In this document: positions 1 through 31,228 of the stretch, piece after piece
Layout: the number at the start of each line of letters is the position of its first letter
How positions within the stretch are numbered: the stretch's first letter is position 1
Assembly: GCA_041666445.1 (NCBI GenBank)
Contig: JBAYGV010000001.1
Span: 1 to 31,228, forward strand
Reading direction: 5' to 3'
Length of the DNA stretch: 31,228 nucleotides
DNA from: Candidatus Micrarchaeia archaeon
Lineage (GTDB): Archaea > Micrarchaeota > Micrarchaeia > Anstonellales > Bilamarchaeaceae
The notes under the pieces: generated by a model
Told to the model about the DNA's origin: nothing
The model's database searches: none
Seen by the model: the letters and a program-made list of their open reading frames with translations, nothing else
Translations under genes and position numbers: made by a program

Positions 1-1
1 G

Positions 2-814
2 CTTTTGAATGTCATCCGCTCCGGGAACGGCTACAAAATACCTGCCAAACGCATCTGTGTTCTGGGCATGATACTGCTCCCGCCCGCTAAAGGTGTAGAA
101 TAAAAGGTCTGCATTTTGCACGGGATTTCCATCTTCGTCCCGGACCGTTCCGTAGATGATTGCACTTCCATCAAGGCGAGCCCCATCCATTGAACCGCTA
201 TAAACAGTTACGTCCGCTGTTTTCTTGCTTGCACCCTGCATCAAATCAATGGTTAAATCGAATTGCCCTTCATTATCGGCAGATGCAAAATAATGGATAG
301 TCTTTTCCTCGCCCGGCTGCAATGTTAGATTATCAGCCTGGAATGAAAAAAAATGCCTATTCCAATTTGGAACAGCTGCACGAAGCTCGCTTATGGGAGT
401 GAGCGAGAAGCTTTCGGTTTTGCTCCCCTTGTTTTTTGCTGTTATAAGTATATCTGCCCCGAGCGAATAAAGCGGGTAAGTTGCGGCAACAGAGTAGTAA
501 TTTAATTCAACATTTCCAAGCTGCAGGGTTTTATTCTCTCCTGCAAGCAAAGGGCTTTTTGACGGGGTTGAGAGGTCAGGGGAAGGAATATTAAACGGTG
601 GAATTTGCTGGGGGCGGCTTTGGTTTATCTGGGTAATATTTTGCGGCTGTTCAAGCTGATTTTCCGGTTGCTGCCCATTTGATTTAATCGGCCCCGCATT
701 TGTTTTTCCAGCTTCGGAAAAGTTTTGCGCAATCGGATTTGCCCCTTGATTGACGCACCCTGCAGAAAAAAGAAACACGCAAACCGAAAGAATAAGAACA
801 AGCCTCAAGTCCAT
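2..814 (-). CDS. Secreted lipoprotein with a carboxypeptidase-regulatory-like (beta-sandwich) domain; 3'-truncated by the window edge and absent from the ORF track
   Basis: Manual translation gives an open frame from ATG at 814 off the window start: MDLRLVLILSVCVFLFSAGC (lipobox), a Q/P/N-rich linker, then ...IIYGTVRDEDGNPVQNADLLFY...TDAFGRYFVAVP. GAGGT RBS lies just upstream. Confidence 0.8.
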   Translation of the reverse strand, partial: MDLRLVLILSVCVFLFSAGCVNQGANPIAQNFSEAGKTNAGPIKSNGQQPENQLEQPQNITQINQSRPQQIPPFNIPSPDLSTPSKSPLLAGENKTLQLGNVELNYYSVAATYPLYSLGADILITAKNKGSKTESFSLTPISELRAAVPNWNRHFFSFQADNLTLQPGEEKTIHYFASADNEGQFDLTIDLMQGASKKTADVTVYSGSMDGARLDGSAIIYGTVRDEDGNPVQNADLLFYTFSGREQYHAQNTDAFGRYFVAVPGADDIQK

Positions 815-878
815 GTTTACCTCTCGAAACCTGTGAATAAAAACCTTTGCAGTAATTTTCTCTTTTTCCATATGAAGT

Positions 879-1562
879 TCAGTTGGATAGATTTTGGCCG
901 GGCATCCGGTCAATGTATAGGTTGCACGAATCCATCGCCTTCTTGTCAGCCAGCTTGTTGCAATAGGATTTATCCAGCAATACCAAGCCGAGGCATTGGT
1001 TGCGGTACTCTTCATTAGTCAGCAAATTGCAAATGGTGGAATTTTTATGCGACAGCGCATAGCTCTGGATGCAGATTTCTTTCTGGTCATCGCAGGACCA
1101 GAACATGTCGCACTCCATGGAAAAGCATTCCTGATAATTGCCAAGAATTTCCGAGCGGCAGATTGCCCTGTCAACTGCGCGCCCACGCTTGCCGCAAAGG
1201 GACAGGTCGCTCTTATTCTGGGCAAAACCGCCAAGGCACCAATCAGAAAGAATGAATCCGTCTTGAAAATATTTTACAGTTGCCTTGCAAATTTCCATAT
1301 CGTTGCGCTGTATTGCCAGGTTCTGGATGCATGAAAAAAGCTCGCCCGTATCTTCCAAATCCATTGATGAATAGGTTTCATTCTGCCTAGGCAGGTATTG
1401 GGAGCAATTCATTGCAACCAATGCAAGATTTTCATTCTCCATGGAAGAAGCAAGGTTGTTGGATTGCTGGTTGGATTCTTGATTGGACTGCTCTGGAAAA
1501 AACCCGCAGCACCCGGATAAGAGCATTGCCAATATGGCTAAAATAACCGGCATTTGGCGCAT
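879..1562 (-). CDS. Cys-rich repeat lipoprotein of unknown function
   Basis: Start placed at MRQM (1562). Signal/lipobox LLSGC followed by repeated C-x(n)-C helical-hairpin units (e.g. ICNLLTNEEYRNQC, YCNKLADKKAMDSC). Confidence 0.75.
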   Translation of the reverse strand: MRQMPVILAILAMLLSGCCGFFPEQSNQESNQQSNNLASSMENENLALVAMNCSQYLPRQNETYSSMDLEDTGELFSCIQNLAIQRNDMEICKATVKYFQDGFILSDWCLGGFAQNKSDLSLCGKRGRAVDRAICRSEILGNYQECFSMECDMFWSCDDQKEICIQSYALSHKNSTICNLLTNEEYRNQCLGLVLLDKSYCNKLADKKAMDSCNLYIDRMPGQNLSN

Positions 1563-1676
1563 GAATAAACTTGACAAGACAAACAATATAGCGCTTTGCC
1601 TAATTTTCCGAGTAACTTTTGCCAGTTTAGAAAGGCGTATAAACCCGAACTGCGAACAATTTTCTGGTGCAAAAAT

Positions 1677-2555
1677 ATGCGTCTTATATCCCTGATTATT
1701 GCGGGCGTTATTCTGTTTTCGATTTTTGGCTGCCTAACCCAGCCTTCTTCCGCCCCATCTTCCCAACCGCCAGGTTCGCAAGCGCAGGGAAATAACGCAA
1801 CAGGCACCATCAGCCAAAGCAATATTACTGGAATTGGCGGAACAGAACAAACTGGTTTAACGTTCAGCGAATGGATCGCCCCGGACAATTCAATGACCCT
1901 TCAGCTGCCGGATGGATGGCAGGCAAGCGAGAAACAGGTAGATACTTGCACCGTAAGCTGGAGCGTGCTTGACCCGGCAGGCACAAGCTCGGCGTACATG
2001 GACAACGAAATAATGGTATTGAAATCGGAAAATGCGCGGCAGATATACAAGGCGTATGGAATGGCCGGGATTGACAATGTGCCTGTTGCCGGCTATCTTG
2101 AAGCGGAAGAAGCAGTGCAACAGATTATTGCCCCGCTTACTGACGCCAGCGAAGTTCACGTAACTTATATAGATGCCGAACTCAGCCGCCAATTTTCGCA
2201 GACCGTATGCATAGTCGGATTTGCTGCCTGCAATGCGCAGGTTTTCGAAGCGGCTTACCAAAGGAACGGAATATTGATGCGGGGGAAATATCTTGTTCAG
2301 ACCTACGATTTCGGGGAGGGAACCACCTGGTGGATAAATATCTGGGGGTACACTTCGCCTGCTGCCGATTGGAACACGTCAGAGCAGACATTGGAAAAAA
2401 TATTCGCTTCTGCAAAATATACCGATGCCTGGGCTGCAACGTGCCAGAAAAATTCAAATGCCGCAAAAACAACCATAGATGAGGTTGTCAAAAGCCGCCA
2501 GGACGCATCCGATAAGGCAGCAGAAGCATGGGATGCTTACATACGCGGAGAATGA
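1677..2555 (+). CDS. Secreted lipoprotein of unknown function (possibly PsbP/DUF1795-like fold)
   Basis: Start placed at MRLISL (1677). Lipobox IFGC, S/P/Q-rich linker, then DNSMTLQLPDGW, an opening typical of PsbP-like folds. Confidence 0.7.
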   Translation: MRLISLIIAGVILFSIFGCLTQPSSAPSSQPPGSQAQGNNATGTISQSNITGIGGTEQTGLTFSEWIAPDNSMTLQLPDGWQASEKQVDTCTVSWSVLDPAGTSSAYMDNEIMVLKSENARQIYKAYGMAGIDNVPVAGYLEAEEAVQQIIAPLTDASEVHVTYIDAELSRQFSQTVCIVGFAACNAQVFEAAYQRNGILMRGKYLVQTYDFGEGTTWWINIWGYTSPAADWNTSEQTLEKIFASAKYTDAWAATCQKNSNAAKTTIDEVVKSRQDASDKAAEAWDAYIRGE

Positions 2556-2566
2556 TTTTACGCCAG

Positions 2567-2875
2567 CTACTCCCTATTCGAAACCAGCAATATGGCAACG
2601 CCGAGCACCAGCCCTACTGCAATGGCGGTCACGCCCCGGTGTTGCGGAAACGCGCTGTCCCCTATCTGGATAACTCCCCAACAGAAGAAGAAAAGCCCGA
2701 TAAAAAAGAGAACTGCCTTCACTGCCCCATGGGCCACCCATTTCTTATTCTTGTTTAATCCTTCTGAAATCCCATCAGATACCCCTTCAGAAATAGTATG
2801 GCTGACTACAATTGGCAGCCCAATCGCATCATTCAAGACGTTCATAAAACCTGAAATCTGTTCCATGATACCCAT
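2567..2875 (-). CDS. Small two-TM membrane protein, YqjE / phage-holin_3_6-like
   Basis: Start at ATG 2875 (MGIMEQ) with a GAGATGG RBS-like sequence. Two C-terminal hydrophobic segments. Lies downstream of a DUF883-like gene, as yqjE does after yqjD. Confidence 0.65.
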   Translation of the reverse strand: MGIMEQISGFMNVLNDAIGLPIVVSHTISEGVSDGISEGLNKNKKWVAHGAVKAVLFFIGLFFFCWGVIQIGDSAFPQHRGVTAIAVGLVLGVAILLVSNRE

Positions 2876-2899
2876 ATTACCATCTCTTTGGAATCCCGA

Positions 2900-3024
2900 T
2901 GAAAAAATTTCATAAATTTTTTCAGAATCCGATTGTCCGAAGCATCGGACAATGGACATCTTGTTGCTCTAAGCAACAAGCTTGTTGGAATTTTAGAAAT
3001 TCCAATACGATGAAAATTTATGAA
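2900..3024. repeat. Tandem array of four perfect inverted repeats with an additional long-range inverted repeat
   Basis: TGAAAAAATTT-cat-AAATTTTTTCA (2900-2924); ATTGTCCGA-agca-TCGGACAAT (2932-2953); CTTGTTGCT-cta-AGCAACAAG (2960-2980); TTGGAATTT-tag-AAATTCCAA (2985-3005). Positions 2909-2920 are complementary to 3013-3024. Confidence 0.9.
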
Positions 3025-3062
3025 TAAAAATATAAATAAACGGCGCTTTGCTCGCGCCGTTT
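3025..3062 (-). terminator. Hairpin plus U-rich tract after the DUF883-like gene
   Basis: Minus strand reads AAACGGCGC-gagcaaa-GCGCCGTTT followed by ATTTATATTTTT, about 20 nt after the stop at 3084. Confidence 0.55.
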
Positions 3063-3083
3063 TCAAATTATATTAACCTTTAA

Positions 3084-3287
3084 TTACTCTTTTTTCCTGT
3101 GAGTAATTGCAAGCGTTGCAATAGCGCCAATGGCGGCACCAACCGCAGCGGCAACTAGAACTGCTTTTTCAGGCTCTTCCTTGATGTGAGCATCCATAGA
3201 TTTCTTGACATGAGCGAATTTCTTTTCCGCTTCTGCAATTGCCTTTCTTGCCTTTACTTCTGCTTCTTTCTTTAAGTTTTTTGCCAT
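3084..3287 (-). CDS. DUF883 / ElaB-YqjD-like tail-anchored membrane protein
   Basis: K/E/A-rich helical N-terminus, then IKEEPEKAVLVAAAVGAAIGAI (the 'P..avliAagvG' tail-anchor signature of DUF883) and a basic C-terminus. Confidence 0.7.
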   Translation of the reverse strand: MAKNLKKEAEVKARKAIAEAEKKFAHVKKSMDAHIKEEPEKAVLVAAAVGAAIGAIATLAITHRKKE

Positions 3288-3292
3288 AATCC

Positions 3293-3328
3293 CACCTCGT
3301 AATTTCGTTCACATTAATAGTTTATAAA
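3293..3328 (-). promoter_or_regulatory. Archaeal TATA box (TTTATAAA) and GAGGTG RBS of the DUF883-like gene
   Basis: TTTATAAA at 3321-3328 and GAGGTG (minus strand) at 3298-3293, just upstream of the ATG at 3287. Confidence 0.6.
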
Positions 3329-3355
3329 CCTGCGCACGGGAGAAACAATTCGCCA

Positions 3356-5260
3356 CTAAGCTATTGCCTCCTCAATCTTTTTCTCAAGAATCTTAAGGAA
3401 GCCCTGCCATAGTGACCCGTAATTCTGGAAATTTGAAATGAACGGGTTCAGCATGCATACCCTAAGGACGCGAACTTTGCCAACCCGGTTCCATTCCTTT
3501 TCCGGAATTCCAAGCCTTTTTACGAATTCTTTTGGCGCGTCACCGTAATCTTCCTTGCTCAGCTCGGTATTTGAAGTAATCCAGTCGTTTTTGTAAACCG
3601 GGCCTTCCACGTATGAGGATTCGGAATAAATTTTTGAGTTAAGCTCGTTCATATTCTCCAAATTAGCATTGCCTTTCTCATTGAACGCCATGCAAATTAT
3701 GTTGAAGTCGGGAGTCCAGACTAACGGCTGCACTAAGAATTCCTTGCCCTTGACCTTCAGGCTTTTTATTGATTCGAGCGAGCGGGTAAACATCTGCGCC
3801 CCCTCTATGCTTCTTCCGATTATTTCGCCATAGCCAGTTATGTTCAACGGAACCAGCCTGTGGCTTGCCCAAACTGCTGCTGCAGTTGCACCAGCTTTTG
3901 AGCCTTCCATTATGTATGAGCCAAGAAGAACCGGGGTGTTCTTTCCTGATTCGAAAACATAGGCTGCAAAATAGGATATCAGATCCAGTATCCTGCGGTC
4001 CTTGATTGCAATTCCCCCCGCAGCATAGGGAATGTATCCCATCTTGTGTGGGTCAATGGTAATGGAATCTGCTGCCGGGATTGCCCTATAGGATTCGTAG
4101 ATTTCCTTTGCCGGATAGGAATGGTTCCCTACGAAAACCTTGTCCGAAAACAGGCGTTTTTTCAAAGTGCCGTATTCCATGAAACGGCTTTTTTCGTCGA
4201 GGAATAACGCCCTTGAATAGCCCCCATAGGCAGCATCAATGTGGAAATAGAATGAAACTCCTTTTTTCTGATAAGCGTCGCGCAGCTTTGCGATTTCGGC
4301 AATCCGGTCAATCGCTCCTTCTTCCGTAGTGCCCACCACCCCAACTACTGCAATTATTGGGATTTTCTTTGCTACGTGCCCGTCAATGATTTTTTTCAGG
4401 ACTCCGATGTCCATGCGAAAATGCTCATCTACCTGCACTTCTATAAAATTCTTGTTTCCTATGCCCAGGACATCGGCGGCCTTAACCCACGAATAATGCT
4501 TGGATTGCGGGACAATGACAACACCAAGTTTTCCTTCCCCGACTCCGGTTCCACGCACAGTTTCTTTCCTAACTGCATCAAAGCAGCCCGCCTTCTTGAC
4601 TTTCTCAATCAGGTCAAGCGCTTTCTGCGTTGGCATATTCATGAGCTGCCAATCGCTCATTCCTTTTACCAAAGACGGCTTGACTTTTTTTACTGCGGGC
4701 GGGAAAGATTTGAGATTCCTGGCCATCCAAAGCCCTTCGTAGTTGGCAATCGTCCCGTCGGTAGTGATGTGCCCCCAGGAATTTTTTGGGTCAAAACCGA
4801 GCATGGCTGAAAGGTCTTTCCCAACTTCAATTTCCATGGGCGCGGTTGCAGTTGACGCTTCATAGGCCACGTTGTTCGGATTGTAAAGAAGCGCTGCCAT
4901 GTAGGCCAGGTTTGCAACCATGAGCGTATCTGAATTCATATGGCCAAGATAGCGTGCTGAAAACCATGGCATGGAAGTTGCCTTGAGCTTTGATGAAAGT
5001 TCAGAAAGGACTTCAGATGTCCTGTCCAGGGTTTCCTGATATTTCTCGCTGCGCATTTCATGCATAGAGGATATTTCAGCATCTTCAGGATGAAAATCCC
5101 TGCGCCAGTGCATATGCTCTTCCATCAGGAAATTGAGCATGTTCTTGAAATATTCGCGGTTTTCCGATTTCGGACCTAAGAAAAGCGCCTTGACTTCAAC
5201 ATCTTTTGGATTAGCTTTTGCAACGCTAGGTTTTGCATTTTTCTTTTTTTCTCCGGCCAT
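3356..5260 (-). CDS. tdcA: Group II PLP-dependent decarboxylase, Enterococcus/Lactobacillus-type L-tyrosine decarboxylase
   Basis: 634 aa with ALFLGPKSEN, RYLGHMNSDTL, NNVAYEAS, WGHITTDGTIANYEGLWMARN, VPQSKHYSWVKAADVLGIG, HIDAAYGGY, SITIDPHKMGYIPY (PLP lysine) and YIMEGSKAGATAA. These motifs closely match the lactic-acid-bacterial TyrDC family. Confidence 0.85.
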   Translation of the reverse strand: MAGEKKKNAKPSVAKANPKDVEVKALFLGPKSENREYFKNMLNFLMEEHMHWRRDFHPEDAEISSMHEMRSEKYQETLDRTSEVLSELSSKLKATSMPWFSARYLGHMNSDTLMVANLAYMAALLYNPNNVAYEASTATAPMEIEVGKDLSAMLGFDPKNSWGHITTDGTIANYEGLWMARNLKSFPPAVKKVKPSLVKGMSDWQLMNMPTQKALDLIEKVKKAGCFDAVRKETVRGTGVGEGKLGVVIVPQSKHYSWVKAADVLGIGNKNFIEVQVDEHFRMDIGVLKKIIDGHVAKKIPIIAVVGVVGTTEEGAIDRIAEIAKLRDAYQKKGVSFYFHIDAAYGGYSRALFLDEKSRFMEYGTLKKRLFSDKVFVGNHSYPAKEIYESYRAIPAADSITIDPHKMGYIPYAAGGIAIKDRRILDLISYFAAYVFESGKNTPVLLGSYIMEGSKAGATAAAVWASHRLVPLNITGYGEIIGRSIEGAQMFTRSLESIKSLKVKGKEFLVQPLVWTPDFNIICMAFNEKGNANLENMNELNSKIYSESSYVEGPVYKNDWITSNTELSKEDYGDAPKEFVKRLGIPEKEWNRVGKVRVLRVCMLNPFISNFQNYGSLWQGFLKILEKKIEEAIA

Positions 5261-5264
5261 CCCA

Positions 5265-6731
5265 TCACCTTTTTCTTGGCTTAGCCTTGCTGGCCTCTGC
5301 CTTCGGTTTTACATCAGTCTCCCCACCCTGCTTCCACTCCGGCTTCTTGAAATGGTAAATAATAAGCGGAACGGCGACCACTGCCAAAGTCCCAATCAGC
5401 ATGAACGCAACATAGGTGTTTGCGCTGCTTCCTTCAGAAATCTGGCTCGGGGGCGTGAGCGCCAGTAAGAAAAGGAATATCATTGAAAGGAAACCAAATC
5501 CTGCGACTAGCCACATTCCCAATTTGCCGCCAGGGATTGAAAATGGCCTTGGCACTTTTGGCTGGGAATACCTCAGGCGGATGGCAGCCGCATACATCAG
5601 GAGGTACATTACGATATAGACTGCAGTAGTCAATGCAAAAAGCATCCAGAACGAACTGTTGACTCCGCCAGGAAGCAGGACGTAGACTGCCCCCCAAAAA
5701 GTTATCATGATTGCCTGCAGTATGAGCATGTTGGTAGGAATTCCATTTTCGTTTTTCTTCTGGAGAATTCTTGGAAGATTCCCTTCGCGCGCAGTCATGA
5801 ATAAACCGCGAACAGGCCCAAGAATCCATGTGGACACCTGCCCCATTGCGCCAATAACTATAAGGAGTGCGAATATCCCTACGAGCCATGAGAGCCCCAT
5901 GCTCTGGAAAATCACCTGAAAGGTCTGCATTATGCCTGCAAGAAGATTAAGGTTTCCAATCGGAACAATCATCGCAACTAATAGGGCGCCGATTACCCCG
6001 ACCACGGTGGTTACAATTCCTACAATCAGTATGCCAAGCGGATAGTTTTTCTGCACATCCTTAATTTCGTTCGCGTGGGTTGCAGTCATTTCAATTCCAA
6101 TGAAAACAAATACGAACGTAACCAGGAGAACGAGATTGGACATGGACGATAGGTCGGGAATAAGGTCTGCTATTGTCGGATTCAACGTAAGCTGGACTGG
6201 ATTTCCTGAAAGAACGTACCATAATCCGCCCAGTATGAGAACGGCTGCCGGAATGAAAGTTCCAATCACTACTGAAATTGAGCTTATCTTGGAATAGGTT
6301 TTCATGCCTTTGAAGTTCAGGAGTGTAAAGCCCCACCAAATGACAACGATTATGAGAAACTCGAACAGCTTGTTGTCTGCAAGCGATGGGTCAAAAAGAT
6401 AGGCAAGTGTTGCTGCGATAAAAGTAAGGATGCTGATGAAGCCGATGGTCATCTGGAACCATTGTAGCCAGACGGCAGTAAAGCCCCATTTTTGGCCGAA
6501 TGCATTTTTGACCCAGGTATAAACCCCGCCTTCCTTGGGCCAGCCGGTTGCCAGTTCCGCAGAAACAAGGGACGCGGGAATAAGATATAGTATTACTGCA
6601 AGAAGGCAGAATGCAATTGACTGCCAGCCAACTACGCCCTGCGTAGGGAAAGTCCTGATGCTCATAAGAGCAGCAAAAGTCAGCAGGACAAAAGCAAGAA
6701 GACTAAGCTTAAACACATTTTTAGATGCCAT
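5265..6731 (-). CDS. APC-superfamily amino acid/amine antiporter (GadC/TyrP-like)
   Basis: About 12 TM segments; AELATGWPKEGGVYTWVKNAFG; GIEMTATHA; WILGPVRGL. Only 4 nt upstream of the decarboxylase start. Confidence 0.9.
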   Translation of the reverse strand: MASKNVFKLSLLAFVLLTFAALMSIRTFPTQGVVGWQSIAFCLLAVILYLIPASLVSAELATGWPKEGGVYTWVKNAFGQKWGFTAVWLQWFQMTIGFISILTFIAATLAYLFDPSLADNKLFEFLIIVVIWWGFTLLNFKGMKTYSKISSISVVIGTFIPAAVLILGGLWYVLSGNPVQLTLNPTIADLIPDLSSMSNLVLLVTFVFVFIGIEMTATHANEIKDVQKNYPLGILIVGIVTTVVGVIGALLVAMIVPIGNLNLLAGIMQTFQVIFQSMGLSWLVGIFALLIVIGAMGQVSTWILGPVRGLFMTAREGNLPRILQKKNENGIPTNMLILQAIMITFWGAVYVLLPGGVNSSFWMLFALTTAVYIVMYLLMYAAAIRLRYSQPKVPRPFSIPGGKLGMWLVAGFGFLSMIFLFLLALTPPSQISEGSSANTYVAFMLIGTLAVVAVPLIIYHFKKPEWKQGGETDVKPKAEASKAKPRKR

Positions 6732-6802
6732 AATCTTACCCCGCCGGAAGCCCAGTAGTATCTGGTTTCCGCCAATATTGGGACTAATACTAAGACTAGA
6801 AC

Positions 6803-6820
6803 AAATAGTAACTATTTAAA
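6803..6820. promoter_or_regulatory. 15-bp palindrome overlapping a TATA-like box in the divergent permease/YdeI promoter region
   Basis: AAATAGT-A-ACTATTT at 6803-6817 overlaps TATTTAAA at 6813-6820. Confidence 0.45.
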
Positions 6821-6843
6821 TTGTCGTTTTGCCTTTTAAAAGC

Positions 6844-7413
6844 ATGGAAATCACCAAGACGCTTTATGTGAAAAACAGAACCGAATGGCGGAATTGGCTT
6901 TCCAAACACCAGGATGGAAAGGAAACGGAAATCTGGCTCGTTTATTATCGAAAATCATCGGGAAAGCCCAGAATTCCATATAATGATGCTGTTGAAGAGG
7001 CGTTGTGCTTTGGCTGGATAGACAGCATCGTAAAAAGGATTGACGATGAAAAATTTGCGCAGAGGTTCAGCCCCAGAAGGAAAACCAGCATACTGTCAAG
7101 AATGAACATAGAACGGGTCAAAAAATTAATTGAAGAAAAAAGAATGACAAAACGGGGGCTGGATGCCATAGCCCATAGGTTCGACCCGAATGAAAAGGAC
7201 GACTTTAAGATTGCCAAGGACATTCTTGCTGAAATAAAAAAGGACAAACTGGCTTGGAAACACTTCCAACAGTTTCCGGAACGATACAAGCGGATAAGGA
7301 TAAGCTATGTTGAAGAAATCCGAAATTATAGCAGGGAGCAGTTCAAACGGAGATTGCGGAACTTCATAAAAAATACTGCAAAAAACAAGAGATTCGGGAT
7401 GGTTAGGGAATAA
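6844..7413 (+). CDS. YdeI/OmpD-associated family protein
   Basis: ATG at 6844 (MEITKTLYVKNRTEWRNWL), EIWLVYYRK, YNDAVEEALCFGWIDS, QRFSPRR, and a C-terminal OmdA-like segment. Confidence 0.9.
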   Translation: MEITKTLYVKNRTEWRNWLSKHQDGKETEIWLVYYRKSSGKPRIPYNDAVEEALCFGWIDSIVKRIDDEKFAQRFSPRRKTSILSRMNIERVKKLIEEKRMTKRGLDAIAHRFDPNEKDDFKIAKDILAEIKKDKLAWKHFQQFPERYKRIRISYVEEIRNYSREQFKRRLRNFIKNTAKNKRFGMVRE

Positions 7414-7436
7414 ATGAAAATAACCAGAAACAATAT

Positions 7437-7841
7437 CTATTCCGTTGGCTTTCCATCGTATTCTTCCGGCCTTGCCAATGCATCTGCCTTTGTGTGGCGG
7501 ATAGTCTTGTCTATGTGCTCTGGCGGAGAATATATTGTGTAAAGCTTGAGCTTGGCAGTTTTCGAAGTGTTCGTTACATTATGGCTTGCACCTGCAGGGA
7601 CAATGGCGCAGTCCCCATCCTTCACCCTGTGATTCACTCCGTCAATCAGGACAACTCCTTCACCGGTTTCGAACCTGAAGAACTGGTCGATATGCGAGTG
7701 TACTTCCTCTCCGATTTCTTCCCCGGGGTTAAGGCACATCAATACGAGCTGGCTATTTTTCCCGGTATAAAGCACGCGCCTGAAATCATTATTGTCTTTC
7801 GTCTGTTTTTCAAGATTTGCTGCATACCCTTTCTTTGCCAT
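7437..7841 (-). CDS. Cupin domain protein (Cupin_2 / mannose-6-phosphate isomerase-like)
   Basis: QLVLMCLNPGEEIGEEVH, DQFFRFETGEG, IVPAGASHNV, KLYTIYSPPEH. Start placed at MAKKGY. Confidence 0.9.
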   Translation of the reverse strand: MAKKGYAANLEKQTKDNNDFRRVLYTGKNSQLVLMCLNPGEEIGEEVHSHIDQFFRFETGEGVVLIDGVNHRVKDGDCAIVPAGASHNVTNTSKTAKLKLYTIYSPPEHIDKTIRHTKADALARPEEYDGKPTE

Positions 7842-7962
7842 GAAAATCACCTGGGTTAGGATTGCGGACTAAGAATATAAATTTTGCCTTGGTGCGCTGG
7901 ATGGGCAATAAAAACTTAATAAAATGGGTGTTTATAAATGTTAATAAATATAACAAAGTGAT

Positions 7963-9347
7963 ATGTCACACGCGCTTTTAGATTATTCGCGCATAACGGG
8001 AGGACGTTTTGGAAACGGAACCGTTGGCGCCAAAACAGCCCAACTTGATAAGTGGAAAGTGCATATGAAAGCAGGGTAAGAGCGCTGCCGTTTTCTTCTA
8101 TTTCGATTGATGATTGCCATTCTGCCTATCACGATGGAGAATTTTCATTGGCCCCGGCCCAAAGAAAAATGTACGAGGATATTATTGCGGAATACCAGGG
8201 CAAGTTTGTTGCCATACGGTCTGATGAACGAACAGCACATGGCGTTGGCGCATATTCCACTAGGTTTAGGTACATTGATAGGAACAGGGAGAGCATTCAA
8301 GATGCAGTTAAAACATTGATAGGCATCCTTTCCAATCAATTCAACCCGATTGCAACTGCCTTACGGGAACGGGTCGGTTTTGAAGAAGGAATTGGAATAC
8401 AGATAATGCCTCTGGCAGCCCATCCATTATTGGTGCCCTACCCGGATAGGACAATCCTCCTTCCCCAGGTTTCTCTTGCTGGAACAACCATGAAGGGGAA
8501 AGGTGAAATTATTTATTCTGTTGGGTGGGGGATTGGCGGGGGGGTAGAAAATGCGAGCCACAGCAGATATAGAAACGGAGGCGATTTGGGAGGTTTTGAA
8601 ATGCCAAATGGCGAAGAAAAGATTTGTGTGGTTGAAATAGAAGGACGAGAAGGAGTATATCGCCATGTTAGCCCGATGGGTTTAGCGCATATCGATTACG
8701 TAAATATTGTTGAATCGGCGCAATTTTGGGAAAATTTAGATTTATACGATTCTTTGAGATATGCGCTTGGCTCAATGCTGGAAACAGCCAGGGATGCAGG
8801 CACTGACTTTTATTTTGAACTGCAGCTTACTGATAAAAAAGCAAAGGAATGGACAATAACGCAAATTGCAGAACACACTTGGCCCGTAATTGAAAAACCA
8901 GCAGGAAAGGAATTGTATGTAATTAATGGGACGGATGTAATTGGCAGCGCAGTTGTTCCATTTTCTAGGATTATAGAATCGCGCCCTGGCACCTTGGGAT
9001 TCTGCGATAACCATGATGAACTCAAAACGCTTGCGCCGCAAAACCCCGGGGCATTACTTAGCCTTAGAACAAGCCATGTGACAAAAGAAGCATTCCAGTA
9101 CTTTTCCAAATTGGCGGGGATAGTGCAGAATGGAACACATGCCACTGCATTTGGAAGCCATGTTGCCGGGCTTTACAGATTGGCTGGGATACCAGTTCTT
9201 GGAAAGCTTAGAGCAGTTGGAGAAAATAATAAAAATTCAGAAAATATGGTACTTTGGGCTGACGAAGTGAACCGAGTTGGGGGGTATAGTAGTTCAGGAT
9301 TAAGATTTCTTTACTTTTGGCAAAAGATATCGATAATGCCAGCATAG
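7963..9347 (+). pseudogene. PEP synthase/PPDK-like protein (ATP-grasp plus phospho-His swivel domain), split by an apparent -1 frameshift near 8052-8056
   Basis: ATG 7963 has TTTATAAA at 7931-7938 upstream and opens MSHALLDYSRITGGRFGNGTVGAKTAQLDKW... (GGKxxxL-like motif), stopping at 8079. The 8052 frame continues ESAYESRVRALPFSSI...VAIRSD...IGIQIMPL...GSHVAGLYRLAGIPVL (SHAAIxARExGIP-like His motif). Confidence 0.65.
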
Positions 9348-10118
9348 GAACGCAAGCAAAACGTACATTGCTGAAGACGCCCAACCGAATTCCCCGGTTA
9401 TCATGTTGCTTGCCTCAGTTTGAATGGTCAACGCAGGATAGATGGACTGTATAAAATAGTTCCAGAATCCGTGGAACAATACTGCGGGCCAAATGCTTCC
9501 CGATTTCAGCCTGAGCCATGCCAATACCACTCCGGCTCCGATTACTGAGGGCACAAACATTGCAAGCGAATACCATAGCGGGCCTACCCCATGATAGGTG
9601 CCGAATATTATGATTGGAAGATGCCATGCCATCCAAATGGTGCCGCTAAGCAATGCCAGTTTTGTGAATCCCATGAATTTTGACATTTCGGGCACAAGCA
9701 GGCCGCGCCACCCAATTTCTTCGCCCAAAACTGTGAAAAGGTTGAATGCCAGCATAATTGCAAAAGTCGGAAGGAACGAAAGTGAAAATATCTGCGCTGC
9801 CTTTTCAGCATTGAAATCTCCCAGAAATAGCCAAACCGACCCGAACATTGCCAGGCCTATTGCTATCGGGAGCAAAATGCCGACCAGTTGCCATTTGGTT
9901 TCCCCCCAGCCAAAACCGAATCCCTTGAAGTTTTTCTGGCAATAGAACCGGGTTAGGATTGCGGCAACTGCAGGGCACCACATGAGGGCAACGGTAAACA
10001 GTAGCAAATTGGAAGTGGAAGTTGCAATAAGATAATAAAAGATAGAGCTTAACCCGAATGCAAGAGCCAAAAACAAAACTACTTCCTTCCGGGCCAATTT
10101 TTTGAGGTCAACAGCCAT
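9300..10118 (-). CDS. CPBP (Abi/CAAX-type II) intramembrane metalloprotease
   Basis: Multi-TM protein with GEEIGWRG, WMAWHLP and LFHGFWN motifs. Confidence 0.92.
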   Translation of the reverse strand: MAVDLKKLARKEVVLFLALAFGLSSIFYYLIATSTSNLLLFTVALMWCPAVAAILTRFYCQKNFKGFGFGWGETKWQLVGILLPIAIGLAMFGSVWLFLGDFNAEKAAQIFSLSFLPTFAIMLAFNLFTVLGEEIGWRGLLVPEMSKFMGFTKLALLSGTIWMAWHLPIIIFGTYHGVGPLWYSLAMFVPSVIGAGVVLAWLRLKSGSIWPAVLFHGFWNYFIQSIYPALTIQTEASNMITGEFGWASSAMYVLLAFLCWHYRYLLPKVKKS

Positions 10119-10171
10119 GGAAAGAATGCTAGGAATATGCTTTTTAGGCTATCTTTTATGGCATGAGAACC

Positions 10172-10918
10172 CTAGAACATATCGAGCCTGAAATAATCCA
10201 AAAGTGAAACCCCGGATTTGCTCACTTTGAAATTAAGCTGCCAGCTTTCCACCCCGGAATTTGAAGCGGCCCTTGCTGCATGCTGGATTTTTCGGCTGCC
10301 CTTGTCTGGCTTCGGAGGCTGGAATGGAATTGCATCGTATGGAAAGCATAATAGGATTATTGCCCGCTTTCCTTTTTTCTTTTCATGCACCAGCGCCCCG
10401 AAATGCCTTATCAGGCGCTCGAAACTTGAAAATTTCTTTGGCTTGACCGCAATGTCTGGGCGGTTTTTGTTCGGAACGGCCATCACTATGGTTTTTGCCT
10501 CCAGATAGGTTGGATTCCCGATGGAATTAATTAGCAAGAAATCTATGCGCGATTTTCCGACGGTTACCTCCCGTTTTATTTCCGAAAGCCTGCCAACCAT
10601 CCGCTCCAGCAGCCCTTGCCCGATAAAGAAATCAAGATAATCATTCATTCTTCCCTGGTTTATTCCAATCCAATTTTTCTTTTTAGCTCCGATTTTATCT
10701 AGCGAAATTGCCTCCACCGTATATTTTGTTTTCCGGTCCGTGTTGCTGGCTTTTGAAAGAAGGCAGGGAACATTATTGAAGCGGATCTCGCCTATCCTTC
10801 CGGTTGCAGGGCAATGGCAGCGATGAATGTTGCCTTCGATAGTAACAATCATAATGAAACGGTTTGGGCGGGATTGGATTATCCCTTCGACAAGATTGGA
10901 ATGGAATGGAAATTTCAT
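10172..10918 (-). CDS. sfsA: SfsA DNA/RNA nuclease (sugar fermentation stimulation protein A family)
   Basis: RPNRF, HCPATGRIGE, RKTKYTVEAI, WIGIN, KSRIDFLL and YLEAK (PD-(D/E)xK) motifs. Confidence 0.85.
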   Translation of the reverse strand: MKFPFHSNLVEGIIQSRPNRFIMIVTIEGNIHRCHCPATGRIGEIRFNNVPCLLSKASNTDRKTKYTVEAISLDKIGAKKKNWIGINQGRMNDYLDFFIGQGLLERMVGRLSEIKREVTVGKSRIDFLLINSIGNPTYLEAKTIVMAVPNKNRPDIAVKPKKFSSFERLIRHFGALVHEKKKGKRAIILLCFPYDAIPFQPPKPDKGSRKIQHAARAASNSGVESWQLNFKVSKSGVSLLDYFRLDMF

Positions 10919-10969
10919 AACCCTGTTCTCCCAGTAAAACTTAAATAGAACACGGCTGATAAAGAAGCC

Positions 10970-12178
10970 ATGGGCAAAAAAATAAACAAAAACGTTTTTG
11001 CATTGGGGATAGTAAGCTTTCTTACGGACGTGTCCAGTGAAATGATATTCCCCATACTTCCCCTTTTTTTAAGCACGGTATTGGGGGCGGGGAAGGAGGC
11101 CATCGGGCTTATTGAGGGAGTGGCAGACAGCATCTCAAGCCTTTTTGATATTTTTGTCGGCTATTTTTCAGACAGGAGCGGGAACAGGAAAAAATTCGTT
11201 ATATTTGGTTATGGGCTTTCGGCCGTGCTGAAGGTCGGGCTTGTTTTCGCAACAATCTGGCAGCAGGTATTGGCGATAAGAGGGCTGGAACGGATTGGGA
11301 AAAGCATACGTACCAGCCCAAGGGATGCCATAATTGCCGAATCGAGCACTGAAAAAACAAGGGCGCAGGCATTCGGCTTGCACCGGGCAATGGACACCGC
11401 TGGCGCCGTAGTCGGGCCATTGATTGCCTATTTCGTATTGAAATGGTTCGGGGAAAATGGAGAAGGATACCGAACGGTATTTACCATAGCAACCATCCCT
11501 GCCGTACTGGCAGTAATTGCGATAATCCTATTGGTAAGGGAACCGAAAAAAACCGAAAGCGGGAGAAAAAAGCTGATTGCAAAGCCAAAATTTTGGGAAT
11601 CGCTTAAGATGCTGGATGGAAAATACAAAAAATTCCTGGCAATATCCTGCTTCTTTTCTCTGGCCTATTTCAGCTATGCACTTTTGATTTTGCGGGCAGG
11701 GGACCTAGGCATAGGGCCCGAGTATATCGTACTTATTTATGCCCTGTACAATGTGGTTTACGCACTAATTTCAGTCCCCATTGGCAAGCTGGCAGACAGC
11801 GTTGGAAAAAGGAAAATAATTGGAATTTCATTCGTATTTTACGCGCTGATTTGCATCGGGTTCATATTTGCAAGCCAGTTCTGGCACGTCCTGGCCCTTT
11901 TCGTATTGTATGCGGTTTTTGTTGCCGCAGACGAATCGGTAAACAAGGCGTACATATCGGACATGACAGAACGCAAGATACGGGGGATAGCACTTGGGGC
12001 ATATAACAGCGCAGTCGGAGCAGCCTATCTTCCGGCAAGCATAATATTCGGCGTATTGTGGACTGGATTTGGCGCCCCGGTGGCATTTGGAGCGGCTGCA
12101 ATTGTAGCAATTATTGCAGGAGTAATGATACTGGCTTGGAATAGCCAATCTTCATTTCAAAACCCGAAGCCTGCGTAA
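10970..12178 (+). CDS. MFS transporter
   Basis: VSFLTDVSSEMIFPILPLFL, GYFSDRSGNRKK, ERIGKSIRTSPRDAII, FGLHRAMDTAGAVVGP, GKLADSVGKRK; about 12 TM segments. Confidence 0.93.
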   Translation: MGKKINKNVFALGIVSFLTDVSSEMIFPILPLFLSTVLGAGKEAIGLIEGVADSISSLFDIFVGYFSDRSGNRKKFVIFGYGLSAVLKVGLVFATIWQQVLAIRGLERIGKSIRTSPRDAIIAESSTEKTRAQAFGLHRAMDTAGAVVGPLIAYFVLKWFGENGEGYRTVFTIATIPAVLAVIAIILLVREPKKTESGRKKLIAKPKFWESLKMLDGKYKKFLAISCFFSLAYFSYALLILRAGDLGIGPEYIVLIYALYNVVYALISVPIGKLADSVGKRKIIGISFVFYALICIGFIFASQFWHVLALFVLYAVFVAADESVNKAYISDMTERKIRGIALGAYNSAVGAAYLPASIIFGVLWTGFGAPVAFGAAAIVAIIAGVMILAWNSQSSFQNPKPA

Positions 12179-12217
12179 AGAATAAAAACAGCAACTGGGA
12201 AAAACACTTGTGGTTAA

Positions 12218-12895
12218 ATGAACGACAAACATTATTTGTATGACAGGATAAAACTAGTTTGGATGATGCCTGCAATACTGGCAGTAATAATACTATGGAG
12301 CATAATTTTTTTGGGAACCTATTTTTATGACAGCTTATTCAGGACGGATGCAAATACTGTTCCCTATGGGATTGCCATGACAATAGTCATTCTTTTGGCA
12401 GATTATGTGTTTGTCGAGCTGAAATACATGAATTATTATTATGAATTCAAAGACCAGGGGCTTAGGATATCCCATGGGATACTGGAAAAGAGAATAGACG
12501 AAATACCTTATAGCAAAATCCAGCACGTAAGGGCAGAGAGGACAATATTCGAAAACTTGCTTGGATTGGTCCATATACACGTTGAAATGGCAGGCGTTTC
12601 CCATTCTGAAAGCCAGCCGTCAATCCCGGGGGTCCCAATCGAAGCTTACGAGGAAATGATAGAATTCATAAAAAGCAGGGGAAGCATAGACACTAACAAT
12701 CCTGAAACCTATAGCGTATACTGCCCGCCTACAAAATCCCAGGAAGAGCTCCTGCGCCTAGTTCTGGAAGAGCTGAAAATCATGAATAGGAAACTTTCTG
12801 AAATGGGCAAGGCAAAACACGAAACAAAACAGGAGAAAAAGCCGTTGAAAATGGAGGATACGTTAAGTGAAGAGAATATAAGGACGCATTTGTAG
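12218..12895 (+). CDS. Membrane protein with a bacterial PH domain (bPH_2/DUF304, YdbS-like)
   Basis: Two N-terminal TM segments, then YYYEF...LRISHGILEKRIDEIPYSKIQHVRAERTIFENLLGL. Confidence 0.8.
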   Translation: MNDKHYLYDRIKLVWMMPAILAVIILWSIIFLGTYFYDSLFRTDANTVPYGIAMTIVILLADYVFVELKYMNYYYEFKDQGLRISHGILEKRIDEIPYSKIQHVRAERTIFENLLGLVHIHVEMAGVSHSESQPSIPGVPIEAYEEMIEFIKSRGSIDTNNPETYSVYCPPTKSQEELLRLVLEELKIMNRKLSEMGKAKHETKQEKKPLKMEDTLSEENIRTHL

Positions 12896-12929
12896 GTTTA
12901 CGAAACTACTCAAGCGCATTTATTGCAAT

Positions 12930-13541
12930 TTAGAATCCCAAAACTTCATTTACGAATATAAATACTATTCGTCCGGGGCTTGCTTCCCTATTTACTATTA
13001 GCAGCTTGTTTACCGAACTTCCGATTCCGTAAGCTTTTTTTGCACGTTCGTTTTCAAGAGGAAGCGAGTGCTGGTATACCCTCTCCATCCCTTCTTCAAG
13101 GTTTTTTACTATTTTATGGGTTCCAACAACCCAGATTACTTTCCCGGCGCCATAGGAATAGGCCGGCAGCTGGCTTCCGGATGCGGACGCGGTTATGGCC
13201 TGCCCGTTTTCGGTTATTGCATGCACGCTTCCAACAGCAAACTCGTGTGCAGCACCAAGCCTGCGCATTTCCATCCCCTGCTTGCTTTTGTCCATTGAAG
13301 AGAATTTGTTGCGCACAGAATTGAACTTGCCAGGTTCGTTGAGCTCTTTTGAAAGCCCTAGCTGGTCTAAGGTTGTAGATGACATGGTCATTACTTCGGC
13401 TCCCGCTGGAATTAATTCCAGTACTTTTTTTCTTGCGTCCCCCCTATCCTTAACGAAATAGGAATCAATCCCATTTGCCCTAAGTGCGGACATGACTTTA
13501 TTCACGCGGTTTTCATCGGCCAACTGTTCCCATTTGTCCAT
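12930..13541 (-). CDS. LUD domain protein (lactate utilisation LutB/C-like, DUF162)
   Basis: AVGSVHAITENG, ASASGSQL, AGKVIWVVGTHKIVKNLEEGMER. Confidence 0.85.
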   Translation of the reverse strand: MDKWEQLADENRVNKVMSALRANGIDSYFVKDRGDARKKVLELIPAGAEVMTMSSTTLDQLGLSKELNEPGKFNSVRNKFSSMDKSKQGMEMRRLGAAHEFAVGSVHAITENGQAITASASGSQLPAYSYGAGKVIWVVGTHKIVKNLEEGMERVYQHSLPLENERAKKAYGIGSSVNKLLIVNREASPGRIVFIFVNEVLGF

Positions 13542-13566
13542 TTTATCACCTCAATTGGATTGTACC

Positions 13567-13944
13567 TTACGGCTTAAGCGTCCCAATTTGGTAATCGGGA
13601 AGCAGCGAGCTTGCGTAATCAGAATGCGGCTCGCCCTTGTTGCCCTTGCTATAGAATGCCAAGGTTGCGTCTTTGCCACAATACGGCAGGTATGCGCTCC
13701 CGCCAGGATGGCTTGAAAAATCGCTTAGATCAAGAACTTTCCCGTTTATAACCATCCAACAGTTTCCTGCCTGGTCATGCTTTGCTATTTCATCCATTGC
13801 AAATATAGTATTTTTAGTGGCTGGGATTGGAACCGCAGCTTCTCCAGACGGGCTGGCAGCATTTAGGTTGGCCTGGGTATTTCCGATGCACCCTGCCAAT
13901 ATGAATCCGAACAGGGCCAACGCTAAGAAAAATGTTTTTTTCAT
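13567..13944 (-). CDS. Cytochrome b5-like heme-binding lipoprotein
   Basis: Lipobox LAGC; EIAKHDQAGNCWMVINGKVLDLSDFSSHPGG; CGKDATLAF; second His in PHSDYA. Confidence 0.88.
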   Translation of the reverse strand: MKKTFFLALALFGFILAGCIGNTQANLNAASPSGEAAVPIPATKNTIFAMDEIAKHDQAGNCWMVINGKVLDLSDFSSHPGGSAYLPYCGKDATLAFYSKGNKGEPHSDYASSLLPDYQIGTLKP

Positions 13945-14005
13945 GAACGGGTTATGGCGTTACTGATTAATAAATTTTTGTTTGAAGAGTGAAAAACAGT
14001 AAGAA

Positions 14006-14042
14006 TTAAGTATATCCTATCCGAGCGTTAACTGGGATTATT
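14006..14042 (+). promoter_or_regulatory. Promoter motif copy 1: TTAAGTAT-N7-CCGAGCGTT-AACTGGGAT
   Basis: The same boxes recur with the same spacing at 18223-18259; both copies begin 37 nt before an ATG. Confidence 0.65.
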
Positions 14043-14351
14043 ATGGGAGCCATTGAAGACGCAGTAGGAAATATTTTCAACAGGACAAAGGATACCCTGT
14101 CCTATAAGGCAGGGGATGTAGCCGCGAGCACGGTCATAGGCGGAGTAAGCAAGGGCGTGGGCAAGATAACTGGTGCCAAGGAAACCGTGAAAAAACTAGT
14201 AAAATGCCCGAAATGCGGGGCAAAACTGGAACCGGATGCAAAATTCTGCCCGGAATGCGGCTACAAGCTGATTGTAGTTTGTGCAAAATGCAACGTTGAA
14301 TATCCGGTTGGAACAAAATTCTGCAAGCAATGCGGAGAAGCATTAAAGTAG
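14043..14351 (+). CDS. Double zinc ribbon (DZR) protein
   Basis: CPKC...FCPECG...CAKC...FCKQCG: four CxxC pairs. Confidence 0.9.
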   Translation: MGAIEDAVGNIFNRTKDTLSYKAGDVAASTVIGGVSKGVGKITGAKETVKKLVKCPKCGAKLEPDAKFCPECGYKLIVVCAKCNVEYPVGTKFCKQCGEALK

Positions 14352-14367
14352 GGTCCCGGTGCTTTGC

Positions 14368-15588
14368 ATGGGATTTAATTTTGATATTGAAACAGGACGC
14401 ATTGACCTGACCGCCATAGGTTCTAATGGATACATAGTGAGGAAAAATAGTAAAATCCCCATTCCTTCGGCTGAAATTGAAAACAAGCTGATGGAAGAAT
14501 TCCAAAAAACCAAAGACCCGAAAAAGCTTGAAAAATTCAAGGAAGACCGCCCGAAATTGATGGATGGAGACGCCGTAGTTTGCGGGAAAGACACATCCGT
14601 ATCAATTTACAATAGCTATAACAGGGGAAAGGACAAGCCCGTTGATGATTATAAATTCAGGGCTTCAAAGCGCATTGACCTGACCCCCGGCAGCGAAGTG
14701 AAAGTTAGCGGCATTGAACGGTGGGACAAGACGGATGCAAAAACAAAGGAACGGCATCACGGCGAACTGATAACGGATATAGAACTGAAAAAAGGCTTTT
14801 TTTCCGTGGCCTATTCCCATACGGAAGATGCGCTCGTAACCCCTGTAGCATCAATAAAGTTCCTTTTTGACGGCTCAGGATATTTTGATGTGTACGAAGA
14901 TGCGGTCTACAGCGCCCCCATTGCTTCAACTTCCATTGGCGCGGGCGGAACGGAATACACAAATCGGCTGACCAAAAAATCGTTCGTTGCAAAATCCAGC
15001 ACATTTGAGGAGATAATAATAACTCGGGATGGGATTTACAGGAGAGGATTAACGCAAATGGACGATATTTTCATTAATCCAATACAGCTGTCCATATTCT
15101 TTCAAAACAACATGCGCAAAATGATCCCAACCGGCGCAATTGATGCAAAGGCAATGGCTGAACAATATAAAAACATGCCAAAAACCATGGAGCAGGCGCT
15201 TGGGGGGCTCGAAATGATGAAAAATATGTCGCCTGCAGATTTGGAGCGCATGATGGCGATGGGCGGGCAGAAAATTACTCCTGAAATGGCCGAAAAGATT
15301 AAGGAACTTCCAGAAATGCTCAAGATGATGGAAATGCGGGGCACCACGAAAGAGATGACAAAGGCAATGGCCATGGGCAAGGGAATGATGGAAGGATTTG
15401 GAAGCGAAGGTGCGGAACGGCTTGCAAAGGCGCAGATAAAGGGGCTTGAAATGATGAAGAAACAGGCAGCGCAACCGATGCAGGCCACCACTGCCGATGG
15501 CAAGTCCATAGATGTTGAATCATTTTTCAACTCGCCAAGAAAATACAAGCCGCTGACAAAAGAATCGGGAGCGGTAAAGGTCGCCTAG
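14368..15588 (+). CDS. Hypothetical protein: N-terminal FecR-like beta domain and Met-rich helical C-terminus
   Basis: LMDGDAVVCGKDTSVSI...IDLTPGSEVKV...IELKKGFFSV...VTPVASI fits the FecR pattern. The C-terminal third is very Met-rich (e.g. MMKNMSPADLERMMAM). No signal peptide or TM segment seen. Confidence 0.6.
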   Translation: MGFNFDIETGRIDLTAIGSNGYIVRKNSKIPIPSAEIENKLMEEFQKTKDPKKLEKFKEDRPKLMDGDAVVCGKDTSVSIYNSYNRGKDKPVDDYKFRASKRIDLTPGSEVKVSGIERWDKTDAKTKERHHGELITDIELKKGFFSVAYSHTEDALVTPVASIKFLFDGSGYFDVYEDAVYSAPIASTSIGAGGTEYTNRLTKKSFVAKSSTFEEIIITRDGIYRRGLTQMDDIFINPIQLSIFFQNNMRKMIPTGAIDAKAMAEQYKNMPKTMEQALGGLEMMKNMSPADLERMMAMGGQKITPEMAEKIKELPEMLKMMEMRGTTKEMTKAMAMGKGMMEGFGSEGAERLAKAQIKGLEMMKKQAAQPMQATTADGKSIDVESFFNSPRKYKPLTKESGAVKVA

Positions 15589-15597
15589 TGATTTCTG

Positions 15598-17325
15598 ATG
15601 GCTGGAAAAAAACCTAAAACTGAAAAGAATTCCGTTGGCACCGGCAAGGAAAGCGATGAAGAATTCATGAAGCGAATCATGGGGATGCGGGAAAGCGCAA
15701 CAAAAAAAGTTTCGGAAGAAATAGAATCGTATTCAAAAACGGCAGAAGTTGAAGAAGTGAAAGAGACTGGGAAGCGGGCAGCAAAACAATTGGAAGAAAT
15801 CGAGAAATGCGAAGAGATTGTTGAGGAATTTAAGGCCGATCCGCCAATTGCAATTTCAAAGACGATTAACGGGATATCTACTTCCTATGAATATGACCCG
15901 AAATACAAAACAAAAATAGAATTCCTGAAAAAGCATTATTTTGGATTTTTGTCCGCAACAAAAAGGATATCCATTACTGCGCCAACTTTCAAGGCAATCG
16001 GCAGGGCGTACGTAAGGCGTGGCGGCCAACGGATACTTCTTCCGGAAAGTTCAATCCCGCCCGTAGACAGCATGGGAATGGGAAGCCGGCTCCTAAACCC
16101 TAATGATACAGTTTTTGTATTGGAAAACGGAGACGCAATAGAAACTGAAAACGGATCCTATGTTACCATTAATGATTCCCGTGCAACTATTACTGAATCG
16201 GGTTCAACGAAGGACAAGTATAACTGCGAGATATTTGTCTATCCTAATTCGGAAGTAAAATTGGACTTGATAAAAAAGGAATCGCATCCCGAACCTGCGT
16301 TCATGGTCCCTTCGCAAGTGCCAAATGCAATAAAACGAAATTCTTCGAATACGGTTATAGACTACAATTTTGCTGCGGTTTCATTGGTTAGGGGAATTTT
16401 TCATGTTGGAATCCTAGATGAAAATAAAGAGGTAAACCATTTTTTAAAAATGCCGTCAGGATACCCGGAAATAGAGTTTTTGCATTCTTCGCGGATGGTA
16501 GAAAACATACAGGACAAAATAATGGCAAAAATGCCGGCAAATGTGCTTGCCATGTATAAGAACAGGCTGCCGCCCAAGTCCAAAAAAGTTTGTGATGAAA
16601 TTTCTGCGTTCATTGAACTTTGCCAGAATAATTCCATAGTCATTTTCGGGACTGCAAATTCGGTCAGGAATAGGGGCAGCGGAAAGGTTGCAAGCCCCAA
16701 TGTGCCTAAAGCTGTGCCCGGAGATTACATAATAACTGGAAAAATTACCGTAGTGAATGACAGAATTTACTCCGATGCTTCCGGCTCGATAGACCCGCGA
16801 GCAAGGGCGATAATGAAAAATAAATTAGCCATAGGGCGATACAGTGCGTTGCTGGCTCAAAAAAAGGAATACGAACAAAAGCTCAAGGAAATAAAAGAAA
16901 AGAAATCCAAGCCAGCAGCTCCAGAATCCCCGGCATCGAAGAAAGAAAAGGAAGAACGTAAAGCTGAACTTTTGAAACAGCATGAATATTACAAACAGGT
17001 TGAAGACAAGGACATGGCTGCAGCCGTCCAAATGCAGCTTGATGAGATAGAACCGCCGAAAGAAACCGAAGCGGCAAGGAGAGAAAAGGAAAAAATGAAA
17101 ATTGAACTTTTAAAGAACCAACAACAGGCTAAACAAGCCGGGAATACGGTGATGATTGATACTATTCAAATGCAGCTCGACACATTGGACCAGAAAGAGG
17201 GTGCAACAGAGGAGTACATGGAAAAAATGCTTGCTTGGTGCGATAAAGAGATTGCCAAATTAAAGCCGGACTTAAATTCGAATTTTCCTGGGTATAGCTC
17301 AGTAAGTGCAGAGAATTTGATTTAA
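15598..17325 (+). CDS. Hypothetical protein: charged N-terminus, FecR-like domain and duplicated C-terminal helical hairpin
   Basis: LENGDAIETENGSYVTI...VYPNSEVKL...VSLVRGIFHV. Tandem repeat KEKEERKAELLK...VQMQLDEIE / REKEKMKIELLK...IQMQLDTLD. Confidence 0.6.
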   Translation: MAGKKPKTEKNSVGTGKESDEEFMKRIMGMRESATKKVSEEIESYSKTAEVEEVKETGKRAAKQLEEIEKCEEIVEEFKADPPIAISKTINGISTSYEYDPKYKTKIEFLKKHYFGFLSATKRISITAPTFKAIGRAYVRRGGQRILLPESSIPPVDSMGMGSRLLNPNDTVFVLENGDAIETENGSYVTINDSRATITESGSTKDKYNCEIFVYPNSEVKLDLIKKESHPEPAFMVPSQVPNAIKRNSSNTVIDYNFAAVSLVRGIFHVGILDENKEVNHFLKMPSGYPEIEFLHSSRMVENIQDKIMAKMPANVLAMYKNRLPPKSKKVCDEISAFIELCQNNSIVIFGTANSVRNRGSGKVASPNVPKAVPGDYIITGKITVVNDRIYSDASGSIDPRARAIMKNKLAIGRYSALLAQKKEYEQKLKEIKEKKSKPAAPESPASKKEKEERKAELLKQHEYYKQVEDKDMAAAVQMQLDEIEPPKETEAARREKEKMKIELLKNQQQAKQAGNTVMIDTIQMQLDTLDQKEGATEEYMEKMLAWCDKEIAKLKPDLNSNFPGYSSVSAENLI

Positions 17326-17350
17326 TTTTCAATAATAATTACCTGAAACA

Positions 17351-18148
17351 TTAATTTTGTATTCCTGCATTGCTGATGTTTGCAGTGCCGTAATACCAAT
17401 CATCAGGATTCAACCAGTTTGCATCCTGAGTTTTTGCAAAATACACTTCTATTATTCCTTCCTGCTCCAATTTCTGCAGTTCAGGATATTCATAAACGTA
17501 AAAAATCCTGTTTTGCCTAGCGCCTTGGACAAAGCACCAGACTTTGACTGATTTTCCTGTTCCCTGTTTTATGAGCCTGGCCATGTCTGCGTAGCGCTGG
17601 GAATATTCGCCCCAAATCGCGTCTGCCTGGCTGAAAGAAATGTTATAGGGGTCAGCGTATTTGACTCCATATATGGTTACGCTTCCATTCACATTGGAAG
17701 AGCGCGCATACCAGACTTCCCGTGCATTCATCATCACATATTCTGGGTATTGCAATGAAGATTGCACGCCTTCATCCCATATCGCCCTTTGTGTTTCGTT
17801 AGGCGGATAGGAATAGCCGTTTATATCGTCGAGCAATCGCACCAGGCTGCCATGGTTCCCTTTCCCTGACCAAAAGCCCATGCTAACCTGCGTTCCACTT
17901 TGGTTCAGGAGAGGCTCGGAAGCAAAAGCTTCAACGAAAAGCCGCATGGTAAAGTTTTCGGATGAAAGTTCTGCAAGCTTTGCATTTGGATCTGAAAAAA
18001 TAATTGAAGTAGAATCCAGATTGCAAGTTGGCGATGAGCCATGGATGCCCGAAAACAGGTAGATGCCGGCAGCTAGCAAAAAGACTGCCAAACAGATTAG
18101 CGCAAGCCCAGTGTATATTTTTTCCAACCGTTTTTCCTTGTTTTTCAT
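17351..18148 (-). CDS. Type II membrane-anchored extracellular protein with ADP-ribosyl cyclase/NAD glycohydrolase-like motifs
   Basis: Start MKNKEK (18148); single N-terminal TM; six N-x-S/T sequons; GFWSG...IWGEYSQRYADMA...VKVWCFVQGARQNRIFYVYEYPEL. The ORF itself is well supported; the fold call is inference. Confidence 0.55.
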   Translation of the reverse strand: MKNKEKRLEKIYTGLALICLAVFLLAAGIYLFSGIHGSSPTCNLDSTSIIFSDPNAKLAELSSENFTMRLFVEAFASEPLLNQSGTQVSMGFWSGKGNHGSLVRLLDDINGYSYPPNETQRAIWDEGVQSSLQYPEYVMMNAREVWYARSSNVNGSVTIYGVKYADPYNISFSQADAIWGEYSQRYADMARLIKQGTGKSVKVWCFVQGARQNRIFYVYEYPELQKLEQEGIIEVYFAKTQDANWLNPDDWYYGTANISNAGIQN

Positions 18149-18222
18149 TTTATCCTGCCCGCATAACAGTAATGACATACTGGGAAAACGCTTTTAATGC
18201 CGAAAGCCAAGCACAGCAATGT

Positions 18223-18259
18223 TTAAGTATGTTGCCGCCGAGCGTTTAACGGGATATAT
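18223..18259 (+). promoter_or_regulatory. Promoter motif copy 2: TTAAGTAT-N7-CCGAGCGTT-TAACGGGAT
   Basis: Matches 14006-14042 at 25 of 37 ungapped positions, with identical spacing to the ATG. Confidence 0.65.
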
Positions 18260-18798
18260 ATGGCAAAAAAAGTTTCCCTTGATGGATTTAGTAAACTAAG
18301 CGGCTGGTTCCTGGCATTAGGTATCCTGTTTGTGATTTTTGGATTTACCCTTATGCTCTCGCCAGTCATGGGAACAATAACGGTTGACCTATTGTTCGGA
18401 GTATTGCTGCTTGTGCTTGGTGTCTCTGAAATAGTATTTGCTTCATGGCGCGCAAGTGGACCGGATTCCTGTTCGTATTATTGAGCGGCATCCTGTCATT
18501 GATAATCGCAGCAGTGCTTATCTTCAACCCGCTAAAGGGTGCGATTGCGCTTACCCTGTTGCTGGGCGCATTCCTCTTCGTGCAGGGCTTGATAAAGTGC
18601 GCACGCTCGATGAAGCTGAAGCCAAATTACCATTGGGAATGGCTGCTTTTCGACGGATTGCTTTCCATATTATTGGGCATATTGATTATGGGGGCATGGC
18701 CAAGCGACTCAGTCTGGGTGCTCGGGCTGCTGTTCGGAATTGACTTGCTATTCGGCGGGCTTTCAATGATAATGATCTCGCAGATGGTAAAGAAGTAG
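18260..18798 (+). pseudogene. hdeD: HdeD/DUF308 acid-resistance membrane protein, split by an apparent single-base deletion near 18442
   Basis: ORF 18260-18484 (WFLALGILFVIFG...P...LLFGVLLLVLGVSEI) and ORF 18445-18798 (LSGILSLIIAAVLIFNP...GAFLFVQG...WLLFDGLLSILLG...WPSDSVWVLGLLFGIDLLFGG) are the two halves of one HdeD. Adding one T (GCT TTC ATG) fuses them. Confidence 0.85.
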
Positions 18799-18802
18799 AG
18801 TC

Positions 18803-18860
18803 TTCCTTTTCTTTTTAATTTTTTTATTTATTTTTCTTGATTTTTCCTTTATTTTCTATA
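18803..18860 (+). terminator. Oligo-T tract (archaeal-type terminator) after hdeD
   Basis: Several T4-T7 runs directly after the TAG at 18798. Confidence 0.45.
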
Positions 18861-18913
18861 AGCCACGGCACAAATAGGAATAGTTTTAAGCATAATCTAT
18901 ACTTAATTATAAC

Positions 18914-19666
18914 ATGACTCTCCGGGTTTACTGGTCTCCAACACCAGCAAACAGAAAAATAGTTGAAAAGCTTTCTAAAATGCCCCCGCTCAGCAGATGC
19001 GGATTTGAACGGCTTAGCGATGACGAAGGAACCAGAATGGGCGAACTGGAACGGGTAAAAGGAAAGGCAGTATTCCTATGGGGCAGTGGAATGGACCATG
19101 GTGAAAGCTACCATTTTACAAAAGGCACGGGAATACTAGTCAAAGGAAATTACGATGCCCATGAAGATGATAGATGGCCATCGCATCCCTGTGATTCCCA
19201 TATGGCAAGAACTAGGATGGATGGGGTAAAAATAATTGTCATTAAGAAAAGAGGCTCTGCAACTGCAAGAGAGCAATTCCTGACAGAGGTTGAAACGGAA
19301 TGCAAGCCGCTGGGGGAAAATCAAATGGCAGCCACGTTTGATATTGACGGCTTGCCAAGAACTCCGGTGGATGGGTGCCTGGTTTCATATGATGGTTATC
19401 ATCTTTGGAAATGGACAGATTCAATAAAGAGCTTAGGAAACAGGATATATAGATTGGATGCGGGCGGAGTAGTAAGGAATATTCCGGATTTTGATTTTGT
19501 GCATACAGGCGAATTGCCAGAATATGGAGAGGTTGTGAAGTTTGCCTATCTTTATAGAGGAAAAGCACATGATCCGCTTCCGCAACAAACAATCAACCAA
19601 ATTGCTTCCTATGCAACTAACATATATGCGGAACTTATTGGAACATTTGAGAGATTTTGCCAGTAA
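18914..19666 (+). CDS. Divergent ureohydrolase (arginase/agmatinase) superfamily protein
   Basis: Metal-ligand motifs in the expected order: WGSGMDH (GGDH-like), NYDAHED (DAHxD) and ATFDID (DxD). Confidence 0.6.
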   Translation: MTLRVYWSPTPANRKIVEKLSKMPPLSRCGFERLSDDEGTRMGELERVKGKAVFLWGSGMDHGESYHFTKGTGILVKGNYDAHEDDRWPSHPCDSHMARTRMDGVKIIVIKKRGSATAREQFLTEVETECKPLGENQMAATFDIDGLPRTPVDGCLVSYDGYHLWKWTDSIKSLGNRIYRLDAGGVVRNIPDFDFVHTGELPEYGEVVKFAYLYRGKAHDPLPQQTINQIASYATNIYAELIGTFERFCQ

Positions 19667-19713
19667 TCTTCCGGCTTAGAAAACTTATTATATATCACCT
19701 GAAAAGCTGAATC

Positions 19714-22134
19714 ATGGTTGCCAACAAGAATGCTGCTGATTTTAAGGGAATTTCAATCCAGGAGACCATGAAGGAGCTGGAAACAAGCGAGAAAGGACTG
19801 AATGAAACCGAAGTGCAAAACCGAATCAAGGAATTTGGATTCAACGAAATAATACCAAAGGAAAAGAGCAAGCTGGAGGATTTCCTATCTAGGTTTTGGG
19901 GGCCTATTCCATGGCTTCTTGAAATTGCAGCTTTGCTCTCATGCATGGTCGGGGAAGTATTTGACGGCCTGCTTATTTTCATCCTATTGCTTATGAATAC
20001 CGTAATCGGGTTTGTTGAAGAGCAAAAATCCCACAAGGCACTCGAACTTTTGAAAAAGAAGATGAAGATAAAGGCGCAGGTTTTGCGGGACGGGAAATGG
20101 GTTACTAAAGAGTCGCGGGATTTGGTTCCGGGAGACGTTATTCTTGTAGGGCTAGGCGACCTTGTCCCTGCGGACGTAAAAATAATCAGCGGGAATGTTT
20201 CCGCAGATCAATCTGCATTGAGCGGGGAATCGCTTCCAGTAAACCTGAAAGAAGGCGACCTGACCTATAACGGCGCAATAATAAAACGCGGGGAAGCAAG
20301 GTGCGTTGTAGTAGGAACTGGGAAAAACACTTATTTTGGAAAAACAGTTGAGCTAGTAAACATTGCAAAGCCGAAATCCAGGCAGCAGGCAGTAATGCTC
20401 GACATCTGCAAATACATGATATACCTTGGCGCGATAGTCTACATAATAGTCTTATGGCACGGCATAAACATACACGCGGGAATGCTGACTCTAATGACGT
20501 TTGCAGTCCTTTTCATAGGCGGCGGAGTGCCAGCAGCCCTGCCAGTCATGTTTACCGTATCCCAGGCGACTGGCGCGGGAGAGCTGGCTGAAAAAGGGAT
20601 ACTGGTCACCAGGCTGGACTCGATAGAAAACGCAGCTTCCGTAGAGGTATTGTGCTTAGACAAGACAGGAACGATAACCAAAAATGAACTGGAAGTGAGT
20701 GAAATAATTCCATTTGGAAAATTCAGGAATGAAGATGTTGCGCTTTATGCAGGACTAGCTTCTTCAGAAGGAAGCAAGGATGCGATAGATGCGACTGTGC
20801 TCGGGCACGCAAAGAATGTAATTGGCGACAGGCTAAAGCAATACAAGCAAGTTTCATTCGTTCCGTTCGAGCCTGCAACAAAAAGGACAGAAGCAATTAT
20901 TGAACTGAAGGGAAAGAAAATCAAAGTAATGAAAGGGGCGCCGCAGGTCCTTATTGCTCTTTGCAAAAAAACAGACAAGAAAACGATTGCACAGGCAAAC
21001 AAGCAGATAGATGGCCTTTCGCTTAAAGGGTGCAGGGCGCTTGCAGTTGCAAAATCAATCGATGCGAAAATGAATGAATTTGAACTTGTTGGGATTCTGG
21101 CACTGGCAGACCCGATAAGGCCGGATACTTCAGCAATGATAAACGACATGAGAAACGCGGGTATCCGTCCGATGATGATAACTGGGGACAATATCGCAGT
21201 TGCAAAGGAAATTGCAAAACAAGCAAATATAGGAAACGCAATTGCAAGGATAAGCGAGCTCAAGGCAATGGGCGAAGAAAGGATGAAGGAAGCGATAGAA
21301 AAATTGAATGGCATTGCGGAAATTTACCCTGAAGACAAATTTTCTATAGTGAAATTATGGCAGTCCCGAGGAATGATGGTTGGGATGACAGGCGATGGAG
21401 TAAATGATGCTCCGGCATTGAAGCAAGCGGAAATGGGAGTTGCAGTCAGCAATTCTACCGATGTCGCAAAAGCGGCCGCAAGCATTGTGCTTACCGAACC
21501 CGGGACAAGGCTGATAATAGATGCAGTGAAAACAAGCAGGCAGATTTACCAGAGGATGCTAACTTGGGCAATAAACAAAATAACTAAATCAATCCAGTTC
21601 TTAGGTATAACGACCATAGGGTTCTTCTGGTTTGAAAGCATAGTAATTTCGATAACCGGCCTGATGCTCATAGTGTTCGTGAATGATTTCCTTACGCTTG
21701 CGCTTGCAAAGGATAACGCAACATCGACTTCCAACCCTAACAAGTGGAATGTGAAGAACCTTTCCATCGCATCCGGCTTCCTTGGCGTGCTATTCGTGCT
21801 TGAAGGAGTTGTGCTCATGTGGATTGGAAGGGATTATTTCCACCTTACGCTGGAGGGAATCCAAACCTTAATTCTTTTGCTATTCGCATATACGACGATG
21901 TTCAGGATACTAATAGTACGGGAAAGGGGCCACTGCTGGGATTCAATGCCAAGCAAGACAGTGATTTTGACCACTGTAATTACGGTGGTTTTCTTCACAT
22001 GGATTTCTATAGATGGGGTGTTATTGAAAGGGCTGCCAGCGAACATGGTGCTGTTTGCGCTTGGATTCTGCGCTGTTGCAACGTTCCTGATAGACATTCC
22101 GAAATATTATGTTTTCAGGAGATTGGGGCTGTAG
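19714..22134 (+). CDS. Plasma-membrane-type proton-efflux P-type ATPase (P3A)
   Basis: DQSALSGESLPV, GVPAALP, CLDKTGTIT, KGAPQ, DPIRPD, TGDN, GMTGDGVNDAPALK, and TM6 FVNDFLTLALAKDN carrying the protonatable Asp of P3A pumps. Confidence 0.92.
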   Translation: MVANKNAADFKGISIQETMKELETSEKGLNETEVQNRIKEFGFNEIIPKEKSKLEDFLSRFWGPIPWLLEIAALLSCMVGEVFDGLLIFILLLMNTVIGFVEEQKSHKALELLKKKMKIKAQVLRDGKWVTKESRDLVPGDVILVGLGDLVPADVKIISGNVSADQSALSGESLPVNLKEGDLTYNGAIIKRGEARCVVVGTGKNTYFGKTVELVNIAKPKSRQQAVMLDICKYMIYLGAIVYIIVLWHGINIHAGMLTLMTFAVLFIGGGVPAALPVMFTVSQATGAGELAEKGILVTRLDSIENAASVEVLCLDKTGTITKNELEVSEIIPFGKFRNEDVALYAGLASSEGSKDAIDATVLGHAKNVIGDRLKQYKQVSFVPFEPATKRTEAIIELKGKKIKVMKGAPQVLIALCKKTDKKTIAQANKQIDGLSLKGCRALAVAKSIDAKMNEFELVGILALADPIRPDTSAMINDMRNAGIRPMMITGDNIAVAKEIAKQANIGNAIARISELKAMGEERMKEAIEKLNGIAEIYPEDKFSIVKLWQSRGMMVGMTGDGVNDAPALKQAEMGVAVSNSTDVAKAAASIVLTEPGTRLIIDAVKTSRQIYQRMLTWAINKITKSIQFLGITTIGFFWFESIVISITGLMLIVFVNDFLTLALAKDNATSTSNPNKWNVKNLSIASGFLGVLFVLEGVVLMWIGRDYFHLTLEGIQTLILLLFAYTTMFRILIVRERGHCWDSMPSKTVILTTVITVVFFTWISIDGVLLKGLPANMVLFALGFCAVATFLIDIPKYYVFRRLGL

Positions 22135-22150
22135 AAACTGAAGGTGCGCA

Positions 22151-23554
22151 TCAGCGATTTGCTGGAACCCAGTTCTTCCTGAATTTATATATCGCCAGCG
22201 GCAGCCCTCCAATCAGCAAAATTGAAACGAAGAGAACGGCTTCATAGGCAAAAACCATTTCCTTCGGGAGCCCGGCTGGCGGGAAAAATCCCACAATGAA
22301 GCCTGCAAGGGTTGAAACAAACCCGACCCCGGCCACAAGCCAAACACCTAGCTTGCCACCGGGAATTGAAAACGCCCGCTTGGCATTTGGCTGGGAGTAG
22401 CGCAGTTTTATCGCTGCTGCAAAAAGAAGCAAATACATGATGAGGTAAAGGTGGGTATAAAGGTCGGTAAGGAACCAGTAGAAGAGCTCGGTTGACCTGA
22501 AGACAAGGAATAGGAGGGCAACCAACGTAACTGCAATTCCCTGGACAAAAAGGATATTTGACTGCACCCCATTCTCATTCTGGTAGCTGAAAAACTTCGG
22601 AAGATTCCCGTTTTTTGCTGCAATCAACAGCCCCTTGCTCGGGCCGGAAATCCATGAAACAACCTGCCCGACAAGCCCAAGGCAAATCATTGATGCGATT
22701 ACTGGAACAAGCCCAGTCCTGCTAAACGCAGAGAGAAACCCTTTTGCGGCCTCCATCAATCCAGTCATCAGGTTAAGCTGGGAAGAAGGGACAAGAATTG
22801 CAATTGAAAGCGTGCCAAGCGAAAAGAATACAAATGCCAAAATCGCGGAGATAAATATTGCTTTCGGATAATCCTTTGCCGGATTCCTAAGGTTCATTGC
22901 ACGCACGGCATGTACTTCCATGCCTGAATAGGAAGAAAAGACACCGATTGCAAATGCAATGCTGCCAATGCCAGTAAACGTTGGGATTATGGCGGACAGG
23001 TCCAAACTGGCATAGGACGGCTGGCCAAGCCTAAGCCAGTCAAGGGCAAAGAAGATGACTAAGAATGCTGGGAGCATTACCCCGACAACAGTGAGGACGG
23101 ATGTCAAATTCTTGGCAAGTTCAAAGCCCCGCAGGTTCACAACTGTCGCAATCCAATAGACCGAAATTATTACGGTCGGAATAAACCACGGGCTGCTGGT
23201 AATAGACGGGCTTACGAATATGAATGAAAAGGTTGCTGCAAAAAATGAAAGCGCAATGGGATACCATAGTATGTTTGGCGCCCATTGGAGCCACACAGTA
23301 AGGAAGCCGAATTTTTCCCCGAACGCTTCCTTTGCCCACCCATATACCCCGCCGCTTTTAGGCCAGCCGGTGGCAAGCTCTGCGCAAACCAAAGAGATAG
23401 GGATAAGAAAACAAACGGCTGCGATGGCGTAGAAGAATATGGATGAAATCCCGTAGCTTGCAAGCAGCGGGAGCCCCCTAAGACCAACGACTACTGAAAA
23501 ATTGAGCAGGACAAGCGAAAGAACGCCCAGTTCCTTGATTTTTTTTGGGACCAT
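22151..23554 (-). CDS. APC-superfamily amino acid permease (GadC-like), paralogue of 5265-6731
   Basis: GLRGLP, AELATGWPKSGGVYGWAKEAFG, GMEVHAV, WISGPSKGL, KLRYSQP...FSIPGGKLG. Confidence 0.9.
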   Translation of the reverse strand: MVPKKIKELGVLSLVLLNFSVVVGLRGLPLLASYGISSIFFYAIAAVCFLIPISLVCAELATGWPKSGGVYGWAKEAFGEKFGFLTVWLQWAPNILWYPIALSFFAATFSFIFVSPSITSSPWFIPTVIISVYWIATVVNLRGFELAKNLTSVLTVVGVMLPAFLVIFFALDWLRLGQPSYASLDLSAIIPTFTGIGSIAFAIGVFSSYSGMEVHAVRAMNLRNPAKDYPKAIFISAILAFVFFSLGTLSIAILVPSSQLNLMTGLMEAAKGFLSAFSRTGLVPVIASMICLGLVGQVVSWISGPSKGLLIAAKNGNLPKFFSYQNENGVQSNILFVQGIAVTLVALLFLVFRSTELFYWFLTDLYTHLYLIMYLLLFAAAIKLRYSQPNAKRAFSIPGGKLGVWLVAGVGFVSTLAGFIVGFFPPAGLPKEMVFAYEAVLFVSILLIGGLPLAIYKFRKNWVPANR

Positions 23555-23605
23555 AGTTTTCTTTCCAGAAGTTAAGCTTATATGTTTAATCGGTCCAGTA
23601 GGAAT

Positions 23606-24652
23606 ATGGCCGTTCCAAAAAATAATGATGCAGAAAACGGGAAGGAAAAAAAAACCCGCACCATACTCGCAGGAGTTTTAGTATTGGCAATGCTTTACCT
23701 TGTTTTAACCGCATTGTTTGGCTATTTCAACGCATTTTTTGTCGCCATATTCTCCTATATCTTCCTTAAGCCAGTCTATTCATTTATCCGAAAGCATGGG
23801 CTCGGAAAAACTTCTTCGGCCCTGCTTTCAATGACAATGGGAATACTCGTAGTTGGAATACCGGCAATTATTTTTTTCCAAATACTTATTTCTGAAACTT
23901 CAAGCCTGATAAGCCCGGCTTCTGAACAATATTACATGACAATAATAAATCAAAACCTGGCCACACTAAAAAATACATTCCCGGGAATTGAAATAAGCGA
24001 TGCGCTTAAAAATGGAATAACCAGCCTTGCATTCCAGGCGGTTGGCGGGTTTAAAGACCTAATTCTCACTTCTATTCAAAGCATCGGGGAGCTCGCCCTT
24101 CAAAGCTTGGTGGCGATATTTGTCATATATTACCTTCTTGTAAACGAGGATAACGTTGGCAAGCTTGGAAGAAAACTTATTCCGTTCAACCAGAAGAATA
24201 CGGATAAATTGATAGACGAATCCAACCGGGTGACCTATTCCGTCCTTATGTCCATGGGAGTGATGGGAGTCGTCCAAGCATTGCCTCTTACGCTCGTTTT
24301 CATGTATTTTGGGGTTCCGGGGGCAGTATTCTGGGGATTCATGGCATTAATCCTTACATTCATCCCGTTTGTCGGGATTCCAGTCGTATGGATTCCTATT
24401 GCGCTCGGAGAATGGCTGGGGCACAATGAATCGGCAGCAATAGGAATAGCCATAATGGGAATAATCTTGGCAGTGGTGGAAAACTGGAGGCCGATAATGC
24501 AAAAGTACCTGGGCCAGGTCCATCCACTGGTAGCACTTCTTGGGGTTGTAATTGGAATAGCAAAATTTGGGATTTTAGGCGTGCTCATAGGCCCGCTTCT
24601 CCTAAGCTATACCTTGCTTGCGGTTGGCATGTTCAAGGAAGAATACCTATAG
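23606..24652 (+). CDS. AI-2E (UPF0118/PerM) family transporter
   Basis: YIFLKPVY, YYLLVNED, LTFIPFVG...VWIP, VENW-RP, VHPLVALLGVVIGIAKFGILGVLIGPLL. Start placed at MAVPKN. Confidence 0.88.
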   Translation: MAVPKNNDAENGKEKKTRTILAGVLVLAMLYLVLTALFGYFNAFFVAIFSYIFLKPVYSFIRKHGLGKTSSALLSMTMGILVVGIPAIIFFQILISETSSLISPASEQYYMTIINQNLATLKNTFPGIEISDALKNGITSLAFQAVGGFKDLILTSIQSIGELALQSLVAIFVIYYLLVNEDNVGKLGRKLIPFNQKNTDKLIDESNRVTYSVLMSMGVMGVVQALPLTLVFMYFGVPGAVFWGFMALILTFIPFVGIPVVWIPIALGEWLGHNESAAIGIAIMGIILAVVENWRPIMQKYLGQVHPLVALLGVVIGIAKFGILGVLIGPLLLSYTLLAVGMFKEEYL

Positions 24653-24728
24653 CAAACACAGTTTGGAGAAGATTGGGCACTCGCCATTGCAACGGATATA
24701 TTTTATAATACAAAGCAGTAATGGAAGC

Positions 24729-26198
24729 ATGCGCATAAAATCCAAAAAATCTGCATTTGGGACAATTATTTTTGCATTACTATTCATGCTATTTTTATCT
24801 GCAGGATGCTGCGCATACATAAATGACATTGTTACTCCTACAAACAAAACTACAACTGGCGGAAATGGCAATGGAATTACCGAGGCAAACCGGCCGCCAG
24901 TAGTAAATCTGACATTGAATTTTACAAGCGGACCTGCGCCATTCTCGTCCCATTATACTTACCGATGCTATGACCCGGATGAGAATCTTGCATTCTGCGA
25001 ACTCATGCTGGACGGGGAGGTTTACGCCAAAGGAAATAATCAAAGCGCCATATTTCCGGATGGATACAAATATCCTGATTTTTACTGGGCTGCAATGGAA
25101 CAGCTTGGCAACCATACGCTTACCATATATGCCATGGACAGCGAAGGAATGAATGCATCGAAAGAAGTTGAATTCGTGGTGCTGTCTGGCGAATTCCTTG
25201 ACCAGCCGGGATGGTATAACTGCAATGAAAAATCAGCCTATCCCCCATGCGATTATATGTATTATGGATATTGCGATAAAATAGTTCCGCGGGATGTCGT
25301 AGTCAGGGAAGCGGCTGCCGACGCAGTTTCAAAACATCCGGGCGCGTTTTCAATCAACCAGCTTCTTGATATTTATGATTGGATGCATACGAACGTATTC
25401 TACCATAATGTTCCGATAGACATGTGGCCGCCCTACCCGCCGAGCGAAACATTGACAACCAAATCCGGGGACTGCAAAAATCAGGCGGTAGTCATCGCAT
25501 CCATGGTTGAAGCAATTGGAGGCTCTGCCCGCGTCCTCTACATACCCGAGTGCAGGCATGCATTTGCCGAAGTATACCTGGGCAATAACCAGGATGTTGA
25601 TGAACTCAACAATGCAATTTGGGCGCACTATCCGCAAGCCAAGGGAAAGAGCACAAATTGGCATTATTCCAAGAACGAAAATAATGAGACGGAAAACTGG
25701 TTCATTTTCGATACGGCCGGCGGTTGGTTCCCAGGCAATACCATCCCGGAATGCCTAAATGCATCAAGAGTATATGTACTGATGGACTGCTTCCGCGACC
25801 CGACAGAACTTAACGCCCCGGAAATACAAGGAACGGAATATGGGCCGTACATAAGGCAAAACGACACGCAGATAATACAGCCTGGCTGGAGCTATAATTA
25901 CTGGACAACCCCGTGGATTAGCAGCAACCCGGAATACGAATGGTGCCACTATAAGTTGAATATAAAATCACTTTCCACCAAGCCCATGGATTGGTATTTG
26001 ACCAATAAGGCAGGGTATGACGCGCATCAGAACTACCAGGGTTTCAACTATTATTACGGGGAAGAACAGGTCCAGAAAACAGACTATGAATTTGACTGGG
26101 ACAACGCAAATCAGTTTTATGTAATTATTGTAAATAATAACGCGGATTCTGCCATAACCGTAAGGACGGAAATAACGGAAACCTGCCACAAGGGATAA
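24729..26198 (+). CDS. Secreted lipoprotein with PKD/Ig-like and transglutaminase-like domains
   Basis: Start MRIKSK; lipobox SAGC; NRPPVVNL..SGPAPF (PKD-like); putative catalytic triad in GDCKNQA, HAFAEV and FIFDT. Confidence 0.8.
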   Translation: MRIKSKKSAFGTIIFALLFMLFLSAGCCAYINDIVTPTNKTTTGGNGNGITEANRPPVVNLTLNFTSGPAPFSSHYTYRCYDPDENLAFCELMLDGEVYAKGNNQSAIFPDGYKYPDFYWAAMEQLGNHTLTIYAMDSEGMNASKEVEFVVLSGEFLDQPGWYNCNEKSAYPPCDYMYYGYCDKIVPRDVVVREAAADAVSKHPGAFSINQLLDIYDWMHTNVFYHNVPIDMWPPYPPSETLTTKSGDCKNQAVVIASMVEAIGGSARVLYIPECRHAFAEVYLGNNQDVDELNNAIWAHYPQAKGKSTNWHYSKNENNETENWFIFDTAGGWFPGNTIPECLNASRVYVLMDCFRDPTELNAPEIQGTEYGPYIRQNDTQIIQPGWSYNYWTTPWISSNPEYEWCHYKLNIKSLSTKPMDWYLTNKAGYDAHQNYQGFNYYYGEEQVQKTDYEFDWDNANQFYVIIVNNNADSAITVRTEITETCHKG

Positions 26199-26212
26199 CA
26201 GACATTGTGCGT

Positions 26213-26743
26213 TTATTTTGTTTCCTTTATCAAAAATTCCATGCACTCTTCCAGCTTTCCTCTTTTTGAGTTCCATTTCCTCACAATATTCCGATAGGAT
26301 TCGAGCTGGCTCGCGTATTCTTTTTGGTCGAGATGCGAACCGAATGCCCCAAACATTAATTTCGAAATCGGATGACAAAATGCCCGCGAAACTACTTTTC
26401 CGTCCGGTCCCATCGGATATTTCCTGCACCCGTAGGGCTCGAAATCGTGGATTTTACAAAGATTATCCTTTCCAAGGAAGCAGCAGGTATGGGAACGCAA
26501 AGCAAGAATATGCTCGTGCATTATGCCCCTTGAAGCGCCAGTGCCTTTTCCACCCGGCCCATAGCATTCCAAAACAGTTGAATTATCCTGGTTAAGAAGC
26601 CGGGCTGGGACGATAGTTGCAAATTCCTCCGGCGTTTTCCCGGTCTTGCTTGCTATCCGAACCACGTCAAAAGAAGTGACAGTTATGGTGCAATCCTTGC
26701 AGCAATTGGCATTGCAAAACGAGCATGGATTGAAAGATGACAT
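26213..26743 (-). CDS. YkgJ / UPF0153 CxxCxxCC metal-cluster protein
   Basis: CSFCNANCC at the N-terminus; CCFLGKDNLCKIHDFEPYGCRKYP. Confidence 0.88.
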   Translation of the reverse strand: MSSFNPCSFCNANCCKDCTITVTSFDVVRIASKTGKTPEEFATIVPARLLNQDNSTVLECYGPGGKGTGASRGIMHEHILALRSHTCCFLGKDNLCKIHDFEPYGCRKYPMGPDGKVVSRAFCHPISKLMFGAFGSHLDQKEYASQLESYRNIVRKWNSKRGKLEECMEFLIKETK

Positions 26744-26796
26744 GAAATAAGCACCTACAGCCTACAAGCTACTTGCCACTACCCAATAGATACTAC

Positions 26797-27570
26797 CTAC
26801 CGCCCATGGCCTACTCGCGAGCCAGTTTCCATTATATTAAATATGCAAAGCTCAAACCTTCCAGTCCGTTCAAGCTCTTCTAGAATCCCTTCAACAAGCA
26901 TTTTCTTTATTTTCAAGTATTTCTCCCGCCCTATTTCAACATTGCAAACCGCATATCGGAGGGATTTTGCATTGAAGCAAAATAATGAATCCTGGAGCCC
27001 TTCGCAATTATGGCAGAACATCGAATCCGAGCATTTTTTGCACGCATCCATTTCAAAGCAGCGAACCATTTCGGTTGAGAAGTAGCAGTTGATTGAAAAG
27101 CTGCCGTTCATATTCCTGAAACAGCCGAATGTTCGCTCGTTAAACGAACTCCAGATATTGTGCGCACAAAACTTGGAATGGAAACAGAACGCTATGCGAT
27201 AGGAGTTTTGGACATTGAGATAGAAGTTTGATTCGACAACATTGTGGTTTGTCCCTTCCCGAAGTTCGCAGACAACCTTACCCAATTGGCCGAACTCCCT
27301 GGAAAGCGAAGCAAAACTCGGATCGGAAATATCCAATTTCTTATCCGGACGTTCGAAATCAAGGCCAGCCATCATTTCTTCCGGAAAATAGCGGTAGATG
27401 GATATGTCCGGCATTATCACGTTCCCATTGGCAGTGGCAAACATCTTGCATTTTGGCAGGTTTTCTCTCAGCCATGCCTCGTATTTTGAAAGCGGGGACA
27501 GCGGCTTGCCGAAAAGCATTTTTGTAACCTGCTGAAACGCCATTTCCGCTTCCTGAGAGCCTGCACCCAT
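26797..27570 (-). CDS. Cys-rich repeat hypothetical protein (paralogue B)
   Basis: AFQQVTKMLFG...RCFEMDACKKCSDSMFCHNC...LFCFNAKS...KYLKIK. Its start overlaps the stop of paralogue A (TGATG). Confidence 0.8.
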   Translation of the reverse strand: MGAGSQEAEMAFQQVTKMLFGKPLSPLSKYEAWLRENLPKCKMFATANGNVIMPDISIYRYFPEEMMAGLDFERPDKKLDISDPSFASLSREFGQLGKVVCELREGTNHNVVESNFYLNVQNSYRIAFCFHSKFCAHNIWSSFNERTFGCFRNMNGSFSINCYFSTEMVRCFEMDACKKCSDSMFCHNCEGLQDSLFCFNAKSLRYAVCNVEIGREKYLKIKKMLVEGILEELERTGRFELCIFNIMETGSRVGHGR

Positions 27571-28322
27571 CAGCTTCCACCCTGCAATAGGTCAAGCAAA
27601 GATGGCAGCCGTTTTTTAGATTCAAGCTCCCCGGCCATCTGCTCAATCAATCCTTCCTTTAGTTTCAAGTACTGGCTTTTCTCAAGTTGGTTGTTCCCGA
27701 CCATATTGCTTTTTGAGCGCTGGTCAAAGCAAAAAAGCATTTCATGAGAGCTCTTGCAGTTGTTTGAGTAGTAGCAATCAGATGAGAAAAAAACAATGTC
27801 AGTCTCAAAGCAGCGCTGGGAATTGTTATTTTCACATACGTTAATGCAAAACCCGCTTTCCCCAAGGCAGGAAGAGCCGAACATATACTTGCTGTCCCGC
27901 AACAGGCTGGAGTACGCAACGTATTCGCAACGCAGGATTTCTGATGATGAATAGACTACCGAAGAATCGGCAATATTCTCGCTTTTTTCTACGAATTCTG
28001 ATTTCCCGATAACCTTGTTGCCGGAATAATAGCATATTTCCCGCGCCGCATTGGCAAGCGAATCTATGTCCTTTATATCGTCGGCATTGATTGGCTTGGA
28101 TTTGACAGCATCCGCTGATTTTCCAAACGCTTCCGGATAATCTACAAACCTTGCTCCTTTGCTATATGGCGCAGTATAATGGATGTCTTTGCCAGAAACG
28201 GATTTTGCAACGCTTACTTTTTCATTATACGTCCTAAGATAGTTTTCAAATTCCTGAAGCTCGCCAAGCTCGCGCTTGAAAAGCACCTTGCATACGGATT
28301 TGAACGCTTCGTTAATATTCAT
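27570..28322 (-). CDS. Cys/Ser-rich repeat hypothetical protein (paralogue A)
   Basis: Start MNINEAFKSVCKVLFK; ...RCFETD...SSDCYYSNNC...LFCFDQRS...QYLKLK. Aligns end to end with paralogue B. Confidence 0.8.
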   Translation of the reverse strand: MNINEAFKSVCKVLFKRELGELQEFENYLRTYNEKVSVAKSVSGKDIHYTAPYSKGARFVDYPEAFGKSADAVKSKPINADDIKDIDSLANAAREICYYSGNKVIGKSEFVEKSENIADSSVVYSSSEILRCEYVAYSSLLRDSKYMFGSSCLGESGFCINVCENNNSQRCFETDIVFFSSDCYYSNNCKSSHEMLFCFDQRSKSNMVGNNQLEKSQYLKLKEGLIEQMAGELESKKRLPSLLDLLQGGS

Positions 28323-28345
28323 CAATAATACCAGAAAGGACAGGT

Positions 28346-28975
28346 TTACGGTTTTGCTGCACAAGTTCCGCCAGCGCATTTATCATTTTTGCAGGTTTCA
28401 AGCCTCTCCTCAACCTTTTTCCAGTTTATAGCCTTGAAAAACGCATTTATATAATCCGCCCGCTTCAGCCCGTAATCCAGCATGAACGCATGCTCGAAAA
28501 CATCCATAACTAGCAGCACCCTAGTTCCGACCAAATTGCCAACATCATGCTCGTTTATCCATACGTTGAACAGCCTGTCTCCGCATTTATCGTAGCATAA
28601 GACTGCCCATCCAATCCCGCGCATTGCGCCAGTTGCCCGGAAATCCTTTTCCCAGTTCTCAAAGGAGCCGAATTCCAAGGATATTTTTTTCATGAGCTCA
28701 CCATCGCCAGCTAACAGTGTTCCGCCCTTAGCCATGTTCTTGAAGTACATCCTGTGGAGCTTCATTCCGTTGAATTCCCAGCCGAATCTTCTCTTTAGCT
28801 CTGCATATTCAGGGGTTGCTGTTTTACTTTCCTTAACCATTGCCAATAGCAAGTCGGAAAGCTTGTTTACATTCGCAACATAGCCTTGATACAATGTAAA
28901 ATGGTTCTTCAGCAGCTGATCGCTGAACCCTTCTGTTCCCAACAAATTATCAAAATTTTGCGCTTCGTATGCCAT
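28346..28975 (-). CDS. sod: Fe/Mn superoxide dismutase
   Basis: Start MAYEAQ. Four metal ligands in NHFTLY, MKLHRMYF and MDVFEHAF; also FGSFENW and GIGWAVL. Confidence 0.92.
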   Translation of the reverse strand: MAYEAQNFDNLLGTEGFSDQLLKNHFTLYQGYVANVNKLSDLLLAMVKESKTATPEYAELKRRFGWEFNGMKLHRMYFKNMAKGGTLLAGDGELMKKISLEFGSFENWEKDFRATGAMRGIGWAVLCYDKCGDRLFNVWINEHDVGNLVGTRVLLVMDVFEHAFMLDYGLKRADYINAFFKAINWKKVEERLETCKNDKCAGGTCAAKP

Positions 28976-28995
28976 ATGTTTCACCTCAGTAGTAG

Positions 28996-29559
28996 TTATA
29001 TTTTTCCAACCAAATCCAAGCTTGGCGCCAAAGTTGCCTTTCCCGGCTCCCAGCTTGCAGGGCAAACTTGACCCGGATGCTCACGTACGAATTTTGCCGC
29101 CTTTAGCTTTCGCAATATTTCCTTTGCGCTCCTTCCAATGCTATTGTCATGAATTTCCATGCATTTCAAAACACCGTCCGGGTCTATTATGAATGTTGCA
29201 CGCAGCGATAAACCTTCGTTTTCGATGTATGTCCCGAATTCCCTGCACATCTTTCCCGTAGGGTCTGCAAGCATGGGAAATTTGATTTTTTTTATTGCCG
29301 GGGACGCATCATGCCAAGCCTTGTGCACGAAATAGGTATCTGTGCTTACGCTCATTATTTCCGCATCCTGTTTCTTGAATTCCTCGTAGTTATCAGCCAG
29401 CTCTTCCAGCTCGGTCGGGCATACAAACGTAAAATCCGCCGGATAAAACGCAAGGACCAGCCATTTTCCTTTCTGGCTTGACAGGTTTATTTTTGTATTT
29501 TTGCCGGAATAAAAAGCATCCAGTTCCATGTCTGCTATTTTTTCCCCTATTCTTATCAT
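28996..29559 (-). CDS. ahpC: Typical 2-Cys peroxiredoxin (AhpC)
   Basis: FYPADFTFVCPTE (peroxidatic Cys), GRSAKEILR and QVCPASW (resolving Cys). Confidence 0.95.
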   Translation of the reverse strand: MIRIGEKIADMELDAFYSGKNTKINLSSQKGKWLVLAFYPADFTFVCPTELEELADNYEEFKKQDAEIMSVSTDTYFVHKAWHDASPAIKKIKFPMLADPTGKMCREFGTYIENEGLSLRATFIIDPDGVLKCMEIHDNSIGRSAKEILRKLKAAKFVREHPGQVCPASWEPGKATLAPSLDLVGKI

Positions 29560-29639
29560 ATGCTCACCTTTATGTTTCCTATAATTAGCAGGGAACCATG
29601 GCAGTTCAAGTATAAAAATATTCGTATGGAAATAGGATT

Positions 29640-30248
29640 ATGGGCGAAAATTCCGAAAAAAAAGTATTGATAGTCGGGCATTCCTGGGCATTTGGAACGT
29701 TTTCAAATTATAATGAATGGAAGGAGTACTTCAATGGGCTAATGGGACAATCGGTAAAATTGGAAGTTTGCGCAAAACCAAACACAAGCATAGGCTGGTC
29801 TACCGAACAGGTAAAGGAAAGAAAAGGCGCGGATTTTGTACTATTATTCACAGGAGTAAACGATGTGGATTTTACGAATCCGGACGTTTCAAAAGTATCT
29901 GAACAGGTTTTGGGTGCGTTTGAAAAGATGATAGCGGCAGCAAAAAAGAACAACCCGGATGCGCAAATAATAGTACTGTCAATACCGCACTTCAATCGGG
30001 CAGAACGGCATATTGCAGAAATAAACAAAAACTTCCCAAAATTGCAAAGAAAAATGGGTTTTTCTTTAGTTGATTTGACCGGCCCGCCATTTGCGATTCC
30101 ACTCGATAAGACCACGGAAGGCGGAAGATACCTGCATCCTGAAGACGGTTATGCAAAATTACGGGAATTGCTTAAAGAAAACCTGCCGGATTATGTAACT
30201 CTTAAAACTGCTGGAAATGAGCGTAAACGAAAGGAAAAAGCGCTCTAG
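29640..30248 (+). CDS. SGNH/GDSL-like hydrolase, divergent
   Basis: Block I VLIVGHSWA, block III LLFTGVND, AQIIVLSIP, block V YLHP. Confidence 0.65.
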   Translation: MGENSEKKVLIVGHSWAFGTFSNYNEWKEYFNGLMGQSVKLEVCAKPNTSIGWSTEQVKERKGADFVLLFTGVNDVDFTNPDVSKVSEQVLGAFEKMIAAAKKNNPDAQIIVLSIPHFNRAERHIAEINKNFPKLQRKMGFSLVDLTGPPFAIPLDKTTEGGRYLHPEDGYAKLRELLKENLPDYVTLKTAGNERKRKEKAL

Positions 30249-30252
30249 TGGC

Positions 30253-30897
30253 TTATCTCTTGCTCTTTTTGCTGTCTTCAATGAACTGGGCAATTCCCTT
30301 ATCGGTTAACGGGTGTTTCCAAAGCTCTTCGTAAACTTTTGGCGGGATTGTCGCGATATCCGCGCCCATCTTTGCCGCAGTTTCCACATGCTTTGCCGAA
30401 CGGACCGAAGCAACAATTATTTCAGTATCGAACATGTAGTTGTCGTAGATTTGAACGATTTCCTCAATTAGTTTCATTCCGTCCTGGCCAATATCGTCCA
30501 ACCTGCCAACGAATGGTGAAACATAGCTTGCGCCCGCCTTTGCAGCCAGCAGTGCCTGAGCCGCGGAGAAGACTAGAGTTACGTTGGTTGCAATATCTTT
30601 CTTAGAAAGAATCCGGACTGCACGAAGACCTTCTTGAGTCATCGGAACTTTCATCACGGGATTTTCCGCCCAGGACTTGAATTCTTCTGCTTCTTTTACC
30701 ATTTCTTCAGCAGTCATGCCGATTCCTTCGATGGAAATAGGGCCCTTGAACAACTTGTTAATGTCTGCTATTGCCTGCTTGTGGGTTTTCCCGCTTTTCA
30801 TAATGAGCGTTGGGTTGGTAGTAATCCCGTCGCACATGCCAAGCTCGATTGCCTTTTTCAACGCATCCGAATCCGCCGTATCAAGAAAGAATTTCAT
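30253..30897 (-). CDS. tal: Transaldolase (MJ0960/FSA-type)
   Basis: FFLDTA, GITTNPTL, VMKVP (Schiff-base Lys), TNVTLVFS, YVSPFVGRLDD, ASVR, ATIPP. Confidence 0.93.
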   Translation of the reverse strand: MKFFLDTADSDALKKAIELGMCDGITTNPTLIMKSGKTHKQAIADINKLFKGPISIEGIGMTAEEMVKEAEEFKSWAENPVMKVPMTQEGLRAVRILSKKDIATNVTLVFSAAQALLAAKAGASYVSPFVGRLDDIGQDGMKLIEEIVQIYDNYMFDTEIIVASVRSAKHVETAAKMGADIATIPPKVYEELWKHPLTDKGIAQFIEDSKKSKR

Positions 30898-30936
30898 AGT
30901 TTTTCACCGCATGAAAATAATTATTGCTTTTTATTC

Positions 30937-31227
30937 TTAACCGCTCTTCTTGTTTTTAACTGCTTCCCTTACTGTTTCGGCAATCCCTGCCGCATCCAAT
31001 TTGTATTTCTTCAACAGCTCGCTCCCAGTTCCGGATTCGCAAAACCTGTCGTAAATTCCGTGAATCTTTAATTTGCCTGGGCAGTTTTTCTGTGCAAGCA
31101 CTTCTGCAATCGCACTTCCCATACCTCCATGGACTTGGTGTTCTTCAACACTGACAATCAATCCGGTTTTCTTTGCCCATTGGATTACGGCATTGGAATC
31201 AATCGGCTTTATGGTGTGGCAATCAAC
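30937..31227 (-). CDS. Transketolase C-terminal subunit; 5'-truncated by the window edge
   Basis: The frame is open to the window end: VDCHTIKPID...IVSVEEHQVHGGMGSAIAEVL...GIYDRFCESG..SELLKKYKL. Confidence 0.9.
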   Translation of the reverse strand, partial: VDCHTIKPIDSNAVIQWAKKTGLIVSVEEHQVHGGMGSAIAEVLAQKNCPGKLKIHGIYDRFCESGTGSELLKKYKLDAAGIAETVREAVKNKKSG

Positions 31228-31228
31228 A

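Follow-up and report, generated by a model that had tools for sequence, protein, structure and literature searches.

The hairpins H1 to H4, which lie at approximately positions 2897-3030 between two small membrane-protein genes, are probably one copy of a lineage-specific modular palindromic repeat family of the Micrarchaeota. The window analysed here is a stretch of 31,228 nt from a genome, designated G000, of 1.02 Mb in 174 contigs that is 71% complete and has a G+C content of 43%; its EF-1alpha is nearest to that of a Bilamarchaeaceae MAG of the Micrarchaeota, with 79% identity, and the labels G004, G047, G001, G011, G035, and G043 denote related genomes. We propose that the family consists of mosaic non-coding arrays in which a small set of perfect hairpin "words" is combined with conserved linkers, and that the copy in the window would have been inserted and reshuffled between two genes that appear to be coupled in a relative. 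The family has the behaviour of dispersed or mobile DNA, with many copies in both orientations, a variable number of units, and presence/absence polymorphism at homologous sites. The perfect stems would most likely be kept by DNA-level processes acting on hairpin or cruciform DNA, i.e., template switching, conversion between arms, or copying of master words, and selection on RNA would be a less likely cause of their pure Watson-Crick pairing.

The underlying observation is real and highly non-random. A repeat search, which gave H1 to H4, and a scan for perfect hairpins with a stem of at least 9 bp and a loop of 3-7 nt, which added hairpin 5, confirmed the five hairpins described in the earlier note (Table 1), and the 14-nt palindrome that bridges H3 and H4 reads as it had been described. 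By the same scan the whole genome G000 contains 82 perfect hairpins compared with 11-19 (about 16) in shuffled sequences, and five hairpins per 165 nt have a Poisson probability of ~3e-12 even at the genome's own hairpin density, which bears out the claim that the array is far from random. The region folds with z-scores of -7.7 on the minus strand and -8.4 on the plus strand. The array does not have a CRISPR layout, as each hairpin has a different sequence and the units are 2-7 nt apart. The array is bracketed by the partial H1 copy and by a 9-nt direct repeat, CGATGAAAA, which stands at 2897-2905 and again at 3008-3016; neither of the two is present in the closest homologue, which lies on contig C62 of G004.

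Table 1. Positions of the features discussed in the text; coordinates refer to the window, and the L numbers in the last two rows denote loci in genome G011
Feature	Position	Strand	Remarks
Downstream gene, 102-aa membrane protein	2567-2875	minus	ORF list; protein starts MGIMEQ
Non-coding spacer, 208 nt	2876-3083		between two co-directional minus-strand genes; ORF list and sequence
SD-like motif GAGATGG	2880-2886	minus	starts at -11 of the ATG at 2875
Hairpin 1 (H1), AT-rich, 11-bp stem, 3-nt loop	2900-2924		terminal word of the repeat family
TATA-like box TTTATGAAA inside H1	2908-2916	minus	begins at -41 relative to the ATG at 2875
Hairpin 2 (H2), ATTGT...ACAAT-type unit, 9-bp arms, 4-nt loop	2932-2953		
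Linker GGACAT between H2 and H3 (ATGTCC on the other strand)	2954-2959		near-invariant in the alignment of 24 copies from 9 genomes
Hairpin 3 (H3), core word CTTGTYGC-loop-GCRACAAG, 9-bp arms, 3-nt loop	2960-2980		
14-nt palindrome spanning the H3/H4 junction	2974-2987		ACAAG/CTTGT junction is a family-wide feature
Hairpin 4 (H4), AT-rich terminal word, 9-bp arms, 3-nt loop	2985-3005		
Degenerate partial second copy of H1	3008-3030		repeat search
Hairpin 5, GC-rich, 9-bp stem, 7-nt loop	3038-3062	minus	scan for perfect hairpins
Upstream gene, 67-aa protein with C-terminal membrane anchor	3084-3287	minus	ORF list
G011 MITE, short form without module	L162, L163, L165, L167, L168		
G011 MITE, long form with H3+H2 module	L170, L164, L169, L166		several at contig ends

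Palindromes are prone to chimeric assembly, and the earlier note had named a fold-back artefact among the outcomes that would refute it. The array is nevertheless spanned by contigs of two independent sequencing runs from different studies (2018 and 2022) with 0-1 differences and no joints, thus a fold-back assembly artefact can be set aside, and homologous arrays occur in other genomes; we give this explanation next to no credence. The public runs that contain the window sequence are groundwater metagenome DNA runs only.

The hairpins are not a peculiarity of one spacer. Arrays of at least two perfect hairpins within 20 nt occur 15 times in G000 and 0 times in three shuffled genomes, and a BLAST search of the region against its own genome, a check for further copies that the earlier note had suggested, recovered H1 and H4 on four other contigs. 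The H1 word is present on contigs C148, C35, C115, and C70, the H4 word on C91, C115, C131, and C70 as well as in G004, and these stems recur in G000 with differing loops. Contigs C53 and C91 have two further hairpin words in common, and AT-rich hairpins of the H1/H4 type stand alone on C70, C115, and C131 as a two-hairpin minimal element. The H3 word is found in G000 in a single copy. The arrays of this genome occupy co-directional, divergent, and convergent spacers.

The same vocabulary is used by the relatives. In G004, which belongs to another genus, 15 BLAST matches were obtained and all of them are confined to the hairpin part of the region. The copy on its contig C62 keeps the order H1-H2-H3-H4 and is 77% identical to the window along 113 nt (E=1.5e-17); its linkers are those of the window (GGACAT, CTTG, and TACAAT) and its stem changes are compensated, such as the C-G to T-A change in the H2 word, a word that is present in G004, G047, and G035. 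The H3 word was detected in 15 of the 61 family genomes and in 18 of the 151 order genomes, with 0-1 hits for a reversed-pattern control, and its core amounts to at least 22 copies in G004 and 7 in G047. A related strain represented by run X3, which has ~97% identity to the window in the 67-aa gene, departs from it left of 3029 and has a different hairpin word beside the AT-rich stretch, as judged from one short 188-nt contig only; therefore, array composition varies between close strains.

The anatomy of the family was derived from approximately 40 collected and oriented copies. Their core order is ACAAG, H3, ATG(C/T)CC, between one and five ATTGT...ACAAT-type units, and then (T/C)GGGA. Each unit has the form ATTGT, variable stem, loop, variable stem, ACAAT, the linkers are short (e.g., GCGC or ATGCA), and AT-rich hairpins of the H1/H4 type form the ends of the arrays. 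The dyads overlap, so that adjacent arms together with the linker between them are palindromic as well. About ten to twenty hairpin words are common to several genera, with no constraint seen on the loops.

When 24 cores from 9 genomes were aligned, 96.8% of the cells proved to be paired and G-U pairs account for 4 of 497 cells, in agreement with the earlier description of the stems as purely Watson-Crick. Double-sided changes were found at 10 of the 21 pairs, in 52 cells; none of 500 shuffles reached the observed value and slid controls collapsed. The covariation sought in related genomes is thus present, and it includes the Y/R positions of the H3 word and a closing helix of 3 bp in which a 1-nt bulge is conserved. 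Within G000, hairpins with one mismatch, a class dominated by background, show no excess of G.T. We infer from the near absence of G-U pairs and of single-sided changes that the stems fit DNA-level upkeep of the palindromes or the copying of master words. Conservation of the stem words across genera and the covarying bulged helix leave some room for a host function, which could be RNA or protein binding.

Protein binding was part of the earlier proposal, in which the hairpins were regarded as a possible array of operators for dimeric proteins; these would be tandem sites in duplex DNA for regulators or nucleoid proteins. The dyads are indeed perfect, their outer half-sites ATTGT/ACAAT are conserved, the linkers and neighbouring arms make further dyads, and the stem sequence itself is conserved between genera beyond the pairing. 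The half-sites, however, are 8 to 12 nt apart, with a spacing that differs among units. Within one genome, inner positions of the stem change together on the two arms, which a single protein would not need, and copies occur inside ORFs and a tRNA intron. An operator array is therefore quite improbable.

The places where the modules are found show a dispersed family that is probably mobile or recombining and that does not fit a conserved operon regulator. Presence and absence at homologous sites is seen in three cases, i.e., an ORF of G047 and G001, a gene pair of G004, and strain X3. The 358-aa ORF of G047 reads through the element and gains ~48 extra residues, and its G001 homologue is contiguous at the insertion site and has the element, in the same frame, as its C-terminus instead. 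G011 has an IS200/IS605-type MITE of 105 nt with ATCAA-type ends, which exists in forms with and without an H3+H2 module (Table 1); where present, the module occupies the loop of the MITE's end hairpin. This end hairpin (CGCTGC-AA-GCAGCG, then GGGTAT) corresponds to the end of an IS with a Y1 transposase on contig C6 of the same genome (L161). On contig C54 of G004 (L014:1458-1669), ARAGORN with introns allowed reports a tRNA with a 116-nt intron that holds an H2+H3 module; with default settings it reports no tRNA beside this copy. By hand, the gene reads better as a putative tRNA-Leu(GAG) with the anticodon arm CTAGC-TTGAGGG-GCTAG and a non-canonical intron in the D-loop. Transposed tRNA introns were reportedly described in Thermoproteales by Fujishima et al. 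in 2010; they resemble our case in that one copy lies in a non-canonical tRNA intron, and differ in that most copies of the Micrarchaeota family are outside tRNA genes. A further tRNA gene with an intron was observed in G000 (C110:995-1125), where a tRNA-Asn(GTT) call includes a 58-nt intron; the perfect 9-bp hairpin in this intron (1037-1058) has a different type of sequence.

We consider it possible, though unlikely, that these modules represent a new type of structure-specific mobile element in DPANN archaea, one that would spread by insertion into single-stranded hairpin loops or other exposed DNA. Insertion into loops would explain the nesting in the MITE hairpin, in the D-loop intron of the tRNA, in ORFs, and between H1 and H4. 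The enzyme would have to be other than the known RAYT/IS200 transposases, the insertions would be tolerated by in-frame read-through or by intron-like removal from RNA, and the perfect stems would be made by the chemistry of transposition or replication itself.

A comparably small chance is given to an element domesticated by the host at the RNA level, such as a stabiliser in 3'-UTRs or between cistrons, a processing site, or a terminator, all of them roles that REP, ERIC, and Correia elements have in bacteria, or else a segment removed like archaeal bulge-helix-bulge introns. Its folds would be very stable, the bulged closing helix covaries, one copy is located within the tRNA intron, and orientation in G004, although mixed, shows a modest excess of sense copies: 8-9 copies are sense to the neighbouring genes, 4 are antisense, 1 is convergent, and 1 is divergent, i.e., 8-9 of 13 co-directional copies have one orientation (binomial p=0.27), and five sense copies start 17-28 nt after the upstream stop codon, which could reflect a 3'-UTR role. 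This account is at odds with the scarcity of G-U pairs and with the lack of a G.T excess in imperfect hairpins. Both orientations would be transcribed, with the copies in the Top6B leader and the tRNA intron being "antisense", copies are also present in divergent and convergent spacers, and the ORFs stay open across the copies inside genes, which would be needless if these were spliced out. The double-sided covariation, the missing G.T excess, and the occurrence in both orientations thus fit better with a DNA-level explanation, as the earlier note had suggested. Roles of the arrays as terminators only or as promoters only were rejected because of the copies in divergent and convergent spacers.

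The genes on either side of the array give little to identify them by. Their earlier labels, ElaB-like and YqjE-like, hold at a sub-threshold level only, since neither protein has a Pfam match at E<=0.01 and the match of the 102-aa protein to PF07332 (YqjE/holin-X) is weak (E=0.04, sub-threshold). The 67-aa protein shows weak similarity to one of 78 aa in G004 (pairwise E=1e-4), and orthologues of the flanking genes are rare, being present in 3 of the 76 genomes in the family. On contig C44 of G004 (L172:1477-2021, minus strand), the homologous pair of membrane-protein genes, encoding 78 aa and 103 aa, overlaps in an ATGA stop/start, with zero spacer and no hairpins, and is on this ground predicted to be translationally coupled. 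This suggests that the 208-nt spacer of the window may be derived; at 22% identity the G004 pair is a remote homologue, so that its "empty site" compares either paralogues or distant orthologues.

These genes also bear on the proposal of a single local switch or ncRNA, i.e., a leader, riboswitch, or four-way-junction switch that regulates the downstream gene. It draws on the position of the array directly upstream of a gene, on its good folding, and on the mutually exclusive pairings that are possible within it. The 12-nt complement between 2909-2920 and 3013-3024 on which the junction was built is 100% in the repeat search, because the degenerate second H1 copy sits at 3008-3030; the four-way junction itself finds no support from comparison, as the copy on C62 of G004, the closest homologue, has no complement of at least 6 nt at that place and thus lacks the closing helix. 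The search of Rfam, even at permissive E-values, yielded no family at gathering score, with best scores of 15-26 bits against thresholds of 40-369. The same modules adjoin unrelated genes, including the one for Top6B, where the C62 copy lies upstream in the opposite orientation, and many others, and the homologous gene pair of G004 has neither spacer nor palindromes, an outcome that the earlier note had itself named as refuting. A gene-specific cis-regulatory RNA or a conserved regulatory element is therefore very improbable, and the array is better regarded as one copy of the dispersed repeat family.

The insertion of a family copy could still have affected its surroundings. The element would separate the two genes, the TATA-like box in H1 together with the SD-like motif may drive the downstream gene, and read-through RNA would contain four very stable hairpins. 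The geometry of these two motifs (Table 1) is identical to that of the 67-aa gene upstream, which has TTTATAAA at -41 and GAGGTGG at -11. A survey of the regions upstream of 618-1028 long ORFs in the whole genome G000 revealed two classes of promoter: leaderless genes have a TATA-like hexamer beginning at -32 to -27 relative to the ATG, whereas in SD genes the SD peaks at -12 to -9 and the TATA starts at about -41 to -36. By this geometry, H1 may act as promoter of the downstream gene. The role is claimed for the copy in the window only, because few H1-type hairpins elsewhere are at such distances: about 4-5 of roughly 20 AT-centred hairpins in G000 are located 26-41 nt from a start codon. A general promoter function of H1-type hairpins was rejected on the same count.

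Hairpin 5 has to be viewed apart from the others. It follows 22 nt after the stop codon of the 67-aa gene, continues into a T-rich run on the minus strand (3062-3025), and has no second copy in a BLAST search against the own genome. The earlier view of a single array of five is upheld for H1 to H4, which belong together, and fails for this hairpin, which is GC-rich, ends in a T-rich tail, and occurs just once in the genome. From its sequence and position it is a separate terminator-like hairpin, presumably of the upstream gene, outside the repeat family.

The family could not be linked to a transposase, to clear terminal inverted repeats, or to a target-site duplication. The Y1 domain PF01797 of IS200 and RAYT-type enzymes was not found in G000, G047, and G001, all incomplete MAGs. 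In G004 and G011, the Y1 transposases have different, GC-rich hairpins of their own on either side, and in 61 genomes the co-occurrence of Y1 transposase and module was not significant (5 of 12 vs 13 of 49, p=0.31); a link to RAYT/IS200 enzymes was rejected on these two grounds. A degraded fragment of a Y1 transposase was noticed in G043 (C97:3843-4055), ~750 nt from an H3+H2 module (4800-4820).

Small palindromic repeats are well known in bacteria, with REP/BIME, RPE, Correia, and BOX as examples, and our literature search found no description of this repeat family or of small palindromic repeats in DPANN archaea. The reviewed archaeal MITEs are from Sulfolobus, haloarchaea, and a few others (PMC10969869). 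A close parallel is offered by the REP/BIME elements of Proteobacteria (REPINs), which are mobilised by RAYT Y1 transposases (PMC2817692, PMC3333891, PMC3116915) and have a conserved GTAG or CGTC tag at the foot of the hairpin (PMC3733652). Both groups are composed of short intergenic hairpin-forming palindromic units in mosaic arrays with short conserved linkers, and both have variable unit numbers, genome-wide dispersal, and lineage specificity. The Micrarchaeota family differs in lacking the GTAG/CGTC tag, its feet being ATTGT/ACAAT and CTTGT/ACAAG, and in having no flanking or co-occurring RAYT that we could find. Its copies are in the tens, not hundreds, its host is a DPANN archaeon, and its arrays mix many words instead of repeating one REP in alternating orientation.

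Other systems share single traits with the family. Rickettsia palindromic elements are ~150-bp single elements in a reduced genome without a known transposase (PMC10969869); they are likewise palindromic and have in-frame gene insertions, seen here in the relatives only, in addition to intergenic copies, but they do not form arrays of short perfect hairpins, a relation at the sequence level is not to be expected, and the window copy is intergenic. Correia elements of Neisseria, in which terminal inverted repeats are clear and a TA duplication is present, contain promoter boxes and alter downstream expression, and pneumococcal BOX elements are assembled from end modules and middle modules, the latter in variable number (PMC10969869). 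The promoter-like box that the geometry of H1 suggests and the modular build recall these two, although the arrays of Micrarchaeota have no clear terminal inverted repeats or TA duplication. With MITEs derived from IS200/IS605 the family is connected by the H3+H2 module inside the G011 MITE, and hairpins with conserved feet would fit single-strand transposition; most copies, however, are outside such a MITE, and the copy-rich G047, G001, and G000 show no Y1 transposase in their incomplete MAGs.

A family that has entered spacers and ORFs as well as a tRNA intron and a MITE would mean that even symbiont genomes of 1 Mb have active repeat dynamics, and such repeats could split operons and donate promoter-like boxes. 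The arrays also break MAG assemblies, with copies at contig ends in G000 (C28) and G011. Because they resemble riboswitch-like leaders, they are best masked in annotation ahead of any search for regulatory RNAs. The longest arrays were observed in G004, where at least 8 different hairpins extend over 250-300 nt in non-coding regions of 700-800 nt (L158:3100-3450, L159:3420-3710, and L160:2780-3530), and the conserved word CCGAATGGGCAAATCAT follows the array in L158 and L159. Other G004 copies (L030, L033, L043, L044, L046, and L048), and likewise L041 and L062, have GGTAGA/GCTAGA direct repeats on both sides, and words similar to AGACTGGAAAC recur in their flanks.

Follow-up and report, generated by a model that had tools for sequence, protein, structure and literature searches.

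A permease–decarboxylase gene pair was found in a genome of the Micrarchaeota (DPANN), within a contig of 31,228 nucleotides that was analyzed over its full length (the window). The pair is one copy of a conserved cassette that belongs to a clade centered on methanogens. With a probability of about 0.65, we read it as a precursor/product exchange cassette, in which antiport of an aromatic amino acid (tyrosine) and its amine, combined with decarboxylation, would serve pH homeostasis and generate proton-motive force. An earlier note on this DNA had framed the pair as an operon of the lactic acid bacterium (LAB) type. From sequence comparison, the cassette is instead of a widespread type that occurs in archaea and environmental anaerobes and differs from the LAB tyrS-tdc-tyrP-nhaC locus.

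The gene pair and its protein families

Both genes are encoded on the minus strand. The first, P0002 (positions 5265–6731, 488 aa, PF13520), is an amino-acid permease of the APC superfamily, and the second, P0001 (3356–5260, 634 aa, PF00282 and PF21391), is a long group II PLP-dependent decarboxylase of the tyrosine decarboxylase (TyrDC) family. The earlier note had placed the enzyme 4 nt behind a GadC/TyrP-like permease, and the two ORFs lie at exactly those positions. Direct reading of the junction (5261–5270, minus strand) gives an intergenic gap of 4 nt (5261–5264), preceded by a Shine-Dalgarno-like AGGTGA motif (5265–5270) that contains the TGA stop codon of the permease (5265–5267). A 4-nt spacer separates this motif from the ATG of the decarboxylase (5258–5260), a layout consistent with co-transcription and coupled translation of the two genes. 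A candidate archaeal TATA-like box, TTTAAATA (6813–6820, minus strand), was read inside the 97-nt gap between the permease and a divergent YdeI/OmdA-like gene, ~85 nt ahead of the permease start codon (ATG).

In the same orientation, 68 nt beyond the decarboxylase gene, lies a small ORF of 67 aa (3084–3287, minus strand) with a C-terminal hydrophobic helix and its own upstream TTTATAAA motif. It was called as a gene in two other, independent assemblies, yielded no Pfam match and no tblastn match in related loci, and is only a possible member of the permease–decarboxylase unit. Neither tyrS nor nhaC was found beside the pair among the annotated ORFs of the window, in the 6-kb flanks of related loci, or by tblastn of the window ORFs. 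No tRNA or Rfam family was found in the window, and a P3A proton-efflux ATPase is encoded 14 kb from the cassette.

The family of the decarboxylase is evident from profile searches. P0001 matches PF00282 and the C-terminal domain PF21391 (tyr_de_CO2_C; positions 2–140 of 141, E 1e-41), and it scores 763.6 bits (E 1.4e-229) on the NCBIfam model TIGR03811 (tyr_de_CO2_Ent), with residues 20–630 covering model positions 1–605 of 608. The rival models fare far worse, with 128.8 bits for MfnA (TIGR03812, cut-off 299) and 30.2 bits for glutamate decarboxylase (GAD, TIGR01788), which bears out the earlier assignment to the long TyrDC type rather than to MfnA. The NCBI name "tyrosine decarboxylase" demands a score above the TIGR03811 equivalog cut-off of 905.3; P0001 falls short of it, as do all matches in the 401 genomes of the phylum. 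By these matches, P0001 is a member of the long TyrDC family that is not certified as equivalent in function. The top solved structures were the TDC of L. brevis (LbTDC, 5hsi) and the TyrDC of E. faecalis (7cwx), each with E 3.5e-194, a similarity that settles fold and family. A further match was Psilocybe PcncAAAD (6ebn, E 5.5e-90), whose PDB entry calls it an aromatic amino-acid decarboxylase.

Mapping P0001 onto the L. brevis structure, as the earlier note had proposed, showed that the PLP-binding and substrate-pocket residues are kept or conservatively replaced (residue roles and LbTDC numbering follow PMC4904194). The Schiff-base Lys406 is retained, as are D342, H255, K254, Y412, S454, T312, G310, Y345, and H405. 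All of the PLP-anchoring residues are present (K406, D342, A344, H255, T312, D403, and S454, for K392, D328, A330, H241, T298, D389, and S440 in LbTDC); except for A344, which is nearly invariant in a 13-row alignment, they are invariant across 80 family members. Identical pocket residues, in LbTDC numbering, are K392, D328, A330, H241, K240, T298, G296, Y331, H391, D389, Y395, P397, Y398, S440, H98, M99, N100, S101, and T103, while E102D, S159T, A295V, S297T, V396I, M505I, V587M, and M588L are conservative replacements. Within the pocket set tested by mutagenesis (loops 98–103, 294–299, and 395–398, with Y331, H391, and S586), the only changes are E102D, A295V, S297T, V396I, and S586C. At position 586 of LbTDC, only A, G, and T retain more than 10% activity, and S586A is more active (PMC4904194). 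P0001 has Cys602 here, and E. faecalis has Ala. We dropped S586C as a mark of altered specificity, and it is no argument against tyrosine, because most of the family has Cys at this position (70 of 80 members), as does the tdc of Tetragenococcus pTDC-A.

P0002 matches PF13520 over residues 9–446 (E 2.7e-69), as a full-length APC transporter, and aligns with E. coli GadC (4dji) at E 9.6e-85 over 459 residues. It scored 452.9 on TIGR03813 (cut-off 650), 423.3 on NF053662 (cut-off 640), and 356.1 on TIGR00910 (cut-off 673.5), and its 391.9 bits on the TyrP model NF040513 (cut-off 630) rank below the two GadC models TIGR03813 and NF053662. Its identity is 29–33% to the TyrP proteins of E. faecalis, T. 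halophilus, and S. haemolyticus, and 75–91% to the permeases that precede the decarboxylase in loci of Micrarchaeota and Methanoregula. In the permease tree, these LAB and Staphylococcus TyrP proteins group apart in a clade of their own (support 100). Judged by identity and tree position, P0002 is not a TyrP orthologue. It is also not a certified GadC, as it misses every GadC cut-off and its partner is of the TyrDC rather than the GadB type. We regard it as a putative precursor/product antiporter from an uncharacterized subfamily of the glutamate:GABA/TyrP group.

These permease scores raise the question of whether the same decarboxylase-plus-exchanger logic might operate on another substrate, either aromatic or neutral (Phe, Trp, Met) or acidic or amide (Glu, Gln). 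The best models for P0002 are for Gln/GABA and Glu/GABA GadC, its identity to TyrP is ~30%, P0001 falls under the TyrDC equivalog cut-off, and it deviates from the LAB enzymes at several second-shell positions (E102D, S297T, M505I, V587M). Against this, the first-shell pocket residues that were mutated in LbTDC are all identical in P0001, and the GAD model reaches just 30 bits. Both characterized branches of the long family use aromatic amino acids (PMC4904194 and, for Psilocybe, the name of the PDB entry), and on the TyrP model P0002 scores 392, compared with 301 for an orphan GadC-like permease in the window. We therefore consider another substrate rather unlikely, and favor tyrosine.

Host lineage and spread of the cassette

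The host assembly is a Micrarchaeota MAG of 1.02 Mb in 174 contigs, estimated at 71% completeness and 0.41% contamination. It carries an archaeal SSU rRNA, and its family and order mates in GTDB are Candidatus Micrarchaeia/Micrarchaeota and Ca. Anstonella LFW-35, in agreement with the DPANN origin suggested earlier. Mis-binning of a methanogen or bacterial contig, which would leave no DPANN decarboxylase at all, had to be weighed, since the window is one whole 31-kb contig of a fragmented assembly, lacks rRNA and tRNA genes, and encodes an enzyme 76% identical to Methanoregula proteins. Yet the cassette was recovered from at least eight independently assembled Micrarchaeota MAGs, on contigs that include ones of 408, 857, and 921 kb, with sequences 83–89% identical that form one clade. 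The neighboring YdeI-like, cupin, and CAAX-protease genes are common to other Micrarchaeota MAGs, and the contamination estimate is low, so that mis-binning is highly improbable. An identical decarboxylase protein was independently assembled in two other datasets, and no GC anomaly was seen. Given the large contigs, the common neighbors, and the lack of a GC anomaly, the cassette is native to the Micrarchaeota lineage.

P0001 is 70–76% identical to enzymes of Methanomicrobiales (76% for Methanoregula), compared with 47–50% for the TyrDCs of LAB and staphylococci. Our careful tree was rooted on the Bacillota clade and omitted the Mycetohabitans decarboxylase, which is 32% identical and had sat on a very long branch (6.15) in an initial quick tree. 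It nested the Micrarchaeota clade (100/99) within a methanogen clade (99/97), and the LAB and Staphylococcus enzymes formed a clade of their own (100/100). An AU test rejected the grouping of Micrarchaeota with Bacillota (p-AU 6e-96). The enzyme phylogeny does not support the LAB-type framing of the earlier note.

Relatives of the enzyme were found in 571 species genomes, spread over many phyla of bacteria and archaea. In ~60 of the 80 best loci, the gene immediately upstream of the enzyme, in the same orientation, encodes a P0002-like permease, and permease identity tracks enzyme identity. The permease tree mirrors the enzyme tree, recovering the same 29-row clade and the Micrarchaeota, each with a support of 100. 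Apparent permease–decarboxylase fusions in Methanoregula (L017, ORF of 1132 aa) and in a Verrucomicrobiae MAG (L024, 1123 aa) were rejected, as in-frame stops lie between the genes.

Within the phylum, the cassette is present in 10 of 401 genomes. Horizontal acquisition by Micrarchaeota, as previously proposed, is likely because of this patchiness and because the clade lies nested within sequences of methanogens and bacteria. Micrarchaeota probably gained the cassette in a single event, either from Methanomicrobiales-like archaea or along with them, and most of their lineages then lost it. The decarboxylases of several relatives contain in-frame stops, and the trait is therefore dispensable. 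The cassette was undescribed in the literature that we found on tyrosine decarboxylase in Micrarchaeota, DPANN, and methanogens; no characterized member of the methanogen/Micrarchaeota enzyme clade turned up in the literature searched, and the cassette is annotated in databases. The only mentions of DPANN in that literature concerned MfnA in proviruses and, in a Parvarchaeales relative, the acid-stress genes mfnA, speA, and pdaD.

Proposed mechanism and significance

In the mechanism that we propose, the APC permease would import an aromatic L-amino acid, with tyrosine as the likeliest substrate and phenylalanine or DOPA as possible further ones, and the cytoplasmic PLP enzyme would decarboxylate it with the consumption of one proton. 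The same permease would then export the monocationic amine against new substrate. Each turnover would alkalinize the cytoplasm and export one positive charge, giving acid protection and a respiration-independent proton-motive force usable by an A-type ATP synthase. Decarboxylation and exchange of this kind are established for LAB pathways (PMC6351943). For the present pair, we infer an electrogenic 1:1 exchange of amino acid and amine from conserved adjacency and joint inheritance. The missed TIGR03811 cut-off (764 versus 905), the permease scores under all cut-offs, the modest identity to characterized TyrDCs, and the in-frame stops in several relatives count against this best explanation.

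The fermentative setting assumed in the earlier note is plausible. Subunit A of the A-type ATP synthase is present in the host genome and in all five of the cassette-bearing relatives examined. COX1 was not found in five genomes, nor cytochrome bd in G000, a negative that weighs little given that the host is 71% complete. NuoL/M/N-like genes were found only in G252, apart from one weak match in G011.

DPANN archaea rely on imported building blocks, which would also suit a biosynthetic role, in which the permease merely imports an amino acid beyond the synthetic capacity of the reduced genome and the amine goes to a cofactor, a lipid, a cell-surface modification, or exchange with a host. The nearest relatives belong to methanogens, organisms that require tyramine to make methanofuran (PMC11365854), and the TIGR03811 search gave a single match in the assembly, with no MfnA-like second decarboxylase. 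Micrarchaeota are not methanogens, however, and methanogens make methanofuran through the short MfnA and carry the cassette in addition. No amine-consuming enzyme was found beside the pair among the annotated ORFs of the window. A tight pair inherited jointly across many phyla is a hallmark of catabolic exchange systems, and presence in so few genomes of the phylum fits an accessory trait rather than a core biosynthetic step. Biosynthesis is thus improbable, and catabolic exchange remains our preferred reading.

The cassette bears on the question of how DPANN archaea, whose genomes are minimal, energize their membranes. With a proton-consuming decarboxylase and its exchanger, a fermentative Micrarchaeon that lacks a respiratory chain would gain both a membrane potential and protection from acid. 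Micrarchaeota and many methanogens would then also be unrecognized producers of tyramine-like biogenic amines in groundwater, peat, and gut habitats. With the label corrected, the cassette is not an import from LAB but part of a large, biochemically untouched clade centered on methanogens and environmental anaerobes, so that one assay of enzyme and transport would serve to annotate hundreds of genomes. Its close grouping with Methanomicrobiales sequences is a testable lead to the gene-exchange partners of these symbionts. A more tentative proposal is that the cassette is a distinct, uncharacterized, and very widespread exchange module that may energize respiration-less Micrarchaeota, through the A-type ATP synthase and with amino acids from the community or a methanogen host, and that Methanomicrobiales and the DPANN archaea associated with them may have exchanged. 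If true, this passage would make the cassette a marker of a host–symbiont route of gene flow.

Comparison with known systems

The LAB and staphylococcal locus, in Enterococcus faecalis, Levilactobacillus brevis, and Tetragenococcus halophilus pTDC-A, shares with the window a long TyrDC of ~620 aa (PF00282, PF21391, TIGR03811), the catalytic and pocket residues, and an adjacent APC permease of the GadC/TyrP group. By analogy, the expected mechanism of proton-consuming decarboxylation and electrogenic exchange would also be shared. The enzymes nevertheless fall in separate clades at the identity given above, and the host of the window is an archaeon. The LAB order is tyrS-tdc-tyrP-nhaC (PMC6351943); in our reference loci, tdc is followed by the permease and nhaC, and tyrS precedes tdc in E. 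faecalis and comes after nhaC in the two plasmid loci. In the window, by contrast, the permease is upstream, and the tyrS leader and nhaC are missing. Together with the AU result and the distance of P0002 from TyrP, these differences led us to abandon the LAB-type label.

The GadB–GadC acid resistance systems of E. coli and Lactococcus follow the same logic of a PLP decarboxylase with an APC antiporter, and P0002 aligns with GadC, but P0001 is not GadB-like. The alignment stops at chain residue 471 of 511 in E. coli GadC, after which P0002 ends in a Lys-rich tail of 22 residues. The archaeal MfnA, a tyrosine/aspartate decarboxylase that serves the synthesis of methanofuran and coenzyme A, likewise has the fold of group II PLP decarboxylases and occurs in archaea, and differs in its length of ~375–400 aa and in lacking both the PF21391 C-terminal domain and a partner permease.

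The closest match is the cassette of methanogens and environmental anaerobes, whose hosts include Methanoregula, Methanocorpusculum, Methanobacterium ferruginis, Methanobrevibacter, ANME-1, Dehalococcoidia, Margulisiibacteriota, and Bacteroidales, among others. Several Methanomicrobiales loci have an extra paralogous permease downstream that the window lacks, and the Micrarchaeota copies form their own clade. Gene order, orientation, and tight spacing are otherwise the same, with enzymes 60–76% and permeases 50–77% identical, congruent gene trees, and the same pocket residues, including Cys602.

Layout of the locus and identity of its host

The permease and decarboxylase, which the earlier note had described as adjacent, are two minus-strand ORFs separated by 4 nt, with the 488-aa permease P0002 (5265-6731) preceding the 634-aa decarboxylase P0001 (3356-5260). 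The permease stop codon lies within an AGGTGA motif 4 nt 5' of the decarboxylase ATG, which suggests a single transcript with coupled translation. A TTTAAATA box ~85 nt 5' of the permease ATG, on the same minus strand, is a candidate promoter element, and the GC content of the pair (0.43-0.48) is the same as that of the remainder of the contig. A 67-aa minus-strand ORF (3084-3287) lies 68 nt 3' of the decarboxylase; its N-terminus is rich in Lys and Glu, and a single hydrophobic helix occupies its C-terminal part. Gene calls in two independent assemblies include it, and it has no Pfam match and no homologue at related loci.

The host, proposed to be a DPANN archaeon, can be placed specifically in the Micrarchaeota, since its GTDB family mate (Candidatus Micrarchaeia archaeon SO_2017_LW4_49, G005) and order mate (LFW-35, G252, the type of Ca. 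Anstonella stagnisolia; PMC8561730) are Micrarchaeota records. The window is one entire contig of the assembly (1.02 Mb, 174 contigs, 71% complete, 0.41% contaminated), which also carries an archaeal SSU rRNA on a different contig. Mis-binning of the contig is highly improbable: at least eight Micrarchaeota MAGs, each assembled independently, carry the cassette at 83-89% identity, on contigs as long as 921 kb; YdeI-like, cupin, and CAAX-protease neighbours are common to the window and those MAGs; and an identical decarboxylase protein occurs in two further assemblies. The YdeI/OmdA-like gene (6829-7413, plus strand) is divergent from the permease, and also adjoins the cassette in Burarchaeum (L010) and a 'Pacearchaeota'-labelled MAG (L018), at 54-61% identity. 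The latter's cassette clusters with Micrarchaeota, so its label may be wrong.

Family assignment and predicted substrate

A Pfam search of P0001 matched PF00282 together with PF21391, a C-terminal domain specific to the family. Among NCBIfam models, TIGR03811 (Enterococcus-type tyrosine decarboxylase) matched end-to-end with 763.6 bits, versus 128.8 for archaeal MfnA and 30.2 for glutamate decarboxylase, in agreement with the proposal of a long TyrDC-type enzyme rather than MfnA. This score is short of the curated equivalog cut-off (905.3); the sequence makes family membership certain, but does not certify that the function is the same. The closest solved structures were L. brevis TDC (5hsi) and E. 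faecalis TyrDC (7cwx), each with E 3.5e-194, followed by a Psilocybe non-canonical aromatic amino-acid decarboxylase (6ebn, E 5.5e-90).

The active-site mapping that the earlier note had called for was carried out from L. brevis TDC (LbTDC; PMC4904194) to P0001 with a HMMER alignment and an 81-sequence MAFFT alignment. The Schiff-base lysine is kept (LbTDC K392, P0001 K406), as are the PLP anchors D328, A330, H241, T298, D389, and S440 (P0001 D342, A344, H255, T312, D403, and S454), and the gating K240 is identical (K254). The mutagenesis-sensitive pocket residues H98, M99, N100, S101, T103, G296, Y331, H391, Y395, P397, and Y398 (LbTDC numbering) are likewise all identical, and the changes seen are conservative (E102D, S159T, A295V, S297T, V396I, M505I, V587M, and M588L). 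S586 is Cys602 in P0001. Cys at this position is the family majority (70/80) and is also found in the Tetragenococcus halophilus pTDC-A tdc, while E. faecalis has Ala. In LbTDC, S586 lies 2.9 Å from the docked tyrosine, and the S586A mutation gives higher activity (PMC4904194). By inference from reference enzymes of 47-50% identity, such a pocket points to an aromatic amino acid as the substrate, with tyrosine the simplest choice.

P0002 is a full-length APC transporter (PF13520, E 2.7e-69). Its model scores were 452.9 (Gln/GABA GadC), 423.3 (Glu/GABA GadC), and 391.9 (TyrP), far under all of their cut-offs (630-650). E. coli GadC (4dji) aligned to it with E 9.6e-85 as far as chain residue 471/511, past which the P0002 C-terminus is a short Lys-rich tail. 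Identity to TyrP from E. faecalis, T. halophilus, and S. haemolyticus is only 29-33%. P0002 thus belongs by sequence to the GadC/TyrP group, as had been suggested, and, given these sub-cut-off scores and TyrP identities, to neither characterised subfamily. The GadC-leaning permease and the sub-threshold TIGR03811 score of the enzyme would both fit a substrate other than tyrosine, which, set against the pocket residues, we consider unlikely.

Distribution and origin of the enzyme

The long enzyme turned up in 571 genomes when one genome per species was scanned by pattern. Outside the Micrarchaeota, the nearest relatives of P0001 were from the 'Pacearchaeota'-labelled MAG (78%), Methanoregula (76%), and other Methanomicrobiales (70-73%), with further relatives in one Dehalococcoidia MAG (73%), Methanobacterium ferruginis (65%), and Methanobrevibacter (59%). 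Next, at 50-62% identity, come enzymes from many anaerobic bacterial phyla, and the plasmid-derived enzymes of lactic acid bacteria (LAB) and Staphylococcus are at 47-50%. In the enzyme tree (IQ-TREE, 41 rows, LG+C20+F+G4 PMSF), the Micrarchaeota and the 'Pacearchaeota' row form a clade (100/99) within a group that includes Methanomicrobiales and Methanobacteriaceae (99/97); support for nesting specifically in Methanomicrobiales is weak (89/55 and 72/76). The Bacillota clade of Clostridium, LAB, and Staphylococcus stands apart (100/100). Constraining Micrarchaeota to group with Bacillota cost 142 log-likelihood units and was rejected (p-AU 6e-96).

The gene is rare and patchy in the phylum, being found in 10/401 sampled genomes: 5/76 in the window's family, 3/30 in a sister family, and one divergent copy elsewhere. 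In-frame stops interrupt the decarboxylase at codon 441 in Ca. Burarchaeum australiense LFW-281_7 (L010), which accounts for its 440-aa 'L-tyrosine/L-aspartate decarboxylase' annotation, at three positions near codons 518-537 in a family mate (L015, G026), and at codon 70 in a Methanocorpusculum (L022). These could be lineage gene decay or sequencing error. Together, the patchy distribution, tree placement, and in-frame stops indicate horizontal acquisition, as the earlier note had thought probable, likely once, after which loss was frequent. The other partner in the transfer is indicated to be methanogen-like, not LAB, and was probably the donor.

Proposed mechanism and comparison with the LAB locus

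Among the best 80 loci, about 60 have a P0002-like permease directly 5' on the same strand, and its identity to P0002 drops in step with enzyme identity. The permease tree mirrors the enzyme tree: the 29 rows that form a clade in one do so in the other (100), and Micrarchaeota again group together (100). At four loci (L016, L017, L019, and L020), a second permease, a paralogue with 61-66% identity to P0002, lies directly 3' of the decarboxylase; at a fifth (L021) the downstream copy alone is visible, since the contig ends upstream. These five loci come from Methanoregula, other Methanomicrobiales, and one Dehalococcoidia MAG. The latter falls within the Methanoregula clade in both gene trees (support 99-100), pointing either to recent transfer from an archaeon to a bacterium or to faulty binning.

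In LAB, decarboxylation coupled to electrogenic precursor/product antiport uses up a proton from the cytoplasm and moves net positive charge out of the cell, giving acid protection and proton-motive force, which is important without a respiratory chain (PMC6351943). In Micrarchaeota, decarboxylation by P0001 would likewise consume a cytoplasmic proton, antiport by P0002 would export net positive charge, and the combined outcome would be acid protection and proton-motive force. Homology, the conserved pair, and genomic context make this LAB-like logic the best explanation; a biosynthetic role with simple import would be a rather improbable use of the pair. The host genome encodes A-type ATP synthase subunit A, as do 5/5 of the tested relatives that bear the cassette. 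A search of five genomes turned up no heme-copper oxidase, cytochrome bd was not found in the host genome (71% complete), and NuoL/M/N-like genes were seen in LFW-35 only, plus one weak match in another genome (G011). As the assembly is incomplete, these absences are weak evidence. Fe/Mn superoxide dismutase and 1-Cys peroxiredoxin (AhpC/TSA) genes adjoin at 28346-29559 (minus strand), in a genome where no terminal oxidase was found.

An 806-aa P3A plasma-membrane-type (fungal/plant) proton-efflux P-type ATPase (19714-22134, plus strand) sits 14 kb from the cassette. It scored 729 bits on TIGR01647, over the equivalog cut-off of 615.5, which only 3/61 relatives exceed. Two other Micrarchaeota (G118 and G155) have orthologues (53-55% identity) that share a contig with the cassette, at a distance of 6-24 kb, which loosely supports a pH/proton-handling theme. 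Convergent with the ATPase and abutting it is a 467-aa GadC-like APC permease (22151-23554, minus strand) without an adjoining decarboxylase, 37% identical to P0002 (Glu/GABA GadC 464 bits, TyrP 301). Two overlapping plus-strand ORFs in different frames (18260-18484 and 18445-18798) together make up one DUF308 (HdeD-like) membrane protein, a split that may reflect a frameshift or assembly error.

Databases name several of these proteins 'tyrosine decarboxylase' or 'pyridoxal-dependent decarboxylase', and our literature search found no description of the system in Micrarchaeota, DPANN, or methanogens; the entire permease-first cassette clade is uncharacterised. Both parts are, judged from their sequences, homologous to the textbook decarboxylase-exchanger mechanism. 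The earlier note had read the locus as a LAB-type operon, of which the permease-decarboxylase pair stands but the LAB type does not. LAB and staphylococcal loci are ordered tyrS-tdc-tyrP-nhaC, with the permease downstream of tdc (PMC6351943), whereas in the window the permease is upstream and neither tyrS nor nhaC is among the annotated ORFs; the pair is the environmental/archaeal, permease-first cassette.

Follow-up and report, generated by a model that had tools for sequence, protein, structure and literature searches.

The minus-strand gene at 17351–18148 of the window (the whole stretch of archaeal DNA that was analyzed, 31,228 nucleotides) probably encodes, with a likelihood that we put near 0.6, an NAD(P)+ glycohydrolase that is anchored at the cell surface and has the ADP-ribosyl-cyclase (CD38-like) fold. 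The fold, conservation, motif register and topology come from computation, and it is from these that we infer the substrate, chemistry and role. An earlier, sequence-only reading of the same DNA had proposed a CD38/ADP-ribosyl cyclase-like enzyme, and the sequence comparisons and structural models described below support that proposal.

The CD38-type enzymes of animals and fungi are known as ectoenzymes that signal or consume NAD; those of bacteria are known only as the warheads of polymorphic toxins. To these the present analysis adds a well-conserved family with a predicted CD38-type fold and catalytic-type residues, unmatched by Pfam or NCBIfam; its occurrence in archaea as a surface-anchored, stand-alone protein and not a delivered toxin; and, in relatives, a new small protein that would, by prediction, plug the active site. 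If the proposed activity is true, the family would give microbes of anoxic groundwater and peat an extracellular route for processing NAD(P), could matter to auxotrophic, host-dependent DPANN cells, and would bear on the origin of eukaryotic CD38, while enzyme and inhibitor would make a compact new NADase–inhibitor pair for biochemistry.

Gene, membrane anchor and family

The open reading frame extends over 17351–18178 on the minus strand and amounts to 275 aa when counted from its first ATG. This upstream in-frame ATG at 18178, which would add 10 residues, is probably not used; a start at the second ATG agrees with the N terminus of the closest homologue (P0002, MKNDKKR), and an AGGA is located 5–8 nt 5' of ATG 18148. 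An A/T-rich, TATA-like box, ATTAAAAG, at 18191–18198 on the minus strand, ~45 nt upstream of the same ATG, may act as the promoter. The gene is monocistronic, with a convergent gene that stops at 17325 and divergent DUF308 genes that begin at 18260. The features of the gene and its product are as follows.

17351..18148, minus strand: coding sequence, 265 aa plus TAA stop at 17351–17353, beginning at the second ATG (MKNKEKR; P0001)
18149..18259, no strand: divergent intergenic region, common to the DUF308 gene, with the TATA-like ATTAAAAG and AGGA as read from the sequence
18053..18109, minus strand: signal-anchor TM helix, residues ~14–32 (hydropathy maximum 11–33; AF2 helix 2–33; the lipobox position in bacterial homologues)
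17375..18007, minus strand: predicted extracytoplasmic catalytic domain, residues ~48–258, a compact alpha/beta domain of ADP-ribosyl-cyclase (CD38-like) fold
17864–17878, minus strand: GFWSG (W93, S94), residues 91–95, matching W125/S126 of CD38 and (Y/F)WSG of the ARC toxins, with the invariant N98 after it
17768..17782, minus strand: IWDEG (D125/E126), residues 123–127, candidate counterpart of E146 in CD38, D2107 in RDTND and TLEMTL in the toxins
17579–17617, minus strand: IWGEYSQRYADMA (W179, S183), residues 178–190, equivalent to CD38 W189/S193 and Aplysia W140/S144
17477–17506, minus strand: IFYVYEYPEL (E220, P222, L224), residues 215–224, with E220 corresponding to CD38 E226, Aplysia E179 and ARCtox E356

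The motifs quoted in the sequence-only reading (GFWSG, IWGEYSQRYADMA and IFYVYEYPEL) are all present, in that order. Its type II single-pass anchor is likewise borne out: the sole strongly hydrophobic stretch, residues ~13–33, is modelled by AF2 as one long helix, and the K/R-rich N terminus that precedes it (MKNKEKRLEK) gives an N-in, C-out topology. The description of the ectodomain as rich in sequons holds modestly, with 6 N-x-S/T sequons in ~215 aa vs 2.3 ± 1.3 in composition shuffles (P ~0.013); homologues carry 3–10 in DPANN and 0–2 in bacteria. The domain includes an insert relative to the minimal toxin domain, consisting of two helices and a beta-hairpin (residues ~128–170). The protein has 3 cysteines, and only C205, in a buried strand, is conserved.

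Scans of the protein against Pfam and NCBIfam matched no model, even at E <= 10, and a Pfam scan of 40 homologues returned noise only, with PF02267 absent at E <= 10. A collection of 5.8 billion proteins holds more than 150 clusters that match at E <= 1e-65 with 45–67% identity, and an exhaustive HMMER scan of 1.84 billion representatives found 68 clusters. Because homologues at this level are so many and the motif residues are conserved, sequence comparison indicates that the gene is genuine. Named sources are exclusively metagenome-assembled genomes from anoxic freshwater, peat or groundwater; the archaeal ones include Burarchaeum, Micrarchaeota, Woesearchaeota, Altiarchaeota and many Methanoregula/Methanomicrobiales, and the bacterial ones Geothermincolia and other Actinomycetota, Margulisiibacteriota, and Bdellovibrio and other Proteobacteria. 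One correction to the sequence-only reading is that the family is not archaeal only; bacterial lipoprotein forms are common. The window protein is 52–57% identical to lipoprotein forms and 46–49% to Methanoregula forms.

Archaeal members begin with a TM helix and bacterial members carry a lipobox (L-x-x-C) at the equivalent position, so the domain would be extracytoplasmic across the family. The N terminus is a TM anchor or lipobox only; no trafficking module was found, longer homologues included, and no known domain was found fused in the longer homologues examined. Two Methanoregula loci hold tandem full-length copies of the family gene (L027:4051-5732 and L029:3434-5364). The source genome measures 1.02 Mb and is 71% complete. 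The gene was found in none of 40 relatives of 0.8–1.6 Mb, of which 24 belong to its family and 16 to its order. The gene is therefore a patchy accessory gene and, on this distribution, was probably acquired horizontally.

Predicted fold and the register of catalytic residues

AlphaFold2 modelled the full-length protein with a pLDDT of 90.9, and the domain alone, on 50 diverse sequences, with a pLDDT of 95.5 and a pTM of 0.91. The proposed fold was compared with five structure libraries, and ADP-ribosyl-cyclase-fold NADases were the best or near-best matches in them, as the sequence-only reading would predict. Foldseek ranks 1–7 against the PDB are all chains of RDTND (E 5e-4 to 3e-2), an effector domain of Vibrio vulnificus MARTX (formerly DUF1; 8k9z/8ka0-2); the top three among Swiss-Prot AlphaFold models are Aplysia kurodai cyclase, human CD38 and mouse BST1; and an ESM Atlas shape search led to a cluster with PF02267 in 45% of its members (TM 0.73 by hit). 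An Atlas language-model feature search scored < 0.9 and is a lead at most. These models place the protein in the ADP-ribosyl cyclase (ARC) fold superfamily, and it most likely has a CD38-like member of that fold.

Published work names the matching positions as catalytic. In CD38, Glu226 is catalytic, Glu146 sets the balance of hydrolase vs cyclase action, Trp189 stacks against the base, and Ser193 is able to form a hydrogen bond with the ribose (PMC5700923); W273, E299, W323 and E356 of ARCtox are each essential (PMC12605009); W2082/D2107/E2186 of RDTND superpose on W125/E146/E226 of CD38 (PMC11266601); and the residues conserved in Tox-ARC, according to Zhang et al., are [ST][DE], S and E (PMC3482391). 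The window protein has E220 at the position of the catalytic glutamate (CD38 E226, Aplysia E179, ARCtox E356), invariant in every alignment, and W93, W179 and S183 at the positions of the two active-site tryptophans and the serine four residues after the second (S193). Many positions are invariant among 40 close homologues. Among the 23–50 most divergent representatives (30–52% identity), invariance in the ectodomain is confined to N98, W179, S183, E220 and L224, with S94, G127, P135, R149, G180, Y186, T197, A210 and P222 at least 90% conserved. Most members have W at position 93; a few distant ones have Y or F there. The conservation anticipated for the Glu and Trp residues therefore stands for W179, S183 and E220, invariant in the 23 most divergent representatives, and for W93, always aromatic, but not for D125/E126 at the CD38 E146 position, which are at least 90% conserved in close homologues and both replaced in several distant members. 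IWDEG may correspond to the E146 position; none of the tool alignments paired it with TLEMTL.

Reference ARC sequences were obtained by scanning 5 family-carrying bacterial genomes and 401 Actinomycetota genomes with PF02267, which gave one weak match, L040. Its translation matches 9ro8 (E 7.6e-18) and 9ouf (E 6.9e-21), and bovine CD38 weakly; with L040 as seed, full mycobacterial ARC domains were collected (alignment A3). When the ARC-toxin alignment was run against 401 genomes of Actinomycetota and 401 of Pseudomonadota, a single divergent toxin (L042) came to light and nothing further. The match itself, L040:1405-1698, comes from a Mycobacterium lacus-like genome and consists of the C-terminal half of an ARC toxin domain, orphaned from the N-terminal half; a longer profile match reaching upstream of it holds one in-frame TAG. 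L042:1-871 is a divergent ARC toxin C terminus with an Imm74 immunity gene downstream.

The reference toxins share the signature (Y/F)WSG, TLEMTL, (F/L)W-x2-AS-x2-(Y/F)A and (V/T)E(I/Y)P-x-L, and the order of GFWSG, IWDEG, IWGEYSQRYADMA and YEYPEL (219–224) in the family is the order of that signature. Alignment of 62 family members with six ARC toxins by hhalign yields the W/S/E register with a score of 22.4 (P 0.01), which 0 of 200 column shuffles attain (13.1 ± 2.5, maximum 20.1). With the divergent toxin L042 alone, P is 0.0047, and 48 columns align at 35% identity; the toxin alignment A3, of low diversity, gives a weak result (P 0.03–0.14). Separate alignment of the N-terminal halves places GFWSG on YWSGR (score 20.6, P 0.002), equalled by 1 of 150 shuffles. 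A candidate alignment from the global mode of hhalign was meaningless and was discarded.

A further view of the register comes from hmmsearch of the diverse domain profile A6 against 177,635 PDB sequences, in which Aplysia cyclase ranks first (E 0.13) and RDTND next (E 0.5). In this alignment W179/S183/E220 fall on Aplysia W140/S144/E179 and the family YElPeL on YELPNL; PDB entry 1r0s ("Glu179Ala mutant") carries its mutation at E179. The cyclase match in PDB sequences came solely from this diverse, domain-only profile: phmmer of the protein and hmmsearch of a first, less diverse full-length profile returned no cyclase among them. The CD38 register drawn by eye in the sequence-only reading is thus reproduced by hmmsearch (Aplysia cyclase) and by hhalign (ARC toxins, both halves, above shuffled controls). 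Each of these statistics is weak singly; jointly, and with the family picked independently by predicted structure, we find the alignment-based register convincing.

Among characterized proteins, the window protein is closest to the bacterial ARC toxins (Tox-ARC), represented by Pantoea ananatis PANA_2924 ARCtox (9ro8) and a Streptococcus parasanguinis protein (9ouf). Unlike them, it does not form the C-terminal cassette in a protein of the PAAR, RHS, LXG or CDI kind and stands alone behind an anchor or lipobox; it lacks the trafficking modules (PAAR, RHS, LXG, TPS) by which Tox-ARC is recognized (Zhang et al. 2012; Martinkus et al. 2025); and where these toxins have an adjacent Imm74 or Imm63 gene, its neighbours in the window are the convergent gene and the divergent DUF308 genes. 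The family also carries a ~80-residue insert and its own invariant N98, and is far more conserved. Compared with CD38, CD157/BST1 and Aplysia cyclase, the protein has a CD38-like ectoenzyme topology, yet PF02267 (Rib_hydrolayse) does not match it at E <= 10. With 3 Cys, it lacks the network of 5–6 conserved disulfides of eukaryotic CD38/CD157, and in comparison with the eukaryotic cyclases it has IWDEG in place of TLEDTL and is without their C-terminal extension. RDTND differs in being an internal effector of a giant toxin that is active only once remodelled by RID and host calmodulin (PMC11266601), whereas no remodelling element of this type is encoded at the window gene.

In the published surveys, bacterial ARC domains are exclusively fused to secretion-targeting modules. 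No archaeal ARC domain is listed in two such surveys, and a full-text literature search found no description of an archaeal or lipoprotein-type CD38 homologue. Sequence and model evidence supports the view that the family is a new, stand-alone and anchored branch of the ARC fold that is not a toxin module.

A small partner protein in related loci

In Methanomicrobiales and some bacteria, the next ORF directly 3' of the family gene is unannotated and ~119 aa long (range 110–124), the stop and start codons often overlapping. ORF clustering places it in 20 of 39 homologous loci, including the following.

L001:6832-7188, plus strand: partner gene
L012:3295-3624: partner gene
L016:5810-6166: partner gene
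L017:5775-6131: partner gene
L020:5846-6217: partner gene; others have it as well

The partner is without a signal peptide, ends in AF-x-x-G-(M/L)(M/L)-W-T-A-F (...GMMWTAF), and matched no family in Pfam or NCBIfam. In the window's genome (71% complete) and the other DPANN loci, a search for the partner gene detected none. The 39 loci show no conserved operon besides this small partner, the other common neighbours being synteny among close relatives.

Complex prediction for an enzyme–partner pair from Methanomicrobiales gave an ipSAE of 0.86 (runs 0.87, 0.85 and 0.86) vs 0.24 for the best control. Of 80 solved complexes 58 attained this mark, as did 2 of 110 mismatched pairs; because the prediction used our own alignments, the counts apply only approximately. 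The partner has a pLDDT of 83 or more, and the runs share at least 95% of their contacts. On the enzyme, the predicted interface comprises the loop bearing FWSGK, the WDEG glutamate, the IWGxYS tryptophan and the loop preceding the catalytic Glu. The C-terminal Phe of the partner contacts W100, S101 and W186 of the orthologue in this predicted complex, which correspond to W93, S94 and W179 of the window protein; both tryptophans touch this one Phe, and the conserved residues would therefore line a single pocket.

The model predicts that the C-terminal tail of the partner plugs the enzyme cleft in the manner of NADase immunity proteins. Known NADase toxins are neutralized by immunity proteins likewise, as in the blocking of ARCtox by ARCimm (PMC12605009). 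Because relatives possess such a cleft-plugging partner, the enzyme appears to be harmful when in the cytoplasm, as expected of one that consumes NAD. In some of the bacterial lipoproteins of the family the C-terminal half of the partner is fused to the C terminus of the enzyme (P0123:240-318, P0125:235-312 and L031:1887-2867), and others end in short W-D-(D/E)-F tails (P0023 and P0039). The fused plug suggests built-in autoinhibition, positioned extracellularly, and a purely cytoplasmic immunity role is therefore difficult to reconcile with it.

Streptococcus pyogenes SPN with IFS and Mycobacterium tuberculosis TNT with IFT each combine an exported NADase with an adjacent small cytoplasmic protein that blocks its active site. 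Their logic resembles that predicted for the Methanoregula-type loci, although the catalytic folds are unrelated. SPN and TNT are delivered into host cells, whereas the window protein stays anchored and its genome has no detected partner.

Proposed function and alternatives

In the mechanism that we propose, the basic N terminus and single hydrophobic helix would insert the protein as a type II membrane protein, with the ~215-residue domain facing outward and its sequons probably carrying N-glycans. If CD38, Aplysia cyclase and the Pantoea ARC toxin are a guide, NAD(P)+ would occupy the cleft that separates the four-stranded parallel sheet from the helical cap, with W179 and W93 stacking on the nicotinamide and purine rings and S94 and S183 contacting the diphosphate and ribose. 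For E220 we propose two tasks, holding the ribose 2'/3'-hydroxyls and stabilizing an oxocarbenium-like intermediate as nicotinamide departs; attack by water would then yield ADP-ribose, possibly with a minor cyclic product. The protein most likely serves as an extracellular NAD(P) converter in this small-genome archaeon of DPANN type, where it would turn extracellular or partner-derived NAD(P) into nicotinamide and ADP-ribose, for salvage or for depriving neighbours. The genome offers isochorismatase-family genes (possible nicotinamidase) and a cytidylyltransferase-like gene as candidates for NAD salvage; matches to NAD synthase are weak, and neither NAPRTase nor QRPTase was found in this 71%-complete assembly. 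Neither the 39 gene neighbourhoods nor the window holds anything indicative of a pathway.

The same fold and glutamate could act on another N-ribosyl substrate, such as NMN, nicotinamide riboside, a cyclic ADP-ribose-type compound or other extracellular nucleotides, in which case the protein would be a scavenging N-glycosidase. We regard this as unlikely: the invariant residues coincide with those through which CD38-type enzymes touch the nicotinamide ribose, every one of the closest structures is an NAD(P)ase, and a cleft-plugging partner fits better with an essential cytoplasmic substrate such as NAD. That the enzyme keeps only the fold and serves as a noncatalytic binding or structural surface protein would accord with the absence of any matching family model and with an activity that is predicted; on the other hand, the strictly invariant residues are a catalytic-type Glu, Ser and Trp and not core hydrophobics, and the predicted partner occludes that very cleft, which together make such a role highly improbable. 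A signalling nucleotide as the main product (cyclic ADP-ribose, an isomer, or NAADP by base exchange), acting as a diffusible signal made at the surface, would be in keeping with Aplysia cyclase as the best sequence-level match in the PDB and with the eukaryotic members of the fold that make cADPR and NAADP (PMC3482391). The nearest structural relatives are hydrolases, however: ARCtox is reported to make no cADPR (PMC12605009), and RDTND yields 0.31% cADPR (PMC11266601). The 39 loci are also without a linked receptor or effector gene, and an extracellular signal would be without an evident receiver, so we consider signalling an improbable main function.

The enzyme could also be a surface-displayed toxin against a host or competitor, with the partner as a true immunity protein that was lost, or is unneeded, in this genome. 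DPANN archaea live attached to hosts, and a toxin would suit this lifestyle; the characterized prokaryotic ARC domains are all toxins with immunity proteins, relatives have the predicted cleft-plugging partner, and the distribution is patchy and transfer-like, as seen in the 0 of 40 relatives. Yet the protein has a membrane anchor or lipobox only, without a trafficking, PAAR, RHS, LXG or translocation module and without the polymorphic arrangement of C-terminal cassettes; about half of the loci lack the partner; and 45–67% identity across domains of life is high conservation, unlike that of fast-evolving toxins. These features make a weapon a distinctly unlikely role, and we favor the anchored NAD(P)+ glycohydrolase. 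A broader extension of the glycohydrolase reading, which we entertain only tentatively and hold to be somewhat doubtful, is that the family represents an overlooked, ancient, non-toxin CD38-like lineage of stand-alone ecto-NAD(P)ases, membrane- or lipid-anchored, from anaerobic archaea and bacteria, with their own plug-like protein inhibitor, depleting or harvesting partner NAD in host-attached DPANN; because of its type II ectoenzyme layout, such a lineage would model the prokaryotic ancestry of animal CD38/CD157 more closely than the polymorphic toxins put forward so far.

The surroundings of the gene offer some further observations. Two overlapping ORFs on the plus strand of the window, 18260–18484 and 18445–18798, lie in different frames (74 and 117 aa) and each match DUF308 (HdeD-like); since they sum to about one gene length, they look like the product of a frameshift, either a pseudogene or an assembly error. 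The neighbouring plus-strand ORFs at 14359–15588, 15598–17325 and 18914–19666 (409, 575 and 250 aa) had no Pfam match at E <= 0.01. Close to the gene, window positions 19714–24652 (a P-type ATPase, an amino-acid permease and an AI-2E transporter) are syntenic with L005:998-5902, the locus of the closest homologue (64% identity), and this transporter block is therefore common to at least one further uncultured lineage.
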